64,000 nt of DNA, taken from assembly GCA_964610975.1 (NCBI GenBank), contig CAZSYN010000003.1:195955-259954 (forward strand), written 5' to 3'. This stretch comes from an uncultured Phycisphaeraceae bacterium. Its GTDB lineage: Bacteria; Planctomycetota; Phycisphaerae; WQYP01. Positions 1 to 64,000 of the stretch are shown here, one piece after another. The position numbers and the translations under genes were made by a program. The notes below the pieces were generated by a model. That model did not search any database. It had not been told where the DNA came from and was given only the letters and a program-made list of their open reading frames with translations. Within the stretch, counting starts at the first letter, position 1; every line of letters begins with the position of its first letter.

Positions 1-1085
1 AGATCATCGCCATTTTCGTGACGCGTAAATGACGGAGCAAATCCGTAAGTTTCCTTGCTCTCTTGTGTACTTCCCGTAGCAAGATGTAGAACGGATGACG
101 AAACATTCTGAATATTTTCCCGCGCGTTTGCGGCCGCCAACGCGCCGAGACGCTCCCCAAGTTTGATTTGTACGCCGACACGTTCAAGTTGCGCCACACC
201 TGAGGAAGTCAGCGGCAATGCGCCATTCATCAGCAGCAGGCCGGGCATCTGTTCAAAAACCGCATCCGGCAAACTCAGCGGATCATTCTGCAATCCGCAC
301 GCCGCAGTGACATATTCGCTTGGCGCATCCACAATAATCTCCGCTGCACCCCATAATTGCGGGTGATTGAGCATATTACGAAGTTGGTGTTCAGCGGCCG
401 CGCGTTCTGCAATGCTTGCGCCATATTGTGTTCCGTATTTTGGGCGAGGCAACGTCAAAGTGTGACGCGCAATATCAATCATTCCGCGTTTGTCAAAAGA
501 TGCGCGAAACGGCTGACTTAAAGTTTGCGCAGCAAATAACTCAGAAGCGGGCGCATCCGGCGCAAGCACAACCCAATTAAGATTATCTGATAATTCGCGC
601 TGTGCGTTTAATTTTACTCCCGCCAATTTGGCCACCAGCCCCTGGCGCGTGGCGTCAACCACGCATTTACACATCACGGCATAAAGCGATGTCCGCGCCG
701 CAAATAGAACGCCGCGCACATGCTGCTTCTGATCCTGTATCACCGCCACCGGGCGCACGCCATATAAAACGTGCACGCCGAAATTGATCAGGGCAAGTTC
801 AAGTTGATGCTTAACCTGACCGGGAGTGGGCAAGTCCTGAGCGCCGGTTAAATTCAAAAAGTCTGCCGCACTGGTATCCGTCAAATAATCATCAGGCAGA
901 AAAGTTCCCGCGGATTCATCGCCAAAATATGTCAGATCGCTGGCTGCCATAACGCGCAAGCCTCGGCGCACGGCCGCCAATGCCCCGGCCGCCACGCCGC
1001 TGCCGGCGCCGATGAATAGGATATCTACGTCATTCAGGACGGGAATGTGCAAGTTTTCGCACGATGATGAGCTATTGTTTTTCAT
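1..1085 (-). CDS. FAD-dependent oxidoreductase (partial; C-terminus lies beyond the window start)
   Basis: Absent from the ORF track because it has no stop in the window. My manual minus-strand translation from the ATG at 1085-1083 reads MKNNSSSSCENLHIPVLNDVDILFIGAGSGVAAGALAAVRRGLRV... and stays open to position 1. DILFIGAGSGVAAG is a Rossmann GxGxxG/A dinucleotide-binding motif. The gene is divergent from the AraC regulator. Confidence 0.6.
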   Translation of the reverse strand, partial: MKNNSSSSCENLHIPVLNDVDILFIGAGSGVAAGALAAVRRGLRVMAASDLTYFGDESAGTFLPDDYLTDTSAADFLNLTGAQDLPTPGQVKHQLELALINFGVHVLYGVRPVAVIQDQKQHVRGVLFAARTSLYAVMCKCVVDATRQGLVAKLAGVKLNAQRELSDNLNWVVLAPDAPASELFAAQTLSQPFRASFDKRGMIDIARHTLTLPRPKYGTQYGASIAERAAAEHQLRNMLNHPQLWGAAEIIVDAPSEYVTAACGLQNDPLSLPDAVFEQMPGLLLMNGALPLTSSGVAQLERVGVQIKLGERLGALAAANARENIQNVSSSVLHLATGSTQESKETYGFAPSFTRHENGDD

Positions 1086-1166
1086 GTTGTTTATTATTTC
1101 ATAATGACATAATAGTGCAATTATTCTGCATTTCCTCAGCCGCGCGATTTATGGTATATTTTCCGC

Positions 1167-2036
1167 ATGGTTACCGCGACTCATCATCCGTCGGTATGGT
1201 TGCCGGGCATGCTCAAGCACATGATTGTGGAGTTGAGATTTGCCTATCATGCGCAGGTCAGCCCGAATTGTCTTTCGCTCAAGACCAATCATCCCTACTT
1301 TAGCTGGTGGTGGTGTGATCGCGGCCGCGTGCGCGTTGATATACAGGGCGCGAAATATGTCATCATGCCGGGCCAATGGGCGTTGCTGCCGATCCGCCGT
1401 GAGCGTCAACATGAAATTGAGCCGGGCACAGTTCTGATTTCAGTCGCTTTTCAGGCCATGTGGGCCACCGGCATGCCGCTGCTCAAAACTCCCGGTCCGA
1501 TCATCACATCAGGCAGCCATGATGCCGATCTTCGCCATTGCGCATTGCAGATTTGCCAGGCGTCACATGTCATCAGTACTCAGCCGGCTGACAGTTCCGC
1601 GCTGCAAACGACACCGCTTTACGCCATGCAGGGAAATTTGTTTTTGTTTATATCAACGCTTTTTTCGCGGGCAACGCAACTTGGTTGCGCCCTTAATCCG
1701 CCGGGCAGCGGCGATGAGCGACTTGACATGATACTTGCCGAAATGAATCGCGACTTAAGCGCCGGCCCGCTTCCGCTTGACCAGTGGGCGCACATGGCAG
1801 GGTTAAGCCGATCTCAGCTTGATCGCCTTTGCCAGAAACTTCTCGGCCAATCGCTTCGTCAGCATCGTGACCGGCTTTTGCTTGAAGAAATCCGCCAGCG
1901 TCTGCTTGTCGGCAGCGAATCAGTCAAGCAGATTTCCGCGGCGTTTGGCTTTGTCGATTCCGCACATTTTTGCAGGTGGGTGCGCCAGCAGTCAGGCCAA
2001 ACTCCTATTGAATTGAGGCATACGCCGTCCGCATAA
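1167..2036 (+). CDS. AraC family transcriptional regulator
   Basis: 289-aa ORF. The C-terminal double HTH (LSRSQLDRLCQKLLGQSLRQHRDRLLLEEIRQRL...ISAAFGFVDSAHFCRWVRQQSGQTP) is typical of AraC/XylS. The N-terminal half looks cupin-like. The start codon is uncertain. Confidence 0.85.
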   Translation: MVTATHHPSVWLPGMLKHMIVELRFAYHAQVSPNCLSLKTNHPYFSWWWCDRGRVRVDIQGAKYVIMPGQWALLPIRRERQHEIEPGTVLISVAFQAMWATGMPLLKTPGPIITSGSHDADLRHCALQICQASHVISTQPADSSALQTTPLYAMQGNLFLFISTLFSRATQLGCALNPPGSGDERLDMILAEMNRDLSAGPLPLDQWAHMAGLSRSQLDRLCQKLLGQSLRQHRDRLLLEEIRQRLLVGSESVKQISAAFGFVDSAHFCRWVRQQSGQTPIELRHTPSA

Positions 2037-2041
2037 TTTTT

Positions 2042-3334
2042 TCAGCGCTGAGCCGCGGTTTTTTCAACAACCTGAACTTCAGCGCCTTCTCTCATGCGCG
2101 TATCAGGCGTGGCCACAACAAGATCATCCGCCTCAAGACCCTGCGAAATTTCAAGTTCAGTTCCCAGGTCTCGGCCTACCGTCACATTTTTCAGATGAAT
2201 TTTTCCGTCCCGCACGATGGCGATTTGAGAACCGGAAGTCTTAAAAATCATGGCTGTTACGGGCACCAGCAACACAGGCTCCTGAGACGCAATGTTCATT
2301 TTAATTTGCGCGTACATACCGGGGAGCAGCGCGCCGTCAGGATTATTAAATCGCGCAACGCAAAGCATCGTTCGGGTATCCGCATCAACGGAATTGGCGG
2401 CAAGGAAAATGGTTCCCGTGAATTTGCGCCGTGGATAATTTCTGACATTCAGCTCAACATTCTGCCCCAGGGAAATTTGTGATGCATAAACCTGCGGCAC
2501 GTTGACCCGCACACGCACCGGATGACTTGCGGTAATCCTGAAGAGCGTATTGCCGCTGCTTGGTGAACTTGCCACCACAAGCGCGCCGACATCAAAATTG
2601 CGTTCGGTCACAATGCCGTCAAAAGGAGCTGTGATTTTTTCAAAATTTTGCAGAACCTCAAGCCGTTTGACGTTAGCTTCTTCGGCCGTAACGCTGGCGC
2701 GCGCCTGCGCCAAAGCAGCAAGCGCCTGATCATATGTGGCTTGCCGCTGCTCCATTTCTATCGCGGACACCACGCCTGCCCCGCCGCTGCGTTCCGTCTG
2801 TTGATAACGATTAAGCGTAATCTGCGCAAGACGCAAATCAGATTGCGCGCGATTGACGTTTGCCATTGCGGCCTCAAGCGTCGCGCGGCTCTGCGCCAAT
2901 TGCGCGTCCACTTCCGGCGTATCAATTTCCGCCAGCAATTGGCCTGCCTTTACCTTATCGCCGATATCAACATGCAGTTTTTTCAGGTATCCGGTCGTCC
3001 GCGGAAAAATACTCGCTTCCTGATCCGGGCGGATATCGCACGGCAGCATGATATCCCCCGCCTGATTGCTGCTGCGCGGCCGAACCACCGTCACCTGCAT
3101 GGTGTCGCTCGTGCGCTGATGCATATCACTGAGAGCTTCCGCATGTTGCGCCTGGCGTGAGTGCCATCCTAAAACATATATTCCCGCCAGCAGAGCAACA
3201 AGCAGCAGCACCGCGCCGGTGACCTGTGCGCGCGTCATGTGCGGAAGGCTTGCGGGAGAAATCATCGTTTCGTCATGAACAGGATTCTGTTCATAACCAG
3301 GCTTTGGCTGTTTTTCAGATTCGTCAGAACTCAT
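2042..3334 (-). CDS. RND efflux pump periplasmic adaptor (membrane fusion protein, HlyD/AcrA family)
   Basis: 430 aa with an N-terminal TM anchor, a lipoyl-like hairpin (GYLKKLHVDIGDKVKAGQLLAEID...ITAPFDGIVTERN), a coiled coil and a beta-barrel. It has a 4-nt overlap with the upstream RND permease gene. Confidence 0.9.
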   Translation of the reverse strand: MSSDESEKQPKPGYEQNPVHDETMISPASLPHMTRAQVTGAVLLLVALLAGIYVLGWHSRQAQHAEALSDMHQRTSDTMQVTVVRPRSSNQAGDIMLPCDIRPDQEASIFPRTTGYLKKLHVDIGDKVKAGQLLAEIDTPEVDAQLAQSRATLEAAMANVNRAQSDLRLAQITLNRYQQTERSGGAGVVSAIEMEQRQATYDQALAALAQARASVTAEEANVKRLEVLQNFEKITAPFDGIVTERNFDVGALVVASSPSSGNTLFRITASHPVRVRVNVPQVYASQISLGQNVELNVRNYPRRKFTGTIFLAANSVDADTRTMLCVARFNNPDGALLPGMYAQIKMNIASQEPVLLVPVTAMIFKTSGSQIAIVRDGKIHLKNVTVGRDLGTELEISQGLEADDLVVATPDTRMREGAEVQVVEKTAAQR

Positions 3335-6300
3335 TGAATTAACTCCGGGTCTTTAATAGCTTCCGGCGCCTTACGGCGCAGAAGACTATATACAACTGGC
3401 ACAAAAAAGAGCGTGGCAAAAGTTGCCACGGATAATCCGCCTATCACGGCCCTGCCGAGCGGCGCATTTTGCTCGCCGCCCTCACCAATACCAAGAGCCA
3501 TCGGCAACATGCCGATAATCATCGCCAACGCGGTCATCATGACCGGACGCAGGCGCGTAAGCCCTGCCGCAAGCGCCGCATCAAAAGCCTGCGCTCCGGT
3601 TTTTCGCTGATCATTGGCAAACGTAATAAGCAAAATAGAATTGGCCGTCGCCACGCCGATGCTCATGATCGCGCCCATAAGTGCCGGCACGCTGATCGTC
3701 GTATGCGTGGCCCATAACATCCACAAAATGCCGCACATCGCGCCCGGCAGCGCCATAAGAATAATCAGCGGATCAACCCAGCTCTGAAAATTCATCACCA
3801 TCAGCAGGTACACCAGCACCACGGCAAAGATCAACCCAAAACCAAGCCCGGCAAAAGAGCTGTTCATGCTCTCAATTTGCCCGCGCAGCGTAATGGTTGA
3901 TCCGCGCGGCAATTGAGCGCGGTATTGATCCACAATTTTGTCGATATCGCGCGCGGTTGATCCCAGATCGCGCCCCTGAACGCTCAAAAGCACATCGCTG
4001 GTGGGCGTAATGTTATAGTGTGTAATATTGGTGGCCGATGCTCCGCGCTCCGTTTTGGCGAGATTCATCAGCAACTGTGTATTTTCCGGACTTGCCGCCG
4101 CATTATTCGGAACAATCGGCGTATTTTCAAGCGCGTTGATCGTGTTCATCCAGTATTGCGGCGTCTGCACCAAAATGTTGTAACTCACGCCCGATGACGG
4201 ATCAAGCCAGTAATTCGGCGCGGTCTGATTGCTTGAACTCAGTGATATCAACAGATCGCTGGCCACATCGCGCTGCTGTAAACCGATCTTGCTTGCCAAT
4301 GTGCGGTCAACATTTACACGAATATCAGGCGTCTGCGACACCTGCTGCATGCGCACATCAACCACGCCGGGGATACGATTGACGTCATGGGCGATTTGCT
4401 GAGCTATTTTTTCATTTTCCCTGGCGTTGCGTCTGGGCCCGTTTACCTGAATGTCAATCGGCGCCTGCGAACCAAAATTCAGCACCTGCGTGACGATATC
4501 GGCCGGCGCAAAATAAAATTTCAAATGCGGAAATTTCTCCGGCAATTTCGCGCGCAGTTCGCGCATGTAAAATTCCGTCGGTTTGTGACCCTCGTTGAGG
4601 GAAACAAGGATTTCCCCATCGGCCGCTGACATCAGTGATCCGTCGCTGAGCGACAAATTAATAGAGCTATTGGGAATGCCAATATTATCAAGTACCGTGC
4701 CAATATCACGATCGGGAATAATCTCCCGAATCGCATCCTGAACCTGGGCAAAATAATCTTCGCTCTGCTCAATACGCGTCCCCGGAGGGCAGCGCACATG
4801 CAGTCGCAACTGGCCGACATCCACTGACGGAAAGAAATCCTGGCCGACCCACAAAACCATCGGCGCAGTGACCACCACCATCATGACAAAACCGGCCACT
4901 ACCGTGCCGCGATGCTTGAGCGCCCATAAAAGCATGCCGCCATATACGCGCTGATAAATAACGAAAGCGTTATTAAATCGCCGATGTACGCGGCCGATTA
5001 ATCCGCCGCGCGCCAGCAACCATGCCAGCACGCCGCCGGCCAAAAGCCCCAGTAGCAACTGCACAGCCAAAGTGCGATGCCCAGTCAACCACTGCCACAC
5101 ATGCTCAAAAACACCGCGAACCGCAGGGATATGATCTCCCAGCGGCGTTTTGAATATCGCAAAGATAAATCCCGTGATCAGTGCGGCGCACATAATCAGC
5201 ACGATGCGTACCGATTTGTAATTCAGCCATCGTAAAATACGATCAAGTGTTGATTCGTCTTCCGGACTCACCGGCAATCCGCATGCGCGTGCATGCCGCG
5301 CATGTGCGGCATGCACCTCAATCGGGTCATTGGCGTCATGCGCGCCGCCGTACATATCTACTTCCGCGGCCAGCAGATAATGCACCATGGTGGGCACCAG
5401 GGTACGGCTGATGAGGTAACTGGTGAACATGGCAAAGACCACGGCCATTGCCAGCGGAGTAAACAGATATTTTGCCGCACCTGAAATAAACACCACCGGC
5501 ACAAACACAATACAGATGCACAAAGTTGATACAAAAGCAGGCACGGCAATCTGTTCAGAACCATCAAGAATGGCCCGGACCAGCGTTTTTCGCTGATGTA
5601 AATTACGGTGTATATTCTCAATGGCCACCGTGGCATCATCAACCAGAATGCCCACCGCCAACGCCATGCCGCCAAGCGTCATGACGTTAAGTGTTTCGCC
5701 CAGCATATAAAGGACAATGATTGACACTAAAATTGACAGCGGAATTGAGATCATCACGATAATGGTGCTGCGCCAGCTTCCCAAAAACAGCAGAATCATC
5801 AGCGCGGTAAGTCCTGCGGCAATCGCAGCTTCCTTGACCACGCCTTCTACTGATGCGCGAACAAAAACAGACTGGTCAAACAGCGGCGTGATCGCAATCT
5901 CTGGCGGCATTGTCGTGCGGATATGCGGCAGAGCTTTATTCACGCGATCAACAACATCAAGCGTGGATGCGCCGCCCGATTTTAATATTGACAGTAAAAT
6001 GCCGCGGCGCCCATTTGAGTGCACCACGTTTGTCTGAACCTGAAAACCATCACGGACATTGGCAATATCGCTGATATAAACCGTGGTGCCATTTACGGTT
6101 TTTATCGGCATCTGATTTAATTCGCTGACAACTTTAGGGCTGCTGTTGAGCCGTACCTGGTATTCCTGCATACCAATTTTGGTGCTGCCGGCCGGCAAAA
6201 TCAGATTCTGCGCGTTCAGCGCGCCTGACACATCCGCCGGCGATACGCCGTAAGCCTGCATTTTCTCTGGCGCAAGGTCCACGACAATTTGTCTTTGTCT

Positions 6301-6840
6301 GCCGCCATAAGGATACGGAATCTGCACGCCCGAAAGCGTAACCAATTGCGGCCGCAACACGTTAACGGCCTTATCAAAAACATCCTGTTCCGAAAGCGTA
6401 TCGCTTGTGAGCAGCAACTGAATGATCGGCACATCCGATGCACTATACTGAAGAATCAGCGGCGGCTGCGTCCCCGGCGGCATATTGCGGATCGCTGTTT
6501 GCGCAATGGCCGTCACCTGAGCGGTGGCTTTTTCAATATTAACGTTTTTTTGAAAATAAACCTTGATAATGCCGATGCCCGTGAGCGATTGACTCTCAAG
6601 ATGCTCAATATCATTGACGGTTGTCGTCAACGATCGCTCAAAATTGGAGATAATACGCTGCTCAAGATCCTCCGGCGGCATGCCGGTATAACTAAACGCA
6701 ACCGAAATAACGGGAATCTTAATATCCGGGAAAATATCCGTCGGCATGGTCACAATTGCCAGAATACCGACAATCGCGACAAGCAATGCGGCAACAACGA
6801 AGGTATAAGGCCGACGCAACGCCAGCCTGACGATCCACAT
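3331..6840 (-). CDS. RND family efflux permease (AcrB/AcrD/AcrF-like), with an extra central insert
   Basis: 1169 aa. The N-terminus (MWIVRLALRRPYTFVVAALLVAIVGILAIVTMPTDIFPDIKIPVISV) and the conserved TM4 region (GMALAVGILVDDATVAIENI) are typical of RND HAE1 pumps. Confidence 0.93.
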   Translation of the reverse strand: MWIVRLALRRPYTFVVAALLVAIVGILAIVTMPTDIFPDIKIPVISVAFSYTGMPPEDLEQRIISNFERSLTTTVNDIEHLESQSLTGIGIIKVYFQKNVNIEKATAQVTAIAQTAIRNMPPGTQPPLILQYSASDVPIIQLLLTSDTLSEQDVFDKAVNVLRPQLVTLSGVQIPYPYGGRQRQIVVDLAPEKMQAYGVSPADVSGALNAQNLILPAGSTKIGMQEYQVRLNSSPKVVSELNQMPIKTVNGTTVYISDIANVRDGFQVQTNVVHSNGRRGILLSILKSGGASTLDVVDRVNKALPHIRTTMPPEIAITPLFDQSVFVRASVEGVVKEAAIAAGLTALMILLFLGSWRSTIIVMISIPLSILVSIIVLYMLGETLNVMTLGGMALAVGILVDDATVAIENIHRNLHQRKTLVRAILDGSEQIAVPAFVSTLCICIVFVPVVFISGAAKYLFTPLAMAVVFAMFTSYLISRTLVPTMVHYLLAAEVDMYGGAHDANDPIEVHAAHARHARACGLPVSPEDESTLDRILRWLNYKSVRIVLIMCAALITGFIFAIFKTPLGDHIPAVRGVFEHVWQWLTGHRTLAVQLLLGLLAGGVLAWLLARGGLIGRVHRRFNNAFVIYQRVYGGMLLWALKHRGTVVAGFVMMVVVTAPMVLWVGQDFFPSVDVGQLRLHVRCPPGTRIEQSEDYFAQVQDAIREIIPDRDIGTVLDNIGIPNSSINLSLSDGSLMSAADGEILVSLNEGHKPTEFYMRELRAKLPEKFPHLKFYFAPADIVTQVLNFGSQAPIDIQVNGPRRNARENEKIAQQIAHDVNRIPGVVDVRMQQVSQTPDIRVNVDRTLASKIGLQQRDVASDLLISLSSSNQTAPNYWLDPSSGVSYNILVQTPQYWMNTINALENTPIVPNNAAASPENTQLLMNLAKTERGASATNITHYNITPTSDVLLSVQGRDLGSTARDIDKIVDQYRAQLPRGSTITLRGQIESMNSSFAGLGFGLIFAVVLVYLLMVMNFQSWVDPLIILMALPGAMCGILWMLWATHTTISVPALMGAIMSIGVATANSILLITFANDQRKTGAQAFDAALAAGLTRLRPVMMTALAMIIGMLPMALGIGEGGEQNAPLGRAVIGGLSVATFATLFFVPVVYSLLRRKAPEAIKDPELIQ

Positions 6841-7057
6841 AAAATATTCCGTCCTGCAAACCAGATCATGCGGCCTGATGTTTTACACAAAAACATCCTG
6901 GCGCATGACAGCCAAGTAGTATAGGCGATATTTACACAAATTGCGGCAATTATATCCCATTGTTTACAAATGGGCGTCTATTTACCCCACAGGCACGTAA
7001 CCTCTTGTGATACGTGCAATTCAGCAAGAAGTGCGAATCAAAAAAACAAAAAAAACT

Positions 7058-7097
7058 CTCATGCACCATGTGCAAGAGAGTTTTTTGTATTCAGGTC
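7058..7097. terminator. Hairpin flanked by an A-run and a T-run (bidirectional intrinsic terminator candidate)
   Basis: The sequence aaaaaactctcatgca-ccatg-tgcaagagagtttttt lies just downstream of the stop of the minus-strand ORF 7114..7527. Confidence 0.5.
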
Positions 7098-7113
7098 ATC
7101 TCATCAATAAGGT

Positions 7114-7527
7114 TTATGCGGAGAGATCAAGTTTTGGCGGCTCAGGCCGGCGCAGAACTTCCCGCGGTTTTGCCGGCGCCGCAACATCAACACCCTCCGG
7201 CACGGTATCCTCAAGGCTCTGCAATTCTACTTTTTCTTCAAGCAACTCGCGGAACTGCTGTTGCTTTTTTTTCTGCTGCTGGCTGGCGTCATCACCTTTG
7301 TCATCAATACTTGTGACGCCAAACTCCGTTGAGTCCTCAACCTGCTCTGCATGTTCAACCTGACGACGACGTATCACACGCTGAGCGCGCAGCGAATCTT
7401 CATGCTGACGATCAACGGCATTCGTCAGGATGTTCTGTATCGTATTGAGCGGTATGTTACTCACGACTGCACGCTCCTCCCTTCCGGGAGCCACAATCGC
7501 TCGGTCCTTCGAGCTAAAACGAGCCAC
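7114..7527 (-). CDS. Hypothetical acidic/coiled-coil protein
   Basis: 137-aa ORF with no recognisable family. A GTG at 7464 preceded by GGGAGGAG is a plausible alternative start. A terminator-like hairpin lies downstream. The plus-strand ORFs that overlap it look like shadow ORFs. Confidence 0.4.
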   Translation of the reverse strand: MARFSSKDRAIVAPGREERAVVSNIPLNTIQNILTNAVDRQHEDSLRAQRVIRRRQVEHAEQVEDSTEFGVTSIDDKGDDASQQQKKKQQQFRELLEEKVELQSLEDTVPEGVDVAAPAKPREVLRRPEPPKLDLSA

Positions 7528-7697
7528 AATTTCCGTTTATATTTATCGTCCTTGATACATTGCACACTTCAATTCAAATCAGTAAATACACAATATTTTT
7601 GAATCGCAAAAATGAAGATACCCCATATATGGGGGTTTATGTAATTTACGGTTCATCACTACACGCGCCGGATTAATCCGTATAAAATCACAACGCT

Positions 7698-8489
7698 ATG
7701 CATGAATCAGATGACAATCGTTCGTTGTTGCGACAGGAAATTTTCAACACGCTCACGCGTTTATTGCCGCCGACGCTACCGGACTGGCCGACATCTTGCG
7801 CTGAGCGCACAATGGCGCTTGCGCAAGGTCTGCTGCGGCCAGAGGATGCGCCAGCAGCACTCACGACGCTCATGCCGGCCGTTACGCTCAGCATGCCACT
7901 AACGGATGCCGCGGATCAGGCCCGGCCCATTTATTATCCTTTTACGCTGGTGTGCGCTCTGCATCTGGCCAAAATTACCGGACAACCTGACGCACTTACG
8001 CACATTACCACGCAACTTGCAGGCATATTGCCCAGTGCGTATCCGGCGCTGAATTTATGGGAAGCTTATGCGTTGGCATTGGCCGGGGAAAATGACGCAG
8101 TGCTTGATCGCTGGTTCATGGTTTTTGATAAGCAGAAACCGGCCGGCCATCTGCATGAGTTGACGGCAGAAACTTCGCTTGATGCTTTTACGTATGACGA
8201 ACTGATTTCGCTACAGGCCGCGGCCGCGATTGCGTTCATGAAAAAAGATGACGCCATGATCGCGCAAGTTGCCAAACAGGCCGCGTATCATTACGACAAC
8301 ACGCAACCGGACAACACCACACAACATCCCTGGGCGCTGGCCGCATTTGCGAGATTTCCGCAAACCTTTCCGCTGGCTCAGCAGCAACTGCATGACGTTC
8401 AAACATTGCTGACGCATCGTGCCAAAGACCCCAAAAATCAGGGCATCGCGCTAGGCCTGCTGGCCTGCGCAGCAATTGAACTGTGTTAA
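7698..8489 (+). CDS. Hypothetical protein
   Basis: 263-aa ORF with ordinary composition. I recognise no motif. Confidence 0.5.
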   Translation: MHESDDNRSLLRQEIFNTLTRLLPPTLPDWPTSCAERTMALAQGLLRPEDAPAALTTLMPAVTLSMPLTDAADQARPIYYPFTLVCALHLAKITGQPDALTHITTQLAGILPSAYPALNLWEAYALALAGENDAVLDRWFMVFDKQKPAGHLHELTAETSLDAFTYDELISLQAAAAIAFMKKDDAMIAQVAKQAAYHYDNTQPDNTTQHPWALAAFARFPQTFPLAQQQLHDVQTLLTHRAKDPKNQGIALGLLACAAIELC

Positions 8490-8691
8490 AAAAACGCTGA
8501 ACGGTAAACGGTAAACGCTGAAGAAAAAAAGGCTAAAGGGTAAAGGCTGAAGGATGAACTAAGGAAACGCTGAACGTTGAACGGGAAATGCTGAAGAAAA
8601 AAACGATCAACGATCAACCACCAACGATAAACGATCAACGCCCCCCAGCTCGCCATTCCCACTTGGCGCGGAATCGCGTATCTTATACGGA

Positions 8692-9771
8692 ATGCTGGTA
8701 TCCGAACTTGATTACGTATTACCGCCGGAGCGGATTGCGACGACTCCGGCCGAGCCGCGTGATGCGGCCAAACTGCTGGTGTATCGCCGCGGCGAGGATC
8801 GCATTGAGCATTGTCATTTTTATGACTTGCCGGATTTGCTTGCGCCGCGCGATTTGCTGGTGCTCAACAATACCAAAGTGCTGCCGGCCAAATTGATGCT
8901 GCGCAAGCAGACAGGCGCGGCCATACCGGGATTGTTTTTAAGTTCGCAGGTGCCCGGCCAGTGGCGGGTGATGCTGCGCTCCCGCGGGAAATTGAACGAA
9001 GGCGCCACGCTGCTGACAGATCCGGAATCCCCCTACCAGATCAGGCTGATTGAAAAACTATCTGATAAAGGCCAATGGCTTGTTGATGTGACACCGGCCG
9101 ACGAGACGGGGAAAATCCTTACGGATATCGGCCACGTTCCGCTGCCGCCGTATATTGAAAAATCGCGAGGCGGCACAACAACCGAAGAAGAAAAGAAAGA
9201 TCGCCAACGTTACCAGACTATTTACGCGCGCGAGCGCAAAGCGGAAGAAGGATCGTTGGCCGCACCCACGGCCGGTCTGCATTTTACGCCGGCCGTTTTT
9301 GAGCGCCTTATCGCCAGGCAAATTGAACGAACGGAAGTGACACTTCAGGTGGGCCTGGGCACGTTTTTGCCCGTTGAGACAGAGTTCCTTGAGGATCATC
9401 CGATGCATGAGGAACATTATTTTGTCTCGGCCGGGGCTATTGAGCGGTTGCGCCGGCAGCGCGCGCAAAAAAATCGTATTGTGGTGGTGGGCACAACGGC
9501 CACGCGCACGCTTGAGGCGGCCGCGGAAAGGATACTCGGCAGCAATCCGCCGGCCGACATCTCGGCCAGTACGCGCCTGCTGATCTCACCGGGATATCAA
9601 CTGAAATTGACCGACGTATTGATCACGAATTTCCATCTGCCGCGCTCAACGCTCATCGCACTGGTGGCCGCGCTCATACCGCTGCCGCGCCTGAAAGAAA
9701 TTTACGCACAGGCCATCAGCAACGAATACCGATTTTATTCCTATGGCGACGCAATGATCGTATTGCCGTGA
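8692..9771 (+). CDS. queA: S-adenosylmethionine:tRNA ribosyltransferase-isomerase
   Basis: 359 aa. MLVSELDYVLPPERIATTPAEPRDAAKLLV, VLNNTKVLPAKL, HVPLPPYI, GSLAAPTAGLHFT and FYSYGDAMIV are canonical QueA blocks. Confidence 0.95.
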   Translation: MLVSELDYVLPPERIATTPAEPRDAAKLLVYRRGEDRIEHCHFYDLPDLLAPRDLLVLNNTKVLPAKLMLRKQTGAAIPGLFLSSQVPGQWRVMLRSRGKLNEGATLLTDPESPYQIRLIEKLSDKGQWLVDVTPADETGKILTDIGHVPLPPYIEKSRGGTTTEEEKKDRQRYQTIYARERKAEEGSLAAPTAGLHFTPAVFERLIARQIERTEVTLQVGLGTFLPVETEFLEDHPMHEEHYFVSAGAIERLRRQRAQKNRIVVVGTTATRTLEAAAERILGSNPPADISASTRLLISPGYQLKLTDVLITNFHLPRSTLIALVAALIPLPRLKEIYAQAISNEYRFYSYGDAMIVLP

Positions 9772-9795
9772 GATACAAAAAAAATGGCAAAATTC

Positions 9796-9864
9796 AAATG
9801 GCAAATGTCAAAACAAAAATAGTTGGTCATTGAACGTTGCGATTTGTTTTGTCATTTGCCATTT
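9796..9864. repeat. Long inverted repeat (22-bp arms, 21/22 complementary) between convergent genes
   Basis: aaatggcaaatgtcaaaacaaa at 9796-9817 pairs with tttgttttgtcatttgccattt at 9843-9864. It is a possible bidirectional terminator. Confidence 0.6.
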
Positions 9865-9877
9865 GTGCTTTGTCCTT

Positions 9878-10396
9878 TTACTCCGCAACATCAAGCCGAT
9901 GTGCGCAGATCATGGTGTCGGCCGGGCGCGGGCCTATCATGTGAACGTTGATGATATCGGTAAGGCCGGCGGCGCGATAGAGGCGCGCGATGTGGCCGCC
10001 CCATTTAAGCTGGCGGGTGATGTTGTCCTCAATGGCCGAATGCTGATGCGCGGTCAACAGTTTTTGATGCGTATAGTCCCAGCGCGGATCAAGCCGAATC
10101 AGGATATTAAACTCAGACCAGTCCATGTCATATCCCTGTAGTTTGCCGGAACGGGAATGCGGCGTGTGAAACCAATAGCAAAGGTAGCGGTCTTTTACCA
10201 GAATGCCGCTGCCGGCCTGTCCGCCACGGAACATCTGCGCGTGCTCAAGCGTGATTGACGGATGATCCGGCTGATTGCGCGCGGCAAAAGCCTCGCGCGT
10301 GGTGACGTTATAAACGCCCACATGCGCGTAACCAAAAGGCAGGCGCGGCTCAATCAGGGATGAATCAAGATCAAGGAATTTACGCGGCATGGTCAC
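9878..10396 (-). CDS. Hypothetical protein
   Basis: 172-aa ORF immediately upstream (same strand) of apt. No family recognised. Confidence 0.5.
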   Translation of the reverse strand: MTMPRKFLDLDSSLIEPRLPFGYAHVGVYNVTTREAFAARNQPDHPSITLEHAQMFRGGQAGSGILVKDRYLCYWFHTPHSRSGKLQGYDMDWSEFNILIRLDPRWDYTHQKLLTAHQHSAIEDNITRQLKWGGHIARLYRAAGLTDIINVHMIGPRPADTMICAHRLDVAE

Positions 10397-10402
10397 CCGG
10401 CA

Positions 10403-10927
10403 TTACTCATGGTCATACTTCAGTATTGAATGCAATTTGTATTTCTCAAAATGCTGGCGGCCATTGAGGAAGCTCAGCTCAATGAGCACGGCGATGCCGA
10501 CAATGTCGCCGCCGAGGGATTCTACCATTTTGCAGCAAGCCTGCATCGTGCCGCCGGTGGCCAGCAGATCATCCACCATCAGGCATTTTTGTCCCGGGCG
10601 CACGGCGTCGCGATGAATCTCAAGCGTATCCTGGCCATATTCAAGATCGTATGTCAGGGCGAGTTTTGCGGCCGGGAGTTTGCCGGGTTTGCGAACGGGA
10701 ATAAATCCGCACGAAAGAGCCTGCGCCAGCGCCGTGCCGAAAATAAAGCCGCGCGACTCAGCGCCGATGACGGCCTCAATCTGCTGGCCACGGAACGGAT
10801 TTGCCAACAGTTCAACGGCCAGCGCCAAACCTGCGGGACTTTGCAGCAGCGGCGTGATGTCCTTAAAAACAATGCCCGGCTTGGGAAAATTCGGCACATC
10901 ACGAATAAGCTGGCGAAGTTCTGTCAC
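10403..10927 (-). CDS. apt: Adenine phosphoribosyltransferase
   Basis: 174 aa. IRDVPNFPKPGIVFKDITPLL and the PRPP-binding motif CLMVDDLLATGGT are canonical Apt. Confidence 0.95.
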   Translation of the reverse strand: MTELRQLIRDVPNFPKPGIVFKDITPLLQSPAGLALAVELLANPFRGQQIEAVIGAESRGFIFGTALAQALSCGFIPVRKPGKLPAAKLALTYDLEYGQDTLEIHRDAVRPGQKCLMVDDLLATGGTMQACCKMVESLGGDIVGIAVLIELSFLNGRQHFEKYKLHSILKYDHE

Positions 10928-11068
10928 AGGTCATCCTTTATGAAATAAGAACCGCGCCATTATAAACGGAATGACCCCAAAATAACATGCATGGCGCAAG
11001 CAACATCATCAGCATCATGATGTTACAGGCGAAAGGATAACTAAAAAGAGGAGCCTTTGCGCGGGCCG

Positions 11069-12538
11069 CTAAACCCATAACTTCATGCGCAGCCAGTTGA
11101 TGAGGGAGTGCGTCCAGATCCAGGCAAAACTGCGCCGGTCAATATCCACTTTGGCGACGCCGTTCATTCCCGGCTTCATCCACGCGGCAATGTCGGTATC
11201 GTTGAGTTTAACGCGCACCTTAAAGGTGTTCTGATTGCGCGTCATCTCGGCCATTGGCGTGATGCGCTCAACGGTAAAGCGGATATGTTTGGTCGGGAAG
11301 CTCGCGGCGGCAAGTTCACCAATTTGCCCGACTTTCAGATCAAGAATGTCTTCTTCGGCAACGGAAAGTTCGCCGCGAATGGCATCAAGGCGGCCGACTT
11401 CAAAGAGCGGCGTGCCAATTTCAAATTTAGCGCCGACGCGCTGTTCAAGATCACCCTTAAACACGACGCCCGTCAGCGGCGCACGAATGGCGGCGCTGCG
11501 GATCTGATATTCAAGAAGTTCAATTTCATGTTGAAGTTTTTGCGCCTGGTATTCGGCAACCTGTGCCTCGGCGGCCTTGCGGTCGCGCCGGGCGATATCG
11601 GCCTGACGCACATAACCAAGACGCTCGGCCTGCGAACTGGCAAGCCGGCTGCGCAATTCGGAAGTATCAAACTCAGCCAGAATGGTTGAGTCCGCGTCGT
11701 GTTGCGTAATAGGATCGCCAACTTTGACGTTCACACTTCTCAGAAAACCGTTAAATGGCGCGGCAAGAACGACTTTTTCCGTTGCTTCAAAAGTAAACGG
11801 AGCTTTAACGCGATATTCGCCCTTGACCACCAGAGAAAAAATCAGAAACGCCGCAACGCCAATAGCAATGAGCTTGGCCCACGTATACTTTGGGCCGACA
11901 ACAACAGAGCCCAGCTCGCGCGTTGAGCGCGCCCAGCGCGCGCCGAACCATCGGTCATAACGGTAAAGATCATCAAGACGCGCAGTCGTTAATTCGCAGA
12001 TGACGCGAAGAGCCTCAAGCTCAACGGGAGAAAAATGCTTTTGTAATTCGCGCTCAACGATGAGAACCGCCACGATGTCGCCATTGCGCCGCATCGGCAG
12101 CGCGGCCAGCGCAACATCACCCAGCAAAGCCAGGCTGCGCGTAACCTGCGTTGCGCCGGGCGGAGCAGGCAAAAGAATCTCAAGATCCTGATCAAGGCAT
12201 TCTTCCATTCCCGCCTCAAGATCCTGAACAATCTTCATGTGGCGGGTGAATTTTTCCGTATGCGACAGCGCCAGCAGCCGCACGCCATGATGCGAAGCAA
12301 AACCAAGCGAAACGCGCTGCGCGCCAAAACGCGCTGCGATTTGATTACAAAGAGCCATGGCGCAGGCCATGAGTTTTTGCGGCTCGTTCATGGTGGCCAC
12401 AAGCTCAAGAACCATGCGCAACTGCTCAAGATTGGCGATACGCTTTTGCAGTTCCGCCTGTAATTGAGCAAGCTGCGCCGGATCCATCATGATCTGCGGA
12501 GAGCGTGAACCCGGAGTTGTCAGAATGTTAAACGTCAT
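11069..12538 (-). CDS. GAF-domain / TM / HlyD-like periplasmic adaptor fusion protein
   Basis: 489 aa. The N-terminal roughly 190 aa look GAF-like (LMACAMALCNQIAARFGAQRVSLGF...GDIVAVLIVERE). One TM helix follows (WAKLIAIGVAAFLIFSLVV). The rest shows lipoyl/coiled-coil/beta-barrel adaptor features (VKVGDPITQHD...IRAPLTGVVFKGD). An ATGA overlap links it to the upstream adaptor gene. Confidence 0.8.
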   Translation of the reverse strand: MTFNILTTPGSRSPQIMMDPAQLAQLQAELQKRIANLEQLRMVLELVATMNEPQKLMACAMALCNQIAARFGAQRVSLGFASHHGVRLLALSHTEKFTRHMKIVQDLEAGMEECLDQDLEILLPAPPGATQVTRSLALLGDVALAALPMRRNGDIVAVLIVERELQKHFSPVELEALRVICELTTARLDDLYRYDRWFGARWARSTRELGSVVVGPKYTWAKLIAIGVAAFLIFSLVVKGEYRVKAPFTFEATEKVVLAAPFNGFLRSVNVKVGDPITQHDADSTILAEFDTSELRSRLASSQAERLGYVRQADIARRDRKAAEAQVAEYQAQKLQHEIELLEYQIRSAAIRAPLTGVVFKGDLEQRVGAKFEIGTPLFEVGRLDAIRGELSVAEEDILDLKVGQIGELAAASFPTKHIRFTVERITPMAEMTRNQNTFKVRVKLNDTDIAAWMKPGMNGVAKVDIDRRSFAWIWTHSLINWLRMKLWV

Positions 12539-13371
12539 GGCAAAGCCTTGTCATTTGCTGCGGATTGAAGCGGAAACTGAACGGAAACCTGTTCGCCGGC
12601 GAGCCTGTGGCGCGGATTGGGAACCGTCAGGCGCACCATGACGGTTTCGGAAGCGGCATCGGCCACGGCGCCGACAAAAAGCACTTTAGCCTGCGTGGGC
12701 TGCTGATCTTCCGAAAAGAGTATTTCCGCGGTCTGCCCGGTCTTAACACGCCGGCCGAGAGAAATCGGCACCCAAGCCTCAACCCAAAGCGGGTCAATAT
12801 TTACAACGCGAATAACTTTGGTGCTGGCATTGCTGTCAACGCCCTCGCCGGTCTTGATGAAAATTTCTTCCACAAGGCCATCAAAAGGCGCAAGCAGCGA
12901 GCATTTTTCCAGAACGGCACGGGTCTGTTCGTATTTCAGAACGTCCTGTTCATGCGTCATAATGGTGATGGCAAGGCGTGCTTCTTCAACCACGGAATCA
13001 ACACGCGCGGCATCAACTTCAAACGGAGATGCGCCGCCGCGCTCGGCGGCCCAGAGCATTTTTTTATAATTGATCTGCTTCTGGTCGCGCACAGCTTCCT
13101 GCGCTTTAATGGCCGTGGTGTCTTTGGCTTTTGACTCGTCAATGGCGACCTGCGCGCGCTCTTCGCGATCATCAAGCTGAACCAGAAGTTGCCCGGCCTT
13201 TACGGTATCACCTTCTTTAACAACAATTTTGGCCACGCGCCCGGGCCGGCCGAAAGTCATGACGGCATCCAGACTGGGCTTACTGATGCCCTGAGTTGCC
13301 TGCGGAACCTGCCCAAAAGCAATTGCGCTTAGTGATAATGCGAGCAAACCTATACAGCGGAGTTTTATCAT
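12535..13371 (-). CDS. HlyD/MFP-family periplasmic adaptor with signal peptide
   Basis: 278 aa. Signal peptide MIKLRCIGLLALSLSAIAFGQ. The lipoyl hairpin is GRVAKIVVKEGDTVKAGQLLVQLDD ... LLAPFDGLVEEIFIKTGE. Confidence 0.8.
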   Translation of the reverse strand: MIKLRCIGLLALSLSAIAFGQVPQATQGISKPSLDAVMTFGRPGRVAKIVVKEGDTVKAGQLLVQLDDREERAQVAIDESKAKDTTAIKAQEAVRDQKQINYKKMLWAAERGGASPFEVDAARVDSVVEEARLAITIMTHEQDVLKYEQTRAVLEKCSLLAPFDGLVEEIFIKTGEGVDSNASTKVIRVVNIDPLWVEAWVPISLGRRVKTGQTAEILFSEDQQPTQAKVLFVGAVADAASETVMVRLTVPNPRHRLAGEQVSVQFPLQSAANDKALP

Positions 13372-13571
13372 CGTGAGACTTGCCCAAAAAGGAAAACGAC
13401 ATCATGATCGGACATACTACAGTAAGGACTCACAGACTCAATAAGTATCGCATGAAGTACATATAAAAGCCACACTCAGTTTTATTTTAGTAAGCAGGAT
13501 AAAAAAAGCATACCGCCACTACTTGCGCCGCGCCATTTCAGGTACCATAAGGAACTTGGGAGATCAACAAC

Positions 13572-15800
13572 ATGGCATCCGTGAGACCTACATTTCATGA
13601 ATCATGGTACCGCGTGGCGGGCATACATCCACGGCTGCGGCCGCAGGTGCAAACGTCGCGGCAGATTTACCGCGGCCAGCAGTGGTACGTGGTTCAGGAT
13701 CACACGAATAATGCGTTTTTCCGAATCTCCCTGCCGGCCTACCGATTTCTGGCTATTCTTGACGGCCAGCGCACAGTGGATGAGGCATGGCAGGCCTGCA
13801 ACGAAACCATGGGCGATGACGCGCTGACGCAGGGCGAAGTCATTCAGCTTCTGGGCCAGCTTTATACCTCGAATTTGCTGCAAGCGGATGTGCCGCCTGA
13901 TGCTCACCTGCTCTTTGCGCGCTATCAGCAGCGCCGCCAGCGCGAGGTTCAAAATTACCTCATGAGCATTCTTTTTGCCCGCATACCATTGTGGGATCCG
14001 GATGCGCTGCTCAACCGATGGCTGCCGGTTCTCGGGTGGATTTTTTCGCGATGGGGTATTGCGATCTGGGCCGCGCTGTTCGGATACGCCATTTACGAAA
14101 TCACAGCTCTGCCGGGCTTTGCGGAAAAATTAGCCGCCGGCCCCAGCACGGTATTTAATCCCAGCAACATACCTCTGCTGTACACGTGTTTTGCATTGAT
14201 CAAGTTCTGCCACGAAATGGGCCACGCGATCAGTTGTAAAAAATTTGGTGTTGAACAAGGCACCGGCGGCGAAGTTCACGTCATGGGCATCATGCTCTTT
14301 TTCTTTTCGCCTATTCCTTATGTTGATGCATCAAGTTCATGGTCGCTGAAAAGCAAATGGAAAAGAATTGTGGTCGGCGCCGGCGGCATGTGGGTTGAGC
14401 TGGCCATCGCGGCCGTGGCCGCGATCGTCTGGGCGCGCACGGGCGAAAGTACGCTGCATCAGGTCTGCTATAACGTGATGTTTATCGCGTCAGTATCAAC
14501 GATTATCTTCAACGCAAACCCGCTGTTGCGATATGACGGATACTACATGCTTTCGGATCTTCTTGAGATTCCGAACTTAATGCAGCGCAGCCGCGATGCG
14601 TTTTTTTACATTATCACGCACGGGATCTGGAAAGTTGAGAACAAGCTGAATCCTTTTCAGCGGACGTCTGATATATGGGTATTGCCCACATATGCCATTG
14701 GCGCGTTTATCATGCGCTGCGTCGTATCGCTGAGTATTCTGAATTACCTGGCCAATACGCTGGCAGGACCGTTGCTGATCCTGGCGGCCATCATGGCGCT
14801 GATGGGCGTTGTCACGTGGGTGATTGTGCCGTGCGCAAGGTTTGTGCGTTACCTTGCGACATCTCCGGAACTCTCACGCACACGCACATTGGCAATCACG
14901 ACGACATGCTTGAGCCTCATGGTATTAACCGTGCTCATCGGACTGATACCAGTGCCGCATCATGAACGAGCACAGGGCGTTGTTGAATCGCGCGATATGC
15001 CGGAAGTTACGGCCGGCGCCGATGGTTTTCTGGCTTATCTTCCTGTTGAGCAAAACACCAACGAAGCCATTGAGAATGTCACCAAAAATCTGACGGTGAT
15101 CATACGCCAGGAAAACAGAGAACTTTTGGCGCAGCGCGCATCACTTGAATCCGAAAAACAAAAGGCCATTCTGCAACGCAATATGTCACTGCTACAGGAT
15201 GCGGCCCGTGCGCGCATTTACGATGACCAGATTAAGGGACTCAATGAGGCCATCGCAATCTGCGATCAACAGATCAGCCAACTTTCCCTTGTAGCGCCGG
15301 CCACCGGGTACCTGGTTGCGCCGCAGATTGAATCGCGGCGCGGAAGTTATATTAAACGCGGTGAAAAAATAGGGTATGTGATTGATCAAAACAAACTGAT
15401 TGTCCGCGCGCTGGCCATGAACGACCTGGCAGGCGAAATTGATTCAGAAGCCAAAAATCAGGTTGAGATCCGGATTCAGGGTCGGCCGGATATCCTGCTC
15501 AAGGGACATATTGCCACGCATCACCCGGCCGGACAGGACCAGCTTCGCTGGCAGTCACTTGGTTTTGCCGCAGGCGGCGAAGTTGCCACGGACTCTCAGG
15601 ATCAGCACGGGCAACGAGCCATTGAAGATTTTTTTGAGTTTACCATTGATGACATTAAACCCGCAGACGCCGGAGCTCATTATCCGCCGTTACTGGCCGG
15701 GCAGCGCGTTATCGTGCGATTTGAACTCAAGCGTAAACCGATTGCCGTTCAGGTGTGGACCATGCTTTTACGCGTCATTCAAAAACGGTTTCAGGCGTGA
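13572..15800 (+). CDS. PqqD/RRE-like N-domain + M50 (site-2 protease family) membrane metalloprotease + HlyD-like C-terminal fusion protein
   Basis: 742 aa. It has the HExxH motif FCHEMGHAISC and a second S2P motif FNANPLLRYDGYY within a multi-TM core. The N-terminal region (QWYVVQDHTNNAFFRISLPAYRFLAILDGQRTVDEAWQ...GEVIQLLGQLYTSNLL) resembles PqqD/RiPP-recognition elements. The C-terminal third has a coiled coil plus beta-rich adaptor-like sequence. GGGAGA precedes the ATG. Confidence 0.8.
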   Translation: MASVRPTFHESWYRVAGIHPRLRPQVQTSRQIYRGQQWYVVQDHTNNAFFRISLPAYRFLAILDGQRTVDEAWQACNETMGDDALTQGEVIQLLGQLYTSNLLQADVPPDAHLLFARYQQRRQREVQNYLMSILFARIPLWDPDALLNRWLPVLGWIFSRWGIAIWAALFGYAIYEITALPGFAEKLAAGPSTVFNPSNIPLLYTCFALIKFCHEMGHAISCKKFGVEQGTGGEVHVMGIMLFFFSPIPYVDASSSWSLKSKWKRIVVGAGGMWVELAIAAVAAIVWARTGESTLHQVCYNVMFIASVSTIIFNANPLLRYDGYYMLSDLLEIPNLMQRSRDAFFYIITHGIWKVENKLNPFQRTSDIWVLPTYAIGAFIMRCVVSLSILNYLANTLAGPLLILAAIMALMGVVTWVIVPCARFVRYLATSPELSRTRTLAITTTCLSLMVLTVLIGLIPVPHHERAQGVVESRDMPEVTAGADGFLAYLPVEQNTNEAIENVTKNLTVIIRQENRELLAQRASLESEKQKAILQRNMSLLQDAARARIYDDQIKGLNEAIAICDQQISQLSLVAPATGYLVAPQIESRRGSYIKRGEKIGYVIDQNKLIVRALAMNDLAGEIDSEAKNQVEIRIQGRPDILLKGHIATHHPAGQDQLRWQSLGFAAGGEVATDSQDQHGQRAIEDFFEFTIDDIKPADAGAHYPPLLAGQRVIVRFELKRKPIAVQVWTMLLRVIQKRFQA

Positions 15801-17824
15801 ATGCACCATCCGCGACATCTTCTGTTGAATCACGCTCGCTTCAGTGGCGTTACCTGGCGAATCGCCAACCGCTTGATGAGCAGCCGAAAAATCTTGATGC
15901 ACTATGGCATAAAGCCACAGGCTTATTTTACAAATATCGCAGGCATACCAGCTATTACCTTGCGCTTGCCGAAAAAGTGATTGCCCAGGATGCGTCCGTC
16001 AGCGCGCTTACCGAAGCGAAGCTGCGCGGAGAAATTGATGATTTGCGGAATATTTTCCATTGCGGCCGACAAACGCAGGAACAAACAATCCGAGCCGCGG
16101 CATTAATTCGCGAAGCATCATCCCGCATTCGCGGACAAAAACATTATCCGGTTCAGATTACCGCGGCCCTTGCGCTGCTTGACGGATATATCGCAGAAAT
16201 GGCCACCGGCGAAGGTAAATCGCTGATGGCTACCATTCCGGCCATTCTTTTTGGCTGGCGCGGACAAGGCTGCCACGTCATGACGGTTAATGATTACCTG
16301 GCCGCGCGCGATGCGGAAGAAATGCAAAAGCTATACGCATTCTGCGGTCTCTCGTGCGCCTCCGTGACCGGTGAACTTAAGCCGGATGCCCGCCGCAGTG
16401 CCTATCAGGCTGATATTACCTACAGCACTAATAAAGAAACCTGTGCGGATTTTCTGCGGGATCGCCTTGCGCTGGGCCACAATCCGGGACTGGCCCCGAG
16501 CCTGTTGCGGCAAATCGCCGGCAATCGCCAGCCATCACAGATTGTCATGCGCGGACTGCATTACGCCATCATTGACGAAGCCGATTCCGTATTGATTGAC
16601 GAGGCTGTCACGCCGCTGATCATCTCTGGTGACGGCAATAACCCTGTACAGAAAGAAGTCTTTGAAAAGGCGGCCGAAATCGCCCGCGAAATGGAAATTG
16701 ACCGCGATTTTAAGCTGAATCTGCAATACCGCGAGATTGTGCTGACCCCTGCCGGCGAAGATCGCATTGACGAACTGTGCAAAAACCTCGGCGGCGTATG
16801 GCACGGACAACGCCGGCGCCGTGAATTTATTCAGCAGGCGCTTACCGCACGCACGCTGTTCCTTAAAGACAAGCATTATGTGGTGATCCCACACGGAGAA
16901 AAACAGGAAATCAAGGTCGTGATTGTGGATGAATTTACCGGCCGGCTCATGCCGGACCGCACTTGGCGCGACGGACTGCATCAGGCGATTGAGGCGAAGG
17001 AACGCATCACCGTTAATCCGCCAAAAGACACCTTTGCGCGGCTGTCATTTCAAAGATTTTTCCGTCATTACCATCACCTCTGCGGCATGACGGGTACCGC
17101 CGCGGAAGCATCAGGGGAATTTTGGAATATTTACCGCGCGCCGACGCTGAAGATTCCGACGCACCGCCCCTGCATCCGCCGGCAACTGCCGGAGAAAATT
17201 TTCCTGACTGATGAAGAAAAATGGCAAGCAGTGCTGACCACCATACAACAATTACATGCCACAGGCCGACCCGTGCTTATCGGCACGCGCAGCGTGGGCC
17301 AGTCCCAGATCATCAGCGGCATGCTCAAGGATATCAACCTGCCCCACCAGGTTCTTAACGCCGTATATCACGCGCAGGAAGCGCAAATCGTCGCGCAGGC
17401 CGGGCAGCCCGGACAAATCACGGTGGCAACCAATATGGCCGGGCGCGGTACGGATATCAAACTTGGCCGGGGTGTTTCGGAACTCGGCGGACTGCATGTT
17501 ATTGCCGTTGAGCGAAATGAACTTAAACGCGTTGATCGCCAGCTTTTCGGACGCGCCGGAAGACAGGGCGACCCCGGTAGCGCGGAAGTCTTTACCTCGC
17601 TTAAGGACGAAATACTCAACCGCTATATCCCGCGAATTTTCGTCCGAATTGCGCGTTTGACCGTCAGCAACAGAATGCCGTTTGCGCCGCGTATTGTGCG
17701 AATGTTGTGCTCTGTGGCACAATTCCGGGCTAAATCAATGGCTCAGCGCCAGCGCGCCGATGTTGCGCGTTCTGACGAATGGCTTGATCAATCACTGAGC
17801 TTCTCCGGCCCCAGCGCGGGATAA
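15797..17824 (+). CDS. SecA-like DEAD-motor ATPase lacking the C-terminal translocation domains
   Basis: SecA motifs present: MATGEGKSL (Walker A), IIDEADSVLIDEAVTPLIISG (DEAD box), TNMAGRGTDIKLG and GGLHVIAVERNELKRVDRQLFGRAGRQGDPGS. Only about 75 aa follow the last motif. I prefer the GTG at 15797, which forms a GTGA overlap with the M50 gene stop, over the track start at 15755. Confidence 0.85.
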   Translation: MNAPSATSSVESRSLQWRYLANRQPLDEQPKNLDALWHKATGLFYKYRRHTSYYLALAEKVIAQDASVSALTEAKLRGEIDDLRNIFHCGRQTQEQTIRAAALIREASSRIRGQKHYPVQITAALALLDGYIAEMATGEGKSLMATIPAILFGWRGQGCHVMTVNDYLAARDAEEMQKLYAFCGLSCASVTGELKPDARRSAYQADITYSTNKETCADFLRDRLALGHNPGLAPSLLRQIAGNRQPSQIVMRGLHYAIIDEADSVLIDEAVTPLIISGDGNNPVQKEVFEKAAEIAREMEIDRDFKLNLQYREIVLTPAGEDRIDELCKNLGGVWHGQRRRREFIQQALTARTLFLKDKHYVVIPHGEKQEIKVVIVDEFTGRLMPDRTWRDGLHQAIEAKERITVNPPKDTFARLSFQRFFRHYHHLCGMTGTAAEASGEFWNIYRAPTLKIPTHRPCIRRQLPEKIFLTDEEKWQAVLTTIQQLHATGRPVLIGTRSVGQSQIISGMLKDINLPHQVLNAVYHAQEAQIVAQAGQPGQITVATNMAGRGTDIKLGRGVSELGGLHVIAVERNELKRVDRQLFGRAGRQGDPGSAEVFTSLKDEILNRYIPRIFVRIARLTVSNRMPFAPRIVRMLCSVAQFRAKSMAQRQRADVARSDEWLDQSLSFSGPSAG

Positions 17825-17893
17825 CCCGCATTGCCTCCCCAGCCATTTTGCGCTCCGCCATCAAGCAAAACCTGATTTATCGCAAAAAAAGAA

Positions 17894-17923
17894 AGAACCC
17901 CGCACTCACCTGTGCGGGGTTCT
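17894..17923 (-). terminator. Intrinsic terminator of the giant minus-strand gene
   Basis: A perfect 12-bp stem (agaaccccgcac / gtgcggggttct) with a 6-nt loop. On the minus strand it is followed by tttctttttttg. Confidence 0.75.
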
Positions 17924-17949
17924 GATTGATGACTTTGTCAATATGCCGA

Positions 17950-20900
17950 TCAGGCCAGCAGAAGTTCGCTGCCATCGCCCTTAGCATTAACCTTATTGAG
18001 AAGGCTTGTGCCAAGCACGGTCTTGACGTTATTACCCGCGGTGGCAAAGTCACCGTCAGGGCCGGCCGAGTAACCGGCCGAAATCGTGCTGCCGTTGATC
18101 AAGCCGTTATTACGGTTACCGTTAACCGTGATCGTATTGATGCTGCCGTAGAAAAGCGTGCCATTGCTGCGAAGCGCATTGATCTCCGCCGGAGTGGCAA
18201 GCGGAGTCAGGTCAGAAACCACAGTCTGAGTATCAGCAAAGGCAAGGGCAAGGCCGCTTGATATGGAGCTGTTATCCATCACACCGCTAATACTCGCCGA
18301 TGTGATATTGCCGCTTGCCGCAATCACGGAATCAGCCACAAGGCCACGAACATTCAGCGTCGCCAGATTTGCCAACGCCTGAGAACCCGTCCCGCTGACA
18401 CCAACCTGAATCAGCGAATTGCGAACATCCCCATTGACCGTCATTGTGGAAACATTTCCACCGGCAAGGATCACGCCGCCGGTCATGCTCTTGGCGCTGA
18501 AATTGGTAATATTGCCATTGGTACTCAGCGAACCATCAAAGGCCTTGCTGAATGTACCTGACGTGAGCGTACCGATCATAAAGATTACCGAGCCGGCGGC
18601 AACATTACCGGCTACAGTCAATGAGGCGTTGCCCGCCAAGCTTATCGTTGAATTATTACCAATGCTGCCGAAGTCTTTGCTGATGTTAACGGTAGTGAGC
18701 GTACCAGTTCTTCCGGCTACAAGATCGCCATCCATATTACCTGATATGGTGATCTTATTAAGATCATTGGTCTGAATTTCAGCGGTATCGGCCACATTAC
18801 CAGTGATGGTAATGGTGGTTGTTTTTCCTGTATTACGAATAAGAGCACCAGCCAGCACGTTGCCGCGAATAGTCATGGTACCAACATTACCACCGACAGT
18901 GATGTCTGAATCGCCCAGGTTCTTCGCAATCGTCAGCGTAGTAAGATCGCCGGTCACTCCGAGCGTCGTGCCATCATTAACGCCGCCGTTGATGTTGATC
19001 GTACCGGCATTACCGCCGACGATGATAGCATCGTTCTGGCCGAGACCCGTTGTGCCGGAAACCGTCAGCGATGTCAGAGCACCGGCGATATCAAGCGTCA
19101 CGTCATCCGCAATATTGCCGACAACGCGAATCGTTCCCGCATTACCATCAACATTGATCACTGAGCCTTGTCCGATACCCGCAGCGCCGGAAACAGTCAG
19201 CGTGGTGAGATTGCCGGTCACATCAAGAACGGAATCATTTGCCATAACGCCAGCGATATTGATTGTGCTGGCGTTGCCGCCAATGGCGATACGCGAATTT
19301 GTTCCCAGACCAGCCGCCCCGAGCAGGTTCAGCGATGCAGTCAGGTTACCCACGATGGCGATTCTTGAACCAGTGACCATTGCGCCCGTGATACTAATTG
19401 TGCCGGCGTTACCGCCAACACTGATCACATCATCCTGGCCGATGCCCGCCGCACCCGAGACCGTCAAGGTATTCAGGTTGCCCGTTACGCCAATGGACGA
19501 ATCACTATCAATCGCGCCGCTGATGCTGATCGTTCCGGCATTGCCCGCAACGCTGATGATATCCTGCTGGCCAAGACCCGTGCGGCCAGAGATCGTCAGT
19601 GATGTCAGGTCATTGCCGAATATGAATCGCACGTCATTTGCCACATTACCCGATACGCGCACGTTGCCGGCCTTGCCGTCCACATTCACGCGTGTACCCT
19701 GGCCGATGCCCGTTGATCCGGACACCGTTAGCGATGTCAGCGCGCCGGAAATATCCAGCAATGCGTTCGTACCAATGTTACCTGTGATGTTGATCGTTCC
19801 GGCGTTACCGCCGACGCTGATCGTGTCATCACCTACACCGGCCGCGCCAAGTATGCTCAGCGTCGTCAGGTTGCCGGTCACATCAATCGTCGAGTTATCC
19901 GCCATCGCGCCGCTGATGCTGATCGTTCCGGCGTTGCCCGCAACACTGATGATATCCTGCTGGCCAAGACCTGTGCGGCCGGAGATCGTCAGCGATGTCA
20001 GGTCATTGCCGAATATGAATCGCACATCATTGGCCACATTACCCGATACGCGCACGTTGCCGGCCTTGCCGTCCACATTCACGCGTGTACCCTGGCCGAT
20101 GCCCGTTGATCCGGACACCGTTAGCGATGTCAGCGCGCCGGAAATATCCAGCAATGCGTTCGTACCAATGTTACCTGTGATGTTGATCGTTCCGGCGTTA
20201 CCGCCGACGCTGATCGTGTCATCACCTACACCGGCCGCGCCAAGTATGCTCAGCGTCGTCAGGTTGCCGGTCACATCAATCGTCGAGTTATCCGCCATCG
20301 CGCCGCTGATGCTGATCGTTCCGGCGTTGCCCGCAACACTGATGATATCCTGCTGGCCAAGACCTGTGCGGCCGGAGATCGTCAGCGATGTCAGGTCATT
20401 GCCGAATATGAATCGCACATCATTGGCCACATTACCCGATACGCGCACGTTGCCGGCCTTGCCGTCCACATTCACGCGTGTACCCTGGCCGATGCCCGTT
20501 GATCCGGACACCGTTAGCGATGTCAGCGCGCCGGAAATATCCAGCAATGCGTTCGTACCAATGTTACCCGTGATGTTGATCGTTCCGGCGTTACCCGCAA
20601 CGCTGATGATCTCATTCTGGCCAAGACCGTTGCGGCCAGAGATCGTCAACGAAGTCAAGTCACCACCGAAGTTGAATGCAACATTATCATCAACATCACC
20701 CGCTACGCGGACAGTGCCGACATTGCCGGTCACTGCCAGGTTCGTATAGGTTCCGACATCACCGTTGATAGTCAATGTGCCAAGTGTGCCGGAGATCGTG
20801 GTAACAAAATAATTGACAAGTGTACCGTCAAGGATGCTTCCGCCGACGGTCATATTCGTGAGGTTCTTCGCGCTGATGCTGCCGCTGGCACCCAGGTTAC

Positions 20901-23900
20901 CCGCATTGGTGCGCGAACCTTTTGTAACATTGATGTTGGTAATGGTGCCTTGAAGCGCGCTGATATCGCCGTTCATGTAGCCGTTGTTCACAATGATGCC
21001 GGCGATATTACCGTTCGTGCTTGTAATAGAACCGGTCAGGTCGCCATTGGTGATGGTGATCGTTCCGATATTCTGAGCAGCCGCAAGCGTACCGGAGAAG
21101 TTATTGCCGCCAGGTGTTGTGCCGCTGAGAGTCAGCGTGCCAAGCGAGCCGCCAACAACAATATCGCCGCTCATCGCGGCCGTGGCGCCGTTGATGGTAA
21201 AGGTTGTCAGGTTGCCGGTAACCGTCACATCGCCCGAAACCGGGCCGTTGATCGTGGCTGTTTTCAGATTGCCATCAACAGTCAATGTACCGAGCAAACC
21301 GTTTTTATTGATGACCAGAGAGCCGACATTGCCGTGAACTTCAAGGGTGCTTGCCGCGCCGATACCCTGGGCAATTGTAAATGCGCCATTGATATCGCCG
21401 TCAATTTCAAAGCTGGCCGCGGCATTCAACGCGCCATAAATGGTGATGCTGCCGGCGGCCACAGAACCGAGCAATTCAACTGTACCGGTCACATTGCCTG
21501 TAAAATTAGGCAGATTCTGTCCAAAAGTCAGGCTGTTGACAAGCCCCTGGGAAATCAAGGTACCAGCAAAGCTTCCCGTGACATTAAAGGTGCCGATGTC
21601 GCCGCTGTTACCCTTTGCCCAGAAGAGCGAGGTAGCATCAACATTTCCCTTGATCAGAACCGAGTTGAGGCGACCGGCGACCTCAATGTCCACGCCTGTC
21701 GTATTGCCATTGACAGTCAGGCCCGCCAGCGTACCAGTGATAAGTTTCAGAGCGCTAAGGCTGCTGCCGCTGGTAATTGTGCCGACAGAGTTAACAAAGT
21801 TGAATGTCGTATTGCTGATGCCGTATGCGGAAATATTGCCGCAATCAAGACCACCGAACTCAGATTCAGTGATCATGCCGGAGGTCGCCAAGTGGTAAGA
21901 GTTCACGTAAGAAGTGAGTTCAGCAACTACTCTTGCCGAATAATTGGCAGGGTTCAGAGCTTTGCCATTGTTGGTCGTCGTCAGCGAACCGACTTTCATG
22001 CCGCTGAAGTCCACACCGCAAATGCCATAGCCTCCGGCGGAAACGCTCTTGAGAACGCCGTCAGCCAGACTACCGATAGAAACTCCAATAATACCAAATC
22101 CGTCAGCCGACACAGTGATCGTGCCAATATCCGCGCCGGCAATCCACGAACCGATGATGCCGCCCTTGCCGGTAATATTGATACTCTCAATTTCATAATC
22201 AACGTTTGCGACACCTATGCCATCAGCGTCCGGCAGAGTGATTTGGGACGCATCATAACGCGACATGGCAAAATCAGAGAGAACCGCCACGGTGGCATCC
22301 ACAATTGAGCCACCATTGGTCAGCGTGATATTCTTGATTTTGTTCTTTGAGACCACCACACCACGGATATCCGCGTTGTTACCTGTGATGTTGTAGATGG
22401 TGCCGCCCACAAACAGGCCGCACTGGGCATAAACGCCATCGCCGGCCGAAGCGATACCCTCGCCAATGTTGATTGAGTAAAGACCGCCGGTAATCATGAT
22501 CGGCGCGTCAAGACCTTCAAAGACAAGCGGATTGTCTTTGTTATCCGGATTGAGCGAAATAGTACCGACTGATCCGGTCGCAATGATGGCGCCGCAGGTC
22601 TTGGCAACAGAAAGCGTCCCGATGCTGCCTGCCAGCACACCATTATGCTGCTTATAGAACGGATAGCTATTTGAAATTACATCGCCCTGATCAAGACTGA
22701 CGCCCGTGAATGTGCCATAGGCAACACCCAAGTTGCCGCTGGTGGTCAGAGCGCCAATATCTTTGGCGTTGATGTTGACGATATCGCCGCCGGTCGTATT
22801 GCTAATGGTATTGATGACGCTGCCGGTTCCGGTGATTTTGAAGACATCCGTGCGGAAGCTGCCGCCGATTGTAATGGAATTGTAAGTATTGGTGGTAACA
22901 GTGCCGTCAGTATTACGAACGCGTGAAGGCGGATTGTAATTAAAGCCATTGGCATCAGCCTGAAGCGCAGCGCCAGAGCTGGTCATAATGATTTCGCCGA
23001 TTTCGGCAGTCTGTCCGACGTTGTTATTGCCGGAAGTTGACGTCACATTCAGGCCAATAGCATTGGTTTCCACGCGAATAATGGCCGAGCCACCCGCGCC
23101 GTAGATGCCGTATGTCCAGATGCTCAAGGTTGCGCCGGCAAGGGGATCGGCAACCACTGTTGAGAAGGTGATTTTAGCACCGGAATCATCATTGATAGCC
23201 GGAATTTTGTCCGTGCCCACGACATAGGTGATGCCGCCAAGATTTGAAGTCTGGCCTCGGTTAAACGCAACATCCTGATAGACCCAGCTTGTGGTATTCA
23301 GGTGTATATAGCGGACATTACCGCCTGTGTTGGTGGTAATACGCGGGCCGCCGCCGTTGAGGGTACCAAAGTCACCGGTCACTTCAATCAGATCAATGAT
23401 GCCGTCGCGTCCGATATTGTCCGTATTGACAGAGAACTGCGTATCAGCAGTGCCCATCGTCATCTGGCCGGCGCGGATAATGCCAATGGAGGTGGTGGTG
23501 AAATAACGTCCACCCATTTCGCCGCCGCTGGCAAGAGTCTCAATGTTGCCGCCAGCACGGATATAGGCGCCCATGAAGCTGCCGGTCGCCTGAACCAGGC
23601 CAACCTTGCCGCTGACATCCATCACTGGACCATATTCAATAGCTCTGATATCGCCATTCACATACAACCGACCGATGGTGCCGCCGACCACCGCGCCAAG
23701 ATCACCGGCGGTGACCTTAATGGCAACACCATTAAGTTTTACGACATTGCGCTGAGTGATATCCAGGTATTGGCTGCCATAGTAATAGGTATCATAGTTA
23801 TACGCACCAAGGTAGGTGTAGCTGATACTAAGAATGGCGCCGCCGGCCACAATTGCACCGACATTACCGGTGGTAAACACAAAACCGCCGGACTGTTCAT

Positions 23901-25557
23901 CAACAGTGCCGGTATCCGCCGCCAGATCTTCCGTATCGCCGTCATTGTTCAGATCAACGGCTTCGCTTTGAATGGCAATATCGCCGCCGACGCGGATACC
24001 ACCGATTGCCTGATCACCCAAGCCGCTGACAGTCAAGGTATATGTTGTATATCCCTGCTGGGTCGCATTGGTGCCGTCAAGCGTGTAGTCGCCGCTTGTA
24101 GCCAAAATGATGTAGTAAAGGCCGGGATTGGTTGCGGTATAGGTGATATCCGAACCATTGCGGCTGATGGCGACTACGCGGCGTTCAGAATCCATAATGC
24201 CGTAGTAACCATAATATCCGCCGCCGGCACTGACTGTAATCGTCTGGTTATTGGTCAAAGATACAGCATACACATCGCGATTATTGCCGGGACCATTACT
24301 TGCATTACTGATATTGCCTGAAATCGTCACGCTGCCGCTGGCAGAGCCGCCCAGGTAATAGGCGCTGTCAATTGAGTTATTGGCAAAGATATCTGTTGAG
24401 GTATAAGGCAGATAACCGGTCCTGAACAAATTCAACGCGTTGATATTGGGAGTTGCGGTTGCTCCGGCAGCATAGCCATTGGGATCTTCAAAAGCCCAAC
24501 TGGTGTTGGCCAAAGAAGGCGCCGCGGCATCGTGATCAACCGTCAACGACGCGGCCATCATGCCACCGACTTCAATGTTGCCGATCGTGCCACCAACATG
24601 AATATCCGTCGCGGTGTTATAGTAAAACGCATTTGAACTATCTGGCGGATAAGTAGTGAGATTCGTACCAATGCTGGTTTTGACCAGCAGGCTGCCAAGA
24701 TCGCCGGTAACTGAAAAATTATCGGTCTGAGTTGAGCCAAAACCGCGCACATCACCCGTAATCAGCCAGCCGCAATAGAACATGCCGATTGAACCGGCAA
24801 TATTCACCTGGCCAGTGACGGTGCCATCCACCATGATTTTGCCGATGGCTGTGCTATCATCCACTGTATCTGAAGTGACGTAAATACCAGCCTGAAAACC
24901 ACCTGCGTAATTGGTGTTAATCCATGTGGCAGTGCCGTTGGTATCATCAAGCCCACTTGTATCCGTGATCAGCGTGTTGCGCGGAACAATATTCGTAGCA
25001 TCACTCAGATAGCCAATGTAAACACTACCGGCTGCTGCGGGAGTTGCTGTTTTGAGGTCATTATCTTTGGTGTATAGTTCATAACCAGTGCCATAAAGAC
25101 TTGTACCGGAAATGGTCACGATGCAATTTTCAGTCGCATTCTTGATCACTATGGCATATAAATTTGATTTGGCATCCTGGAAGACATAGTCAACATTATC
25201 AATCTTAATTGTAGCTGTCCGTTTGGTCGGATCGCCGGCCGCAACAACATCAACGGCATCATTAAGATCAATCAGTTGCGTTCCGCCGGAATTGGCGAAA
25301 ACAAGATCCCATTCAAGATTGGTATTACCCGAATCCGTAACAGATACGGTAACGCCGTGGCCAGCGAGGTCGGTAAAGCGCACGAGACCATCGCCCTGAT
25401 AGGCCGACATCATCAGGCGAGGCTCCATCTCCTCAATGTATGCCTGATGCAAACGTGTATGCGTGTTTCGGTTAAGCAACTTGGCTGACAAAGCCTGGTT
25501 CGGAGCACAATAGCTATAACCCTTAAGGCAACGCCACAAACGATTCAAGATGTTCAC
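17950..25557 (-). CDS. Giant secreted repeat protein (about 2,500 aa) with an N-terminal LEPR-type motif, a PPC-like domain and beta-helix-like ~44-aa repeats
   Basis: One uninterrupted ORF. The N-terminus contains IEEMEPRLMMSA (LEPRxLLSA-like). A region NNRDVYAVSLTNNQTITV...GLYYIILATSGDY...YTLTVSG resembles a pre-peptidase C-terminal (PPC) domain. Hundreds of G(N/D)(I/V)-x-hydrophobic repeats follow. I prefer the GTG at 25557, preceded by GGAG, as the start. The track start 25626 is a TTG and the first ATG is at 25428. Confidence 0.85.
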   Translation of the reverse strand: MNILNRLWRCLKGYSYCAPNQALSAKLLNRNTHTRLHQAYIEEMEPRLMMSAYQGDGLVRFTDLAGHGVTVSVTDSGNTNLEWDLVFANSGGTQLIDLNDAVDVVAAGDPTKRTATIKIDNVDYVFQDAKSNLYAIVIKNATENCIVTISGTSLYGTGYELYTKDNDLKTATPAAAGSVYIGYLSDATNIVPRNTLITDTSGLDDTNGTATWINTNYAGGFQAGIYVTSDTVDDSTAIGKIMVDGTVTGQVNIAGSIGMFYCGWLITGDVRGFGSTQTDNFSVTGDLGSLLVKTSIGTNLTTYPPDSSNAFYYNTATDIHVGGTIGNIEVGGMMAASLTVDHDAAAPSLANTSWAFEDPNGYAAGATATPNINALNLFRTGYLPYTSTDIFANNSIDSAYYLGGSASGSVTISGNISNASNGPGNNRDVYAVSLTNNQTITVSAGGGYYGYYGIMDSERRVVAISRNGSDITYTATNPGLYYIILATSGDYTLDGTNATQQGYTTYTLTVSGLGDQAIGGIRVGGDIAIQSEAVDLNNDGDTEDLAADTGTVDEQSGGFVFTTGNVGAIVAGGAILSISYTYLGAYNYDTYYYGSQYLDITQRNVVKLNGVAIKVTAGDLGAVVGGTIGRLYVNGDIRAIEYGPVMDVSGKVGLVQATGSFMGAYIRAGGNIETLASGGEMGGRYFTTTSIGIIRAGQMTMGTADTQFSVNTDNIGRDGIIDLIEVTGDFGTLNGGGPRITTNTGGNVRYIHLNTTSWVYQDVAFNRGQTSNLGGITYVVGTDKIPAINDDSGAKITFSTVVADPLAGATLSIWTYGIYGAGGSAIIRVETNAIGLNVTSTSGNNNVGQTAEIGEIIMTSSGAALQADANGFNYNPPSRVRNTDGTVTTNTYNSITIGGSFRTDVFKITGTGSVINTISNTTGGDIVNINAKDIGALTTSGNLGVAYGTFTGVSLDQGDVISNSYPFYKQHNGVLAGSIGTLSVAKTCGAIIATGSVGTISLNPDNKDNPLVFEGLDAPIMITGGLYSINIGEGIASAGDGVYAQCGLFVGGTIYNITGNNADIRGVVVSKNKIKNITLTNGGSIVDATVAVLSDFAMSRYDASQITLPDADGIGVANVDYEIESINITGKGGIIGSWIAGADIGTITVSADGFGIIGVSIGSLADGVLKSVSAGGYGICGVDFSGMKVGSLTTTNNGKALNPANYSARVVAELTSYVNSYHLATSGMITESEFGGLDCGNISAYGISNTTFNFVNSVGTITSGSSLSALKLITGTLAGLTVNGNTTGVDIEVAGRLNSVLIKGNVDATSLFWAKGNSGDIGTFNVTGSFAGTLISQGLVNSLTFGQNLPNFTGNVTGTVELLGSVAAGSITIYGALNAAASFEIDGDINGAFTIAQGIGAASTLEVHGNVGSLVINKNGLLGTLTVDGNLKTATINGPVSGDVTVTGNLTTFTINGATAAMSGDIVVGGSLGTLTLSGTTPGGNNFSGTLAAAQNIGTITITNGDLTGSITSTNGNIAGIIVNNGYMNGDISALQGTITNINVTKGSRTNAGNLGASGSISAKNLTNMTVGGSILDGTLVNYFVTTISGTLGTLTINGDVGTYTNLAVTGNVGTVRVAGDVDDNVAFNFGGDLTSLTISGRNGLGQNEIISVAGNAGTINITGNIGTNALLDISGALTSLTVSGSTGIGQGTRVNVDGKAGNVRVSGNVANDVRFIFGNDLTSLTISGRTGLGQQDIISVAGNAGTISISGAMADNSTIDVTGNLTTLSILGAAGVGDDTISVGGNAGTINITGNIGTNALLDISGALTSLTVSGSTGIGQGTRVNVDGKAGNVRVSGNVANDVRFIFGNDLTSLTISGRTGLGQQDIISVAGNAGTISISGAMADNSTIDVTGNLTTLSILGAAGVGDDTISVGGNAGTINITGNIGTNALLDISGALTSLTVSGSTGIGQGTRVNVDGKAGNVRVSGNVANDVRFIFGNDLTSLTISGRTGLGQQDIISVAGNAGTISISGAIDSDSSIGVTGNLNTLTVSGAAGIGQDDVISVGGNAGTISITGAMVTGSRIAIVGNLTASLNLLGAAGLGTNSRIAIGGNASTINIAGVMANDSVLDVTGNLTTLTVSGAAGIGQGSVINVDGNAGTIRVVGNIADDVTLDIAGALTSLTVSGTTGLGQNDAIIVGGNAGTININGGVNDGTTLGVTGDLTTLTIAKNLGDSDITVGGNVGTMTIRGNVLAGALIRNTGKTTTITITGNVADTAEIQTNDLNKITISGNMDGDLVAGRTGTLTTVNISKDFGSIGNNSTISLAGNASLTVAGNVAAGSVIFMIGTLTSGTFSKAFDGSLSTNGNITNFSAKSMTGGVILAGGNVSTMTVNGDVRNSLIQVGVSGTGSQALANLATLNVRGLVADSVIAASGNITSASISGVMDNSSISSGLALAFADTQTVVSDLTPLATPAEINALRSNGTLFYGSINTITVNGNRNNGLINGSTISAGYSAGPDGDFATAGNNVKTVLGTSLLNKVNAKGDGSELLLA
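19511..20590. repeat. Near-identical 393-bp (131-aa) tandem repeat, about 2.75 copies, inside the giant CDS
   Basis: The string atcgcgccgctgatgctgatcgttccggc recurs at 19511, 19904 and 20297, giving a period of 393. Copies 2 and 3 appear identical by eye. The protein unit GNAGTINITG...DDTISVG repeats three times and is itself made of three ~44-aa sub-repeats. Confidence 0.9.
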
Positions 25558-25922
25558 ATGAGTCTCCGCACTACGACGTTCACTAATCTCAGAAGAACTT
25601 AAATAAGCACAGAAAAATGAGAGCAAGATCGCCCGACAAGGCTATCTTGATGTGTTGAACTTAAGTAGTTTCGACAACGTCCAGATAATTGTCAAGAAAA
25701 CCGGAATATTTTCCTGAAAGCATTTATTGAGATCTTAATACTTGACATTCAACCGCCCACGACGGGCATAGTCATACGTGTAAACAACTACCTTATTAAC
25801 AGTATTTGTTGCTCAACATAACACCCTCAATAATAAATAAATCCCTCACCATTCATACAACATTGATACGAAATCATCATCAAGCACTTGCAGGAACAGG
25901 GATTAAGCCTGACGATAAGGGG

Positions 25923-28862
25923 ATGAGCGAATCATTATATATTCTTGATGGCCACGCCCAGATTTACCGTGCGTATTATGCGGTCATGGGCCTGACGAGT
26001 CCTTCCGGAGAGCCGACCAATGCCACTTTTGGCTTTGCCAATATGCTCCTGAAGCTCTTTTCGCAATGCAAACCGGACTATGTGGTGATGGCGCTTGACG
26101 CCGGGGCGGAAAAACGTGTCGCAATGGACGCCAACTACAAGGCCCAGCGAAAACCGATGCCCGAAGATATGCCGGCGCAGATTGAACGCATCACACAACT
26201 GGTAGAAATGGCTGGCATTCCTGTACTTAAGTGCGATGGCGAAGAAGCGGATGACGTCATTGCGACTATCGTAAAAAAAACGCGGGCCGATGCGGCACAT
26301 CAGGATGTGGCTATTTATATGTGCAGCAAGGACAAGGATCTTGATCAACTCATTGATGACAAAACGTTTCTGTATGACATCCAGAACGGTGAGAAAATGG
26401 ATGCGGCCGGGCTGATGGCCAAAAAAGGATATCGGCCGGAGCAGGCGCGCGATGTGCTCTCGCTGACCGGCGATACAGTGGATAATATCCCGGGGATTCC
26501 GGGCGTGGGCCCGAAGACGGCCGCCAAATGGGTACAGGAATACGGCAATCTTGATAACCTGATTGCCAATGCGGACAAGATCAAGGGGAAAACCGGCGAA
26601 ACATTCCGCGCCAATCTGCATGTGCTTGCCCAATCGCGCAAGCTCGTTGAGCTGATGTTTGATCTGCCATGCGAAATGGACTGGCAGGCCGCCAAAGCCA
26701 AGCCGGAACTGCTGGCCACGCTTGCGCCGATCTGCCGCGAGCTGGGATTTAATCGCATGCTGCCGCAGCTTGAGCAGTTTGCCAAAACGCATCCGCTTTC
26801 GCCGGATCAACAGGCGGCCATTGCGCCGCCGGCGGCGGAATTGTTCAGCACGCCCAAGAGCGCAAGCTCATCTCAAGAGCCAAAAGCGGAACTTGATACC
26901 CCCGGCGGATTGTTTGGCCAGTCTACGGAAAATGACGCGCCGGCAAATCCTAAAGAAAATGCGGCAGCCAAAGCAATTCAGGAAGCGCCGGCCGAGGCGC
27001 ATGCGCAGATGCCTGCCGCGGAAAGTGAACTTCAGCCTGTCGTGGGCCAATATCAGCTTGTCAATACGCCGGAGACGCTGGCCGCGATGATCGCGGAACT
27101 CAAGGAAGATCTGGCAAAGCCGGATGCGTGGCTGTCGGTTGATACGGAAACGGACGGCCTGGGGGCGATGAGCACGAATCTCTGCGGCATCAGTTTGTGC
27201 GCACGCGAGGGCCGGGCGTTTTATGTGGCGGTCAAAGGCGCGGGAGAATGCGTTGATATCGGCGCAGTGCGAGCGCAACTTGGGCCGATGCTGGCCGATG
27301 ACACAATCAGGAAAATCGGACAGAACTTAAAGTATGACATCAATTCGCTGCGCGTAGCGGGCTTTGCGCTGGGCGGAGTTTATCTTGATACGATGGTGGC
27401 AAGTTATGTGCTCAATGCCGAACGCGCGAGTCATTCAATGGACGCGCTCGCGGCCGAGCTGCTGGGACTCAAGCCGATCCCGATCAGCGATCTCATCGGC
27501 AAAGGCGCCAAGCAGATTTCGTTTGCGGATGTTCCGCTTGAGCGCGCCAGCGCGTACTCGGCGGAAGATGCGGACGTGACGTATCGCCTGGGCCGGGTGC
27601 TGATGGAGCAAATGAGCAGGGCCACGCCGGAGATGCGCGAACTGCTGTTTAATCTTGAGATGCCGCTGGTGCAGGTTCTGGCGGATATGGAGTTTGCGGG
27701 CGTATCGGTTGATGCGGAATTGCTCAAAACGATGAGCGCGGAAATGGCCAAAAAGCTCGTGACGCTGCGCGACCAGATATTGGCGGCGGCCGGTGATCCG
27801 CCGTTTAATATTGAGTCACCCAAGCAGCTTGCGGAAGTGCTTTTTAACAGGCTCAAACTGCCGATCATCAAAAAGACAAAAACCGGAGCAAGCACGGATA
27901 TTGAGGTTCTTGAAGAACTGGCGGATCAACATGCGGTTCCGGCATTGATTGTTGAGTATCGCCAGCTTACCAAGCTGAAAAATACATATCTTGATGCATT
28001 ACAGGAGTATGTCAATCCGCGGACGCATCGCATACATGCCAGTTTTAATCAGACTGTGGCGGCGACCGGGCGGTTATCCTCAAGCGATCCCAACTTGCAG
28101 AACATTCCGATGCGCACCGAGGCCGGCCGGGAAATCCGCCGCGCGTTTGTGCCGGCATCGGCCGATCAAGTACTGATCACGGCGGATTATTCGCAGATTG
28201 AACTGCGCGTGCTGGCGCACTATTGCCAGGATGATGCGCTGCTGGCGGCATTCCGCGAAGATAAAGACGTGCATCGCGTGGTGGCGGCGGAGATTTTTAA
28301 CGTCGCAGAAAAAGATGTGACATCTCAGCAGCGCGGCATCGCCAAAACGGTCAACTTCGGCATCATTTACGGACAAACGGGTTTTGGCCTCAGCCGCGTG
28401 CTGAAGATCCCGCAGAAACAGGCCAATGAATTTATCGCCGCGTATAAAAATCGCTTTGCCAAGATTGAAAAATTCAGTCAGCAATGCATTCGCGAAGCGG
28501 CGACAAAAGGCTACGTGACGACAATCCTCGGCCGGCGCAGAGCCATTCCGGATATCAACTCAAGCAATCCGGCGCGGCGGCAATTCGGCCAGCGCGCGGC
28601 CATGAACAGCGTAATTCAGGGCTCCGCGGCCGACCTGATCAAGCGCGCAATGGTCAATCTGCATGCGGCGCTGGCACAACAACCGGCTCTGTATGCTCAA
28701 TTGCTCATGCAAATTCATGACGAACTTGTTGTTGAGTGCCCGCAGGAGCATGCGGAAACGGCCGCAGCCATCGTCCGCGATAAAATGGTGCACGCGATGA
28801 CACTGCTTGTGCCATTAAAAGTTGGCCTGGCGTGGGGCAAAAATTGGCTTGAGGCGAAGTAA
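25923..28862 (+). CDS. polA: DNA polymerase I
   Basis: The 5'-nuclease N-terminus is MSESLYILDGHAQIYRAYYA. There is a 3'-5' exonuclease-like region, and polymerase motifs DYSQIELRVLAH and QIHDELVVE. The ATG at 25923 is preferred over the track's upstream extension at 25806. Confidence 0.95.
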   Translation: MSESLYILDGHAQIYRAYYAVMGLTSPSGEPTNATFGFANMLLKLFSQCKPDYVVMALDAGAEKRVAMDANYKAQRKPMPEDMPAQIERITQLVEMAGIPVLKCDGEEADDVIATIVKKTRADAAHQDVAIYMCSKDKDLDQLIDDKTFLYDIQNGEKMDAAGLMAKKGYRPEQARDVLSLTGDTVDNIPGIPGVGPKTAAKWVQEYGNLDNLIANADKIKGKTGETFRANLHVLAQSRKLVELMFDLPCEMDWQAAKAKPELLATLAPICRELGFNRMLPQLEQFAKTHPLSPDQQAAIAPPAAELFSTPKSASSSQEPKAELDTPGGLFGQSTENDAPANPKENAAAKAIQEAPAEAHAQMPAAESELQPVVGQYQLVNTPETLAAMIAELKEDLAKPDAWLSVDTETDGLGAMSTNLCGISLCAREGRAFYVAVKGAGECVDIGAVRAQLGPMLADDTIRKIGQNLKYDINSLRVAGFALGGVYLDTMVASYVLNAERASHSMDALAAELLGLKPIPISDLIGKGAKQISFADVPLERASAYSAEDADVTYRLGRVLMEQMSRATPEMRELLFNLEMPLVQVLADMEFAGVSVDAELLKTMSAEMAKKLVTLRDQILAAAGDPPFNIESPKQLAEVLFNRLKLPIIKKTKTGASTDIEVLEELADQHAVPALIVEYRQLTKLKNTYLDALQEYVNPRTHRIHASFNQTVAATGRLSSSDPNLQNIPMRTEAGREIRRAFVPASADQVLITADYSQIELRVLAHYCQDDALLAAFREDKDVHRVVAAEIFNVAEKDVTSQQRGIAKTVNFGIIYGQTGFGLSRVLKIPQKQANEFIAAYKNRFAKIEKFSQQCIREAATKGYVTTILGRRRAIPDINSSNPARRQFGQRAAMNSVIQGSAADLIKRAMVNLHAALAQQPALYAQLLMQIHDELVVECPQEHAETAAAIVRDKMVHAMTLLVPLKVGLAWGKNWLEAK

Positions 28863-28875
28863 AAAAAGGGGGAAG

Positions 28876-29585
28876 ATCACGCGGAGACGCTGAGACGCGG
28901 AGAGGTAAAATCAATAAAAAACAACGTCATTGCGTTTTCTCAAAGATTGATATTGCTCATGACCGGAACAAATCAGTCACACATGATTGATATTATTTTT
29001 CTCCGCGCCTTCGCGGCTCTGCGTGATATCTTTCTCACGCGGAGACGCAGAGACGCGGAGAGGTAAAATCAATAAAAAACAACGTTATTGCTTTTTCTCA
29101 AAGATTGATATTGCTCATGATCGGAACAAATCGGCCAAACATGATTAATATTATTTTTCTCCGCGCCTCCGCGGCTCTGCGTGATATCTTTCTCACGCGG
29201 AGGCGCGGAGACGCAGAGAGATAAAATCAATAAAAAACAACGTTATTGCTTTTTCTCAAAGATTGATATTGCTCATGACCGGAACAAATCAGTCACACAT
29301 GATTGATATTATTTTTCTCCGCGCCTTCGCGGCTCTGCGTGATATCTTTCTCACGCGGAGACGCAGAGACGCGGAGAGGTAAAATCAATAAAAAACAACG
29401 TTATTGCTTTTTCTCAAAGATTGATATTGCTCATGATCGGAACAAATCGGCCAAACATGATTAATATTATTTTTCTCCGCGCCTCCGCGGCTCTGCGTGA
29501 TATCTTTCTCACGCGGAGGCGCGGAGACGCAGAAAGGTAAAATCAATAAAAAAACAACGTTATTGCTTTTTCTCAAAGATTGATT
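28876..29585. repeat. Tandem array of a 158-bp unit, about 4.5 copies, with two alternating variants (316-bp higher-order period)
   Basis: gtaaaatcaataaaaaac recurs at 28904, 29062, 29221 (as ataaaatc), 29379 and 29537, a period of 158. Copies 1 and 3 share gaccggaacaaatcagtcacacatgattgat. Copies 2 and 4 share gatcggaacaaatcggccaaacatgattaat. Each unit ends in a GC-rich inverted repeat built from CTCCGCG/CGCGGAG words. The array fills the whole convergent spacer between polA and the methyltransferase gene. Confidence 0.92.
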
Positions 29586-29596
29586 CCGCGCGCCAA

Positions 29597-30703
29597 TTAT
29601 CTTGTTGCCGGAACTGGTTTTGGCGGCGTGACGGTTGATGCCAACGTAAAAATCTGCATGCCCCCCGCCAATGGCGGTGATTTACTGACAAGCCGATAAC
29701 CGGCCGTGTCAAAATGATGCTGCCATTGATCAACCTTCAGCGGGGCAAGGCCGCTCATACGCGTCAGCAGACTGATTTCCGGATCGCAAAACGCATTGCG
29801 CGGTGCATCCGCGGCCGGCTCAACCAGAATCAATGTTGATTTATAAAAGAATTTGGCAAGGCCCGTCAGCGCCTGGGCCACGCGTTCTTCATCTTCCGCA
29901 GCCAATTCAGAAAACGCATCAATCATCACAATGGCGTCAAAACGTTCCCATAGTTGCTGCGAAATACCGATGCGCTCAAGATGCCGGCGCGGCGAATTAC
30001 AGACTTCCGCCACATTGGCGGCCACGGCCAGGAATCGGCGGTCATAACCTGCCGCGTTGATACGCTCATTGGCCTGGCGCACCAGCATGCCGTCACTGCC
30101 GATGCCCACGCCGACAATGCTGCGCTCCGCATGCGCGGCGTGAAGAATAAAATCGCCGGCGCCGCAGTTAAGGTCAAGCAGATGCGTGACGTGGTTTTCT
30201 TTGAGGATAGCCATGATGGCCGGGTAAAGTTCTTCGCCAAAACGCATGGCGTGCGATGCGGCCAGCACATCGCGGCGCACCGATACGCCCGAACCGGGCT
30301 TTTTTAAGTTGGCAAGCAGATGCTCAAGCGAAACGGTAATCGGCTGATACGCACGCACAAATTCAAGATTGCCAAATTCGTAATCAAGCAGCGCCTGGCC
30401 CTCGGCCGTCAGCGAATAACCTTCTTTTGACCGCGAGAGAAATCCGCGCTGACGCAGATAGTCAAGCAGCGCCGTAAGCACCTCAACGGAAAGTTTTGTC
30501 TGTAAAGCAAAGGTCAGCGGCATGACCGGCTTTTGACGCATGGCGTCAAAAACTTTGGCATGCGCCAATGACCAGACCGCCTGTAGCGTCAGGTATCCGC
30601 TGATCATATGCTCAGCGGCGTGAGCGGCCTGTTTGCGTTTGGCGGACCCGAAAAGGCTCATATCTGGCGAATACCTCGTGACCTGAATGAATGTTGACGT
30701 CAC
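29597..30703 (-). CDS. Class I SAM-dependent methyltransferase with an N-terminal winged-helix-like domain
   Basis: 368 aa. The motif I region is HLLDLNCGAGDFILHAA. The N-terminal LDYLRQRGFLSRSKEGYSLTAEG resembles the dimerisation/wHTH domain of O-methyltransferase-like proteins. The substrate is unknown. Confidence 0.75.
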   Translation of the reverse strand: MTSTFIQVTRYSPDMSLFGSAKRKQAAHAAEHMISGYLTLQAVWSLAHAKVFDAMRQKPVMPLTFALQTKLSVEVLTALLDYLRQRGFLSRSKEGYSLTAEGQALLDYEFGNLEFVRAYQPITVSLEHLLANLKKPGSGVSVRRDVLAASHAMRFGEELYPAIMAILKENHVTHLLDLNCGAGDFILHAAHAERSIVGVGIGSDGMLVRQANERINAAGYDRRFLAVAANVAEVCNSPRRHLERIGISQQLWERFDAIVMIDAFSELAAEDEERVAQALTGLAKFFYKSTLILVEPAADAPRNAFCDPEISLLTRMSGLAPLKVDQWQHHFDTAGYRLVSKSPPLAGGMQIFTLASTVTPPKPVPATR

Positions 30704-30737
30704 GTATCTTACAAAGAAGAGAGCAAATGCGGAACAG

Positions 30738-33102
30738 TTATTTTGCTGGAGCGATCGGCATTAATTGCCCGTCGCGTATGTCATATGCGTAAAAATGATC
30801 ATCGCCGCAAAACGTCATCACGTCAGGTATCGGCGATTTGTCTCCGCTAGCCAGGATAATGGCCGAGGCGGAATCCGGTTTTAGTAAAGACTTCGGCCAA
30901 CTTTGCGGAAATGCATCAGGAATCAGAAGCAGATCCGCCCCGTTCAGGTGAATATTACAGATCAACGCGCCCTGCGCCGGGGTCATGACGGGAACATCCC
31001 GCCGCGGCGGCCATATCACATTAGCCTGTAGCAGAGGCGTAGTCAGCGCATCACCCGCGGCCAGCGGAACCGGCGTTACGCCAAGATGCTCAAGTTGCTC
31101 AAGCCATACGCCAATCTGCCATTTATGATGTCGGGAAAGTTCCGCCTGCTGGCTCAGGTATACATACGGAATGCGGTATCGCCGCGCCAGATAGGCCGCG
31201 CCGCCGGCATGCCGATCATCAGCATGACTCAGCAACAGCGAATCAATATGACGAATACCCTTGCGCCGCAGGAATTGATCAACATGATGCAGAGCAAATC
31301 GTTCCGATCCGGGATTGATCACAACAGTTTGCTGATCATCATGCATGATAACGGAGCGCCCCAGCACCCAGAGTTTTGTCCCTGTTGGTGCAGTCAACAT
31401 ATACCAGGTCATCACGCCAGCCATTGCGGCAAGGATCATCAGCAATGCCGAAGCGCGAGAAAATCGCAATTGCCTGCGTAACATCACCAGGATGATCACC
31501 ACAAAAAATACCACCACAAGCCACAACGGCAGCGGTCTGATCGCCACAGCCGATCCTGGTATGCGCGAAAGCCAAATGATCAGGTCATTCATCATCTGCG
31601 CGCACCACGCGGCCGGCGCAGCCAGAAAACTCATGCCCATCGCGCTGACAATCAGATGGCACAATCCCACAATCAGGCACGCCGAAACAACCGGCATGGC
31701 CACCAATCCTGATACGACAGCAAGCGGATTAACCTGGGCAAAATGATACGCCACCAGCGGCGCGGAAATCAGCGCGCCGGTGATATTGGTGAGCTCTGCC
31801 AGCAGAACCGAAAAACGCACGCGCAGCCACCAGAACGCCGGCCGGGTACCGATAGCGCGTGTAATCATCGCATTGCGCTCATACCACCCTAAAAGCAAAG
31901 CATCATGCAGTCGCGGAGCGATCAAAATCAGCCCGGCAGTCGTAGCAAAAGAAAGCTGTAATCCCGCATCACCAATATCCGCAGGCCGCAACCACAGGCA
32001 GATTATCAGCGCACCAGCAAGAATATTCAGCGCCTGCATCGGGCGCGTAGCGAGAGACGCAAGAGCAAAAAACGTCAGAGCGATGGCCGCGCGAAGAATC
32101 GGCGGGCCTGCCGGCGTGGCCGCCACATAAAGCCACACCACCAGCAGCATCAACAACACGCGGATTTTGGGCCGCTGCGTCACCGGATGCAGTAGCAGCC
32201 AGACAAATCCCGCCACCAGTACGATATGCGAGCCGGAAATGGCCAGCAGATGTGCCACGCCCGCATCCGTAAACGCCTGCGCGATTGACTGCATCGCCGG
32301 TGAGCGATAACCAAGCACCAACGCCTGAAGTGCGTCGCCAGCCTGCGCATCAATCGGAGCAACATCCGCCTGAATTTTGTTTCGCGCAAACTGCCGGAAG
32401 CGCTCAAGCAGATCCGTCATGCGGGGAAGATATTCCTGCTGTGGCAATTTGCGAACCTGAATCGGATAACGCGCCCACACGGAACCGTAAATGCGTGAGG
32501 ATGCCAGGTACTGGCGATAATCAAAAGATCCCGGATATTCCGCTTTTTTTGGCCGCCGCGCATAGCCGATGATTTCCGCACGGTCTCCCAGATTCAGATC
32601 AACCTTTGCCGGCACGCGCAATGTCACAATTCCGCTGGCCGCAACCCATTGATCGCCAAGCTGAATCTGCTCGACTTCCGCCAGACAAAATTGCTGATCC
32701 GGAAGGCGGATCGGGCCCGCAAATTCGACTTTTTGCGGCATGCTTGTTACGCGTAGACGTACCTGCCGCCACGCCGGTTCCTCCGGCAGCCAGTGCGCAA
32801 CATGCTGAGGCTCAACATAATGAGAATAAAGGGTATAAGTTCCGCCGCCAAAGCTGATAATGGCCAGAGCAAGCAGAATTTGAGCGACATAATGAAAAAA
32901 AACGGTATCGCGACAGAATTTCCGTCACGCCATAGGCCAGCAGAAAGCCGCATGTCATCCGGATATAAAAAAGGATATCCCATTGTGCGACATGGCCGGT
33001 AATCAGACCAATAACCCATAAAATCGCGGCCGGCACCAGCGGATTAAGCGCCAGTAATTCCCGGAATCTCAGCGGTATTGTTTCGTCATCAGATGCCAGC
33101 AT
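30738..33102 (-). pseudogene. comEC: ComEC/Rec2 DNA internalisation channel, split by a 1-nt frameshift in a homopolymer
   Basis: The 667-aa ORF (30738..32741) carries the OB-fold/DUF4131-like region, the multi-TM competence domain and a metallo-beta-lactamase domain (LLLSHADDRHAGGAAYL). The N-terminal TM segment lies in ORF 32812..33102. Removing one base from the A8 run at 32895-32902 (T8 on the coding strand) gives a continuous reading: ...RYRFFHYVAQILLALAIISFGGGTYTLYSHYVEPQHVAHWLPEEPAWRQVRLRVTSMPQKVEF... Confidence 0.85.
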
Positions 33103-33146
33103 GATAGCGCATGAGCATCCTGTGGCCGGGGAGGATTGTCAACGAT

Positions 33147-33317
33147 AGAGCCTATCCGAATAACCCAGCGGCGGTCTGCTGGTCTGCCGGCTCATCTGCG
33201 GCGTCCTCAGACCTCGGTATATTGTAGAATATGCCTCGGTCCTGCGTCCTTGCAGATAAACCGGCATCCTGCGCATCCCTTACCACAGGGTTATTCGGAT
33301 AGGCTCTTATTCCGCGG
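33147..33317 (+). repeat. Structured ~171-nt palindromic element, copy 1, in the trpE 5' region
   Basis: The outer inverted repeat is a perfect 20 bp: agagcctatccgaataaccc / gggttattcggataggctct. It shares four conserved blocks with the copy at 34925..35088. Confidence 0.85.
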
Positions 33318-33401
33318 GGTCGCGAATCATGCCGTCTGTTGCTACAATTTATATGATTCGTGACCTTGTTTCCGGGCACTTGTTGGCCCCAGGAGAAAAC
33401 C

Positions 33402-34925
33402 GTGCCGCAGTCAGCCATTCCGTCACTTGATTCCTTTATCTCGCTGGCCGAAACCGGCGCAGCGATTCCCGTTTACCGCACACTGCTGGCGGATCATCTC
33501 ACACCCGTCAGCGCTTATGAGCGCGTCGCGGCCGGCAGCACTCATTCTTTTCTGCTTGAGTCAGTCGTCGGCGGCGAACGTATCGGCCGATACTCCATCA
33601 TCGGCACGCATCCGCGCACCGTTATTCATGCGCGCGGCAACACCGTCACACTGCATTCGGCCGGCGCATCCGCCAAAACGTATCAGTCCGCAGACCCGCT
33701 TAAGGATCTTGAGTCGCTGATGCAAAACAGCAAGGGTGTGCGCGTTCCCGGACTGCCATCTCTCTTTGGCGGCGCGGTGGGTTACGCCGGTTACGACACG
33801 GTGCGCTATCTTGAGCCTGAAAAACTCAACAAATCGCCTCATGACGATCGCGGCCTGCCTGATATGATTTTTGGCCTCTATGACGATCTGGTTATTTTTG
33901 ATCACGTGCAAAAAACCATTCTGGTCGTCGCCACAATGCATGTCACGGCTGATTCCGGCGATAACCGCAAGCTCTATGACGCGGCGCTGAATCGCATTGA
34001 CGCCACGGTCAAAAAACTACAGTCGCCATTGCCGACAAGCCTCAGCGCGATTGACCTCACCAGCGAGGCTCGGCCCAAATATGACTCAAACTTCACAAAA
34101 GCTGATTTTGAAAAAGCCGTTCTCTCCGCCAAAGAATACATTAAAGCCGGCGACATTTTTCAGCTTGTGCTCTCGCAGCGCCTGCGCACACGCACGGCCG
34201 CGCATCCGCTTGATGTATATCGCCGGCTGCGCGTGGTTAATCCGTCGCCATACATGTTTTTTATGGTCGCTCCGGAATGCACGCTTGTTGGCAGTTCGCC
34301 GGAAATCATGTGTCGCGTGGAAAACGGCATCATCACCAACCGTCCGCTTGCCGGTACGCGCCGCCGCGGCGTAACGCCCGAAGAAGACAAGGCGCTTGAG
34401 CAGGAACTGCTGGCCGATCCGAAAGAACGCGCCGAGCATATCATGCTCGTCGATCTTGGCCGCAATGATGTCGGCCGAGTCGCCGAAATCGGCAGCGTCA
34501 AGATCAGTGACGTCATGACCGTTGAGCGCTACAGTCACGTCATGCACATCGTCTCAAATGTCACCGGCAAACTTGAGCATGGCCGTTCCGCTTTTGACGC
34601 CCTGCGCATGGCGTTGCCCGTCGGCACGGTTTCCGGCGCGCCCAAAATCCGCGCCATGCAGATTATTGATGAACTTGAGCCAACTCGCCGCGGCCCTTAC
34701 GCCGGCGCGGTCGGTTACGTCGACTATAACGGTAACATGGACACAGCCATCGCTCTGCGCACCATGGTCATTGTGCCCGATGGCAATGAGTGGGTTGTGT
34801 ATGTTCAGGCCGGCGCCGGGCTCGTTGCCGATTCCGTGCCCGAAAACGAATATCAGGAAACGCTCAACAAAGCTGCGGGCCTGCTTAAGGCTGTGGCGCT
34901 TGCGGATCAGGCCCGCAACGTCTGA
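33402..34925 (+). CDS. trpE: Anthranilate synthase component I
   Basis: LLESVVGGERIGRYSIIG, PSPYMFF, GTRRRG, HIMLVDLGRNDVGRV and AGAGLVADSVPENEYQET are canonical TrpE blocks. The GTG at 33402, preceded by AGGAGA, is preferred. The track start is 33360. Confidence 0.93.
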   Translation: MPQSAIPSLDSFISLAETGAAIPVYRTLLADHLTPVSAYERVAAGSTHSFLLESVVGGERIGRYSIIGTHPRTVIHARGNTVTLHSAGASAKTYQSADPLKDLESLMQNSKGVRVPGLPSLFGGAVGYAGYDTVRYLEPEKLNKSPHDDRGLPDMIFGLYDDLVIFDHVQKTILVVATMHVTADSGDNRKLYDAALNRIDATVKKLQSPLPTSLSAIDLTSEARPKYDSNFTKADFEKAVLSAKEYIKAGDIFQLVLSQRLRTRTAAHPLDVYRRLRVVNPSPYMFFMVAPECTLVGSSPEIMCRVENGIITNRPLAGTRRRGVTPEEDKALEQELLADPKERAEHIMLVDLGRNDVGRVAEIGSVKISDVMTVERYSHVMHIVSNVTGKLEHGRSAFDALRMALPVGTVSGAPKIRAMQIIDELEPTRRGPYAGAVGYVDYNGNMDTAIALRTMVIVPDGNEWVVYVQAGAGLVADSVPENEYQETLNKAAGLLKAVALADQARNV

Positions 34926-35088
34926 GAGCCTCTTTGAGAAGTATCCGGGGCCATCTGCTGGTCTGCCTTTGGGCCTGCGGCGTCCTCGGACACTCGCTGA
35001 TATTAGCTAATATCACTCGGTCCTGCGTCCTTGCAGGCCCAAAGGCATCCTGCGCATCTGCCCGCCGCCTACTTCTCAAACTGGCTCT
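34925..35088 (+). repeat. Structured ~164-nt palindromic element, copy 2, starting at the last base of the trpE stop codon
   Basis: The outer inverted repeat is agagcctctttgagaagta / tacttctcaaactggctct (17/19). The inner stem gcctttgggcctgc / gcaggcccaaaggc is a perfect 14 bp. The conserved blocks are identical to copy 1. Confidence 0.85.
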
Positions 35089-35168
35089 GATATTTTTAGC
35101 GTTATTCGCTCAGCATAACTTGACGATTAGCCATTCCTTGTGCACATTGTGCGCGAGGAATTTTTGTT

Positions 35169-36014
35169 ATGAAAAAACTGACCGCCATGTGTCTTGTCTT
35201 CGCGTTATGCCTGCCTGCCCTGGCGCAGACAAACGTCAAGTCATCCGTCACGCGCCAACTCTCCGGCGCAACCGAAGCTCAGCGCAAAGGCAAAATTGCC
35301 GAAAACTGGCGCGAATTTCCCGCCGAAGACGGTACCCAGGTTCGCCTTTATGTGGCGCATCCTGATTTAAAATACGCCGGCGAAGTTCCCAATATGCCAG
35401 CCCTGCTCATCATTCAGGAATGGTGGGGAGTTAACGAAGATATTCAGGCCCGCACGCGCGATTTTGCACAGCGCGGCTATTATTCCGTAGCCGTTGATCT
35501 CTACGACGGCAAAGCCACCGCCGACCCCAAAGAAGCGGCCGCGCTCAAATCCGCACTGACTGACTCGGCCGCATTATTGCGCCTAAAAACCGGCGTCGAT
35601 TTTATTCATACGCAAGTTGATCGCGGTATTGTCAACGGCGACAAACTTGCCGCTATCGGCTGGTGTATGGGCGGCACGCAGGCGCTGAACCTTGCCATTG
35701 CCGATCCGCGTATTCATGCTCTCGTTATTTTTTACGGCGGTGATATCGTCACGGATACTGACAAACTCAAAGACATCCGCGGCCCGGTGCTCGGCGTTTT
35801 TGGCAATGACGACAAAAATCCGTCGCCAGATCGTGTGAATATATGGGAAAAAGCGCTCAAGGATTCCGGCAAAGACGTCACCATTCTGCGCTACGACGGC
35901 GCAGGCCACGCCTTTGCCAGCGATGCGGCAAAGCCGCTCGGCATGTATCGCCCCACACAAGCCGCCGACGCTTGGGCCAAAACATGGTCATGGCTTGAAA
36001 AAACGATGAAGTAA
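35169..36014 (+). CDS. Dienelactone hydrolase family protein (secreted)
   Basis: 281 aa with signal peptide MKKLTAMCLVFALCLPALAQ. The nucleophile motif is IGWCMGG, and the C-terminal GAGHAF fits the DLH catalytic His region. Confidence 0.85.
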   Translation: MKKLTAMCLVFALCLPALAQTNVKSSVTRQLSGATEAQRKGKIAENWREFPAEDGTQVRLYVAHPDLKYAGEVPNMPALLIIQEWWGVNEDIQARTRDFAQRGYYSVAVDLYDGKATADPKEAAALKSALTDSAALLRLKTGVDFIHTQVDRGIVNGDKLAAIGWCMGGTQALNLAIADPRIHALVIFYGGDIVTDTDKLKDIRGPVLGVFGNDDKNPSPDRVNIWEKALKDSGKDVTILRYDGAGHAFASDAAKPLGMYRPTQAADAWAKTWSWLEKTMK

Positions 36015-36034
36015 TAGGTAAAGCAGAAAACCCG

Positions 36035-36322
36035 CTATCCCGCACAAATAGCCTCAAGTCCGCGCGCAATCAATTCAGAGCGGCTAACTTTTAATCGTTT
36101 TGCCTCAAGGTCGGCGCGTGCCAGCAATCCGCGTTCAATTGATACGCGAATTTTTTCCGCTCCTTGCCCAATTTTGGGCCGACCCGGCTTGCGTGCCGCG
36201 CCAAGCACAGTTTTATCGTGTTGCGTAAGAGTACGCGCTTTCTGAAAAACCATCGGTTCATCAAATTCTTTTGTGGCGTCGCGAAGTTCCTTTGCCGTCA
36301 TATGCGACCATTTTTTTTTCAT
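36035..36322 (-). CDS. brnA: BrnA-type antitoxin (C-terminal ribbon-helix-helix)
   Basis: MKKKWSHMTAKELRDATKEFDEP... followed by a C-terminal IRVSIERGLLARADLEAKRLKVSRSELIARGLE (RHH-like). It starts 7 nt after the brnT stop. I prefer the ATG at 36322 over the track start at 36367. Confidence 0.75.
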   Translation of the reverse strand: MKKKWSHMTAKELRDATKEFDEPMVFQKARTLTQHDKTVLGAARKPGRPKIGQGAEKIRVSIERGLLARADLEAKRLKVSRSELIARGLEAICAG

Positions 36323-36329
36323 AGAGCAC

Positions 36330-36593
36330 CTATCTTTTTCGCCTGAATGCTCGCTTTTCTGTGCCACTTAGCGGCCGGGCGTGTATGACAAACAGTTTGT
36401 TACGGTCATCTTCATCAATAATAAAAATAACCTGTATATATTCGCCGGACGCACATCGGCCAACAGCCATGAACTTACCATCTCCTATTTTTCTGATACG
36501 AGTATGGTTAACAACATATTCAGCTTCCGTAGGAACAATACCATGCTCACCAATGTGTTCAATATTCCATTCATTCCAGCGAAAATAATACAT
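36330..36593 (-). CDS. brnT: BrnT-family (DUF497) ribonuclease toxin
   Basis: 87 aa. MYYFRWNEWNIEHIGEHGIVPTEAEYVV...VIFIIDEDDRNKLFVIHARPLSGTEKRAF matches the FEWDxxKxxxNxxKHGIxFEEA...IISAR pattern of BrnT/DUF497. The local sequence is AT-rich. Confidence 0.8.
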   Translation of the reverse strand: MYYFRWNEWNIEHIGEHGIVPTEAEYVVNHTRIRKIGDGKFMAVGRCASGEYIQVIFIIDEDDRNKLFVIHARPLSGTEKRAFRRKR

Positions 36594-36686
36594 CTTTTCT
36601 ATCTCTGACTAATTAAGTGTACACTTAATTAGTGACGAGTCAAACAAATAATGACGGACAATCAGGAATACTCAGCAACCGCATTT

Positions 36687-37208
36687 TTATGCCGGCTCAA
36701 GATCAAGATCGCAGTTCAGTTTTTCGCATTGCTGCTCAAGTTCCTGACGCAGTTTTTTAACGCTTGTCCCGGCCGGCACCGTCAACTGCATCTCCATGAC
36801 AAACAAAGGTGATCCGGAAAACGCCGCCGATTCCTGGCGTGCCTCAAGATCCTCAATGTTAATGCCGTTTGCGCGCAGAACATCCGTCACCGTATGCACG
36901 ATACCTGGTTGATCAAGCGAATAAGTCTTAAGCCTGTACGGCAATCCCTGAATTTTCTGCGCCGCGGCCGCGTGCTCAGTCGTGCTCACGTGCAGTCCCA
37001 TGCGTTCGCCGGCCTCAACCAGCGAAACGCGCATTTTGCGCACCGCGCTATCAGCGCCCTCAACCAGCAATATCACCGCAAATTGCCCGCGCAAATTCAC
37101 CATGCGCGACTCAACAATATTGCCGCCGCCTTCGGATACATGTCCTGATAACTGCCCCACCAGGCCTGGTTGATCAGGCCCTACCGCCGTGATAATAAGT
37201 TGTGCCAT
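36687..37208 (-). CDS. Tandem ACT-domain protein (GcvR-like)
   Basis: 173 aa. Two ACT-like halves begin LIITAVGPDQPGLVGQLSGHV and TYSLDQPGIVHTVTDVLRANGINI. Confidence 0.7.
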   Translation of the reverse strand: MAQLIITAVGPDQPGLVGQLSGHVSEGGGNIVESRMVNLRGQFAVILLVEGADSAVRKMRVSLVEAGERMGLHVSTTEHAAAAQKIQGLPYRLKTYSLDQPGIVHTVTDVLRANGINIEDLEARQESAAFSGSPLFVMEMQLTVPAGTSVKKLRQELEQQCEKLNCDLDLEPA

Positions 37209-37336
37209 GACGACCTCCGCATGTTGATGTGTCAGGTATAGTTTACCGGAGAGCCCGCCGGCAGACCAGAGCGGATTTTACCCTCATCAGGAGACCGCTT
37301 GCTCCTTTTGGGCAATACCTGTGCTACAATATCGGC

Positions 37337-37900
37337 ATGAATGACATAACCGTACGCCCCGCCACCGTCCGTGACGTGCCTGCGATGGCCCGCCTCATCA
37401 GCACTTTTGCAGAGCGTGGCCGCATGCTTTTTCGCTCACATGCTGAACTTTACGAAACGCTTCGTGATTTTGTCGTCGCCATCTCGGCTGACGGCAATGT
37501 TGTGGGCGTGTGCGCGCTTGAGATCGTCTGGGCCGATCTGGCGGAAGTAAAATCTCTGGCGGTTGCCGCCGATTATCAGGGCCGGGGCGTGGGCCGCAAG
37601 CTTGTTGATGCCGTCGTTGAAGAAGCCCGCAAGCTTGAAATTCAGAAAGTTTTTGCGCTCACCTACGAGCAGAAATTCTTTGAGCATCTGCAATTTGCCG
37701 TTGTTAACCGCAACGCGCTGCCGCTCAAGGTATGGTCTGATTGTGTTAAGTGCCCCAAGCGTGATGGCTGTGACGAAATCGCCGTCGTGCGGCAACTTTT
37801 TGACGCGCCGATTCTTTCTGAGCAAAATCCCGACGATATCGGTTATCGTTACGAAGTCCCCACGCCGATCGTTCAATTGCGAATACAAAAAAACGGCTAG
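37337..37900 (+). CDS. GNAT family N-acetyltransferase (short N-acetylglutamate synthase-like)
   Basis: MNDITVRPATVRDVPAMARLI... The acetyl-CoA binding motif is LAVAADYQGRGVGRKLVDAVVEEA. The ATG at 37337 is preferred over the track start at 37229. Confidence 0.8.
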   Translation: MNDITVRPATVRDVPAMARLISTFAERGRMLFRSHAELYETLRDFVVAISADGNVVGVCALEIVWADLAEVKSLAVAADYQGRGVGRKLVDAVVEEARKLEIQKVFALTYEQKFFEHLQFAVVNRNALPLKVWSDCVKCPKRDGCDEIAVVRQLFDAPILSEQNPDDIGYRYEVPTPIVQLRIQKNG

Positions 37901-37942
37901 CGGTATTCAGTTTTCTGATTTTTATTTTCTGGCTGCTGAATC

Positions 37943-39295
37943 ATGATCTCATCTTCGCGCATCACGATTCTCTCCGATCATCCGCCGCAGCCCGGCGCGC
38001 AGTTTGTTCTTTACTGGATGCAGTCATCGCAGCGCACGCTCAGCAATCACGCGCTTGAGTATGCCATTGCGCACGCCAATGAACTTCAGCTTCCGCTGGT
38101 TGTCTGTTTTGGTTTAATGGATGATTACCCGGAAGCCAATTTACGCCACTACGTGTTTATGCTTCAGGGGCTGCGTGATGTTCAAATCGCTCTGCAAAAG
38201 CGCGGCATTCTTTTTGTCATTCGCCGTGGCCAGCCCTGGCAGATTGCTCTTGAGTTATGCCGTTGCGCCGCATTATGCGTGACAGATCGCGGTTATTTGC
38301 GCCATCAGATCCTGTGGCGCAAATCATTGGCTAATGCCGCGCCGTGCCCGGTTATTCAGGTTGAGAGCGATGCCGTTGTTCCCGTTGAGATCGCCTCGCA
38401 TAAGCAGGAATTTGCCGCACGCACGCTGCGGCCCAAATTAAATCGCCTTCTGCCGGAGTATCTTCGGCCGCTACCTGCGGGCAAGCCGCGCCATTCTTCG
38501 CTTGATCTTCCGATCCGCAGTACGATCAATCTCGCATTACCGGAGCAGGCCGCCGCGACACTCAAACTTGATCACTCGGTTTTGCCCGTCACGCAATTTA
38601 TCGGTGGCCAGGTTGAGGCTCAGCGACGCCTCAAATCATTTATCGCCCATCATCTTTCGCATTACCTCACCGGCCGGCGCGAACCCGCCGGCAACGGCTG
38701 CTCGTATCTTTCGCCCTATCTGCATTTCGGCCAGATTTCTCCGCTTGATATCGCCCTTGCCGCGCACACTGCCGACGCCCCGGCCGCGGATCGCGACGCA
38801 TTCCTTGAAGAACTCATCATTCGCCGCGAACTGGCCCTTAATTTTGTCACATACTCCGGCGATTACGACACATATCGCGGCCTGCCCGCATGGTCGCGCG
38901 CCACGCTCAAAGCGCACGCGGCCGATCCGCGCGAGTATGTTTATAGCCTTACTCAGCTTGAGTCCGCGCGCACACATGATGAATTCTGGAATGCCGCTCA
39001 GCGACAGATGCTTGCCACCGGCTATATGCACAACAGTATGCGCATGTATTGGGGCAAAAAAATCATTGAGTGGTCGCCGACGCCCGAAGATGCTTACGTT
39101 CGCATTCTCACGCTTAACAACAAATATTTTCTTGATGGCCGCGACCCGTGCTCATTTACAAATGTCGCGTGGATTTTCGGTCTGCATGACCGCCCCTGGG
39201 GCCCGCAGCGCCCCATCTTCGGCCTCGTTCGTTACATGAACGCCGCCGGCCTCAAACGCAAATTTGATATGAACGCTTACGTGGCCATGTGGTAA
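37943..39295 (+). CDS. phr: Deoxyribodipyrimidine photolyase, class II type
   Basis: 450 aa. FVLYWMQSSQRTLSNHALEYA, ANLRHYVFMLQGL, SPYLHFGQIS, WNAAQRQMLATGYMHNSMRMYWGKKIIEW and PWGPQRPIFG resemble class II CPD photolyases. Confidence 0.88.
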   Translation: MISSSRITILSDHPPQPGAQFVLYWMQSSQRTLSNHALEYAIAHANELQLPLVVCFGLMDDYPEANLRHYVFMLQGLRDVQIALQKRGILFVIRRGQPWQIALELCRCAALCVTDRGYLRHQILWRKSLANAAPCPVIQVESDAVVPVEIASHKQEFAARTLRPKLNRLLPEYLRPLPAGKPRHSSLDLPIRSTINLALPEQAAATLKLDHSVLPVTQFIGGQVEAQRRLKSFIAHHLSHYLTGRREPAGNGCSYLSPYLHFGQISPLDIALAAHTADAPAADRDAFLEELIIRRELALNFVTYSGDYDTYRGLPAWSRATLKAHAADPREYVYSLTQLESARTHDEFWNAAQRQMLATGYMHNSMRMYWGKKIIEWSPTPEDAYVRILTLNNKYFLDGRDPCSFTNVAWIFGLHDRPWGPQRPIFGLVRYMNAAGLKRKFDMNAYVAMW

Positions 39296-39351
39296 TCGGA
39301 AAAAAACAGCATTATTTCAATTTTTACATGATATATTTCCACATTATCACA

Positions 39352-40155
39352 TTACCTCACATGCTGGTGCGTCATGATATGATCCTGGCAATACCCCTTG
39401 CCGCCGCACTGCGGACAGTAGCGAAACTCAAGTTCCGGATTTGTCTTATCCGTTCTGCCGCAAACGGTACAGCGATGAAAAGATTCTTCAGGATCAGGCG
39501 CATTTTGCATTTGTTTGAATTTATTCTGCGCGCGCTTGCCGCGATTGCGGATCATCCGCACCATATCCGCGCCAAAGAAGACAAAGAAATTCAGTACGGC
39601 CGCGGCAATCGCCGCACGATCCATTGCGTCTCCCTCAACAAACTGAAATCCGTAAAGAATCCACGTCAGCAGCGCCAGCCATTTTATTTTGACTGGGAAA
39701 ATGAACATCAGCAGCAGCGTAAAATCCGGATATAAAAACGCAAACGCAAGAAAAATGGACGACATCACATATTCATTGCTCATCGGCGCGCCATGCATTC
39801 CCGCCGACCACGCCGCAAAGCTCGCCCCGAGCGTTGCCACCCACGCAATAAAAAGATACACGTTCAGGCGAAACGTACCCCACGTTTGCTCAAGCGCATT
39901 GGCCATCAAATACAAAAGATAAAGCACAAAAATCAGAAAGATCAGCCACGTATCCGGCGGAATAAACATAAACGTGAATGCGCGCCACCATTCCCCGGCC
40001 ACAATCTTCGCCGGATCAAGCGTCAGCATCCGCACCAACTCCGGCCGCGCCTGGGAAATCACAAACGCCACGCCCTGAACCACCGCCAGGATCAACCCCA
40101 GATTTGGTATCGCCAGCCAGCCAATGCGCCGCTCAAGAAACGTCAACAATCGCAT
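39352..40155 (-). CDS. Multi-pass membrane protein, rhomboid-like fold (possibly inactive), with a C-terminal Cys4 zinc ribbon
   Basis: 267 aa. The GEWWRAFTFMFIPP motif resembles the rhomboid WR motif, but I cannot find a clear GxSG...H catalytic dyad. The C-terminus is HRCTVCGRTDKTNPELEFRYCPQCGGKGYCQDH. Confidence 0.45.
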   Translation of the reverse strand: MRLLTFLERRIGWLAIPNLGLILAVVQGVAFVISQARPELVRMLTLDPAKIVAGEWWRAFTFMFIPPDTWLIFLIFVLYLLYLMANALEQTWGTFRLNVYLFIAWVATLGASFAAWSAGMHGAPMSNEYVMSSIFLAFAFLYPDFTLLLMFIFPVKIKWLALLTWILYGFQFVEGDAMDRAAIAAAVLNFFVFFGADMVRMIRNRGKRAQNKFKQMQNAPDPEESFHRCTVCGRTDKTNPELEFRYCPQCGGKGYCQDHIMTHQHVR

Positions 40156-40394
40156 AGGGTACTCAATTCACCGTAAATCAATCATTCGCAGACCATTACG
40201 ACACGTGTACACAACGCCCGCATGCCGGAAAATCCTGAGCGTAACAGCAATCATCCGCCGAGCCAAGTCTTAAATCAGCCAAACTTCACATTATCGGAAG
40301 TTGCCCCTCAAGTTTCCCCGCAATTTCTGCCGATATCCCGAAGTGAGACTATTCTGAAGGACCGGAATAGTATTCTTCGCAGGAAGCGTTTGTT

Positions 40395-41408
40395 ATGGCC
40401 GACGTACTTGATCAATCTGAAGTTGACGCGCTATTGGCCGCCGTTGACCAGGGAGCCGTTAAAGAAGAAGCGGCGCCCAAAGTCTTCTCGCGCACCAATC
40501 GTCTTCAGGAAGTTGAAGTTCGCGCTTATGACTTCAAGCGGCCTGAGCGCGTCTCAAAAGACCAGATGCGTGCCCTTGAGGCACTGCATGAGGGCTTTGC
40601 GCGTAACTTTGGCGCGGCGCTCTCCGGTTACCTGCGCACCATCGTTGAAGTTTCCGTCGCCAATATTGAGCAGCTCACCTTTTCAGAATTTATTCACGCG
40701 TTGCCAAACCCCACCTGCTTTAACTTGCTGTCCGCCAAACCGCTTGACGGGCAGATGTGTCTTGAAATTTCGCCGCTGATCATTTACCCGATCATTGACC
40801 GCCTGCTGGGCGGCTCAAATGCGGATCTGTTTATTCCCCAGCGGCCGCTGACGCAAATTGAATGGCGACTGGTCAAGCGCCTGACGGATCGCGCGCTTGC
40901 CAACCTCGGCGAGGCCTGGTCAAACATTACCGACGTGGCCTTTGAACTCACCGAAACCGAATCAAATCCGCAGCTCGTTCAGATCGTTCCGCCGAACGAA
41001 GTTGTCGTTGTGATCGGTTTTGAAATCAAGATGGGCAATCGCGCCGGCACCATGTCGCTCTGCATTCCCTATAACGTCATTGAGCCGGTGATGAGCAAGC
41101 TCAGCCAGCAGAATTGGTTCACATACACCAAAAAGGCCGCCAACGACGACCATCTCAAGGCGATGCAGCGAAATCTCTCCGGCGCGCCGGTGCTGGTCAA
41201 AGTCATGCTCGGATACACCAACATCAAGGTCGATGAGCTTCTCAATCTCGTCCCCGGCGACATCATTCCGCTTGATAAACCGGCCGGCGGCGACATGATC
41301 GTGCAGGTTGAGGGCAAAAATAAATACGCCGGCACCATCGGCCAATTTAAGGGTAAAAAAGCCATCCGCATCCGCAAATCTCTCGCCCCTGGCGAAAGAG
41401 TGATGTAA
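40395..41408 (+). CDS. fliM: Flagellar motor switch protein FliM
   Basis: 337 aa. MADVLDQSEVDALLAAV is the CheY-P binding-type N-terminus. YDFKRPERVSKDQMRALEALHEGFARNF is the FliM signature. The C-terminus is a SpoA/FliN-like domain. AGGAAG precedes the ATG. Confidence 0.9.
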   Translation: MADVLDQSEVDALLAAVDQGAVKEEAAPKVFSRTNRLQEVEVRAYDFKRPERVSKDQMRALEALHEGFARNFGAALSGYLRTIVEVSVANIEQLTFSEFIHALPNPTCFNLLSAKPLDGQMCLEISPLIIYPIIDRLLGGSNADLFIPQRPLTQIEWRLVKRLTDRALANLGEAWSNITDVAFELTETESNPQLVQIVPPNEVVVVIGFEIKMGNRAGTMSLCIPYNVIEPVMSKLSQQNWFTYTKKAANDDHLKAMQRNLSGAPVLVKVMLGYTNIKVDELLNLVPGDIIPLDKPAGGDMIVQVEGKNKYAGTIGQFKGKKAIRIRKSLAPGERVM

Positions 41409-41451
41409 TTCAGCAATGTCGTAATTGATCATATGGCAATCAAAAACCCTC

Positions 41452-41483
41452 GGGCGTTGCCCGAGGGTTTTTCTGTATCAGCA
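41452..41483. terminator. Bidirectional intrinsic terminator between convergent fliM and rnk-like genes
   Basis: aaaaa-ccctcgggc-gtt-gcccgaggg-ttttt. Confidence 0.85.
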
Positions 41484-41500
41484 GTCATTTCAGAGGGCGC

Positions 41501-41914
41501 CTACAGATGATAATCGCCCGCTGCTTCCGGCTGATACAAGATATCCTCAACCATAATCCTGCGAATACCTACCGTTATCACTTCGCCGACGCTCGCTCCC
41601 AGCAACTGGCTGCCGAGATACGAAAGCACCGAGAGTTTATCCTGGTCAATATTGGCATCTTTTGGATATACCAGCGTATAAATATCAAGATCATTGTCAT
41701 CCATATCGCGCAGGCTCACGGTTGAATTCATCGTCACCACGCGCGGCGATATCCGTTTCTGGGAAACAATTTCGCTGCGGTTGAGATTCAATTCAAGATT
41801 GATCGCCACGGCGCCGTGACCCATCCGGCACAGTTGCGATTGCAGAATCTCGCTGAGGCGATTGAAATCAGCCCGAGTGACCGTCGGCCGGATTGTCGTT
41901 GACTGTGTTGTCAT
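41501..41914 (-). CDS. rnk: GreA/GreB-family protein, Rnk-like (regulator of nucleoside diphosphate kinase)
   Basis: About 137 aa, starting at MTTQSTTIRPTV. The C-terminal FKBP-like Gre domain pattern is VVTMNSTVSLRDMDDNDLDIYTLVYPKDANIDQDKLSVLSYLGSQLLGASVGEVI. Confidence 0.75.
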   Translation of the reverse strand: MTTQSTTIRPTVTRADFNRLSEILQSQLCRMGHGAVAINLELNLNRSEIVSQKRISPRVVTMNSTVSLRDMDDNDLDIYTLVYPKDANIDQDKLSVLSYLGSQLLGASVGEVITVGIRRIMVEDILYQPEAAGDYHL

Positions 41915-41970
41915 GATTATTCTCCTCTTGCACATGAGGTTGCTACAAAAAACGGGCCGTATCTGTTGAT

Positions 41971-42321
41971 TTACGCCATCATCTGGCGCATGGGCCGCTT
42001 GATATAATCTCTCCGCAGTGTGCGCCTCCGAATCACGTGCCGCCAGAGGTTCTCTTTGGCCTTGCCGGCCGCTTCCGTCACGGCCATATACAGATCCTGA
42101 TTGACGACTTCAACGGAAAACGGCGGCAGATACGCGTGATGCACGGTGATGCGGCACTGCTTGTCAAGGCCGCCCCGCGAACCGTTGATGTCATCAAGGC
42201 GCACGACAACCTGGTTGATCTGGCTTGAGGCCGTCTCAAGCGCCATGCTCACGCGCGTTTCAATGTGCTGAACCATCGCGGGAGAAAGACCAAAACCCGG
42301 GCTGTAGATATTGATTCTCAT
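41971..42321 (-). CDS. hpf: HPF/RaiA family ribosome-associated inhibitor (short form)
   Basis: 116 aa. MRINIYSPGFGLSPAMVQHIETRV...VVVRLDDING...YMAVTEAAGKAKENL is consistent with the sigma-54 modulation/S30EA family. Confidence 0.75.
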   Translation of the reverse strand: MRINIYSPGFGLSPAMVQHIETRVSMALETASSQINQVVVRLDDINGSRGGLDKQCRITVHHAYLPPFSVEVVNQDLYMAVTEAAGKAKENLWRHVIRRRTLRRDYIKRPMRQMMA

Positions 42322-42425
42322 AAGAACCTCCTTTCATGCGAGCACTATAGCCGTGCATTTTTAATTCGACTATAACGAAGTATCTTGCTATCCTATAGGT
42401 TTAAGTTATATGTCAGGTAACACGT

Positions 42426-43316
42426 ATGGGATGGCTGAACTACAATCATCTTTACTATTTCTGGATGGTCGCGCGCGAAGGCAGCGTGGTCCGCGCCAGT
42501 GAGGAATTGCTGGTTTCGCAGCCGACGATCAGCGCGCAGATCAAGGAACTTGAGTCCGCGCTCAACCACCGGCTTTTTGACCGCGTAGGCCGCGGACTGG
42601 CGCTGACGGAAGCCGGCCGGGTCACATTCAATTACGCCAACGAAATTTTTTCCCTCGGCCAGGAACTGGTCAACGCGCTTGAGCATCAGCCCCGTGGCCG
42701 GCCGCTGCGGCTTTCCGTCGGCATTGTGGACGTCATACCCAAAGCCGTCGCGCGCGAACTTCTTAAGCCCGCCATGCATCTTGGCCAGGCGCTCCGCTTA
42801 ACCTGCCGCGAGGACAAGGCCGACCGCCTGCTGACGGATCTTGCCGCGCGCCGGCTTGATGTCGTCCTCAGCGATGGGCCGATCGGCTCAGCGCCAGGCT
42901 TTGAGGGTTTTAATCATCTGCTGGTTGATTGCGGCATTTCGTTTTTTGCTTCATCATCACTTGCGGCAACTTATCGCAAGGGTTTTCCCAAATCTCTCAG
43001 CGGCGCGCCGATGCTGCTGCCGGCCAGTCATTCATCCGTTCGCCGTTCACTCAATATTTGGTTTGATTCGCTGCGCATTCATCCCGTGATCGTCGGTGAG
43101 TTTGATGACGCGGCGCTTATGTTTTCCTTTGGCCAGGATGGCGAAGGCATCTTCCCCGTCCCATCCGTGATTGATGCCCACATGCGCAAAGTTGTCGGCG
43201 TTAAACTGGTGGGCCAAACGCAGGAAGTTAAAGAACGTTTTTACGCCATCTCATCCGAAGAGCACCCCAAACACCCGGCCATCGTGGCTATCTGCGAAAA
43301 AATGCGGCCAAAATAA
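42426..43316 (+). CDS. LysR family transcriptional regulator (NhaR-like)
   Basis: 296 aa. The N-terminus MGWLNYNHLYYFWMVAREGSVVRASEELLVSQPTISAQIKELE is the NhaR-type wHTH. Confidence 0.9.
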   Translation: MGWLNYNHLYYFWMVAREGSVVRASEELLVSQPTISAQIKELESALNHRLFDRVGRGLALTEAGRVTFNYANEIFSLGQELVNALEHQPRGRPLRLSVGIVDVIPKAVARELLKPAMHLGQALRLTCREDKADRLLTDLAARRLDVVLSDGPIGSAPGFEGFNHLLVDCGISFFASSSLAATYRKGFPKSLSGAPMLLPASHSSVRRSLNIWFDSLRIHPVIVGEFDDAALMFSFGQDGEGIFPVPSVIDAHMRKVVGVKLVGQTQEVKERFYAISSEEHPKHPAIVAICEKMRPK

Positions 43317-43359
43317 AAATTACAATTGAATGGATATCAGATCTAAATATAGATCCTTT

Positions 43360-43851
43360 TCATTCACGGAAGAAAATAGGATGCACAGCTTCATACATAT
43401 TACGAGTATCTGTCTCATTATGCTTTAATTCTTCGTGATTCCACAGAGTATTCGTTCTTTCTGAACACTCTTTTGCTAGTGCATTTCCTATATTTTCATA
43501 GCTTAATCGTAACTCTCTTTTTAATACCTCAGGATTATTTTTAGCACCAACAACAAAAGTCCTAGAACGCAAAGACGACGGAGTTTCTCGTAAAAATTGT
43601 TCACGGCGTAAAGGATACTGATCATCATAATCAATTAACATAACAACATAACACATTTCATTTGATTCTAGTTCTTTTATATAAACATCTTTAAATTTAC
43701 TCAGAACATGAATCCATCCACCAACTGCTGGCAATACCTGAATTTGACAGCTATTCACTGAAGAATGTAATAAAAATCCATTCGCTAGCTGACGATCACG
43801 ATCATCCTCTGGAATGATGTAAACGTAAGGCTTATATTTATTTAACGCCAT
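43360..43851 (-). CDS. Small acidic protein, TOPRIM/DUF4276-like (tentative), partner of the upstream ATPase
   Basis: 163 aa. The pattern is a beta-strand plus acidic cluster (YVYIIPEDDRDRQ) followed by a second strand plus acidic cluster (VVMLIDYDDQ). It overlaps the ATPase gene by 14 nt. The region is AT-rich. Confidence 0.6.
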   Translation of the reverse strand: MALNKYKPYVYIIPEDDRDRQLANGFLLHSSVNSCQIQVLPAVGGWIHVLSKFKDVYIKELESNEMCYVVMLIDYDDQYPLRREQFLRETPSSLRSRTFVVGAKNNPEVLKRELRLSYENIGNALAKECSERTNTLWNHEELKHNETDTRNMYEAVHPIFFRE

Positions 43852-44941
43852 ATATTAAATCCTCACGTATTAAGGAATCAATAAGATCACCGTTATATTT
43901 AATGTCTTTAAGCTGCTTGATAGATGTAGAAGCGAAATGATTACTTCGTATTAATACATAAGTATTATCCTCAGAAAAACGCCGAATTGTTTCAGGATGG
44001 TGTGTTGTAGCTATAAATTGTCCATAATTTGCCATTTCTTTTCTTAGTGCCAATACAAATTGCCCCACTTCTGATAATGACAAATGATTATCGGGTTCAT
44101 CCCATATGCATACAACAGGTGAATCATCGGTATTACATGCAACAAGATACGCACTCAGAAAGAAACATTTTTCACCATCGGATAATGAACGAAAATCAAT
44201 AGATTTGGATTTTTCCGCACCATCTTGTTGAAACATAACAACTAATTGCGTTCCATTTTCGCCTCTCTCGGTATGCACGATTGACGAAAAATCAGGAAAT
44301 ATATTTTTTATATAAGAACTAAATTTGGCATAAGCAGCAGGCTTCTTTCCCAATAACCCCCTTAAACATGAAGCATAATTTGATGCATCGTAATTTAATT
44401 CGAGTGATACTTCTTCAGAAAATCCCGTCATATTTGCAGGTATTGGTGAAATAATTATCATTGAAGCTAAATAAGATTTGAAATCTTGAATCACATGTTG
44501 ACCAAATCGTTCATTAATAACAGGTAAAGCAAATACATGCCAATCAAGACCAAATGATTCATTCTTTTCGTATGTAACCTGAGCAAGTTGGCGACTAATA
44601 ATATTCTGACCGTCAACTTTCAAGCATTCCTCAACAATACGCGCTTCTCGAAAATCAACGGGCCATTCAAACCCTATATAATAGTTAAAGTTCTTGCCAT
44701 TCAACTTTGCTTCTATTTCAATATAAAGAGGGCGATTGATATCTACAAAATCACTTTTAACAATTAGTTTGCCCGTACGCCCCGCATTACGACAAATATT
44801 TTGCAAAATTCTAAAACAACGTAAAACAGTGGTTTTTCCTACGCCATTCTTACCAATCAACAATGCGCTAGTGTTGCCAGAAAGACTGAGATCAAATCCA
44901 TCCAAACAACGATAGTTTTTAACCGTTAGCCTATTTATCAT
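43838..44941 (-). CDS. ABC/SMC-type (AAA_15/AAA_21-like, OLD-family-like) ATPase
   Basis: 367 aa. Walker A is LLIGKNGVGKTT, the signature-like motif is LSDGEK, Walker B is VVCIWDEPDNHL and the H-loop is IATTHH. The N-terminus MINRLTVKNYRCLDGFDL is typical of RecF/OLD-like ATPases. Confidence 0.85.
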   Translation of the reverse strand: MINRLTVKNYRCLDGFDLSLSGNTSALLIGKNGVGKTTVLRCFRILQNICRNAGRTGKLIVKSDFVDINRPLYIEIEAKLNGKNFNYYIGFEWPVDFREARIVEECLKVDGQNIISRQLAQVTYEKNESFGLDWHVFALPVINERFGQHVIQDFKSYLASMIIISPIPANMTGFSEEVSLELNYDASNYASCLRGLLGKKPAAYAKFSSYIKNIFPDFSSIVHTERGENGTQLVVMFQQDGAEKSKSIDFRSLSDGEKCFFLSAYLVACNTDDSPVVCIWDEPDNHLSLSEVGQFVLALRKEMANYGQFIATTHHPETIRRFSEDNTYVLIRSNHFASTSIKQLKDIKYNGDLIDSLIREDLIYGVK

Positions 44942-45036
44942 ATAGACCTCTATATGTTTCTAACCCTATGATACGATACTCAGCCCATTTTATCATGAGT
45001 AAGGCTTAATCGATACAATAATGCTTAATTATTCTA

Positions 45037-46014
45037 TCACAGAGCTTTTTCCATTGCGCGCAGGACGTGTTCGCGTGCTTCAGCAATCGGGCAATCAAGT
45101 TTGAGTCCCGCGGCTTTGGCGTGGCCGCCGCCGCCGAATTGATTGGCAATTTTGTTCACATCAACGTGGCCCTTTGAGCGTAAACTTCCGCGGATTCTGC
45201 CATCGGGCATCTCCGTCAGCAGCACGCTAAGCTGAACCGTCGCCACATCAAGCGGAATATTCACCAGACCTTCCGTATGACTCGGCAGCGCCTGGGCATC
45301 GGCAAAATCCTTCTGTGTCACAGTCATCGCGGCGATACGGAAATCAGCACGGTAAACAATGCTTGCCAGCGCGCGCTGCATCAACGCCAGTTTGGCCGGT
45401 TGTTCTGTTTGAACAAGCAGCTCATACAATTCCGCCGGCTTTGCGCCAAACGAAATCAACTCGCCCGCGATGCGATGCGTCCTGGGCGTGACGGAATCAA
45501 AACGAAACCATCCGCAATCCCCCACCAATCCGCACATCAGCACTTTGGCCATCGCCGGCGTCAGCGGCATATTCACTGCATGGGCAAACTCCACCACAAT
45601 TTCCGCACACGCCGCGGCCGTGGTATCCGTATACATCACTGCGGCCATATCATCGTGCGACAGGTGATGATCAATGACCACCACATCCTCTTTGCGCGCC
45701 AGCAAGGCGCTCCTGGCCGACTCAAGCTGACTGTAAACGCTGGTATCAACCACCAGCAGCGTATCATCCTGCGCAAGGTCGCGCTTGCCGATGATTCCGA
45801 TCTGCGCGCCGCTGAGATCTTCGTGCATAAACGCCAGCGTCGGCGGCGGAGCCTCATCCTGCATGATGCATACATTTTTGCCCATCTGTTTGAGCAGCAT
45901 CGCCATGCCAAGCTGACAGCCGATGGCATCGGCATCCGGCCGCTGATGGGTCAAAATCGCCACATTCCGGGCGGTGCTGAGCTTGCTGATAATCGCGCTA
46001 AAAGATTCGGCCAT
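45037..46014 (-). CDS. nrnA: DHH/DHHA1 family phosphoesterase (NrnA-like oligoribonuclease/pAp phosphatase)
   Basis: VAILTHQRPDADAIGC, VVVIDHHLSHDD and the DHHA1 motif GGGGHAKAAG. The ATG at 46014 is preferred over the track start. Confidence 0.85.
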   Translation of the reverse strand: MAESFSAIISKLSTARNVAILTHQRPDADAIGCQLGMAMLLKQMGKNVCIMQDEAPPPTLAFMHEDLSGAQIGIIGKRDLAQDDTLLVVDTSVYSQLESARSALLARKEDVVVIDHHLSHDDMAAVMYTDTTAAACAEIVVEFAHAVNMPLTPAMAKVLMCGLVGDCGWFRFDSVTPRTHRIAGELISFGAKPAELYELLVQTEQPAKLALMQRALASIVYRADFRIAAMTVTQKDFADAQALPSHTEGLVNIPLDVATVQLSVLLTEMPDGRIRGSLRSKGHVDVNKIANQFGGGGHAKAAGLKLDCPIAEAREHVLRAMEKAL

Positions 46015-46122
46015 GATACGTCCTTCTGATTCTTTTGTGTTAAGCCAATGACGCCAGAATGCGGCAACAAGCAGACGCAAAGAGCCAATCGTTACTGATT
46101 CTCCGCGTCCCGCGTCTCAGTG

Positions 46123-47061
46123 TCACCGCGTCTCTATTATTTTTCTGGTATTTTGCACATCTTTTTTAAGTTGCGCCACCAGTTGATCAACGCCGCCGAA
46201 TGTCACCTGATCGCGCAGCCAGCGACCAAATTCAATATTGAGCACCTGATCATAAAGATCGCCGTCATAATCAAGCAGGTAGGCTTCTACTGTTAATTTT
46301 TCGCCAGCAAAAGTCGGATTTGTTCCCACGGATATCGCCGCGGCATGACGTGCGCCACTTGGCAGAACCGCAACGCCCGCGTAAACCGCCGGCGCGGGAA
46401 GTATCTGCGCCGTAGCCACGTTTGCCGTCGGAAAACCAATTTTGCGGCCACGCTGATAACCGTGCACAACTTCGCCGCGCAGCGTAAATGGCCGGCCCAG
46501 ACATTCGGCCGCGTCATTCATGCGCCCATGCGATACCAGAAAACGAATCATCGTGCTGCTGACGCCCGCCACCGTTTTGTCGGCCAGCGTCCGCTCAACC
46601 GTCGGCACAATCGTCACGCCATAACCATAAACCGGCGCGCGCAACTTTAACAGCTCAACTGTGCCAAGCGCTTTATAGCCAAACGTAAAAGAGGTGCCTT
46701 CTACCACGTGCCGCGCGGCAAGAGTTTGCTTGAGAATATCATCCAGAAAACTCTCCGCCGGCATTTTCAGATACGCCTGCGACACATGCTGAACGATCAC
46801 GGCATCAGCGCCGGCCGATTTGAGCAACTCAATACGCTGCTCAAGGGAAGTCAGCATAGGCCGGGGCACATCCGGAAAAATCAGCGTTGAGGGATGCGGA
46901 TCAAAAGTCATCGCCACCACCGGCGCACCGGCCGGCTGGGCAATCTCGCGCGCGGTCGCCAGCATTCTGGCATGCCCCACATGCACGCCGTCAAAATTAC
47001 CCACGCACACCACGCAGCCGCGCATCGCGGCCGGAAAATTCTGCAATTCACGAATGATCAT
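46123..47061 (-). CDS. ribF: Bifunctional riboflavin kinase / FMN adenylyltransferase
   Basis: MIIRELQNFPAAMRGCVVCVGNFDGVHVGHARML..., GYQRGRKIGFPTAN, GTNPTF, VEAYLLDYDGDLYD. The track's 100-aa N-terminal extension is a translation of the intergenic repeats. Confidence 0.93.
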   Translation of the reverse strand: MIIRELQNFPAAMRGCVVCVGNFDGVHVGHARMLATAREIAQPAGAPVVAMTFDPHPSTLIFPDVPRPMLTSLEQRIELLKSAGADAVIVQHVSQAYLKMPAESFLDDILKQTLAARHVVEGTSFTFGYKALGTVELLKLRAPVYGYGVTIVPTVERTLADKTVAGVSSTMIRFLVSHGRMNDAAECLGRPFTLRGEVVHGYQRGRKIGFPTANVATAQILPAPAVYAGVAVLPSGARHAAAISVGTNPTFAGEKLTVEAYLLDYDGDLYDQVLNIEFGRWLRDQVTFGGVDQLVAQLKKDVQNTRKIIETR

Positions 47062-47138
47062 TTCCTCAGTATATACGAAGTGGGAATCCCGGGTAAAAAA
47101 TGCCAAATGAGTTTGCCGTCCGTTCCTTTTGTTTCGCA

Positions 47139-47228
47139 TTTCGCGTTTGACGTTCCGTGTTTTTGACTTGTCTTTGGTTTCGCGTTTCGCGCTTCGGCTT
47201 TCGCGTTTGACGTTCCGCGTTTTGTCTT
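47139..47228. promoter_or_regulatory. Direct repeats containing TTGAC motifs in the divergent ribF/scpB promoter region
   Basis: tttcgcgtttgacgttccg(t/c)gtttt occurs at about 47139 and about 47199, 60 nt apart, within a pyrimidine-rich word-repeat tract. Confidence 0.4.
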
Positions 47229-47264
47229 TTGCGTTTCCCCGTGCCTGCGGATACATTCGCTGCC

Positions 47265-48113
47265 ATGACGCAGGAACAAGACAATAACCAGTCGTTGCCG
47301 GAACAGACGCCGGCCCCGGAAACGCCGGCCGAGCAGGCTGCGAATCACACTTCGGAAATCTCCGCACAAGCGGAACAGGCCCCTGCCGTTCAGGCAGAGC
47401 AGAGCGCGCCTATTGAATCAGCGCCAGAAGCTCCCGCAGAAACCGCGCCGGAAACGCCAGCAACAGAAGAAACACAAGTTGTTGCCGCGCAAGAAGAAAC
47501 ATCAACTCCGGCTACGGACGCCGCTACAGATGCCACCGCCGCTGACGGCGCAGCGCCGCCCTCGGCCGCACTGACCACCGCTGACGCCATGCCGCTGACG
47601 CAGGTGCTTGAGGCACTGCTTTTCTCCACCGATATGCCCCTGAACGCCAGCAAACTTGCCGAAACCTGCGGTCTTGATTCAACCAAAGCCGTCAAAGACA
47701 CAATTGCTGAGCTGAACAAAGGTTACGAAGAACGCCAGGCTGCGTATCGCATTGAAGAACGCGCCGGCGGCTATCAGTTGCTCACCCTTCCGCAATACGC
47801 CGACTACATCACGCGCCTGGTCCGCAAAAAGGACGAAGGCCGCCTGACTCCGGCCATGCTTGAGACAATGGCCATCATCGCCTACAAACAACCGATCATC
47901 CGCGCGGATGTTGAGGCAATTCGCGGCGTGGGCGCGGGCGAAGTCCTGCGCTCATTGATGGAGCATAACCTGGTTAAGATCGTTGGCCGCGCCGAGGAAA
48001 TCGGCCGGCCGATGCTTTACGGCACTACCCGCTATTTTCTAGAAGTCTTTGGCCTTGCGAGCCTTAAGGATCTTCCTAAATCCGAACAACTTCAGGAACC
48101 CAAAAGTAAATAA
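47265..48113 (+). CDS. scpB: Segregation and condensation protein B with a low-complexity N-terminal extension
   Basis: The C-terminal roughly 185 aa (LTQVLEALLFSTDMPL...LETMAIIAYKQPIIRADVEAIRGV...GRPMLYGTTRYFLEVFGL) are canonical ScpB. The first roughly 100 aa are A/E/P/T-rich. Confidence 0.9.
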   Translation: MTQEQDNNQSLPEQTPAPETPAEQAANHTSEISAQAEQAPAVQAEQSAPIESAPEAPAETAPETPATEETQVVAAQEETSTPATDAATDATAADGAAPPSAALTTADAMPLTQVLEALLFSTDMPLNASKLAETCGLDSTKAVKDTIAELNKGYEERQAAYRIEERAGGYQLLTLPQYADYITRLVRKKDEGRLTPAMLETMAIIAYKQPIIRADVEAIRGVGAGEVLRSLMEHNLVKIVGRAEEIGRPMLYGTTRYFLEVFGLASLKDLPKSEQLQEPKSK

Positions 48114-48321
48114 TCAGGCCAATTCATTGCCACGCCAACAATAACAGAACGCCGAGCAAGACCATTTGGCTTGAGCGTTCTGCATTTTACGCACCGCGTT
48201 ATCTGCCAACTGATTCCCATAACTCGCGATATTTTTCATTTTAAGTCATAATATGTGACGATGAGGTCTGACTACGGACCGCAAATAAACAATTTTCGCT
48301 TTCTGACAAGGAAGGTAATAC

Positions 48322-49725
48322 ATGAATTCGCGTCTGTTCGCACTTGCTGCTTTGGGCCTGGGACTGGCCCTGTTCTCAGGTTGCAGCTCACAAAAAGTGA
48401 CCATCGTTCAGCCTTTTGATGACGTCACCACGCAACTCCCGCCGGGCGAGTTTGGCCTTGAAAAACTTGATCCCAAAGATTACCCGGACATGCGTAAGGC
48501 ATGGCTTGATCGCGCCAATCTTGAAAAAGCGGTCCTCAAGTCTCTGCAATACACGCAGACAGCCTCAAGCAAGCGTTTTTATCCTTCAGGCCCCAAAGAT
48601 CCCATCACGCATGACCAGGTTCAGGCGTCACTGTATGACTTTCTTGACATGTTGAGTAACCCGTCCGTCACGCCGGATGTCTTTCAGCAGAACATTTACA
48701 GCCGCTACGAAGTGTGGGTCTCAAAGGGCTGGCTGAACTCCAAAAAAGAACCGACACACAAGGTTTGGTTCACTGGTTACTATACGCCGATTTTCCGCGG
48801 CAGCCTGACGCCGACGGCCGAGTATCAGTATCCGGTTTATCAGAAGCCCAAAGACCTCAAGATTGACCCGATCACCGGCCAGGTCTTCGGCCGCGAAATC
48901 GCCCTGGGCCAGTATCAACCCTACCCGACACGCAGCCAGTTGCTGGCTTCCGGCGAGCTTAAAGGTCTTGAGCTGGTTTATTTCAAGACTCCGCTTGAGG
49001 CTTATATCATTCAGGTTCAGGGTTCCGCCAAAGTCATTCTGCCTGACGGCAAGGAAATGATGATCGGCTACGCCGGCAAGAACGGCCGCGACTATAACGG
49101 CATCGGCTCGCAGCTTGTGGCCGATGGCAAAATCAGCAAGCGCAAGCTTTCGCTCCCGGCCATCCTTGATTATGACAAAACTCACCCGGGCGAAATCGCA
49201 CAATATATCGCCAAAAATGATTCCTTCGTCTTCCTGACCAAGTATGACACCGCCGAGTGGCCGCAGGGCTCAATGGGCGTTCAGGTCACGCAGGATCGCT
49301 CTTTGGCCACAGACAAAACAATCTTCCCGCGCGCATCAGTCACGTTTGTCACCACGGATAAACCGACCGGCACCAGCGACGAAATTCTGCCATACGAAGG
49401 ATTTATTCTCGATCAGGATACCGGCGGCGCAATCCGCGCCGCAGGCCGCGCCGATATTTATATGGGCATCGGTGATCTCGCCGGCGCCAAAGCCGGCCAC
49501 CAGCTTGCCGAAGGCAAACTTTATTACGTCTTTATCAAGCCGGAACTCGTCGGCAACATTTTGACCGCTCACCCGGCCGCAGCCAAACCGGCCGCCAAGC
49601 CTGTCGCAAAACCCACGGCCAAACCGGCGCACAAGCCTTCGCATACTACTCCGGCTAAGCCGATCACGCCGACATCCTCCGGCAATAGCGAAGACATCTT
49701 CCCCGGCGGCAAAAAGCCGAACTGA
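48322..49725 (+). CDS. mltA: Murein transglycosylase A (MltA)-like lipoprotein
   Basis: The lipobox is LALFSGCSS. The MltA/3D domain blocks are FTGYYTPIFRGS, IQVQGSAKVILPDG and DTGGAIRAAGRADIYMGIG. The C-terminus has AKP-rich repeats. Confidence 0.85.
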   Translation: MNSRLFALAALGLGLALFSGCSSQKVTIVQPFDDVTTQLPPGEFGLEKLDPKDYPDMRKAWLDRANLEKAVLKSLQYTQTASSKRFYPSGPKDPITHDQVQASLYDFLDMLSNPSVTPDVFQQNIYSRYEVWVSKGWLNSKKEPTHKVWFTGYYTPIFRGSLTPTAEYQYPVYQKPKDLKIDPITGQVFGREIALGQYQPYPTRSQLLASGELKGLELVYFKTPLEAYIIQVQGSAKVILPDGKEMMIGYAGKNGRDYNGIGSQLVADGKISKRKLSLPAILDYDKTHPGEIAQYIAKNDSFVFLTKYDTAEWPQGSMGVQVTQDRSLATDKTIFPRASVTFVTTDKPTGTSDEILPYEGFILDQDTGGAIRAAGRADIYMGIGDLAGAKAGHQLAEGKLYYVFIKPELVGNILTAHPAAAKPAAKPVAKPTAKPAHKPSHTTPAKPITPTSSGNSEDIFPGGKKPN

Positions 49726-49749
49726 TCTTTCGCAACTTCATCAAAAACA

Positions 49750-49786
49750 AAAAAGCCTCCGGGATAATCCCGGAGGCTTTTTTTTA
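49750..49786 (+). terminator. Intrinsic terminator after mltA
   Basis: agcctccggga-taa-tcccggaggct followed by tttttttt. Confidence 0.85.
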
Positions 49787-49794
49787 AGATTAAC

Positions 49795-49948
49795 AAGCCC
49801 CATTTCCCTTTATGGGATGGGGCACAAACCCATCATCATAAGCAATTGCTCATGATCGCAACGAATCGTTCACACAGGATTGAGTGCTCAATGGATAATT
49901 GATCGCTCGCACATCCATTGTGCCCCGCCCCATCAAGAAGCGGGGTTT
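49795..49948. repeat. ~154-bp MITE/REP-like element, copy 1
   Basis: It has terminal GC hairpins (gcccca...tggggc and ccccgc...gcgggg) and an internal inverted repeat (ggggcacaa...ttgtgcccc). By eye it is roughly 80 percent identical to the reverse complement of 51288..51439. Its core attgctcatgatcgcaacgaatcgttcacaca resembles the core of the 158-bp array unit. Confidence 0.85.
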
Positions 49949-49957
49949 AAAATCGGC

Positions 49958-50599
49958 TTACTTTGCCGCGGCAAAATTTTCGCCAACCTTCGCCCAGTTC
50001 ACCACATCCCAGATCGCCGAAAGATAATCAGGCCGGCGGTTCTGATACTTCAGATAGTACGCATGTTCCCATACGTCAACACCAAATATCGGCTTGCCGG
50101 CCACAGCGCCCGTCGGCGCAAGCACGGCTTCCGGCATAATCGGATTATCCTGATTGGCCGTTGACGTGACGGCAAGCTTGCCATCCTTGACAATCAGCCA
50201 CGCCCAGCCGGAACCAAAACGCTTGGCGCCCGCATCCTGAATCTTCGTTTTAAGATCCGCCAGTGAACCAAACGACGCATTGATGGCATCCGCCAGCGCG
50301 CCGGTCGGCTCGCCACCTTTGCCCTTTGGCGCCAGAACCTGCCAGAACAGGCTGTGATTCGCATGGCCGCCGCCGTTATTACGCACGGCCGGGCGAATAT
50401 CTTCCGGCACGCTCGTGAGATTCTTGATGATCTCCTCAACGGACTTGCTCTCAAAATCCGCCTTGCCGGCGATGGCATTGTTGAGATTCGTCACATAAGC
50501 CTGATGATGCTTGCCATGATGAATCTGCATGGTCGTCGTATCAATTACCGGCTCAAGAGCGGCAAAATCATACGGTAAAGCAGGCAATGTAAAAGCCAT
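49958..50599 (-). CDS. Fe/Mn-family superoxide dismutase
   Basis: [36 protein letters not shown]..., [37 protein letters not shown]. The ATG at 50599 is preferred over the track extension. Confidence 0.93.
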
Positions 50600-50786
50600 A
50601 ACTCGTATCCTTTCCCACAAAAAGCAGCAGATATTTTGCCGCGCGGCAAAACTCGCTGACTCACGCATGTTTCCTATTTGATAGGCGGATATTTCCGCTG
50701 CGTCAAGCAACCAAATAGTCCTTTTTTAAGGATTCTCAATGATTGCCGATCATCTCCTTTCTCCGCATCTCTGTTATACTCATCGC

Positions 50787-51263
50787 ATGGAAATTATCAG
50801 CACTTCAGTTGAGCAAACCTATGACCTGGGCGAGCGCATCGGCCGCGTCGTCCCGGCCGGCGTCACCATCACGCTCTCCGGCACGCTTGGCGCAGGCAAA
50901 ACGCACTTCGTCCGCGGACTGGCCCGCGGCGCACAAGTCGCCGATGTCAATCTTGTCTCAAGCCCCACGTATGTTTTCCTCAATATTTATCAGTCCGCTC
51001 CGCAGAACCTGCATAGCAAAACCGTTTATCACCTTGATGCTTACCGCGCATCCTCTTCCGAAGATTTTTCGGCCGTCGGTTTTGAGGAACTCCTTCAGGA
51101 TCAGGCCATCACCGTTGTTGAGTGGCCAGAACGCATTGCCGATATTCTCCCGCCGGACCGCATCGCCATCACCATTGAGCAACTTGACGAAACCGAACGC
51201 AAATTTGTCATAGAGGCCACCGGCCCGCAATCCCGCGACATCCTCGCGCAACTTTCCGCCTGA
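50787..51263 (+). CDS. tsaE: tRNA t6A37 biosynthesis ATPase TsaE
   Basis: MEIISTSVEQTYDLGERIG...ITLSGTLGAGKTHFVRGLARG...SPTYVFLNIY...HLDAYR...VEWPE is the canonical TsaE/YjeE pattern. Confidence 0.85.
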   Translation: MEIISTSVEQTYDLGERIGRVVPAGVTITLSGTLGAGKTHFVRGLARGAQVADVNLVSSPTYVFLNIYQSAPQNLHSKTVYHLDAYRASSSEDFSAVGFEELLQDQAITVVEWPERIADILPPDRIAITIEQLDETERKFVIEATGPQSRDILAQLSA

Positions 51264-51287
51264 TAATAAAAATTGTTGATCCTCAAG

Positions 51288-51439
51288 CCCCGCTCCTTCA
51301 TGGGGCGGGGCACAATGGGTATGTGAACGATCAATATCTCTTGAGTACTCAATGATGCGCGAACGATTTGCTACCATGATGAGCAATTGTCTATGATCAT
51401 TGGTTTGTGCCCCATCCCACAAGGGGAATGGGGCTTGTT
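51288..51439. repeat. ~152-bp MITE/REP-like element, copy 2 (inverted relative to copy 1)
   Basis: Its reverse complement aligns along its whole length with 49795..49948. It has the same terminal hairpins (aagccccgc...gcggggc and gccccatcccacaaggggaatggggc). Confidence 0.85.
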
Positions 51440-51461
51440 TATCCCGGACCCAAATTAATAT

Positions 51462-52241
51462 TCACTCAAAATCATCACCGCGGACCGCCTGCCACATCAT
51501 CAGCAGCGTACTTTCCTGCTCTTCCCGTGGCGCGCGAATAATGCCGTAACATTCTTCCTGCGCCTTGTGATTAAACGCCACCCACCGGCACTCGGCCGTC
51601 AGCGGATGCCCGGCAATTTCCGCCTCCTGAAAAACATAAACCGTCCGCAGCGGCGTGGTAATGACGCCCACGGCGCCGCGCGCATTAAGTGCCAGCATCG
51701 CAAAGGCCATTTGCGTGACTTTTTGCGGTTGTTCTTCGCGAATCAGCCCGCCTTCGTCGGCCGCCAGCATAAACTGCAAAATCTCTTCATCACTGCGCGC
51801 CAGCCACGTTTCTTTTGCTTCGCGCACCACATTCTGCGGTTGATTATCCACAAAACCCGCGCGTCTCAGCGCGCCGATCAGCAATGCCTGATCCGCTTTT
51901 TTGACCCACTGATGCGTCACCGGCTCATCATCCATAAACCGATATATTTGAACATCACCACATTGCAGCAGAACCGCATCACGATGTTCCGCATATTTCA
52001 GCACGCCCTGGCCATTGCGCCAAAGGATTTTTTTCTCAAACTTCGGCCGATTCTTATCGCTCCCGGCCGGCGGAACAAAATCAACCAGCGTCGCCGCCAC
52101 ACGCATCGGCGCACCGGCACTTGCCAGTTCCCGCGCCACGCGCCGCCCCAGCGTCTCAGGCCGGCGGTGCTGGTTCACCAGCGACACCCCCACCAGCCCC
52201 GCCACCGCCACGCCGATCACAATAACCCAAAATTTTCTCAT
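51462..52241 (-). CDS. Hypothetical membrane-anchored protein
   Basis: 259 aa with an N-terminal TM (MRKFWVIVIGVAVAGLVGVSLV). No family recognised. Confidence 0.5.
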   Translation of the reverse strand: MRKFWVIVIGVAVAGLVGVSLVNQHRRPETLGRRVARELASAGAPMRVAATLVDFVPPAGSDKNRPKFEKKILWRNGQGVLKYAEHRDAVLLQCGDVQIYRFMDDEPVTHQWVKKADQALLIGALRRAGFVDNQPQNVVREAKETWLARSDEEILQFMLAADEGGLIREEQPQKVTQMAFAMLALNARGAVGVITTPLRTVYVFQEAEIAGHPLTAECRWVAFNHKAQEECYGIIRAPREEQESTLLMMWQAVRGDDFE

Positions 52242-52350
52242 ATCCGTATTGTCGCCATCCTGACTGTTTTGTCATTTCGCAGCTCCCCGGCGCATTGTGT
52301 TCAAAACATCCCTCTTCCTGTATACTGATGGGGATAATTAAGGAACCATT

Positions 52351-53481
52351 ATGGCGAGTGCACAAATTCAGCATCCCGAGCCGCAACTCTTTATCGCCGC
52401 GCGCATTGCCCGCCTGCGTGCCGCGCTGGCGGAACATAAACTCCCGGCCCTGCTTGTGACTAATTTTGCCGATGTCAGCTACCTGACCGGCTTTGAAGGT
52501 GACGATTCTTTCGCAATCATCACAAATGACCGCGTCATTCTCATTTCTGATACTCGTTATGAAGAACAAATTCAGCGCGAATGCCCCTGGGTTGAAGTCA
52601 TCATGCGCCCCAAGCTGATGCTTGATGAGGTCGCCAAACAGATTAAAAAATTGAATATTGCGAAAATTGGCGTTCAGGGTGAGTCTCTCACGATGCGCCA
52701 AAACGCCGGCCTGACGGATCGTCTTAAAGCTAAAGGCAAGTCGCGCATTAACTTAGCACTCACGGATGACATGGTTGTCACGCTGCGTCACATCAAGGAC
52801 GCCGAGGAAATCGCCATTACTGAGCGCGCCATTGTCATCGCTCAGGACGGCCTGATCGCCATTCGTCCGCTGCTTAAGCCCGGCGTGAGCGAAAACGAAA
52901 TCGCCAGCGTTCTGGTTCACCAGATGCGTAAGCGCGGCGCGACCAACTCCAGTTTTGACACCATCGTGGGCGTGGCCGCAAACGGCAGCCTGCCCCATTA
53001 TCGCCCCGGCGCAGTGCCCATTACGCCCAATACTCCCGTGCTCATTGACTGGGGCGCACGCTATTGCGGATATTGCAGTGATTTGACCCGCGTGCTATTC
53101 GTGGGTAACATCCCGCCGCAAATTCGTGAGATTTACAAAATCGTGCTTGATGCCCAGATGGCCGCGATTGAGGCCATTAAGCCGGGAATGTCCGGCAAGC
53201 AGGTGGATAAAATCGCCCGCGACATCATTACGAAGGCCGGTTACGGCGATAAGTTTGGCCACGGACTTGGCCACGGCATCGGCCGGGATATTCACGAACC
53301 GATCTCCCTGAGTCGCCTGAGCACGACAAAGCTCAAGCCGGGAATGATCGTGACCGTTGAGCCGGGCATTTATCTGCCGGGCATCGGCGGCGTAAGAATT
53401 GAGGACGACATCCTGGTGACCGAAACCGGCCACCGGGTGCTGAGCACACTGCCCAAAAGTCTTGCGTGGGCGCAGCAATAG
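52351..53481 (+). CDS. pepP: M24 family Xaa-Pro aminopeptidase
   Basis: 376 aa. The creatinase-like N-domain is followed by the M24 metal-ligand blocks DWGARYCGYCSDLTR, FGHGLGHGIG, VEPGIY and GGVRIEDD. Confidence 0.9.
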   Translation: MASAQIQHPEPQLFIAARIARLRAALAEHKLPALLVTNFADVSYLTGFEGDDSFAIITNDRVILISDTRYEEQIQRECPWVEVIMRPKLMLDEVAKQIKKLNIAKIGVQGESLTMRQNAGLTDRLKAKGKSRINLALTDDMVVTLRHIKDAEEIAITERAIVIAQDGLIAIRPLLKPGVSENEIASVLVHQMRKRGATNSSFDTIVGVAANGSLPHYRPGAVPITPNTPVLIDWGARYCGYCSDLTRVLFVGNIPPQIREIYKIVLDAQMAAIEAIKPGMSGKQVDKIARDIITKAGYGDKFGHGLGHGIGRDIHEPISLSRLSTTKLKPGMIVTVEPGIYLPGIGGVRIEDDILVTETGHRVLSTLPKSLAWAQQ

Positions 53482-53492
53482 AAAAGAAGCCC

Positions 53493-53573
53493 GAAGTCAG
53501 AAGCCAGAAGTCGGAAGCTCGCACGCGCGATCTTTCTTCTCCTTCTAGTTTCCAGCTTCTGGCTGCTGACTTC
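53493..53573. repeat. Long inverted repeat (18-bp arms, 17/18) after pepP; terminator candidate
   Basis: gaagtcagaagccagaag ... cttctggctgctgacttc followed by tgattttt. Confidence 0.6.
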
Positions 53574-53597
53574 TGATTTTTCTTGTAGAGGGTAAAA

Positions 53598-54101
53598 ATG
53601 GCCAAACAGCAAGCGGTCGGGTTTACGGATACCAAGCGCGTCAAGGATTTGGTTCAGCTCATGGCTGAAAATGACTTGACTGAAATTGAACTGGTCGAAG
53701 ACAAGGCGAAGATCACGCTGCGTCGCGCCAGCACCACTATTCCGGTGATGGCCGCGCCTGTGGCCGCTCCCGCTTATGCCGCGGCTCCCGTGGCCGCTCC
53801 TGTTTCGGCCCCCAGCGCACCGGCGGCTCCCGCAGCCCCGGCCGCCAATCCTGACGCAGGCCTCGTCCCCATCAAGTCGCCGATGGTCGGCACTTTCTAC
53901 GCGTCAGCCAATCCGGAATCCGAAGCCTTTGTTCAGGTCGGCAGCAATGTCACCGCCAACACGGTTGTGTGCATCATTGAGGCCATGAAGGTTTTTAACG
54001 AAATCAAGGCCGAAGCCAGCGGCACCATCGCCAAAGTCCTGGTTCAAAACGGCAAACCCGTTGAGTACGGACAGCCGCTGTTTTTGATTAAGCCCGCATA
54101 A
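53598..54101 (+). CDS. accB: Acetyl-CoA carboxylase biotin carboxyl carrier protein
   Basis: 167 aa with an Ala/Pro linker and the biotinylation motif [15 protein letters not shown]. The C-terminus is LFLIKPA. Confidence 0.93.
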
Positions 54102-54135
54102 CAAACAACCACGAACGTGTAGAAAAAGGTCGCGA

Positions 54136-54229
54136 AAAAGGCTGAAGGGTCAAGGCTGAAGGCTAAAGAAGCTCTTGCGCCATCTGACATTTTTTATTTC
54201 AGCCTTTATCATTCAGACTTCAGCCTTTT
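54136..54229. repeat. Long bipartite inverted repeat between accB and accC
   Basis: aaaaggctgaag (54136-54147) pairs with cttcagcctttt (54218-54229). An inner aaggctgaa pairs with ttcagcctt. The right arm ends 12 nt before the accC ATG, just ahead of a GAGG RBS. Confidence 0.65.
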
Positions 54230-54240
54230 CTGAGGTATTC

Positions 54241-55590
54241 ATGTTTTCAAGAATATTGATTGCCAACCGCGGCGAGATCGCGCTGCGTATTATCCGCGCC
54301 TGCAAAGAGCTTGGCGTTGAGTCCGTTGTGGTTTATTCCGAGGCCGACAAGGACGCCGATTACCTGCGCCTTGCCGACGAGGCCATCTGCATCGGCCCGG
54401 GCCCGGCCGCACACAGCTACCTCAACATCCCGGCCATCATCTCCGCGGCGGAAGTCGCCGACGTTCAGGCTATTCATCCGGGCTTTGGCTTCCTTTCCGA
54501 AAACGCCCACTTTGCCGAAGTCTGCCGGAGCTGCAAAATTGAGTTCATCGGCCCCTCGCCTGAATCCATGAAGTCGCTGGGCTCAAAGATCGCCAGCAAG
54601 ACCATCGCCAGGAAATGCAAAGTACCGCTGACTCCCGGTTCTGACGGCCCGATCACCAACGAAGACGAAGCCATTGAAGTTGCCCGCAAAATCGGCTTCC
54701 CGGTGATCATCAAGGCATCGGCCGGCGGCGGCGGCCGCGGCATGCGCGTGGCGCATAACGAAATTTCCCTGCGCTCAAGCATCAAGGCCGCGCAGTCTGA
54801 AGCGGAAGCCGCGTTCAAAGACGGCACAATCTTCATCGAAAAATACATTGAAGAACCGCGTCACGTTGAAGTTCAGTTGCTCGGCGACAAGTTCGGCAAC
54901 ATGGTGCATCTGTACGAGCGCGATTGCTCGCTTCAGCGCCGTCATCAAAAACTTGTTGAAGAATCGCCCTGCCCGATCATTGATCAGGAAACGCGCGAAT
55001 CCATTTGTGCCTCGGCCGTTCGCCTGGCCAAAGAAGCCAACTATTACTCGGCCGGCACGTGCGAATTTATCATGGATAAAGAACACAAGTTCTACTTCAT
55101 GGAAGTTAACACGCGTATTCAGGTTGAGCACCCAGTCACGGAGCTTGTCACCGGCGTTGACCTCATCAAGTGGCAGCTCAAGATTGCCGCCGGCGAAAAG
55201 CTGACACTCACTCAAAACGATATCAAGCAGACCGGCCACGCCATTGAGGTCCGCATCAATGCCGAAGACCCGGCCCGCAACTTTGCCCCGTGCCCCGGCA
55301 CCATCGAGACATTACGCCTGCCCGGCGGCCCCGGCGTTCGCCTTGAGACGCACGTATACCAGGGTTATCGCATTCCGCCCAATTACGATTCAATGATCGG
55401 CAAGCTGCTGGTGCACGGCAAAGACCGTGACGACGCAATTTGCCTCATGGGCCGCGCGCTTCAGGAATTTCAGTCTGATCCGATCAAGACCACCGTCCCG
55501 CTGCTCAAGGACATCATGCGTAATCAGCAGTTCCGCCACAGCAAAGTCGATACGGGATGGATTGAGAGAACCTATAAACCAAAGAATTGA
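54241..55590 (+). CDS. accC: Acetyl-CoA carboxylase biotin carboxylase subunit
   Basis: [25 protein letters not shown]..., [34 protein letters not shown]. The ATG at 54241 is preferred over the track start at 54175. Confidence 0.95.
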
Positions 55591-55635
55591 CGCAATGTGG
55601 TCATGTAGAAATTTATAATGCGGTAATTGAAAAGA

Positions 55636-55680
55636 AAAAGGGGCGCTGCGATATCAACCGCAGCGCCCCTTTAATTTTCA
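55636..55680. terminator. Bidirectional intrinsic terminator between convergent accC and the polyprenyl synthase gene
   Basis: aaagaaaaa-ggggcgctgcg-atatcaac-cgcagcgcccc-tttaatttt. Confidence 0.85.
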
Positions 55681-55705
55681 CATCACCACATTGTCGATTA
55701 CCACA

Positions 55706-56626
55706 TTAATTGGTTCTCTCGGCCATATAGCGGCTCAGTTCGCGGAGCATATCCGCGCCGGCGCCCAGTTGATTCGCCACATCGTCGGTTACTTTGACCT
55801 GCTGCGCCAGGTATTCGCGGCTCTTGGCAAGGCCGACGAGTCCCGGGTATGTCAGCTTGCCGATGCCGGCATCTTTTTGTGTTTTTTTGCCCATTTTTTC
55901 GGTGGTGCTGGTGACATCAAGAATGTCATCCATAATCTGGAATGCCAAACCCACGGCCGTGCCGTAATCATCAATCAACTTCATCTGCTGAACGCTGGCG
56001 CCCGCAGCCAGTGCGCCCATGCGGCACGCGCCTTTAATCAACGCTCCGGTCTTCATGCGATGTATGCGTTGTAAATCAGTCAGCGTGCTTTGCTGTCCGT
56101 TTTTGGCTTCGTCCGGATGACAAGTATCAAGCACTTGACCGCCGATCATCCCCTCCGGGCCGGTGGCAAGAGCAAGTTCCTTGATCAGCACGACGGCCAA
56201 TTTGGGATCGGCCACATTTTTAGCCAGCAACTCAAACGCCATTGTATTAAGCGCATCGCCGCCCAGAATTGCCATCGCTTCGCCGTACACTTTATGATTG
56301 GTAGGCCGGCCGCGACGCAGATCGTCATTATCCATTGACGGCATGTCATCATGAATCAGCGAAAAGCAATGAATCATTTCTACGGCCGCGGCGCATGGCA
56401 AAGCCTGCTCAACCGTACCGCCGACAGCGCGCGAGGCAAATATGGCCAAAGCTGGACGCACACGCTTGCCAGAGGCAAAAAGCGAATACTCAACGCACTC
56501 AATCAGCTTTGCGGGGGAATCCGCCAGCGACCGGGTATACGTCCTCATGTAGTTTTCGGTCTGTTCTGCCACGGCCTTAAAAGCCGCCATCAGTTCCGTC
56601 GCCGCCATATTGATCCTCATATGCAT
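55706..56626 (-). CDS. ispA: Polyprenyl (farnesyl/geranylgeranyl) diphosphate synthase
   Basis: The first DDxxD region is SLIHDDMPSMDNDDLRRG and the second is FQIMDDILD. The start codon is uncertain, with several in-frame Met near 56626. Confidence 0.9.
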   Translation of the reverse strand: MHMRINMAATELMAAFKAVAEQTENYMRTYTRSLADSPAKLIECVEYSLFASGKRVRPALAIFASRAVGGTVEQALPCAAAVEMIHCFSLIHDDMPSMDNDDLRRGRPTNHKVYGEAMAILGGDALNTMAFELLAKNVADPKLAVVLIKELALATGPEGMIGGQVLDTCHPDEAKNGQQSTLTDLQRIHRMKTGALIKGACRMGALAAGASVQQMKLIDDYGTAVGLAFQIMDDILDVTSTTEKMGKKTQKDAGIGKLTYPGLVGLAKSREYLAQQVKVTDDVANQLGAGADMLRELSRYMAERTN

Positions 56627-56906
56627 GCCGAAGCCAAGCGATTATAACGGCACAAAAATTGGCAACAAGCAGGCGAGGCCTCTTGCGAAAGATATTTATA
56701 TCCGCGGCGTTCACATATTGACCGCCACATCATCGCCCCAACTCATCCCATGCTACGGCATTTTGCCTTCCGGTGCCTCATCCGCTGCAATTTTGAGCTT
56801 CCCAAACCCGGCTCTTCCGCTGGCGATTCAACGCCGTTATCCTACCAGTATCAGTATATTCATACAGGCTGATTTCAGTACTGATCATGCTAAATAGCGG
56901 GGACAC

Positions 56907-57815
56907 ATGAAAATTGCCATACTTGGTTCATCCGGACAGCTTGGTTATGACCTTGTTGAGTATCTTAAAATCCGCCCGGAGCACATCGCGTTGCCATTCT
57001 CAGGCCGGGCTCAACTGGATATCACCGATCATTCTTCCTTTATGCGTATGATAGAGACTTCCGCACCTGATGTCGTCATCAACACGGCAGCGTATCACAA
57101 CGTTGATCTTTGCGAAAAAGAAACCGATGCTGCATACCGCACCAATGTAGTCGCAGTTCGAGATATGGCACGCACATGCGAAGCCAAAAAAATTCGCTTT
57201 ATGCAAATCGGCACTGATTACGTGGCCGAGGCCGCGCCGGATGGCAACCTTGCCGCAGCCAGACCCGTTCCGGAATCCGCGCCCGTGCATCCGAAATCCA
57301 TTTACGCCCTGACACGTTACGGCGGCGACTGCATGACGCTGGCCCATGCGCCTCATTATGGCTACGTGGTTCGCAGTTGCGGCCTGTTTGGCATTGCCGG
57401 ATGCAAACTTAAAGGCGGGCTGAATTTTGTTGATACGATGATCAAGGTTGCCCGCGATGGCAAACCGCTGCGCGTGGTGAACGATCAAATTGTGGCGCCG
57501 ACACCCACGGCCGATCTGGCAAAGCAACTGATCCTGATTCTTGAGCGCAACGCGCCGGCCGGTTTATATCATGCGGTCAGTCACGGCCAATGTAGCTGGT
57601 ATGAGTTTGCCAAAACCGCCCTTGAACTTTCCGGCGTGCCGCACAGCATTGAGCCGGTGCCGTCAACGGTATACGCCGCGCCGGCAATCAGGCCGAATTA
57701 TTCGGTTCTCGATAACGCCCGCCTGCGCGAACTTGGCCTTGATATCATGCGCGATTGGCAAGTAAGCCTGCGCGAATATGTGGAGAAAAAATATCCAAAA
57801 ACCATTCAGGGTTAA
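56907..57815 (+). CDS. rfbD: dTDP-4-dehydrorhamnose reductase (RmlD/RfbD-like SDR)
   Basis: 302 aa. MKIAILGSSGQLGYDL (Rossmann), INTAAYHNVDLCE, YALTRYGGD (the YxxxK position is partly divergent) and the C-terminal PNYSVLDN are typical of RmlD. Confidence 0.8.
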   Translation: MKIAILGSSGQLGYDLVEYLKIRPEHIALPFSGRAQLDITDHSSFMRMIETSAPDVVINTAAYHNVDLCEKETDAAYRTNVVAVRDMARTCEAKKIRFMQIGTDYVAEAAPDGNLAAARPVPESAPVHPKSIYALTRYGGDCMTLAHAPHYGYVVRSCGLFGIAGCKLKGGLNFVDTMIKVARDGKPLRVVNDQIVAPTPTADLAKQLILILERNAPAGLYHAVSHGQCSWYEFAKTALELSGVPHSIEPVPSTVYAAPAIRPNYSVLDNARLRELGLDIMRDWQVSLREYVEKKYPKTIQG

Positions 57816-57830
57816 GCAAGTCAAAAAGAA

Positions 57831-57872
57831 AACGAGTTAAGCAAGGGAAAATATCCTCTCGCTTAACTCGTT
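57831..57872. terminator. Hairpin terminator between convergent rfbD and nuoH
   Basis: aacgagttaagcaag-ggaaaatatcct-ctcgcttaactcgtt. On the minus strand it is followed by ttctttttg. Confidence 0.7.
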
Positions 57873-57896
57873 TAACTTGCTCAACTTGATTTCTAC

Positions 57897-59156
57897 TTAA
57901 CTATTGCCTGCCGCCACCGGATTATACCGGCTATTCGGAACGGCAACGCGCTGGTTGATTTTGCGCTTGGGCCGGCGCGCCAGAACCACCAGTGCGCCGA
58001 TGAAGAAGACCACATTGGCGATCACAAGCGCCAGCGGCATCGCGGGCGTGCTGAGTTTGTGCATCTGATTCAGGAAGACCACCACAACCGAGATCAAAAA
58101 TGCGCCCAGCGAAAGCGGAATCATGCCGCGCCATGCCAGGTCCATAAGCTGGTCAAAACGGAAGCGAGGCAGTGTCCACCGAATCCACATGTAGAAGAAC
58201 AGGAACGCCACAACTTTGGCCCAGTAAACGCAGAACTTCAGGATCACCGCGCCCCATCCGCCGACGACCGGTTGCGCGCCGCCGTAAATCAGATAGTCAA
58301 GCCACGGCAGATGCCAGCCGCCGAAGAACAGGCCCACGGCCACAGCCGAACCGGTGACCATGCTGCCGTATTCCGCAAGGAAAAACAGCGCGAATTTCAT
58401 GGATGAATATTCAGTATGATAGCCGCCGACGAGTTCCGTTTCGCATTCCGCAAGATCAAACGGAACGCGGTTGGCTTCCGCAAAGATGCAGGTGATAAAG
58501 ATCAGCGCGGCCACCGGATGAACAAAAATATTCCACGCGGGAATCACACCAAGCCAATAACCCGCCTGGCCATTGACAAGTTCCGTCAGCGAAAGGCTGC
58601 CGAGTATCACGGCCACGGCCATGATAGAAAGCGCCATCGGCACTTCGTAGGAAAGCATTTGCGCGGTAGCGCGCAGGCCGCCGAGGAACGAATATTTTGA
58701 GCCTGACGAGTAACCGCCAAGAACCACGCCATAAACGGCAAGTCCCGCGGCCGCGATCACCAGCAACACACCAATGTTGAGATCCGCAACCATCACCGGC
58801 CAATTTTGCGTAAAGAACTTATGGCCAAAAAGAGTGGCGCTGGCATCAAGCATGCCGCCAAAGGGAATAATCGCCCAGCCGACCATGGCCGGCGTCATGA
58901 TGGCAATCGGCGCAAGGAAATACAGAAACTTGTCCGCATGAGCCGGGACAAATTCTTCCTTCAGGATAAACTTCACGCCATCGGCGATCGGCTGAAGCAG
59001 ACCTTTCGGACCCACGCGGTTCGGGCCGATGCGATCCTGAATCCACGACGCGGTTTTACGTTCAAGCAGAATCAGATAAGCAATCAACCCCAGCGTCATG
59101 TGAAAAACGACCAGGGCGAAAATAACCTGCGCGATAAAAGGCACCCATTCTTGCAT
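57897..59156 (-). CDS. nuoH: NADH-quinone oxidoreductase subunit H
   Basis: 419 aa. LILLERKTASWIQDRIGPNRVGPKGLLQPIADGVKF and PFDLAECETELVGGYHTEYSSMKFALFFLAEY are canonical NuoH/ND1 blocks. Confidence 0.93.
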   Translation of the reverse strand: MQEWVPFIAQVIFALVVFHMTLGLIAYLILLERKTASWIQDRIGPNRVGPKGLLQPIADGVKFILKEEFVPAHADKFLYFLAPIAIMTPAMVGWAIIPFGGMLDASATLFGHKFFTQNWPVMVADLNIGVLLVIAAAGLAVYGVVLGGYSSGSKYSFLGGLRATAQMLSYEVPMALSIMAVAVILGSLSLTELVNGQAGYWLGVIPAWNIFVHPVAALIFITCIFAEANRVPFDLAECETELVGGYHTEYSSMKFALFFLAEYGSMVTGSAVAVGLFFGGWHLPWLDYLIYGGAQPVVGGWGAVILKFCVYWAKVVAFLFFYMWIRWTLPRFRFDQLMDLAWRGMIPLSLGAFLISVVVVFLNQMHKLSTPAMPLALVIANVVFFIGALVVLARRPKRKINQRVAVPNSRYNPVAAGNS

Positions 59157-59427
59157 GGCAACTCCCCAAGAACTTGTTGGCCGCTAGTGTAGCCGAGCTT
59201 GAGTCTGCTGAAAAGTATGTTAAACGAGTTTATAGTATGTGCCAAAATGTTTTAGCGCATGACCTGCCGCCACGCTATCGCGGGGCGGCTTTTTAAATTA
59301 AAAAAATCTGTCAGCCGTTATTTCTTTTTAGCAATCCCTATAGCCCACTAAAAAATTAAGCGAGAAAGAAGACTAATGCGTCCGCTTAACTCGCTTACTT
59401 GCTTCACTTCATACTGGCTTCGCGCGG

Positions 59428-60213
59428 TTACGTCAGCCGCACGCATACACCGCGCTCATGCAGATATTGCTTGACCTGCTGAACGGTATACTCGCGAAAA
59501 TGGAAAATGCTCGCGGCCAGCGCCGCATCGGCCTTGCCGCCGCCAGGGCCATCCAGCAAAACCTTAAGCATATGCTCAGGACTGCCCGCCCCGCCGCTGG
59601 CCACCACCGGCACGCGCACCGCCTCAGAAACCGCACGGGTCATCTGGCAATCGTAACCATCTTTGGTGCCGTCAGCGTTCATCACGTTCAGGACGATCTC
59701 GCCGGCGCCCAGTTTTTCGGCCTGCTGCGCCCACTTCATCACATCAATGCCGGTATCCACACGCCCGCCATTGATAAAAACATGCCAAACCTCGGTGCCG
59801 TCGGCATTTTTGATGCGATTTGCATCCATTCCGAGCACGGTGGCGCAGGTTCCGAATTTTTCAGAAATTTCCGCTATAAGTTCCGGCCGCTTGACCGCCG
59901 CAGAGTTAATGCTGACCTTCTCCGCGCCGGCCTGAATCAGCCGCGTGGCATCCTCAAGCGTGCGGATGCCGCCGCCGACGGTAATCGGCATAAAAACGCT
60001 CTCGGCCACCTGGCGCACCACATCCGCCATGATGCCACGACCCTCATGACTGGCCGTAATGTCGTAAAACACCAGCTCATCTGCGCCGGCGGCATCATAA
60101 AACTTGGCCTGCTCAAGCGGATCGCCCGCATCAACATGATCAAAGAACTTCACGCCCTTCACCACGCGGCCACGATCACAGTCAAGACACGGAATAATTC
60201 GCTTTGCTAACAT
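59428..60213 (-). CDS. hisF: Imidazole glycerol phosphate synthase cyclase subunit
   Basis: [23 protein letters not shown]..., [49 protein letters not shown]. Confidence 0.95.
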
Positions 60214-60337
60214 AACCAGGATTATAGCAGATCATCCCATATTCGTCTGCCATGCCATTTGCCAAGCCCAGAAAAGAGCAAAAAACGGGGACGCAGCTAG
60301 TTTTGACTCTGTCTTTTGTTCATGATATCTTTCGATT

Positions 60338-61036
60338 ATGGCAAGACACGCGCGCATAGCACCGGGCGGATGGGTTTACCACGTTGTGAACCGATCCGCG
60401 GGACGTTTCAAAATGCTTCAAAGCCAGAAAGATTTTCTGGCCTTTGAGCAGATCATGGCCCAGGCGCAGGAACGTTTTCCTTTGCGAATTTTGTCTTATT
60501 GCCTGATGGGTAACCATTGGCATTTTGTGGTTTGGCCGGAAAAAGACGGCGATCTGACTTCCTATTTTCGCTGGCTCACACATACCCACGCCATGCGCTG
60601 GCGCGTGGCGCATAATACAGTGGGATACGGACATCTTTATCAGGGACGTTTTAAGAGTTTCCCGGTTCAGGGTGGCGCATCATTTCTCAAGGTATGCCGC
60701 TATGTTGAACGCAACGCGCTTTCGGCCGAACTGGTCAAAAATGCAGAAGACTGGCGCTGGAGCAGCCTGTGGGTTCGCAACAACGGCACGCCTGAACAAA
60801 AAGCTCTGCTGACGCCCTGGCCGATAGAACAACCCAGAGACTGGCTAGTGCGTGTCAATGAGATGATGACCGCCAAAGAAATTACTCGCTGGCGCCAGAG
60901 TTTATTGCGAGGGAGTCCATTTGGGGACGACGAATGGACGCGCCAGAGTTCAATTGAATTAGGCCTCGAGTACACTCTGCGCGATGAGGGCCGCCCCAGA
61001 TCGATTAAAACGGGGACGCAGCTAGTTAAAAACTAG
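60338..61036 (+). mobile_element. REP-associated tyrosine transposase (RAYT, IS200/Y1 HUH family)
   Basis: 232 aa. The HUH motif is in LMGNHWHFVVWP and the catalytic Tyr region is CRYVERNALSAELV. The gene is flanked by a 20-nt direct repeat, aaacggggacgcagctagtt, at 60283-60302 and 61008-61027. The downstream copy forms a perfect hairpin. Confidence 0.85.
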
Positions 61037-61050
61037 CTGCGTCCCCGTTT
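61008..61050. repeat. REP-like perfect hairpin overlapping the RAYT 3' end
   Basis: aaacggggacgcagctagtt-aaa-aactagctgcgtccccgttt (20-bp stem). It is followed by a perfect 14-bp tandem duplication, cccgtttctttacc x2, at 61044-61071. Confidence 0.9.
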
Positions 61051-61070
61051 CTTTACCCCCGTTTCTTTAC

Positions 61071-62323
61071 CCTGGTACTGGTACAACTGCTGATCCATAC
61101 GTTTTTACATTGCCACAGACAGGATCGTTGCGAATCTGGACGTTGGATGGTGATAAGAGCCGGGATTCTCGGAGCTTGCAATCCAGCGATGAAGGGAATT
61201 TCATTGCCGGCGATGGGTGGATAGATGCATCCAAACTCTTTAAGGATGGCAAACGCACCATCACGCTGTATGTGGAGGCGGTGAAGTCTGATGCCGGCGC
61301 CAAAGAGACCAAAGTGTCGATGAAAACAACCGGCGCTGCTGATGCGGATGCCACATCCGATACAGTCAAACTGACTGTGCAGAAGTTTACTTATACGGCG
61401 GATGAGATCGAAAAAGCGTTGGCGGCCGATCCTGGCTATGGAAAGAAAGTAGGATTTTTAATTCAAACACCTAAAGATTGGGGTACATTAATTATTAAAA
61501 TTGATACAGGACGTGGAACACTGAATGTAAATTTATTTAAGGGTGTTACAATTGGTGACGCCGCCATAAGCCTTGAACAAGCCAAGCAATGTGCGATCGA
61601 TGCACTTCGAGCGTGGGCATCAAAATCTTTGAGTTTCTTTCCAGGTGCGAATTATACATTCCTTGGAATCGCTCGCGAGTGGGCAAGCAATGGAATGGAT
61701 TACGGCGCGACAGTAAAGAACGGTGAGGATGCCGCACAGTCCTTAGGTTCGACTCTTGATTTCCTGTATTTTTTCTCGGATCAAAATGGTACAGAATCTG
61801 TTGGGTACAAGTCGAACGATGTTCCTTATTTGCTTTGTTGGATTTATACAGGTATTGGGAATATTACAAAAAATCAAATTTTACAAAAATCGGTCTTGCT
61901 ACTTCATTTAAAGAAGGGACTGTTCCAATTGCGGCGAAGCTAGGAATGAATGAAGTATATTGGGAATCCCGTGTGGTTGGAGGAAAAGCTGGGCGTTATC
62001 CTGCAGAGGATCAAACGCATCACTTTGCAGCTTATTTTCAAATTGGTAGTTTCTTTGGTAATGACGACAATACATTGAGAGATGCTCTGGTCCGCACGAA
62101 CGATCTTGGAACAGATAAGAGCAAGCCCGAGTTATATTTCTGGAGAAGTAATCCAGGTGATTATTTTCTCGGTCTTCTTGCTGCTGACCTAGGACATATG
62201 TGGAATTCGCATCCAGGATATATTGGGGCAACTGTCACATCACTCTTAAAAGCCTCAAGACAGACAGGATGGTCCTATACTGGACGTACCGATTTTGTAT
62301 ATCCCGTAGATTATTGGAAATGA
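61071..62323 (+). pseudogene. 5'-truncated, frameshifted gene for a polymorphic-toxin-like protein (Ig-like pre-toxin segment + novel C-terminal domain)
   Basis: There is no start codon. The reading frame PGTGTTADPYVFTLPQTGSLRIWTLDG... is homologous to GDGTAENPYITQLPSGSLRIWTKDG at 63925-63999, so upstream sequence is missing. ORFs 61110..61943 and 61835..62323 join if one A is added to the A6 run at 61868-61873, giving ...GIGNITKKSNFTKIGLATSF... The sequence is AT-rich from about 61400. Confidence 0.7.
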
Positions 62324-62481
62324 CAGCGCTTTATAAATTGCTAGTCGTGTATATAGACAATTTACTTTAGTGCGCTATTGACTTGGTAATATTTTAATAT
62401 GTGCAGAGATAATTCATACAGATTCTATCGCAGTATAGTGCAGGGTGCTTGCTGACAACATTGATCTTATAGGAGCGGTTT

Positions 62482-62871
62482 GTGCAGAGTATAGAGTATA
62501 GAAGGCCTAAGCGTATTCGAGTTACTAACAACAATCTGTTAATAGCTGCTGGAGCAACAAGTGCTATCGCCGTATTAATTAATTGCGTACCACAAAACTA
62601 TCTGTTGGTGGATATAATTTTTGGCAAGTTCGATTTGTACTCTTTGTACATATTCTATGCTTGTGTTCGACTGATACCTCCGTTTTTCGCAGTAATCTTA
62701 AGTCTTGCTTCTCTTTTTTGGCATGTCGGAACTAATCCGGATGCTAAGCACAAACGAAGACTCGGGTTGTTGTATCTTTTTTTGTCTTTGTTAGCGTATG
62801 TTATTCGTTGGAATGAATTGCCTCGTCTACTGCATATCTTGTATGTCACAATATCCTGGATGATACGATAG
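62482..62871 (+). CDS. Small 3-TM membrane protein, immunity-protein candidate 1
   Basis: 129 aa with three hydrophobic helices. It is a paralog of 63158..63556 with the same architecture (PDAKHKRRLGLLYLF versus KDEKHKKMLALTFIIF). It lies directly downstream of the toxin-like C-terminal domain. Confidence 0.6.
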   Translation: MQSIEYRRPKRIRVTNNNLLIAAGATSAIAVLINCVPQNYLLVDIIFGKFDLYSLYIFYACVRLIPPFFAVILSLASLFWHVGTNPDAKHKRRLGLLYLFLSLLAYVIRWNELPRLLHILYVTISWMIR

Positions 62872-62872
62872 T

Positions 62873-63145
62873 CCAGATCTTGACCAGACGCATCATTTTG
62901 CTGGTTATTTTCAATTTGGAGCGAATCACGGAAATAGTAATATTGCATTGAAAGTCGCTTTAAAGAAAACAAATGATTATCCTTCGTTAAATAATTTAGG
63001 AGACTATTGTTTGGGAATTTTGGCCGCTGATCTTGGTGCTATGTATAAAACTCATCCAGGATATTACGGAGCAGAGATCGCGAGACTATTGAAGTTATCG
63101 TATTCTGATGCTTGTAAAGTAACTGGAAGAACTATTAATCCTTAA
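62873..63145 (+). pseudogene. Orphan 3' fragment of a second toxin C-terminal domain
   Basis: My translation PDLDQTHHFAGYFQFGANHG...GDYCLGILAADLGAMYKTHPGYYGAEIARLLK aligns with PAEDQTHHFAAYFQIGSFFG...GDYFLGLLAADLGHMWNSHPGYIGATVTSLLK at the end of 61835..62323. The homologous frame opens only at 62864, right at the stop of the preceding gene. It has no plausible start or RBS. Confidence 0.7.
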
Positions 63146-63157
63146 TGGGTATAATAA

Positions 63158-63556
63158 GTGTCTATGCTTGAATATCACAATATAAAGAGTGTGCAACTTA
63201 CGACAAGTAAATGGTTGATGATCGCATCTCTAACAAGTGTAACGGCATTTGCAACTAGTTGCTTGCCGGGAGATGTTTTAATGATCTATTGCTTTGGCTT
63301 TTTTAATCTTGGGATCATACTCACTCTATGGGTTTGTTCAAGATTATTTATGCCACCAATTGCACTCTTGTTAACTCTCATTGCCTATATAAGAATACGT
63401 CGTTTTAAAGATGAAAAACACAAAAAAATGTTAGCTCTTACTTTCATTATTTTTTCTATAATGGCCTGTTTATTTTCATTGAGAGAGATACCAGATGCCG
63501 TAAGATCTGCAGGTGGGTTATTTCATGATTTAATTAATGGCAATTTTTGGCGCTAA
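63158..63556 (+). CDS. Small 3-TM membrane protein, immunity-protein candidate 2
   Basis: 132 aa, a paralog of 62482..62871. It follows the orphan toxin fragment after a 12-nt spacer. Confidence 0.6.
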   Translation: MSMLEYHNIKSVQLTTSKWLMIASLTSVTAFATSCLPGDVLMIYCFGFFNLGIILTLWVCSRLFMPPIALLLTLIAYIRIRRFKDEKHKKMLALTFIIFSIMACLFSLREIPDAVRSAGGLFHDLINGNFWR

Positions 63557-63664
63557 ATCGTCCTATACAAAAACTCTTGCCCAGGGAAAATGGCCGTGCA
63601 GATTGAAGGAAAACAGGATAGCATAGCCGAAATGATGTCATCAAAATACGACTTGTCTGATTGA

Positions 63665-64000
63665 GATAATACCATAGAGGAGACATCGGGCAAGATCATT
63701 CAGGCCAACGATAACGACCGCGATGGCAATAAGATTCTGGATTACGCACAGGGGTATAAAAAGACGGTCGACGAGACGGGAGCCTTTACGAACGTGGCCA
63801 GCGGTGTAACCTTCACGCCCATCACGATCACGATACCAGAGGGTGTGGATATCAGCACGGCCAAGATATCGTTGACCTATGACGCATCCGATCCGTCGGC
63901 ACTGATACGCAGCGGAGATGGTACGGCCGAGAATCCGTATATCACGCAGTTGCCGTCAGGATCGCTGCGGATATGGACCAAGGATGGAATGTCCTTCGAG
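63665..64000 (+). CDS. Partial gene for a large surface/toxin-family protein (continues beyond the window)
   Basis: My translation DNTIEETSGKIIQANDNDRDGNKILDYAQGYKK...TPITITIPEGVDISTAKISLTYDASDP...NPYITQLPSGSLRIWTKDGMSFE stays open to the window end. The start is unclear: an in-frame ATG at 63590 is separated from this frame by a TGA at 63662-63664. GC content returns to the host level here. Confidence 0.5.

Follow-up and report, generated by a model that had tools for sequence, protein, structure and literature searches.

The two similar elements that flank trpE in the window (the whole 64,000-nucleotide stretch of DNA analysed here) are, with a probability of about 0.87, independent insertions of a non-autonomous DNA transposon (MITE) of approximately 160 bp, moved in trans by IS5-family transposases. 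As selfish DNA of a well-known type, they do not form a regulatory RNA pair. A preliminary description of this region, made by reading the sequence, had offered three explanations (a REP/MITE family, a terminator/insulator pair or a cis-regulatory RNA). The terminal inverted repeats (TIRs), target duplications and matching insertion sequences (ISs) described below point to the MITE option.

The elements flanking trpE

Both elements lie on the + strand, as first described. The features are listed with their positions in the window; contig positions are given in brackets.

33145-33147 (no strand): left flanking triplet ATA of copy 1; right flank TTA at 33307-33309
33148-33306 (+): MITE copy 1, subfamily A, 159 bp (nhmmer and CM matches, C3:229102-229260)
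33148-33166 (+): left terminal inverted repeat of copy 1, GAGCCTATCCGAATAACCC; partner 33288-33306, with 0 mismatches at both ends
33193-33257 (+): conserved central core of copy 1 (core CM match C3:229147-229211 and alignment)
33402-34925 (+): trpE, anthranilate synthase component I, 507 aa (translation; Pfam PF04715 and PF00425 are recorded for an identical protein)
34923-34925 (+): TGA, both the trpE stop codon and the left 3-bp target duplication of copy 2; right TGA at 35088-35090
34926-35087 (+): MITE copy 2, subfamily B, 162 bp (nhmmer and CM matches, C3:230880-231041)
34926-34946 (+): left TIR of copy 2, GAGCCTCTTTGAGAAGTATCC; partner 35067-35087, whose reverse complement is GAGCCAGTTTGAGAAGTAGGC
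34972-35038 (+): conserved central core of copy 2 (core CM match C3:230926-230992)
35133-35161 (+): terminator-like hairpin followed by a T-run, outside the element, 3' of copy 2 and 8 nt before the ATG of the next gene
37257-37269 (-): isolated 13-nt match to block 1 and the variable stem of copy 1, CTGGTCTGCCGGC

The elements proper extend from GAGC to GCTC. The coordinates originally proposed were 33147-33317 and 34925-35088, with the end of copy 1 placed about 11 nt too far. The leading A of 'AGAGCC', which had been counted as part of the element, belongs to the flanking triplet (ATA for copy 1 and TGA, the trpE stop, for copy 2). The trailing triplets are TTA and TGA, respectively. The ATA/TTA flanks of copy 1 are a decayed or imperfect 3-bp target duplication, and the junctions of copy 2 read TGA/GAGCC...GGCTC/TGA.

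Copy 1 is located in a divergent intergenic region, 95 nt 5' of the trpE start codon (a GTG preceded by AGGAG), and is one of a nine-copy subfamily with at least 88% identity. Its core reads, in order, CTGC, GGCGTCCTC, GGNCC, an AT-rich apex, GGNCC, TGCGTCCTT and GCA. Copy 2 sits within the trpE stop codon, between trpE and the terminator-like hairpin, and is directly followed by TGATATTTTT. It has the best CM score (178 bits) and is 97.6% identical to the copy at C15:41701-41864.

The four sequence blocks reported as shared are found as quoted in both copies, and the stems between them differ yet remain complementary, as described. The outer repeats pair 33147-33171 with 33283-33307 in copy 1 (25 nt, 92% complementary) and 34925-34948 with 35065-35088 in copy 2 (24 nt, 83%); the inner arm of copy 2 pairs 34964-34978 with 35033-35047 (15 nt, 100%). 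The 13-nt fragment noted in inverse orientation does exist, at 37257-37269 and not at 37267-37279. It lies inside an ORF where there is no nhmmer or CM match and, since the two elements provide some 300 possible 13-mers, it is most likely a chance match and not an element fragment.

Copy number, distribution and target sites

Collecting copies from the entire genome, as the preliminary description had proposed, identifies approximately 25 full-length copies in 4.9 Mb (nhmmer and CM; nhmmer E 1e-15 to 1e-47), a genome-wide family within which the similarity of the two trpE copies is far above chance. A further 13 copies or more have internal deletions. Within the same taxonomic family, 19 of 45 genomes, representing 8 of 17 genera, contain the element, often at contig ends. 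Nothing similar was found in the plasmid collection, and a search of 400 other Planctomycetota genomes for the exact core pattern gave nothing beyond matches due to chance or to tandem repeats; the core CM finds diverged multicopy relatives in two other Phycisphaerae families.

Full elements are 158-164 bp in length and end in GAGC...GCTC or, in relatives, GGCTC...GAGCC, with TIRs of 16-21 nt in every full copy. A TNA triplet is present on both sides in 59 or 60 of 68 copies, and the two triplets are identical in 34 of 68, compared with 18.8 expected by shuffling (p<1e-4; maximum 29 in 10,000 shuffles). Elements of the GGC type are flanked by TA/TA in 12 of 14 cases. Three copies at unrelated loci match one another at 100% identity, and the duplication around each is perfect; their identity suggests recent activity. 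Deleted derivatives (48-117 bp) retain the TIRs and the duplication and have multiplied themselves.

Prokaryotic MITEs are defined as non-coding elements of <500 bp with TIRs of about 4-30 bp and flanking direct repeats (PMC10969869). The repeats are best preserved in young copies, and the TIRs match those of an autonomous IS able to provide the transposase in trans. The elements described here are shorter than 500 bp and have no coding capacity: of 72 copies, 61% at most are open in any given frame, and a small ORF within the element was rejected as no frame is consistently open. The AT-richness that is typical of MITEs without defining them is absent; G+C content is 56-63%, compared with 52.5% for the genome, and only the apex is AT-rich.

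All 25 copies are intergenic. They occur between divergent (9), convergent (4) and tandem (12) genes, in both orientations, and those between tandem genes show no orientation bias (7 co-oriented and 5 opposed). Targeting of stop codons was considered and rejected as not significant: in 5 of 38 copies the flanking triplet is the stop of an ORF that has 100 codons or more, against a rough expectation, by our own estimate, of about 8%, and such flanking is an expected by-product of the TNA target. Clustering into gene-bracketing pairs is weak, with three pairs within 2.5 kb among 38 copies compared with 0.71 expected (P=0.03) under a null that uses the whole genome and ignores the restriction to intergenic DNA.

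Concerning insertion history, an element of one related genome (G002) is missing from the orthologous gene flank (within 1.5 kb) in six congeners, whose intergenic DNA is not alignable. No precise empty site was found. The only other assemblies with this trpE hold both insertions: two Logan contigs with an identical TrpE break inside both MITEs, so both are present there. The empty site at the trpE stop codon is predicted to read ...CGCAACGTCTGATATTTTTAGCG...

Candidate autonomous partners of the IS5 family

Relatives carry intact IS5-family ISs of 850-986 bp that have the same 16-nt ends and the same type of duplication:

L099 (genome G004): 986 bp, GGCTCTGTCTGAAAAC at both ends, TA duplication
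L106 (genome G019): 917 bp
L119 (genome G046): 850 bp, GAGCCTGTTTGAGAAG, flanked by TTA/TTA

Genome G004 also carries MITEs with GGCTCTGTCTGAAAAC ends, and the 16-nt end of copy 2 resembles the GAGCCTGTTTGAGAAG and GAGCGTGTTTGAGAAG ends of L119. The window's own genome contains an intact 889-bp relative (C3:124409-125297) and one disrupted, GAG-ended relative; no intact autonomous IS with the exact A-F end types was found in this draft genome, the disrupted copy being the closest. Matches to PF13340, PF01609 and NF033580 are found in this genome and in 22 of 45 related genomes. The putative partner transposase has about 260 aa, is of the bacterial IS5_3 type and is specified by two overlapping frames.

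The mobiliser is probably a short IS5-family transposase of the DUF4096 plus DDE_Tnp_1 type (NCBIfam NF033580, IS427/IS1031-like group). Such an enzyme would recognise TIRs of approximately 16 nt (GAGCCTNTTTNANAAN in this family), insert the element at TNA and duplicate the triplet, and the sister end type, GGCTCTGTCTGAAAAC, would duplicate TA. Copy 1 inserted into the intergenic region upstream of trpE, and copy 2 into the TGA stop codon, regenerating the stop. The IS1031/IS427-like group of IS5 is characterised by GAG or GG ends and a 2-4-bp duplication at TNA or TA, and the elements show these features. The IS1031 group has a 3-nt target (PMC2516522). Mobilisation in trans by IS5 transposases is what we infer; copy number, ends, duplications, matching ISs, covariation and decay are direct observations.

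Derivation of the interior from an IS was rejected: similarity to the autonomous ISs ends after approximately 16 nt and GCGTCCT is absent from them. IS4 was also rejected as a parent. A 42-nt left-end fragment adjoins a truncated IS4-family transposase (C1:497583-497874), whose intact homologues in relatives have an unrelated TIR, CACTRCTGTCCGGTTAA, also present at C1:498005; the junction between fragment and IS4 is secondary.

Covariation, decay and alternative explanations

Compensatory change, noted initially in the stems of the two trpE copies, holds over the whole family. Double changes are found in 36 of 46 stem pairs, and 93.8% of cells are paired compared with 72.5% after shuffling and 26-43% when the partner is slid. 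Stem changes mostly replace one Watson-Crick pair with another (148 double-change cells versus about 9 G·U wobbles, among 736 cells). Changes private to single copies generally destroy pairing: within subfamilies, 313 of 339 stem changes (92%) break pairs, and G·T (77) and A·C (82) mismatches arise about equally, with no strand asymmetry. When all copies are counted, the + strand has more A·C than G·U, which hints weakly at an asymmetry between strands, although the counts are not phylogenetically independent. The covariation is real and, given the few wobbles, the even-handed loss of pairs and the unbiased orientation, the hairpin looks like a DNA-level property of propagating lineages and not of a host RNA. 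The whole element is one long imperfect palindrome, apparently upheld as DNA in those lineages that go on propagating, and resident copies decay neutrally after insertion. Two routes could keep it palindromic: a hairpin or cruciform might join the ends for synapsis in an element whose length does not exceed the persistence length of DNA, or one arm might be corrected from the other by template switching.

Could the elements nevertheless be a structured RNA selected by the host, either cis-regulatory or a small RNA, with the trpE copies modulating trpE expression or mRNA stability? Such an RNA would fit the five strongly covarying helices, whose internal loops are conserved, and the folding of the reverse strand, which as RNA is about 9 kcal/mol more stable in 22 of 25 copies. 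Copy 2, placed between the trpE stop and the terminator-like hairpin, is probably co-transcribed, and the bacterial MITEs bcr1, ERIC and Correia are transcribed and can affect mRNA (PMC3184786, PMC10969869). We nevertheless consider an RNA function improbable in view of the rarity of G·U, the free loss of pairs without strand preference, the 7 versus 5 orientation count and the presence of TIRs, target duplications and matching ISs. In addition, element positions are not conserved between genomes, and there is no relevant Rfam 15 match at E<=10 over positions 32500-35800.

The other two proposals concern the pair and the mobiliser. That the copies form a terminator/insulator pair, isolating trpE transcription from its neighbours, might be read from their bracketing of a single gene in the same orientation, from their long hairpins (-85 kcal/mol) and from the TGATATTTTT that follows copy 2. 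An intrinsic terminator, however, is a G+C-rich hairpin with a short loop and a T-run immediately behind it; a consensus scan finds none inside either element, and the only one on the + strand is the hairpin at 35133-35161. The copies belong to different subfamilies (A and B), hence represent independent insertions, and do not act as a pair; genome-wide, the family occupies all three gene contexts in both orientations, with only the three close pairs mentioned above. An insulator is accordingly very hard to credit. Movement as single-stranded hairpins by a RAYT (Y1/HUH) transposase, as for REP/REPIN palindromes, is effectively refuted. The elements are indeed palindromic, intergenic and multicopy, and PF01797 (Y1_Tnp) genes, around which REP/REPIN palindromes cluster, number four in the genome, including one at 60377-60715 of the window; but the association with RAYT genes that the preliminary description had suggested checking does not exist, no copy lying within 25 kb of any Y1_Tnp gene. 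Moreover, a length of about 160 bp with TIRs of 16-20 nt and a 3-bp duplication is foreign to REPs and REPINs, and DDE-type ISs of the IS5 family have identical ends. The preliminary description had itself named an IS/MITE terminal structure with target-site duplications as the finding that would speak against a selected structure; this is what is found, and it identifies the elements as MITEs.

Relation to known elements

Nezha (Anabaena/Nostoc, about 130-170 bp; PMC3184786) is similar in size, in having TIRs that match a co-occurring intact transposon, and in its direct repeats, very stable predicted hairpin, intergenic location and patchy distribution among relatives. It comes from another phylum, has no sequence similarity to the family described here, and filled and empty sites have been shown for it; unlike Nezha, our family combines one conserved core with several interchangeable end types. 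In bcr1 (Bacillus cereus group, about 155 bp; PMC3184786), compensatory changes also keep the predicted structure and copies vary in stability. It differs in its two-hairpin 'cruciform-like' RNA fold, 5-bp duplication and demonstrated transcription, whereas the present element forms one long hairpin and is flanked by a duplicated 3-bp TNA.

A further parallel is with Tourist-type MITEs (PIF/Harbinger superfamily) and the related bacterial IS5 family (IS1031/IS427 groups). Common to these and to the present family are a 3-bp T-N-A duplication, ends with GAG or GG followed by a C-T-G-T-T-T-G-like sequence, a short, palindromic, non-coding structure and a DDE transposase that acts, or here would act, in trans. 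Tourist elements are eukaryotic and need a second, Myb-like protein, in contrast to the putative partner of about 260 aa (bacterial IS5_3) found here. ERIC (Enterobacteria) and Correia/NEMIS (Neisseria) are MITE-like hairpin repeats at TA-containing targets. For ERIC and Correia, orientation-dependent RNA effects have been shown experimentally; the present elements show no such bias. Repeats of these families are frequently transcribed together with their neighbouring genes and may change how stable the mRNA is (PMC3184786, PMC10969869).

Annotation of Phycisphaerae genomes should mask the 160-bp hairpins, along with the derivatives of 48-117 bp, as MITEs and not enter them as sRNAs, riboswitches or terminators. 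The family also explains many contig breaks in metagenome-assembled genomes of this class. As a natural data set it is well suited to asking why MITEs remain palindromes: helix covariation between subfamilies, together with strand-neutral decay of the copies, allows selection for propagation to be told apart from selection for a function in the host.

The central core

Between genera, a core of about 65 nt is better conserved than the stems next to the TIRs. The autonomous ISs lack this core, and it is dispensable for movement, as internally deleted copies have moved. A plain view of the core as passive filler does not explain this conservation. It is conceivable, although we think it rather unlikely, that the core hairpin is a functional payload: a DNA hairpin/cruciform or protein-binding module that would allow elements below the DNA persistence length to join their ends, or a strand-specific RNA module for retention. 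A DNA or protein-binding module would define a class of structure-dependent, DDE-mobilised elements and, if the core were required, whether in the synapsis of very short elements or as a module that is RNA or binds protein, this would be a mechanistic point on DDE transposition of DNA below the persistence length. The layout consists of CTGC, a 9x9 internal loop made up of a GCGTCCT direct repeat, a GGNCC helix and an AT-rich palindromic apex. Transposon ends of three or more unrelated kinds (GAGCC-, GGCTC- and CACTRCAGCGCGAYATTGG-) are found in front of the core, which persists across genera while the surrounding stems turn over.

The two elements around trpE

The elements flanking trpE belong to an ordinary, apparently undescribed Phycisphaerae family of MITEs from the IS5 lineage. 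Full-length alignment of the two window copies confirms four identical or near-identical blocks with differing segments between them, as first described. Both copies form long inverted repeats. Outer-arm complementarity is 92% over 25 nt and 83% over 24 nt, and the 15-nt inner arm of copy 2 is 100% complementary.

Features of the trpE region (window coordinates)
33148-33306: MITE copy 1, GAGC to GCTC, subfamily A
33402 (GTG start): trpE, 507 aa, between copies 1 and 2; PF04715 and PF00425 are recorded for the identical protein
34926-35087: MITE copy 2, GAGC to GCTC, subfamily B
35133-35161 (+): terminator-like hairpin, 13 bp and a T-run

The trpE gene starts 95 nt past the end of copy 1, whose flanks (ATA/TTA) are a decayed duplication. 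The duplicated triplet flanking copy 2 is TGA, the trpE stop codon itself, which was thus regenerated by the insertion. Since copy 2 sits between this codon and the hairpin, it is probably within the trpE 3' UTR. The hairpin, 8 nt upstream of the ATG (35169) of the next gene, which encodes a signal-peptide protein, may be either the terminator native to trpE or a translational/attenuator hairpin belonging to that gene. Other assemblies encoding an identical TrpE carry it on 1.67-kb contigs broken inside both MITEs; both insertions are therefore present there.

The suggestion that the copies form a terminator/insulator pair finds no favour: they come from different subfamilies and nothing suggests joint action. 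Close pairs (three among 38 copies) are marginally above chance (P=0.03). The same genome has two more pairs of mixed subfamily (C7:41843-43002 and C22:22438-24477), which, like the pair at trpE, enclose one ORF, at a spacing of 1-2 kb. The 13-nt inverse fragment of the preliminary description does exist, at 37257-37269, but no profile recognises it as part of an element and the match is most likely due to chance.

Family size and distribution

In the genome containing the window (G000; 4.9 Mb, 32 contigs, 52.5% G+C; the window is C3:195955-259954), an nhmmer search seeded with both copies collected approximately 25 full-length and 16 shorter matches on 18 contigs. The family profiles give no match at window 49795-51439. 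Each of the 25 full copies falls in an interval between long ORFs; the neighbouring genes are in tandem at 12, divergent at 9 and convergent at 4. At the tandem sites 7 copies point the same way as the genes and 5 the opposite way. No frame remains free of stop codons in over 61% of copies.

A covariance model (R1), built from an alignment (A2) of the 25 copies, finds matches in 19 of 45 genomes and 8 of 17 genera, all from the same taxonomic family. These are always approximately 162 nt long, reach 39 copies per genome and are very frequently located at contig ends. A core-only model (R2) retrieves diverged relatives, always multicopy, in two further Phycisphaerae families, and the exact core pattern does not occur in 400 further Planctomycetota genomes that were sampled. 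For one copy in a related genome (G002), the orthologous gene flank was found in six congeners with no element within 1.5 kb. The intergenic DNA is unalignable, and this is presence/absence variation rather than a base-precise empty site.

Ends, target duplication and autonomous partners

All full copies in G000 have GAGC...GCTC ends, with T-N-A on both flanks. Across all genomes the flanking triplets are identical in 34 of 68 such copies, compared with 18.8 by shuffling (10,000 shuffles, maximum 29). Three G000 copies at unrelated loci are 100% identical, each with a perfect duplication. The relatives also contain a second end type, GGCTCTGTCTGAAAAC, with TA|TA flanks in 12 of 14 copies. The TNA duplication is consistent with the 3-nt target of IS1031-group elements (PMC2516522), and the family corresponds to the definition of prokaryotic MITEs (<500 bp long, with TIRs and a stable stem-loop, and with direct repeats where copies are young; PMC10969869). 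Nezha is a precedent for its architecture (PMC3184786).

Possible autonomous partners were sought with NF033580 in 45 related genomes, followed by inspection of the IS ends. This yielded complete ISs in relatives with the 16-nt termini and duplications of the MITEs.

IS5-family elements
C3:124409-125297 (G000): intact, 889 bp, overlapping DUF4096 and DDE_Tnp_1 frames (NF033580); TIR GGTTCTGTCTCATAAG, 12 of 16 positions matching GGCTCTGTCTGAAAAC
L099 (G004): 986 bp, both termini GGCTCTGTCTGAAAAC, TA duplication; G004 additionally contains MITEs ending in exactly the same way
L106 (G019): 917 bp
L119 (G046): 850 bp, GAGCCTGTTTGAGAAG / GAGCGTGTTTGAGAAG, TTA|TTA

As the similarity between IS and MITE ends after approximately 16 nt, the MITE interior did not arise from these ISs by deletion, and this origin was rejected.

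G000 also has a second, GAG-ended IS, whose sequence is divided between contig ends and disrupted by a different repeat. A 32-nt sequence, CCCGGCCCGTCCACTTTTTGTGGGGAAGGTCA, interrupts a GAG-ended IS5-type IS in G000, lies approximately 22 nt from six contig ends (C4:23, C11:23, C11:197506, C17:73558, C19:23 and C22:23), with an internal copy at C22:19786, and probably represents the terminus of a different multicopy IS that breaks the assembly. In an IS4-family remnant (C1:497583-498021, own TIR at 498005-498021), 42 nt from the left end of a MITE stand in place of the transposase C-terminus. At the junction MITE block 1 (GCAGACCAGCAGATGG) resembles the codons expected there (...QTQIW), so that a microhomology-mediated deletion is possible.

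The preliminary description had also considered a REP element. This REP/RAYT reading fails because every copy is distant from all four Y1_Tnp genes in the genome. One of the four (PF01797; IS200/IS605 TnpA or RAYT-like), at window 60377-60715 (+) (C3:256331-256669), is not linked to the MITEs and possibly serves another palindromic repeat family of the genome.

Deleted forms and the conserved core

G000 also contains forms of 48-117 bp in which the centre is missing and the TIRs and TNA duplications are retained.

Recurrent deleted forms (G000), each copy with its own TNA or ACA duplication
87 bp: C10:177215-177301, C7:279008-279094, C12:45649-45736; the deletion joins two CCTGCG repeats
73 bp: C13:137247-137319, C8:93244-93316

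As the 87-bp form occurs three times and the 73-bp form twice, such forms have moved without the core. The central 65 nt or so are nevertheless by far the most conserved part of the element across genera, which is puzzling and not accounted for by passive filler; it prompts the less likely reading of the core as a functional payload. In order, the core comprises CTGC, GGCGTCCTC and GGNCC, then an apex that is palindromic and AT-rich, and after it GGNCC, TGCGTCCTT and GCA. Its internal loop has two strands of 9 nt that repeat each other directly (GCGTCCT) and not in inverted form, and the GGNCC helix co-varies (GACC/GGTC, ATCC/GGAT, CTCC/GGAG, GCCC/GGGC). The GCGTCCT motif is absent from the autonomous ISs. 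The same core occurs inside a third MITE-like type with unrelated ends of approximately 21 nt, CACTRCAGCGCGAYATTGGCC (L037, G013:C3:21584-21668; L038, G057:C112:3566-3639; L050, G060:C224:418-561), which keeps GCGTCCT...GCGTCCT with a different apex (AAGACC...GGTC).

Covariation and decay of the stems

The compensatory stem change noted between the two copies is real. Of the 46 pairs that RNAalifold predicts from one consensus per subfamily (alignment A4, 16 sequences), 36 have changes on both sides. Standard pairs occupy 93.8% of cells compared with 72.5% after shuffling (none of 500 shuffles reaches 93.8%), and the figure falls to 26-43% if the partner is displaced by 1-3 columns. The changes are nearly all from one Watson-Crick pair to another (148 double-change cells versus approximately 9 wobble cells), and this covariation is not an RNA signature. 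Rfam, consulted for the proposed cis-regulatory RNA, returned nothing. There are weak hints in favour of RNA, in counts that are not phylogenetically independent: the reverse strand would be the more stable RNA in 22 of 25 copies, and, over all copies, A·C is more frequent than G·U on the + strand.

Within subfamilies, 313 of 339 private changes at paired positions break the pair, G·T (77) is as frequent as A·C (82), and change density is 3-6% across all parts of the element, conserved core included. Resident copies therefore decay regardless of structure or strand, and the lineages that kept multiplying retained a palindrome. This is expected if complementarity matters for propagation or is mechanically regenerated between the arms, as might occur, for example, by template switching in a hairpin; copies that each served the host as RNA would not be expected to behave in this way. 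The compensatory stem changes have a precedent in bcr1 (PMC3184786).

Follow-up and report, generated by a model that had tools for sequence, protein, structure and literature searches.

A putative degenerate array of polymorphic toxin cassettes in an uncultured Phycisphaeraceae bacterium

Near the right end of a 64,000-nt stretch of DNA from an uncultured Phycisphaeraceae bacterium (contig CAZSYN010000003.1; hereafter, the window), an AT-rich island of 2.5 kb most likely represents a decayed array of polymorphic toxin cassettes, with an envelope-acting enzyme as the toxin tip and membrane proteins as the products of its immunity genes. We assign this reading a probability of roughly 0.75. The toxin would probably be aimed at the envelope of competing bacteria. 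Tips of polymorphic toxins have already yielded new enzymes and new antibacterial targets. The toxin family described here lies outside every curated library that we searched and yields a confident model with no structural neighbor, so its characterization could reveal a new fold. Its study may also lead to a new way to attack the bacterial envelope. Furthermore, the locus records the turnover of polymorphic toxin cassettes on a new type of carrier, the repeat module of giant Planctomycetota proteins.

A truncated and frameshifted candidate toxin gene on a planctomycetal repeat module

The array starts with a 5'-truncated pre-toxin segment of 106 amino acids (61071–61388, + strand) that matches a conserved repeat module found in the giant surface proteins of Planctomycetota and has the signature ...PY.F.LP..GSLRIWT.DG...TLYVEAV.... 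A second copy of the module (63665–64000, + strand; IEE..GKII.ANDNDRDGNKILDYAQGY...ISLTYDASDP...GSLRIWTKDG) reaches the end of the window. The initial annotation proposed that the segment is shared with a gene starting near 63665. The sharing is real, with 53–61% identity over 26–30 amino acids between 61071–61160 and 63914–63990 (E about 1e-5 within the window), but 63665 does not look like a gene start. The frame at 63665 opens behind a TGA and has its first start codon, a GTG, at 63794; because it begins in the middle of the module when compared with its relatives, it looks like a 5'-truncated fragment. A full-length gene with the GSLRIWT module was also missing from the 61 kb upstream (window positions 1–61000), and no secretable main gene sharing the pre-toxin region was found within the window, where both module copies are start-less or truncated. 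Judged by eye, the DNA of the two fragments has diverged too far for mutual recombination. The tails of other module-bearing proteins are mutually unrelated.

The module gives way to a candidate C-terminal toxin domain (CTD) of an undescribed family (61389–62323, + strand), which spans 311 amino acids (TYTADE...DYWK) once the frame is repaired by adding one A. This agrees with the roughly 300 residues and the DQTHHF, GDYxLGxxAAxLG and PGY motifs predicted from the sequence, motifs that recur in an orphan fragment downstream. The G+C content drops at the boundary between pre-toxin segment and CTD (61389). It is 0.53 in window positions 1–60000 and 0.51 in the pre-toxin piece, falls to 0.42 in the CTD and then to 0.39, 0.36 and 0.35 in the three features that follow (imm1, the orphan fragment and imm2), and is 0.53 again after 63665. 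The AT-rich composition had been noticed from about 61400 onward, and our recount of the line at 62581 likewise gave 21 G+C in 60 nt.

The CTD is split between two ORFs (61110–61943 and 61835–62323) whose frames overlap at 61835–61943. Conserved family blocks lie on either side of an A6 run (61868–61873, + strand), the likeliest site of a −1 frameshift. The same frameshifted sequence is present in two Logan assemblies (L053 and L054) built independently from short reads of other sequencing runs. Because the independent assemblies agree, we rejected a sequencing error as its cause. The gene is also cut at its 5' end, where the truncation adjoins a Y1-transposase element, and the window's toxin copy is thus as damaged as first described. 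No toxin can be produced at the locus because the carrier gene is 5'-truncated and the toxin domain frameshifted. This copy is a pseudogene and, therefore, any immediate biological role of the locus is limited to retained immunity.

Two membrane proteins and an orphan toxin fragment

Behind the CTD lies an intact gene, imm1 (62482–62871, + strand), which starts with a GTG preceded by an AGGAG 8 nt upstream and encodes a polytopic membrane protein of 129 amino acids with a candidate role in immunity. One nucleotide past its stop codon begins a start-less fragment of 90 amino acids (62873–63145, + strand) that corresponds to the CTD's C-terminal core module alone. This orphan carries the motifs DQTHHF...GDYCLG...PGYYG and is 45–54% identical to the tail of the CTD; at the DNA level, a 38-nt stretch is 84% identical to 62009–62046. 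Next comes a second intact gene, imm2 (63158–63556, + strand; 132 amino acids, or 130 from the ATG at 63164), which encodes a paralog of Imm1 (30% identity, E 5e-15). Both the orphan at the imm1 stop codon and the diverged paralog behind it had been recognized in the initial annotation, which also described the 129-amino acid product as a three-helix membrane protein. Its length and membrane nature stand, but the two proteins have 3–4 hydrophobic segments and not clearly three helices.

The orphan toxin fragment is thus followed by an immunity candidate of its own, and Imm2 may have conferred immunity to the toxin of which the orphan is a remnant. Neither membrane protein has a homolog among 5.8e9 proteins or a match in Pfam, NCBIfam, PHROGs or PADLOC; hence, their proposed pairing with the toxin is based on position and paralogy. 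For the same reason, and since the upstream region has no full-length GSLRIWT gene and the module fragments have diverged, the idea that the locus serves as a silent cassette reservoir is only a guess.

Conserved residues and predicted fold of the toxin domain

Searches of 1.84e9 representative proteins returned 157 matches to the CTD at E ≤ 1e-3, of which 43 reached E ≤ 1e-30. Judged by these sequences, the toxin-domain family is real but rare and undescribed. It has the invariant signature DQxHHF ... NxGDxxLGxxAAxxG. In the family alignment, five polar residues are invariant (R74, Q209, H212, D239 and D258) and five are near-invariant (T122, D124, D208, H211 and N255). We also identified a sister family (hhalign probability 99.1%, E 1e-18) that aligns over a core of 94 columns and shares the D, H, H, N and D as invariant positions. 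Its members also conserve two Cys residues (DCxALA, and a terminal LC), a pair suggestive of a disulfide bond formed outside the cytoplasm.

AlphaFold returned a confident, mostly α-helical model of the CTD (pTM 0.87); an earlier run with a 5-sequence alignment was unusable (pLDDT 40). The core of the superfamily is predicted to consist of two helices bearing D-Q-x-H-H-F and N-x-G-D-x-x-L-G-x-x-A-A-x-x-G. Neither the CTD nor the sister-family tips matched Pfam, NCBIfam, PHROGs or PADLOC, and searches of PDB sequences with a single protein and with profiles found nothing, in line with the earlier failure to assign the domain to a known toxin family. Foldseek searches with the model recovered no neighbor in PDB (TM ≤0.21) or BFVD (TMt 0.27), the best E being 0.7. 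Because the fold has no known neighbor, any specific chemistry is a guess. The DQxHH motif is absent from the 2012 toxin catalogue and from a 2022 toxin-discovery preprint, and tblastn against phages gave no match. The single plasmid match (E 0.4) fell within a histidine kinase and was dismissed as chance.

Carriers and partner genes of the toxin family

The family domain occupies the extreme C-terminus of proteins of 825–1523 amino acids rich in FN3, PKD, CARDB and dockerin domains, with NIDO regions also present among their N-terminal architectures. This is the arrangement of a variable C-terminal toxin domain carried on several N-terminal architectures. In at least seven strong matches the domain directly follows an RHS core ending in DPxGL. 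One of them (P0023) has the curated Rhs core TIGR03696 above cutoff, and the core was recognized by eye in P0012, P0019, P0027, P0029, P0040 and P0041. In two other members (P0025 and P0021), the domain is preceded, as in the window, by the LRLWK-type module. The boundary is sharp: the domain of the relatives sets in a few residues past DPxGL, the point at which the standalone members have their initial Met. Sister-family domains occur in the tip position as well, after TIGR03696 in L041 and L042 and directly after the DPxGL of an RHS core in 13 of the 56 members.

Genes tightly linked downstream of the toxin in relatives encode several unrelated candidate partner families that appear to co-vary with the toxin subclade. 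We identified an N-anchored family (L050, L055 and, in two copies, L030) whose copy in L055 overlaps the toxin stop codon by 4 nt, a lipoprotein family (L027 and L035), a HEAT-like family of secreted proteins (L032 and L034) and a 3-TM protein (L049). Rhs-type members are followed by further lipoprotein families (L038–L048). Mutual-best toxin pairs had the same partner family in three of four families. All six candidate partner families are lipoproteins, membrane-anchored, secreted or polytopic membrane proteins, which agrees with the initial suggestion of an envelope- or membrane-acting effector.

These partners also bear on how the toxin would act. Polytopic membrane proteins are the classical type of immunity protein for pore-forming colicins. 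The 3–4 TM segments of Imm1 and Imm2 could therefore indicate a toxin that inserts into membranes as an ionophore, like colicins A, E1 and Ia or CdiA-CT(EC93), in which a small 3–4-TM protein is also encoded directly after a helical toxin domain. The mostly helical model and the abundance of small and hydrophobic residues in the core helices (HHFAAYFxxG and GDYxLGxxAAxxG) are in keeping with a pore. However, the D-x-x-H-H cluster and 3–4 Asp are among ten polar residues that are invariant or nearly so, a set typical of an active site rather than of pore formers, and the partners of the relatives are mostly lipoproteins soluble in the periplasm or globular proteins with an anchor rather than intramembrane proteins. 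Furthermore, the toxin has no sequence similarity to these pore formers, and Foldseek found no match to colicin pore domains. We thus consider a pore-forming toxin unlikely and favor an enzyme that would act on the periplasmic side of the target envelope and be neutralized at the membrane by membrane-anchored immunity proteins. Its likeliest substrate would lie close to the membrane, for example a lipid head group or a lipid-linked precursor of the cell wall.

The FN3/PKD/CARDB/dockerin/NIDO-type carriers are themselves surface proteins, and the CTD could be one of their enzymatic or binding domains, for polymer degradation or adhesion, with the membrane proteins as unrelated neighbors. Such a role would accommodate the lack of a matching toxin family or fold and the several standalone members for which no partner gene was obvious (for example, P0002 in L001, and L023–L026). 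It is hard to reconcile with a post-DPxGL position, which is specific to toxin tips and which both subfamilies show repeatedly in independent proteins. The translational coupling and co-variation of the partner genes, the orphan and paralogous partner gene within the window, and the G+C drop at the domain boundary also argue against it, making this a quite improbable alternative to a toxin tip. Slightly less probable still is a cytoplasmic toxin (nuclease or NADase) whose import is blocked by the membrane proteins instead of its being bound in the periplasm: His/Asp-rich motifs like that of the family occur in nucleases as well and the standalone members have no signal peptides, but no nuclease or NADase family matched, all six partner families are exported, anchored or polytopic, and the Cys pair of the sister family points to an extracytoplasmic disulfide.

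Comparison with Rhs and Lipocone toxins

Rhs/YD-repeat polymorphic toxin systems can contain orphan cassettes of toxin tips and immunity genes, and in Rhs proteins the motif PxxxxDPxGL marks the boundary between pre-toxin and toxin (Zhang et al., 2012; PMC3482391). As in these systems, the window has a variable, AT-rich C-terminal tip followed by an immunity gene (here, a candidate) and a displaced, start-less toxin fragment with a downstream immunity candidate of its own, and the toxin family directly follows the DPxGL of RHS cores in other organisms. Unlike them, the window has no YD/RHS repeats or RHS-associated core (Pfam and NCBIfam searches of its fragment), and its carrier is a repeat module that is specific to giant proteins of the Planctomycetota type. 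Its tip family also falls outside the toxin families of Pfam and NCBIfam, the window lacks a main gene, and even its first toxin copy is a pseudogene.

The Lipocone superfamily offers a second comparison. Its toxin tips include Min-Wnt/DUF6973, prok-SAA, prok-TelC, CapCone and ClaspCone, and every immunity protein paired with them is either a lipoprotein or spans the membrane, in one type with 4 TM segments (Burroughs et al., 2025; PMC12419801). TelC, for example, cleaves lipid II outside the cytoplasm, and the Lipocone aperture is lined by a conserved His (H2), Glu (H3) and Asp (H4) (PMC12419801). The window's family is similarly a soluble, helical polymorphic toxin tip whose candidate partners are all of transmembrane, lipoprotein or exported type. 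Its H212 has an Asp (D208) four residues before the His-aromatic pair in the helix (DQTHHF, compared with DKxxHF in Lipocone), the next helix ends in an Asp (D239), and the following helix starts at an Asp (D258) and has a Gly near its end (G269). Unlike Lipocone proteins, the family lacks the canonical H3 Glu and the 'D...N' pattern of H4.

Profile–profile comparisons with YfiM-1, ClaspCone-2, CapCone-1, prok-SAA and Min-Wnt gave P values of 0.01–0.5, compared with 0.02–0.66 for reversed controls. The best values (0.01–0.04, for CapCone-1, ClaspCone-2 and YfiM-1) were anchored only on the D-x-x-x-H-F helix. True Lipocone pairs mostly scored between 1e-5 and 1e-11, although two of them failed (0.41 and 0.006). 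Sequence and fold searches with the CTD did not recover TelC from the PDB, and no DQxHH sequence appears in the published Lipocone family lists (PMC12419801). Among small domains, the viral fold search returned a single named one, a DUF6973 protein, whose E of 2.1 does not rise above noise. Lipocone-like cleavage of lipid head groups is thus an attractive lead that the statistics do not support. We tentatively suggest, at somewhat worse than even odds, that the DQxHHF/NxGD domain either founds a toxin superfamily, common to soil-bacterial Rhs proteins and giant planctomycetal surface proteins, with a new fold and a new enzyme activity directed at the envelope, or is a very divergent Lipocone branch whose substrates for cleavage would be lipid II or the head groups of lipids.

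Proposed history and left boundary of the locus

The arrangement of the locus suggests how the array may have formed. The AT-rich tip of 311 amino acids would have been acquired horizontally and once fused to the repeat module of a giant protein that was secreted or displayed at the surface, with imm1 as the gene for a membrane-embedded immunity protein behind it. An older cassette would have been pushed downstream, leaving as remnants imm2, the immunity gene that belonged to it, and the last 90 amino acids of its toxin domain. Later, the carrier gene may have lost its 5' end beside the Y1-transposase element while the toxin domain gained its frameshift. The intact imm1 and imm2 could still protect the cell against relatives with live versions of the toxin.

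The element at the left boundary (60280–61053, + strand) appears to be of the IS200-like Y1 (REP-type) tyrosine transposase kind. Its gene (60338–61036) matches PF01797 (E 3e-13; 50.3 bits against a Pfam cutoff of 23) and scores 48.9 bits with the NCBIfam model REP_Tyr_transpos (NF047646), which is under the cutoff of 80. The gene is flanked by inverted repeats of 25 nt (60280–60304 and 61029–61053) and a perfect 20-bp hairpin (61008–61050). Where this hairpin meets the toxin fragment, we also identified a tandem duplication (61043–61070, + strand) of the 14-nt unit CCCCGTTTCTTTAC. The independent assembly L053 has a single copy of CCCCGTTTCTTTAC, visible as an alignment offset of 14 nt.

A decayed cassette array of the polymorphic-toxin type

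Six-frame translation of positions 60950–64000 recovered every element named in the initial annotation. The putative toxin is encoded in two frames, one (PGTGTTADPYVFTLPQTGSLRIWTLDG...) open from 61071 to 61943 and the other opening at 61835 and stopping at 62323. Adding one A to the A6 run at 61868–61873, as had been proposed, fuses both frames into a single protein with a 311-aa C-terminal toxin domain (61389–62323). Downstream of this domain lies imm1 (62482–62871), a candidate immunity gene for a 129-aa hydrophobic protein. A start-less 90-aa orphan (62873–63145) begins one base past the imm1 stop codon and shares 45–54% identity with the final portion of the toxin domain. The next gene, imm2 (63158–63556), encodes a 132-aa paralog of the imm1 product (30% identity, E 5e-15). 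Both small proteins are hydrophobic and of the membrane type originally described, with 3–4 hydrophobic segments, not clearly the three predicted. The AT-rich character of the cassette was also borne out: G+C content is 0.53 in the chromosome (1–60000), 0.51 in the pre-toxin piece (61071–61388), 0.42 in the toxin domain, 0.35–0.39 in imm1, orphan and imm2, and again 0.53 after 63665. The proposed polymorphic-toxin layout holds, and the locus is a cassette array, now decayed, in which the toxin copy is dead, a further piece of toxin sequence is a displaced fragment and both candidate immunity genes are intact. Systems of this type are already known; the superfamily of the toxin tip is previously undescribed.

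The frameshift is real. It is flanked by blocks conserved in the family (YLLCWIY before; TVPIAAKLGMNEVYWES and DQTHHF after), indicating that it truly disrupts one gene. Furthermore, the window is 100% identical from 61043 to 63616 to independent short-read assemblies from other runs. The same A6 run is present in contigs L053 (SRR9674393; seen in four samples) and L054 (SRR9674389), and contigs L051 and L052 agree with the window over the imm1-orphan-imm2 stretch. These contigs, from several runs, all end at ~61021 and/or ~63616, the edges of the island, which suggests that the flanking sequences occur more than once in the genome or vary from strain to strain.

The left truncation point of the toxin gene adjoins a Y1 transposase gene of the IS200-like type (232 aa; region 60280–61070) bracketed by inverted 25-nt repeats (AAAAAACGGGGACGCAGCTAGTTTT), with a perfect 20-bp hairpin at the end. 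A 14-nt tandem duplication (CCCCGTTTCTTTAC twice) 3' of the hairpin is single-copy in L053.

The pre-toxin module and its carrier

Among genomes sampled at one per species, the pre-toxin segment was present in 19 loci, mostly from Planctomycetota MAGs (Thermoguttaceae, Rhodopirellula, Planctomycetaceae). The segment is part of a module (DLDIDSDNN...PGKI..VNDGD.DGDGIPDFADGF...FTPL.L..P...D...A.L.F.YSASDP...G.LRIWTKDG...TLYVEG) repeated about every 215–230 aa in some proteins of 900 to >5000 aa. Beyond the last module, the tails are unrelated to each other, with a weak DUF900 hydrolase match in two of them. Compared with the module template, only the last third of the first copy in the window is left, and the copy at 63665 begins mid-module (IEE..GKII.ANDNDRDGNK...). 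Both are therefore 5'-truncated, as already recognized for the first. For the gene thought to start near 63665, no start codon is present at that point; the frame is open from a TGA onward, and its earliest start codon is a GTG at 63794. Nor did the 61 kb upstream contain a full-length gene with the GSLRIWT region or any further module copy; this stretch carries housekeeping genes (e.g., PolA, SecA, an AcrB-type pump, ComEC, AccC, NuoH-like and HisF-like). A short ATG-initiated frame at 63591–63664 (MAVQIEGKQDSIAEMMSSKYDLSD) ends in a TGA in frame with the next module fragment, and there is a faint similarity between the end of this frame (DLSD*DN) and the module start DLDIDSDNN. By this likeness, the two may be decayed parts of the same gene.

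An undescribed superfamily of putative toxins shared with Rhs proteins

A word-seeded search of 5.8e9 proteins recovered only three relatives of the toxin domain, and a profile search of 1.84e9 representatives gave 157 matches at E <= 1e-3 (43 at E <= 1e-30). In standalone members (~230–370 aa), the first residue coincides with the domain boundary (M..YT..D[LI]R..L). In other members, the domain is the extreme C-terminus of proteins of 825–1523 aa with FN3, PKD, CARDB, NIDO or dockerin domains. It follows an RHS core end (...YDPxTGxW...DPxGL) within a few residues in seven proteins (P0012, P0019, P0023, P0027, P0029, P0040 and P0041), and P0023 also passes the cutoff of the curated model TIGR03696. 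In P0025 and P0021, the domain follows a module like that of the window (…LSFSYEANDPS…TGKLRLWK…). P0012 (511 aa) combines an HD/Ppx-GppA-like N-terminal region, RHS core end and toxin tip in one called protein; a chimera from gene calling or assembly, or else truncation of an Rhs gene, is the probable cause.

Similarity between the toxin-domain family and a sister family is confined to the C-terminal 94 columns (hhalign probability 99.1%, E 1e-18), exactly the part kept by the orphan. This common core reads D-Q-x-H-H-F-A-x-x-F-x-x-G ... N-x-G-D-x-x-L-G-x-x-A-A-x-x-G, with D, H, H, N and D invariant. Sister-family tips also occur 3' of TIGR03696 (loci L041 and L042; 13 of 56 members). The toxin tip is a member of an undescribed superfamily also used by Rhs proteins. 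In the sister family (L038–L048, alignment A5), a near-invariant cysteine lies near the tip start (DCxALA) and a second one two or three residues from the C-terminus (…LC[KR]). A disulfide may link the two, and such a bond would be in keeping with action outside the cytoplasm.

The toxin domain, initially left unassigned to any known toxin family, matched nothing in Pfam, NCBIfam, PHROGs, PADLOC or PDB sequences. AlphaFold with a 36-sequence alignment (mean pLDDT 81, pTM 0.87) predicted that the domain is mainly helical and has a small beta element close to its N-terminus, and Foldseek searches with this model retrieved nothing from the PDB (best E 0.7, TM <= 0.21) or BFVD.

Partner genes and predicted toxin action

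The genes 3' of the toxin domain in the recovered metagenome and genome loci represent several families with no relation to each other, and their products are without exception exported or membrane-bound. These include an N-terminally anchored family (L030, in two tandem copies; L050; and L055, with a 4-nt overlap with the toxin stop), a lipoprotein-like family (L027, L035), a secreted HEAT-like family (L032, L034) and a 3-TM protein (L049). Two lipoprotein families follow the Rhs-type sister tips (L038–L048), some then followed by further RHS repeats. The suggested co-variation of partner and toxin was partly supported: in three of the four families, mutual-best toxin modules have a common partner family, as do the toxin domain and orphan of the window with imm1 and imm2 among these three, but no homologs of imm1 or imm2 themselves were found among 5.8e9 proteins. 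L035 (189–992) repeats the 'dead toxin, live immunity' pattern of the window: an in-frame stop interrupts the family member, and the lipoprotein partner gene has remained intact. The gene downstream of a standalone family member in L022 (1127–1756) has a 209-aa product that contains a Y.D..G..TIG.G motif and may resemble phage-type lysozymes.

The invariant set of polar residues argues for an enzymatic toxin domain. The exclusively extracytoplasmic partner proteins and the conserved cysteine pair of the sister family point to the periplasm or the membrane surface as the site of action. Lipocone toxin tips are soluble and helical, target lipid head groups or lipid II, and have immunity proteins that are all transmembrane proteins (4-TM type included) or lipoproteins (PMC12419801, 2025). 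The Lipocone H2 motif DKxxHF resembles DQTHHF of the toxin domain, and the order of elements is the same (His-helix, Asp-ended helix, and Asp-started helix with a terminal Gly). We compared the toxin-family profiles by hhalign with the YfiM-1, ClaspCone-2, CapCone-1, prok-SAA and Min-Wnt alignments from the source data (PMC12419801). The P values were 0.01–0.5, against 0.02–0.66 for reversed controls; most true Lipocone pairs scored 1e-5 to 1e-11, although two failed too (0.41 and 0.006). In addition, the published family lists contain no DQxHH sequences (PMC12419801). Lipocone membership is thus not demonstrated, and the resemblance serves as a mechanistic lead only.

Elsewhere in the window, a 2557-aa ORF (17950–25626, - strand) was unrelated to the toxin module by tblastn and had a weak, partial HTH_PafC hit as its only Pfam match. 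Several long ORFs on the opposite strand overlap it.
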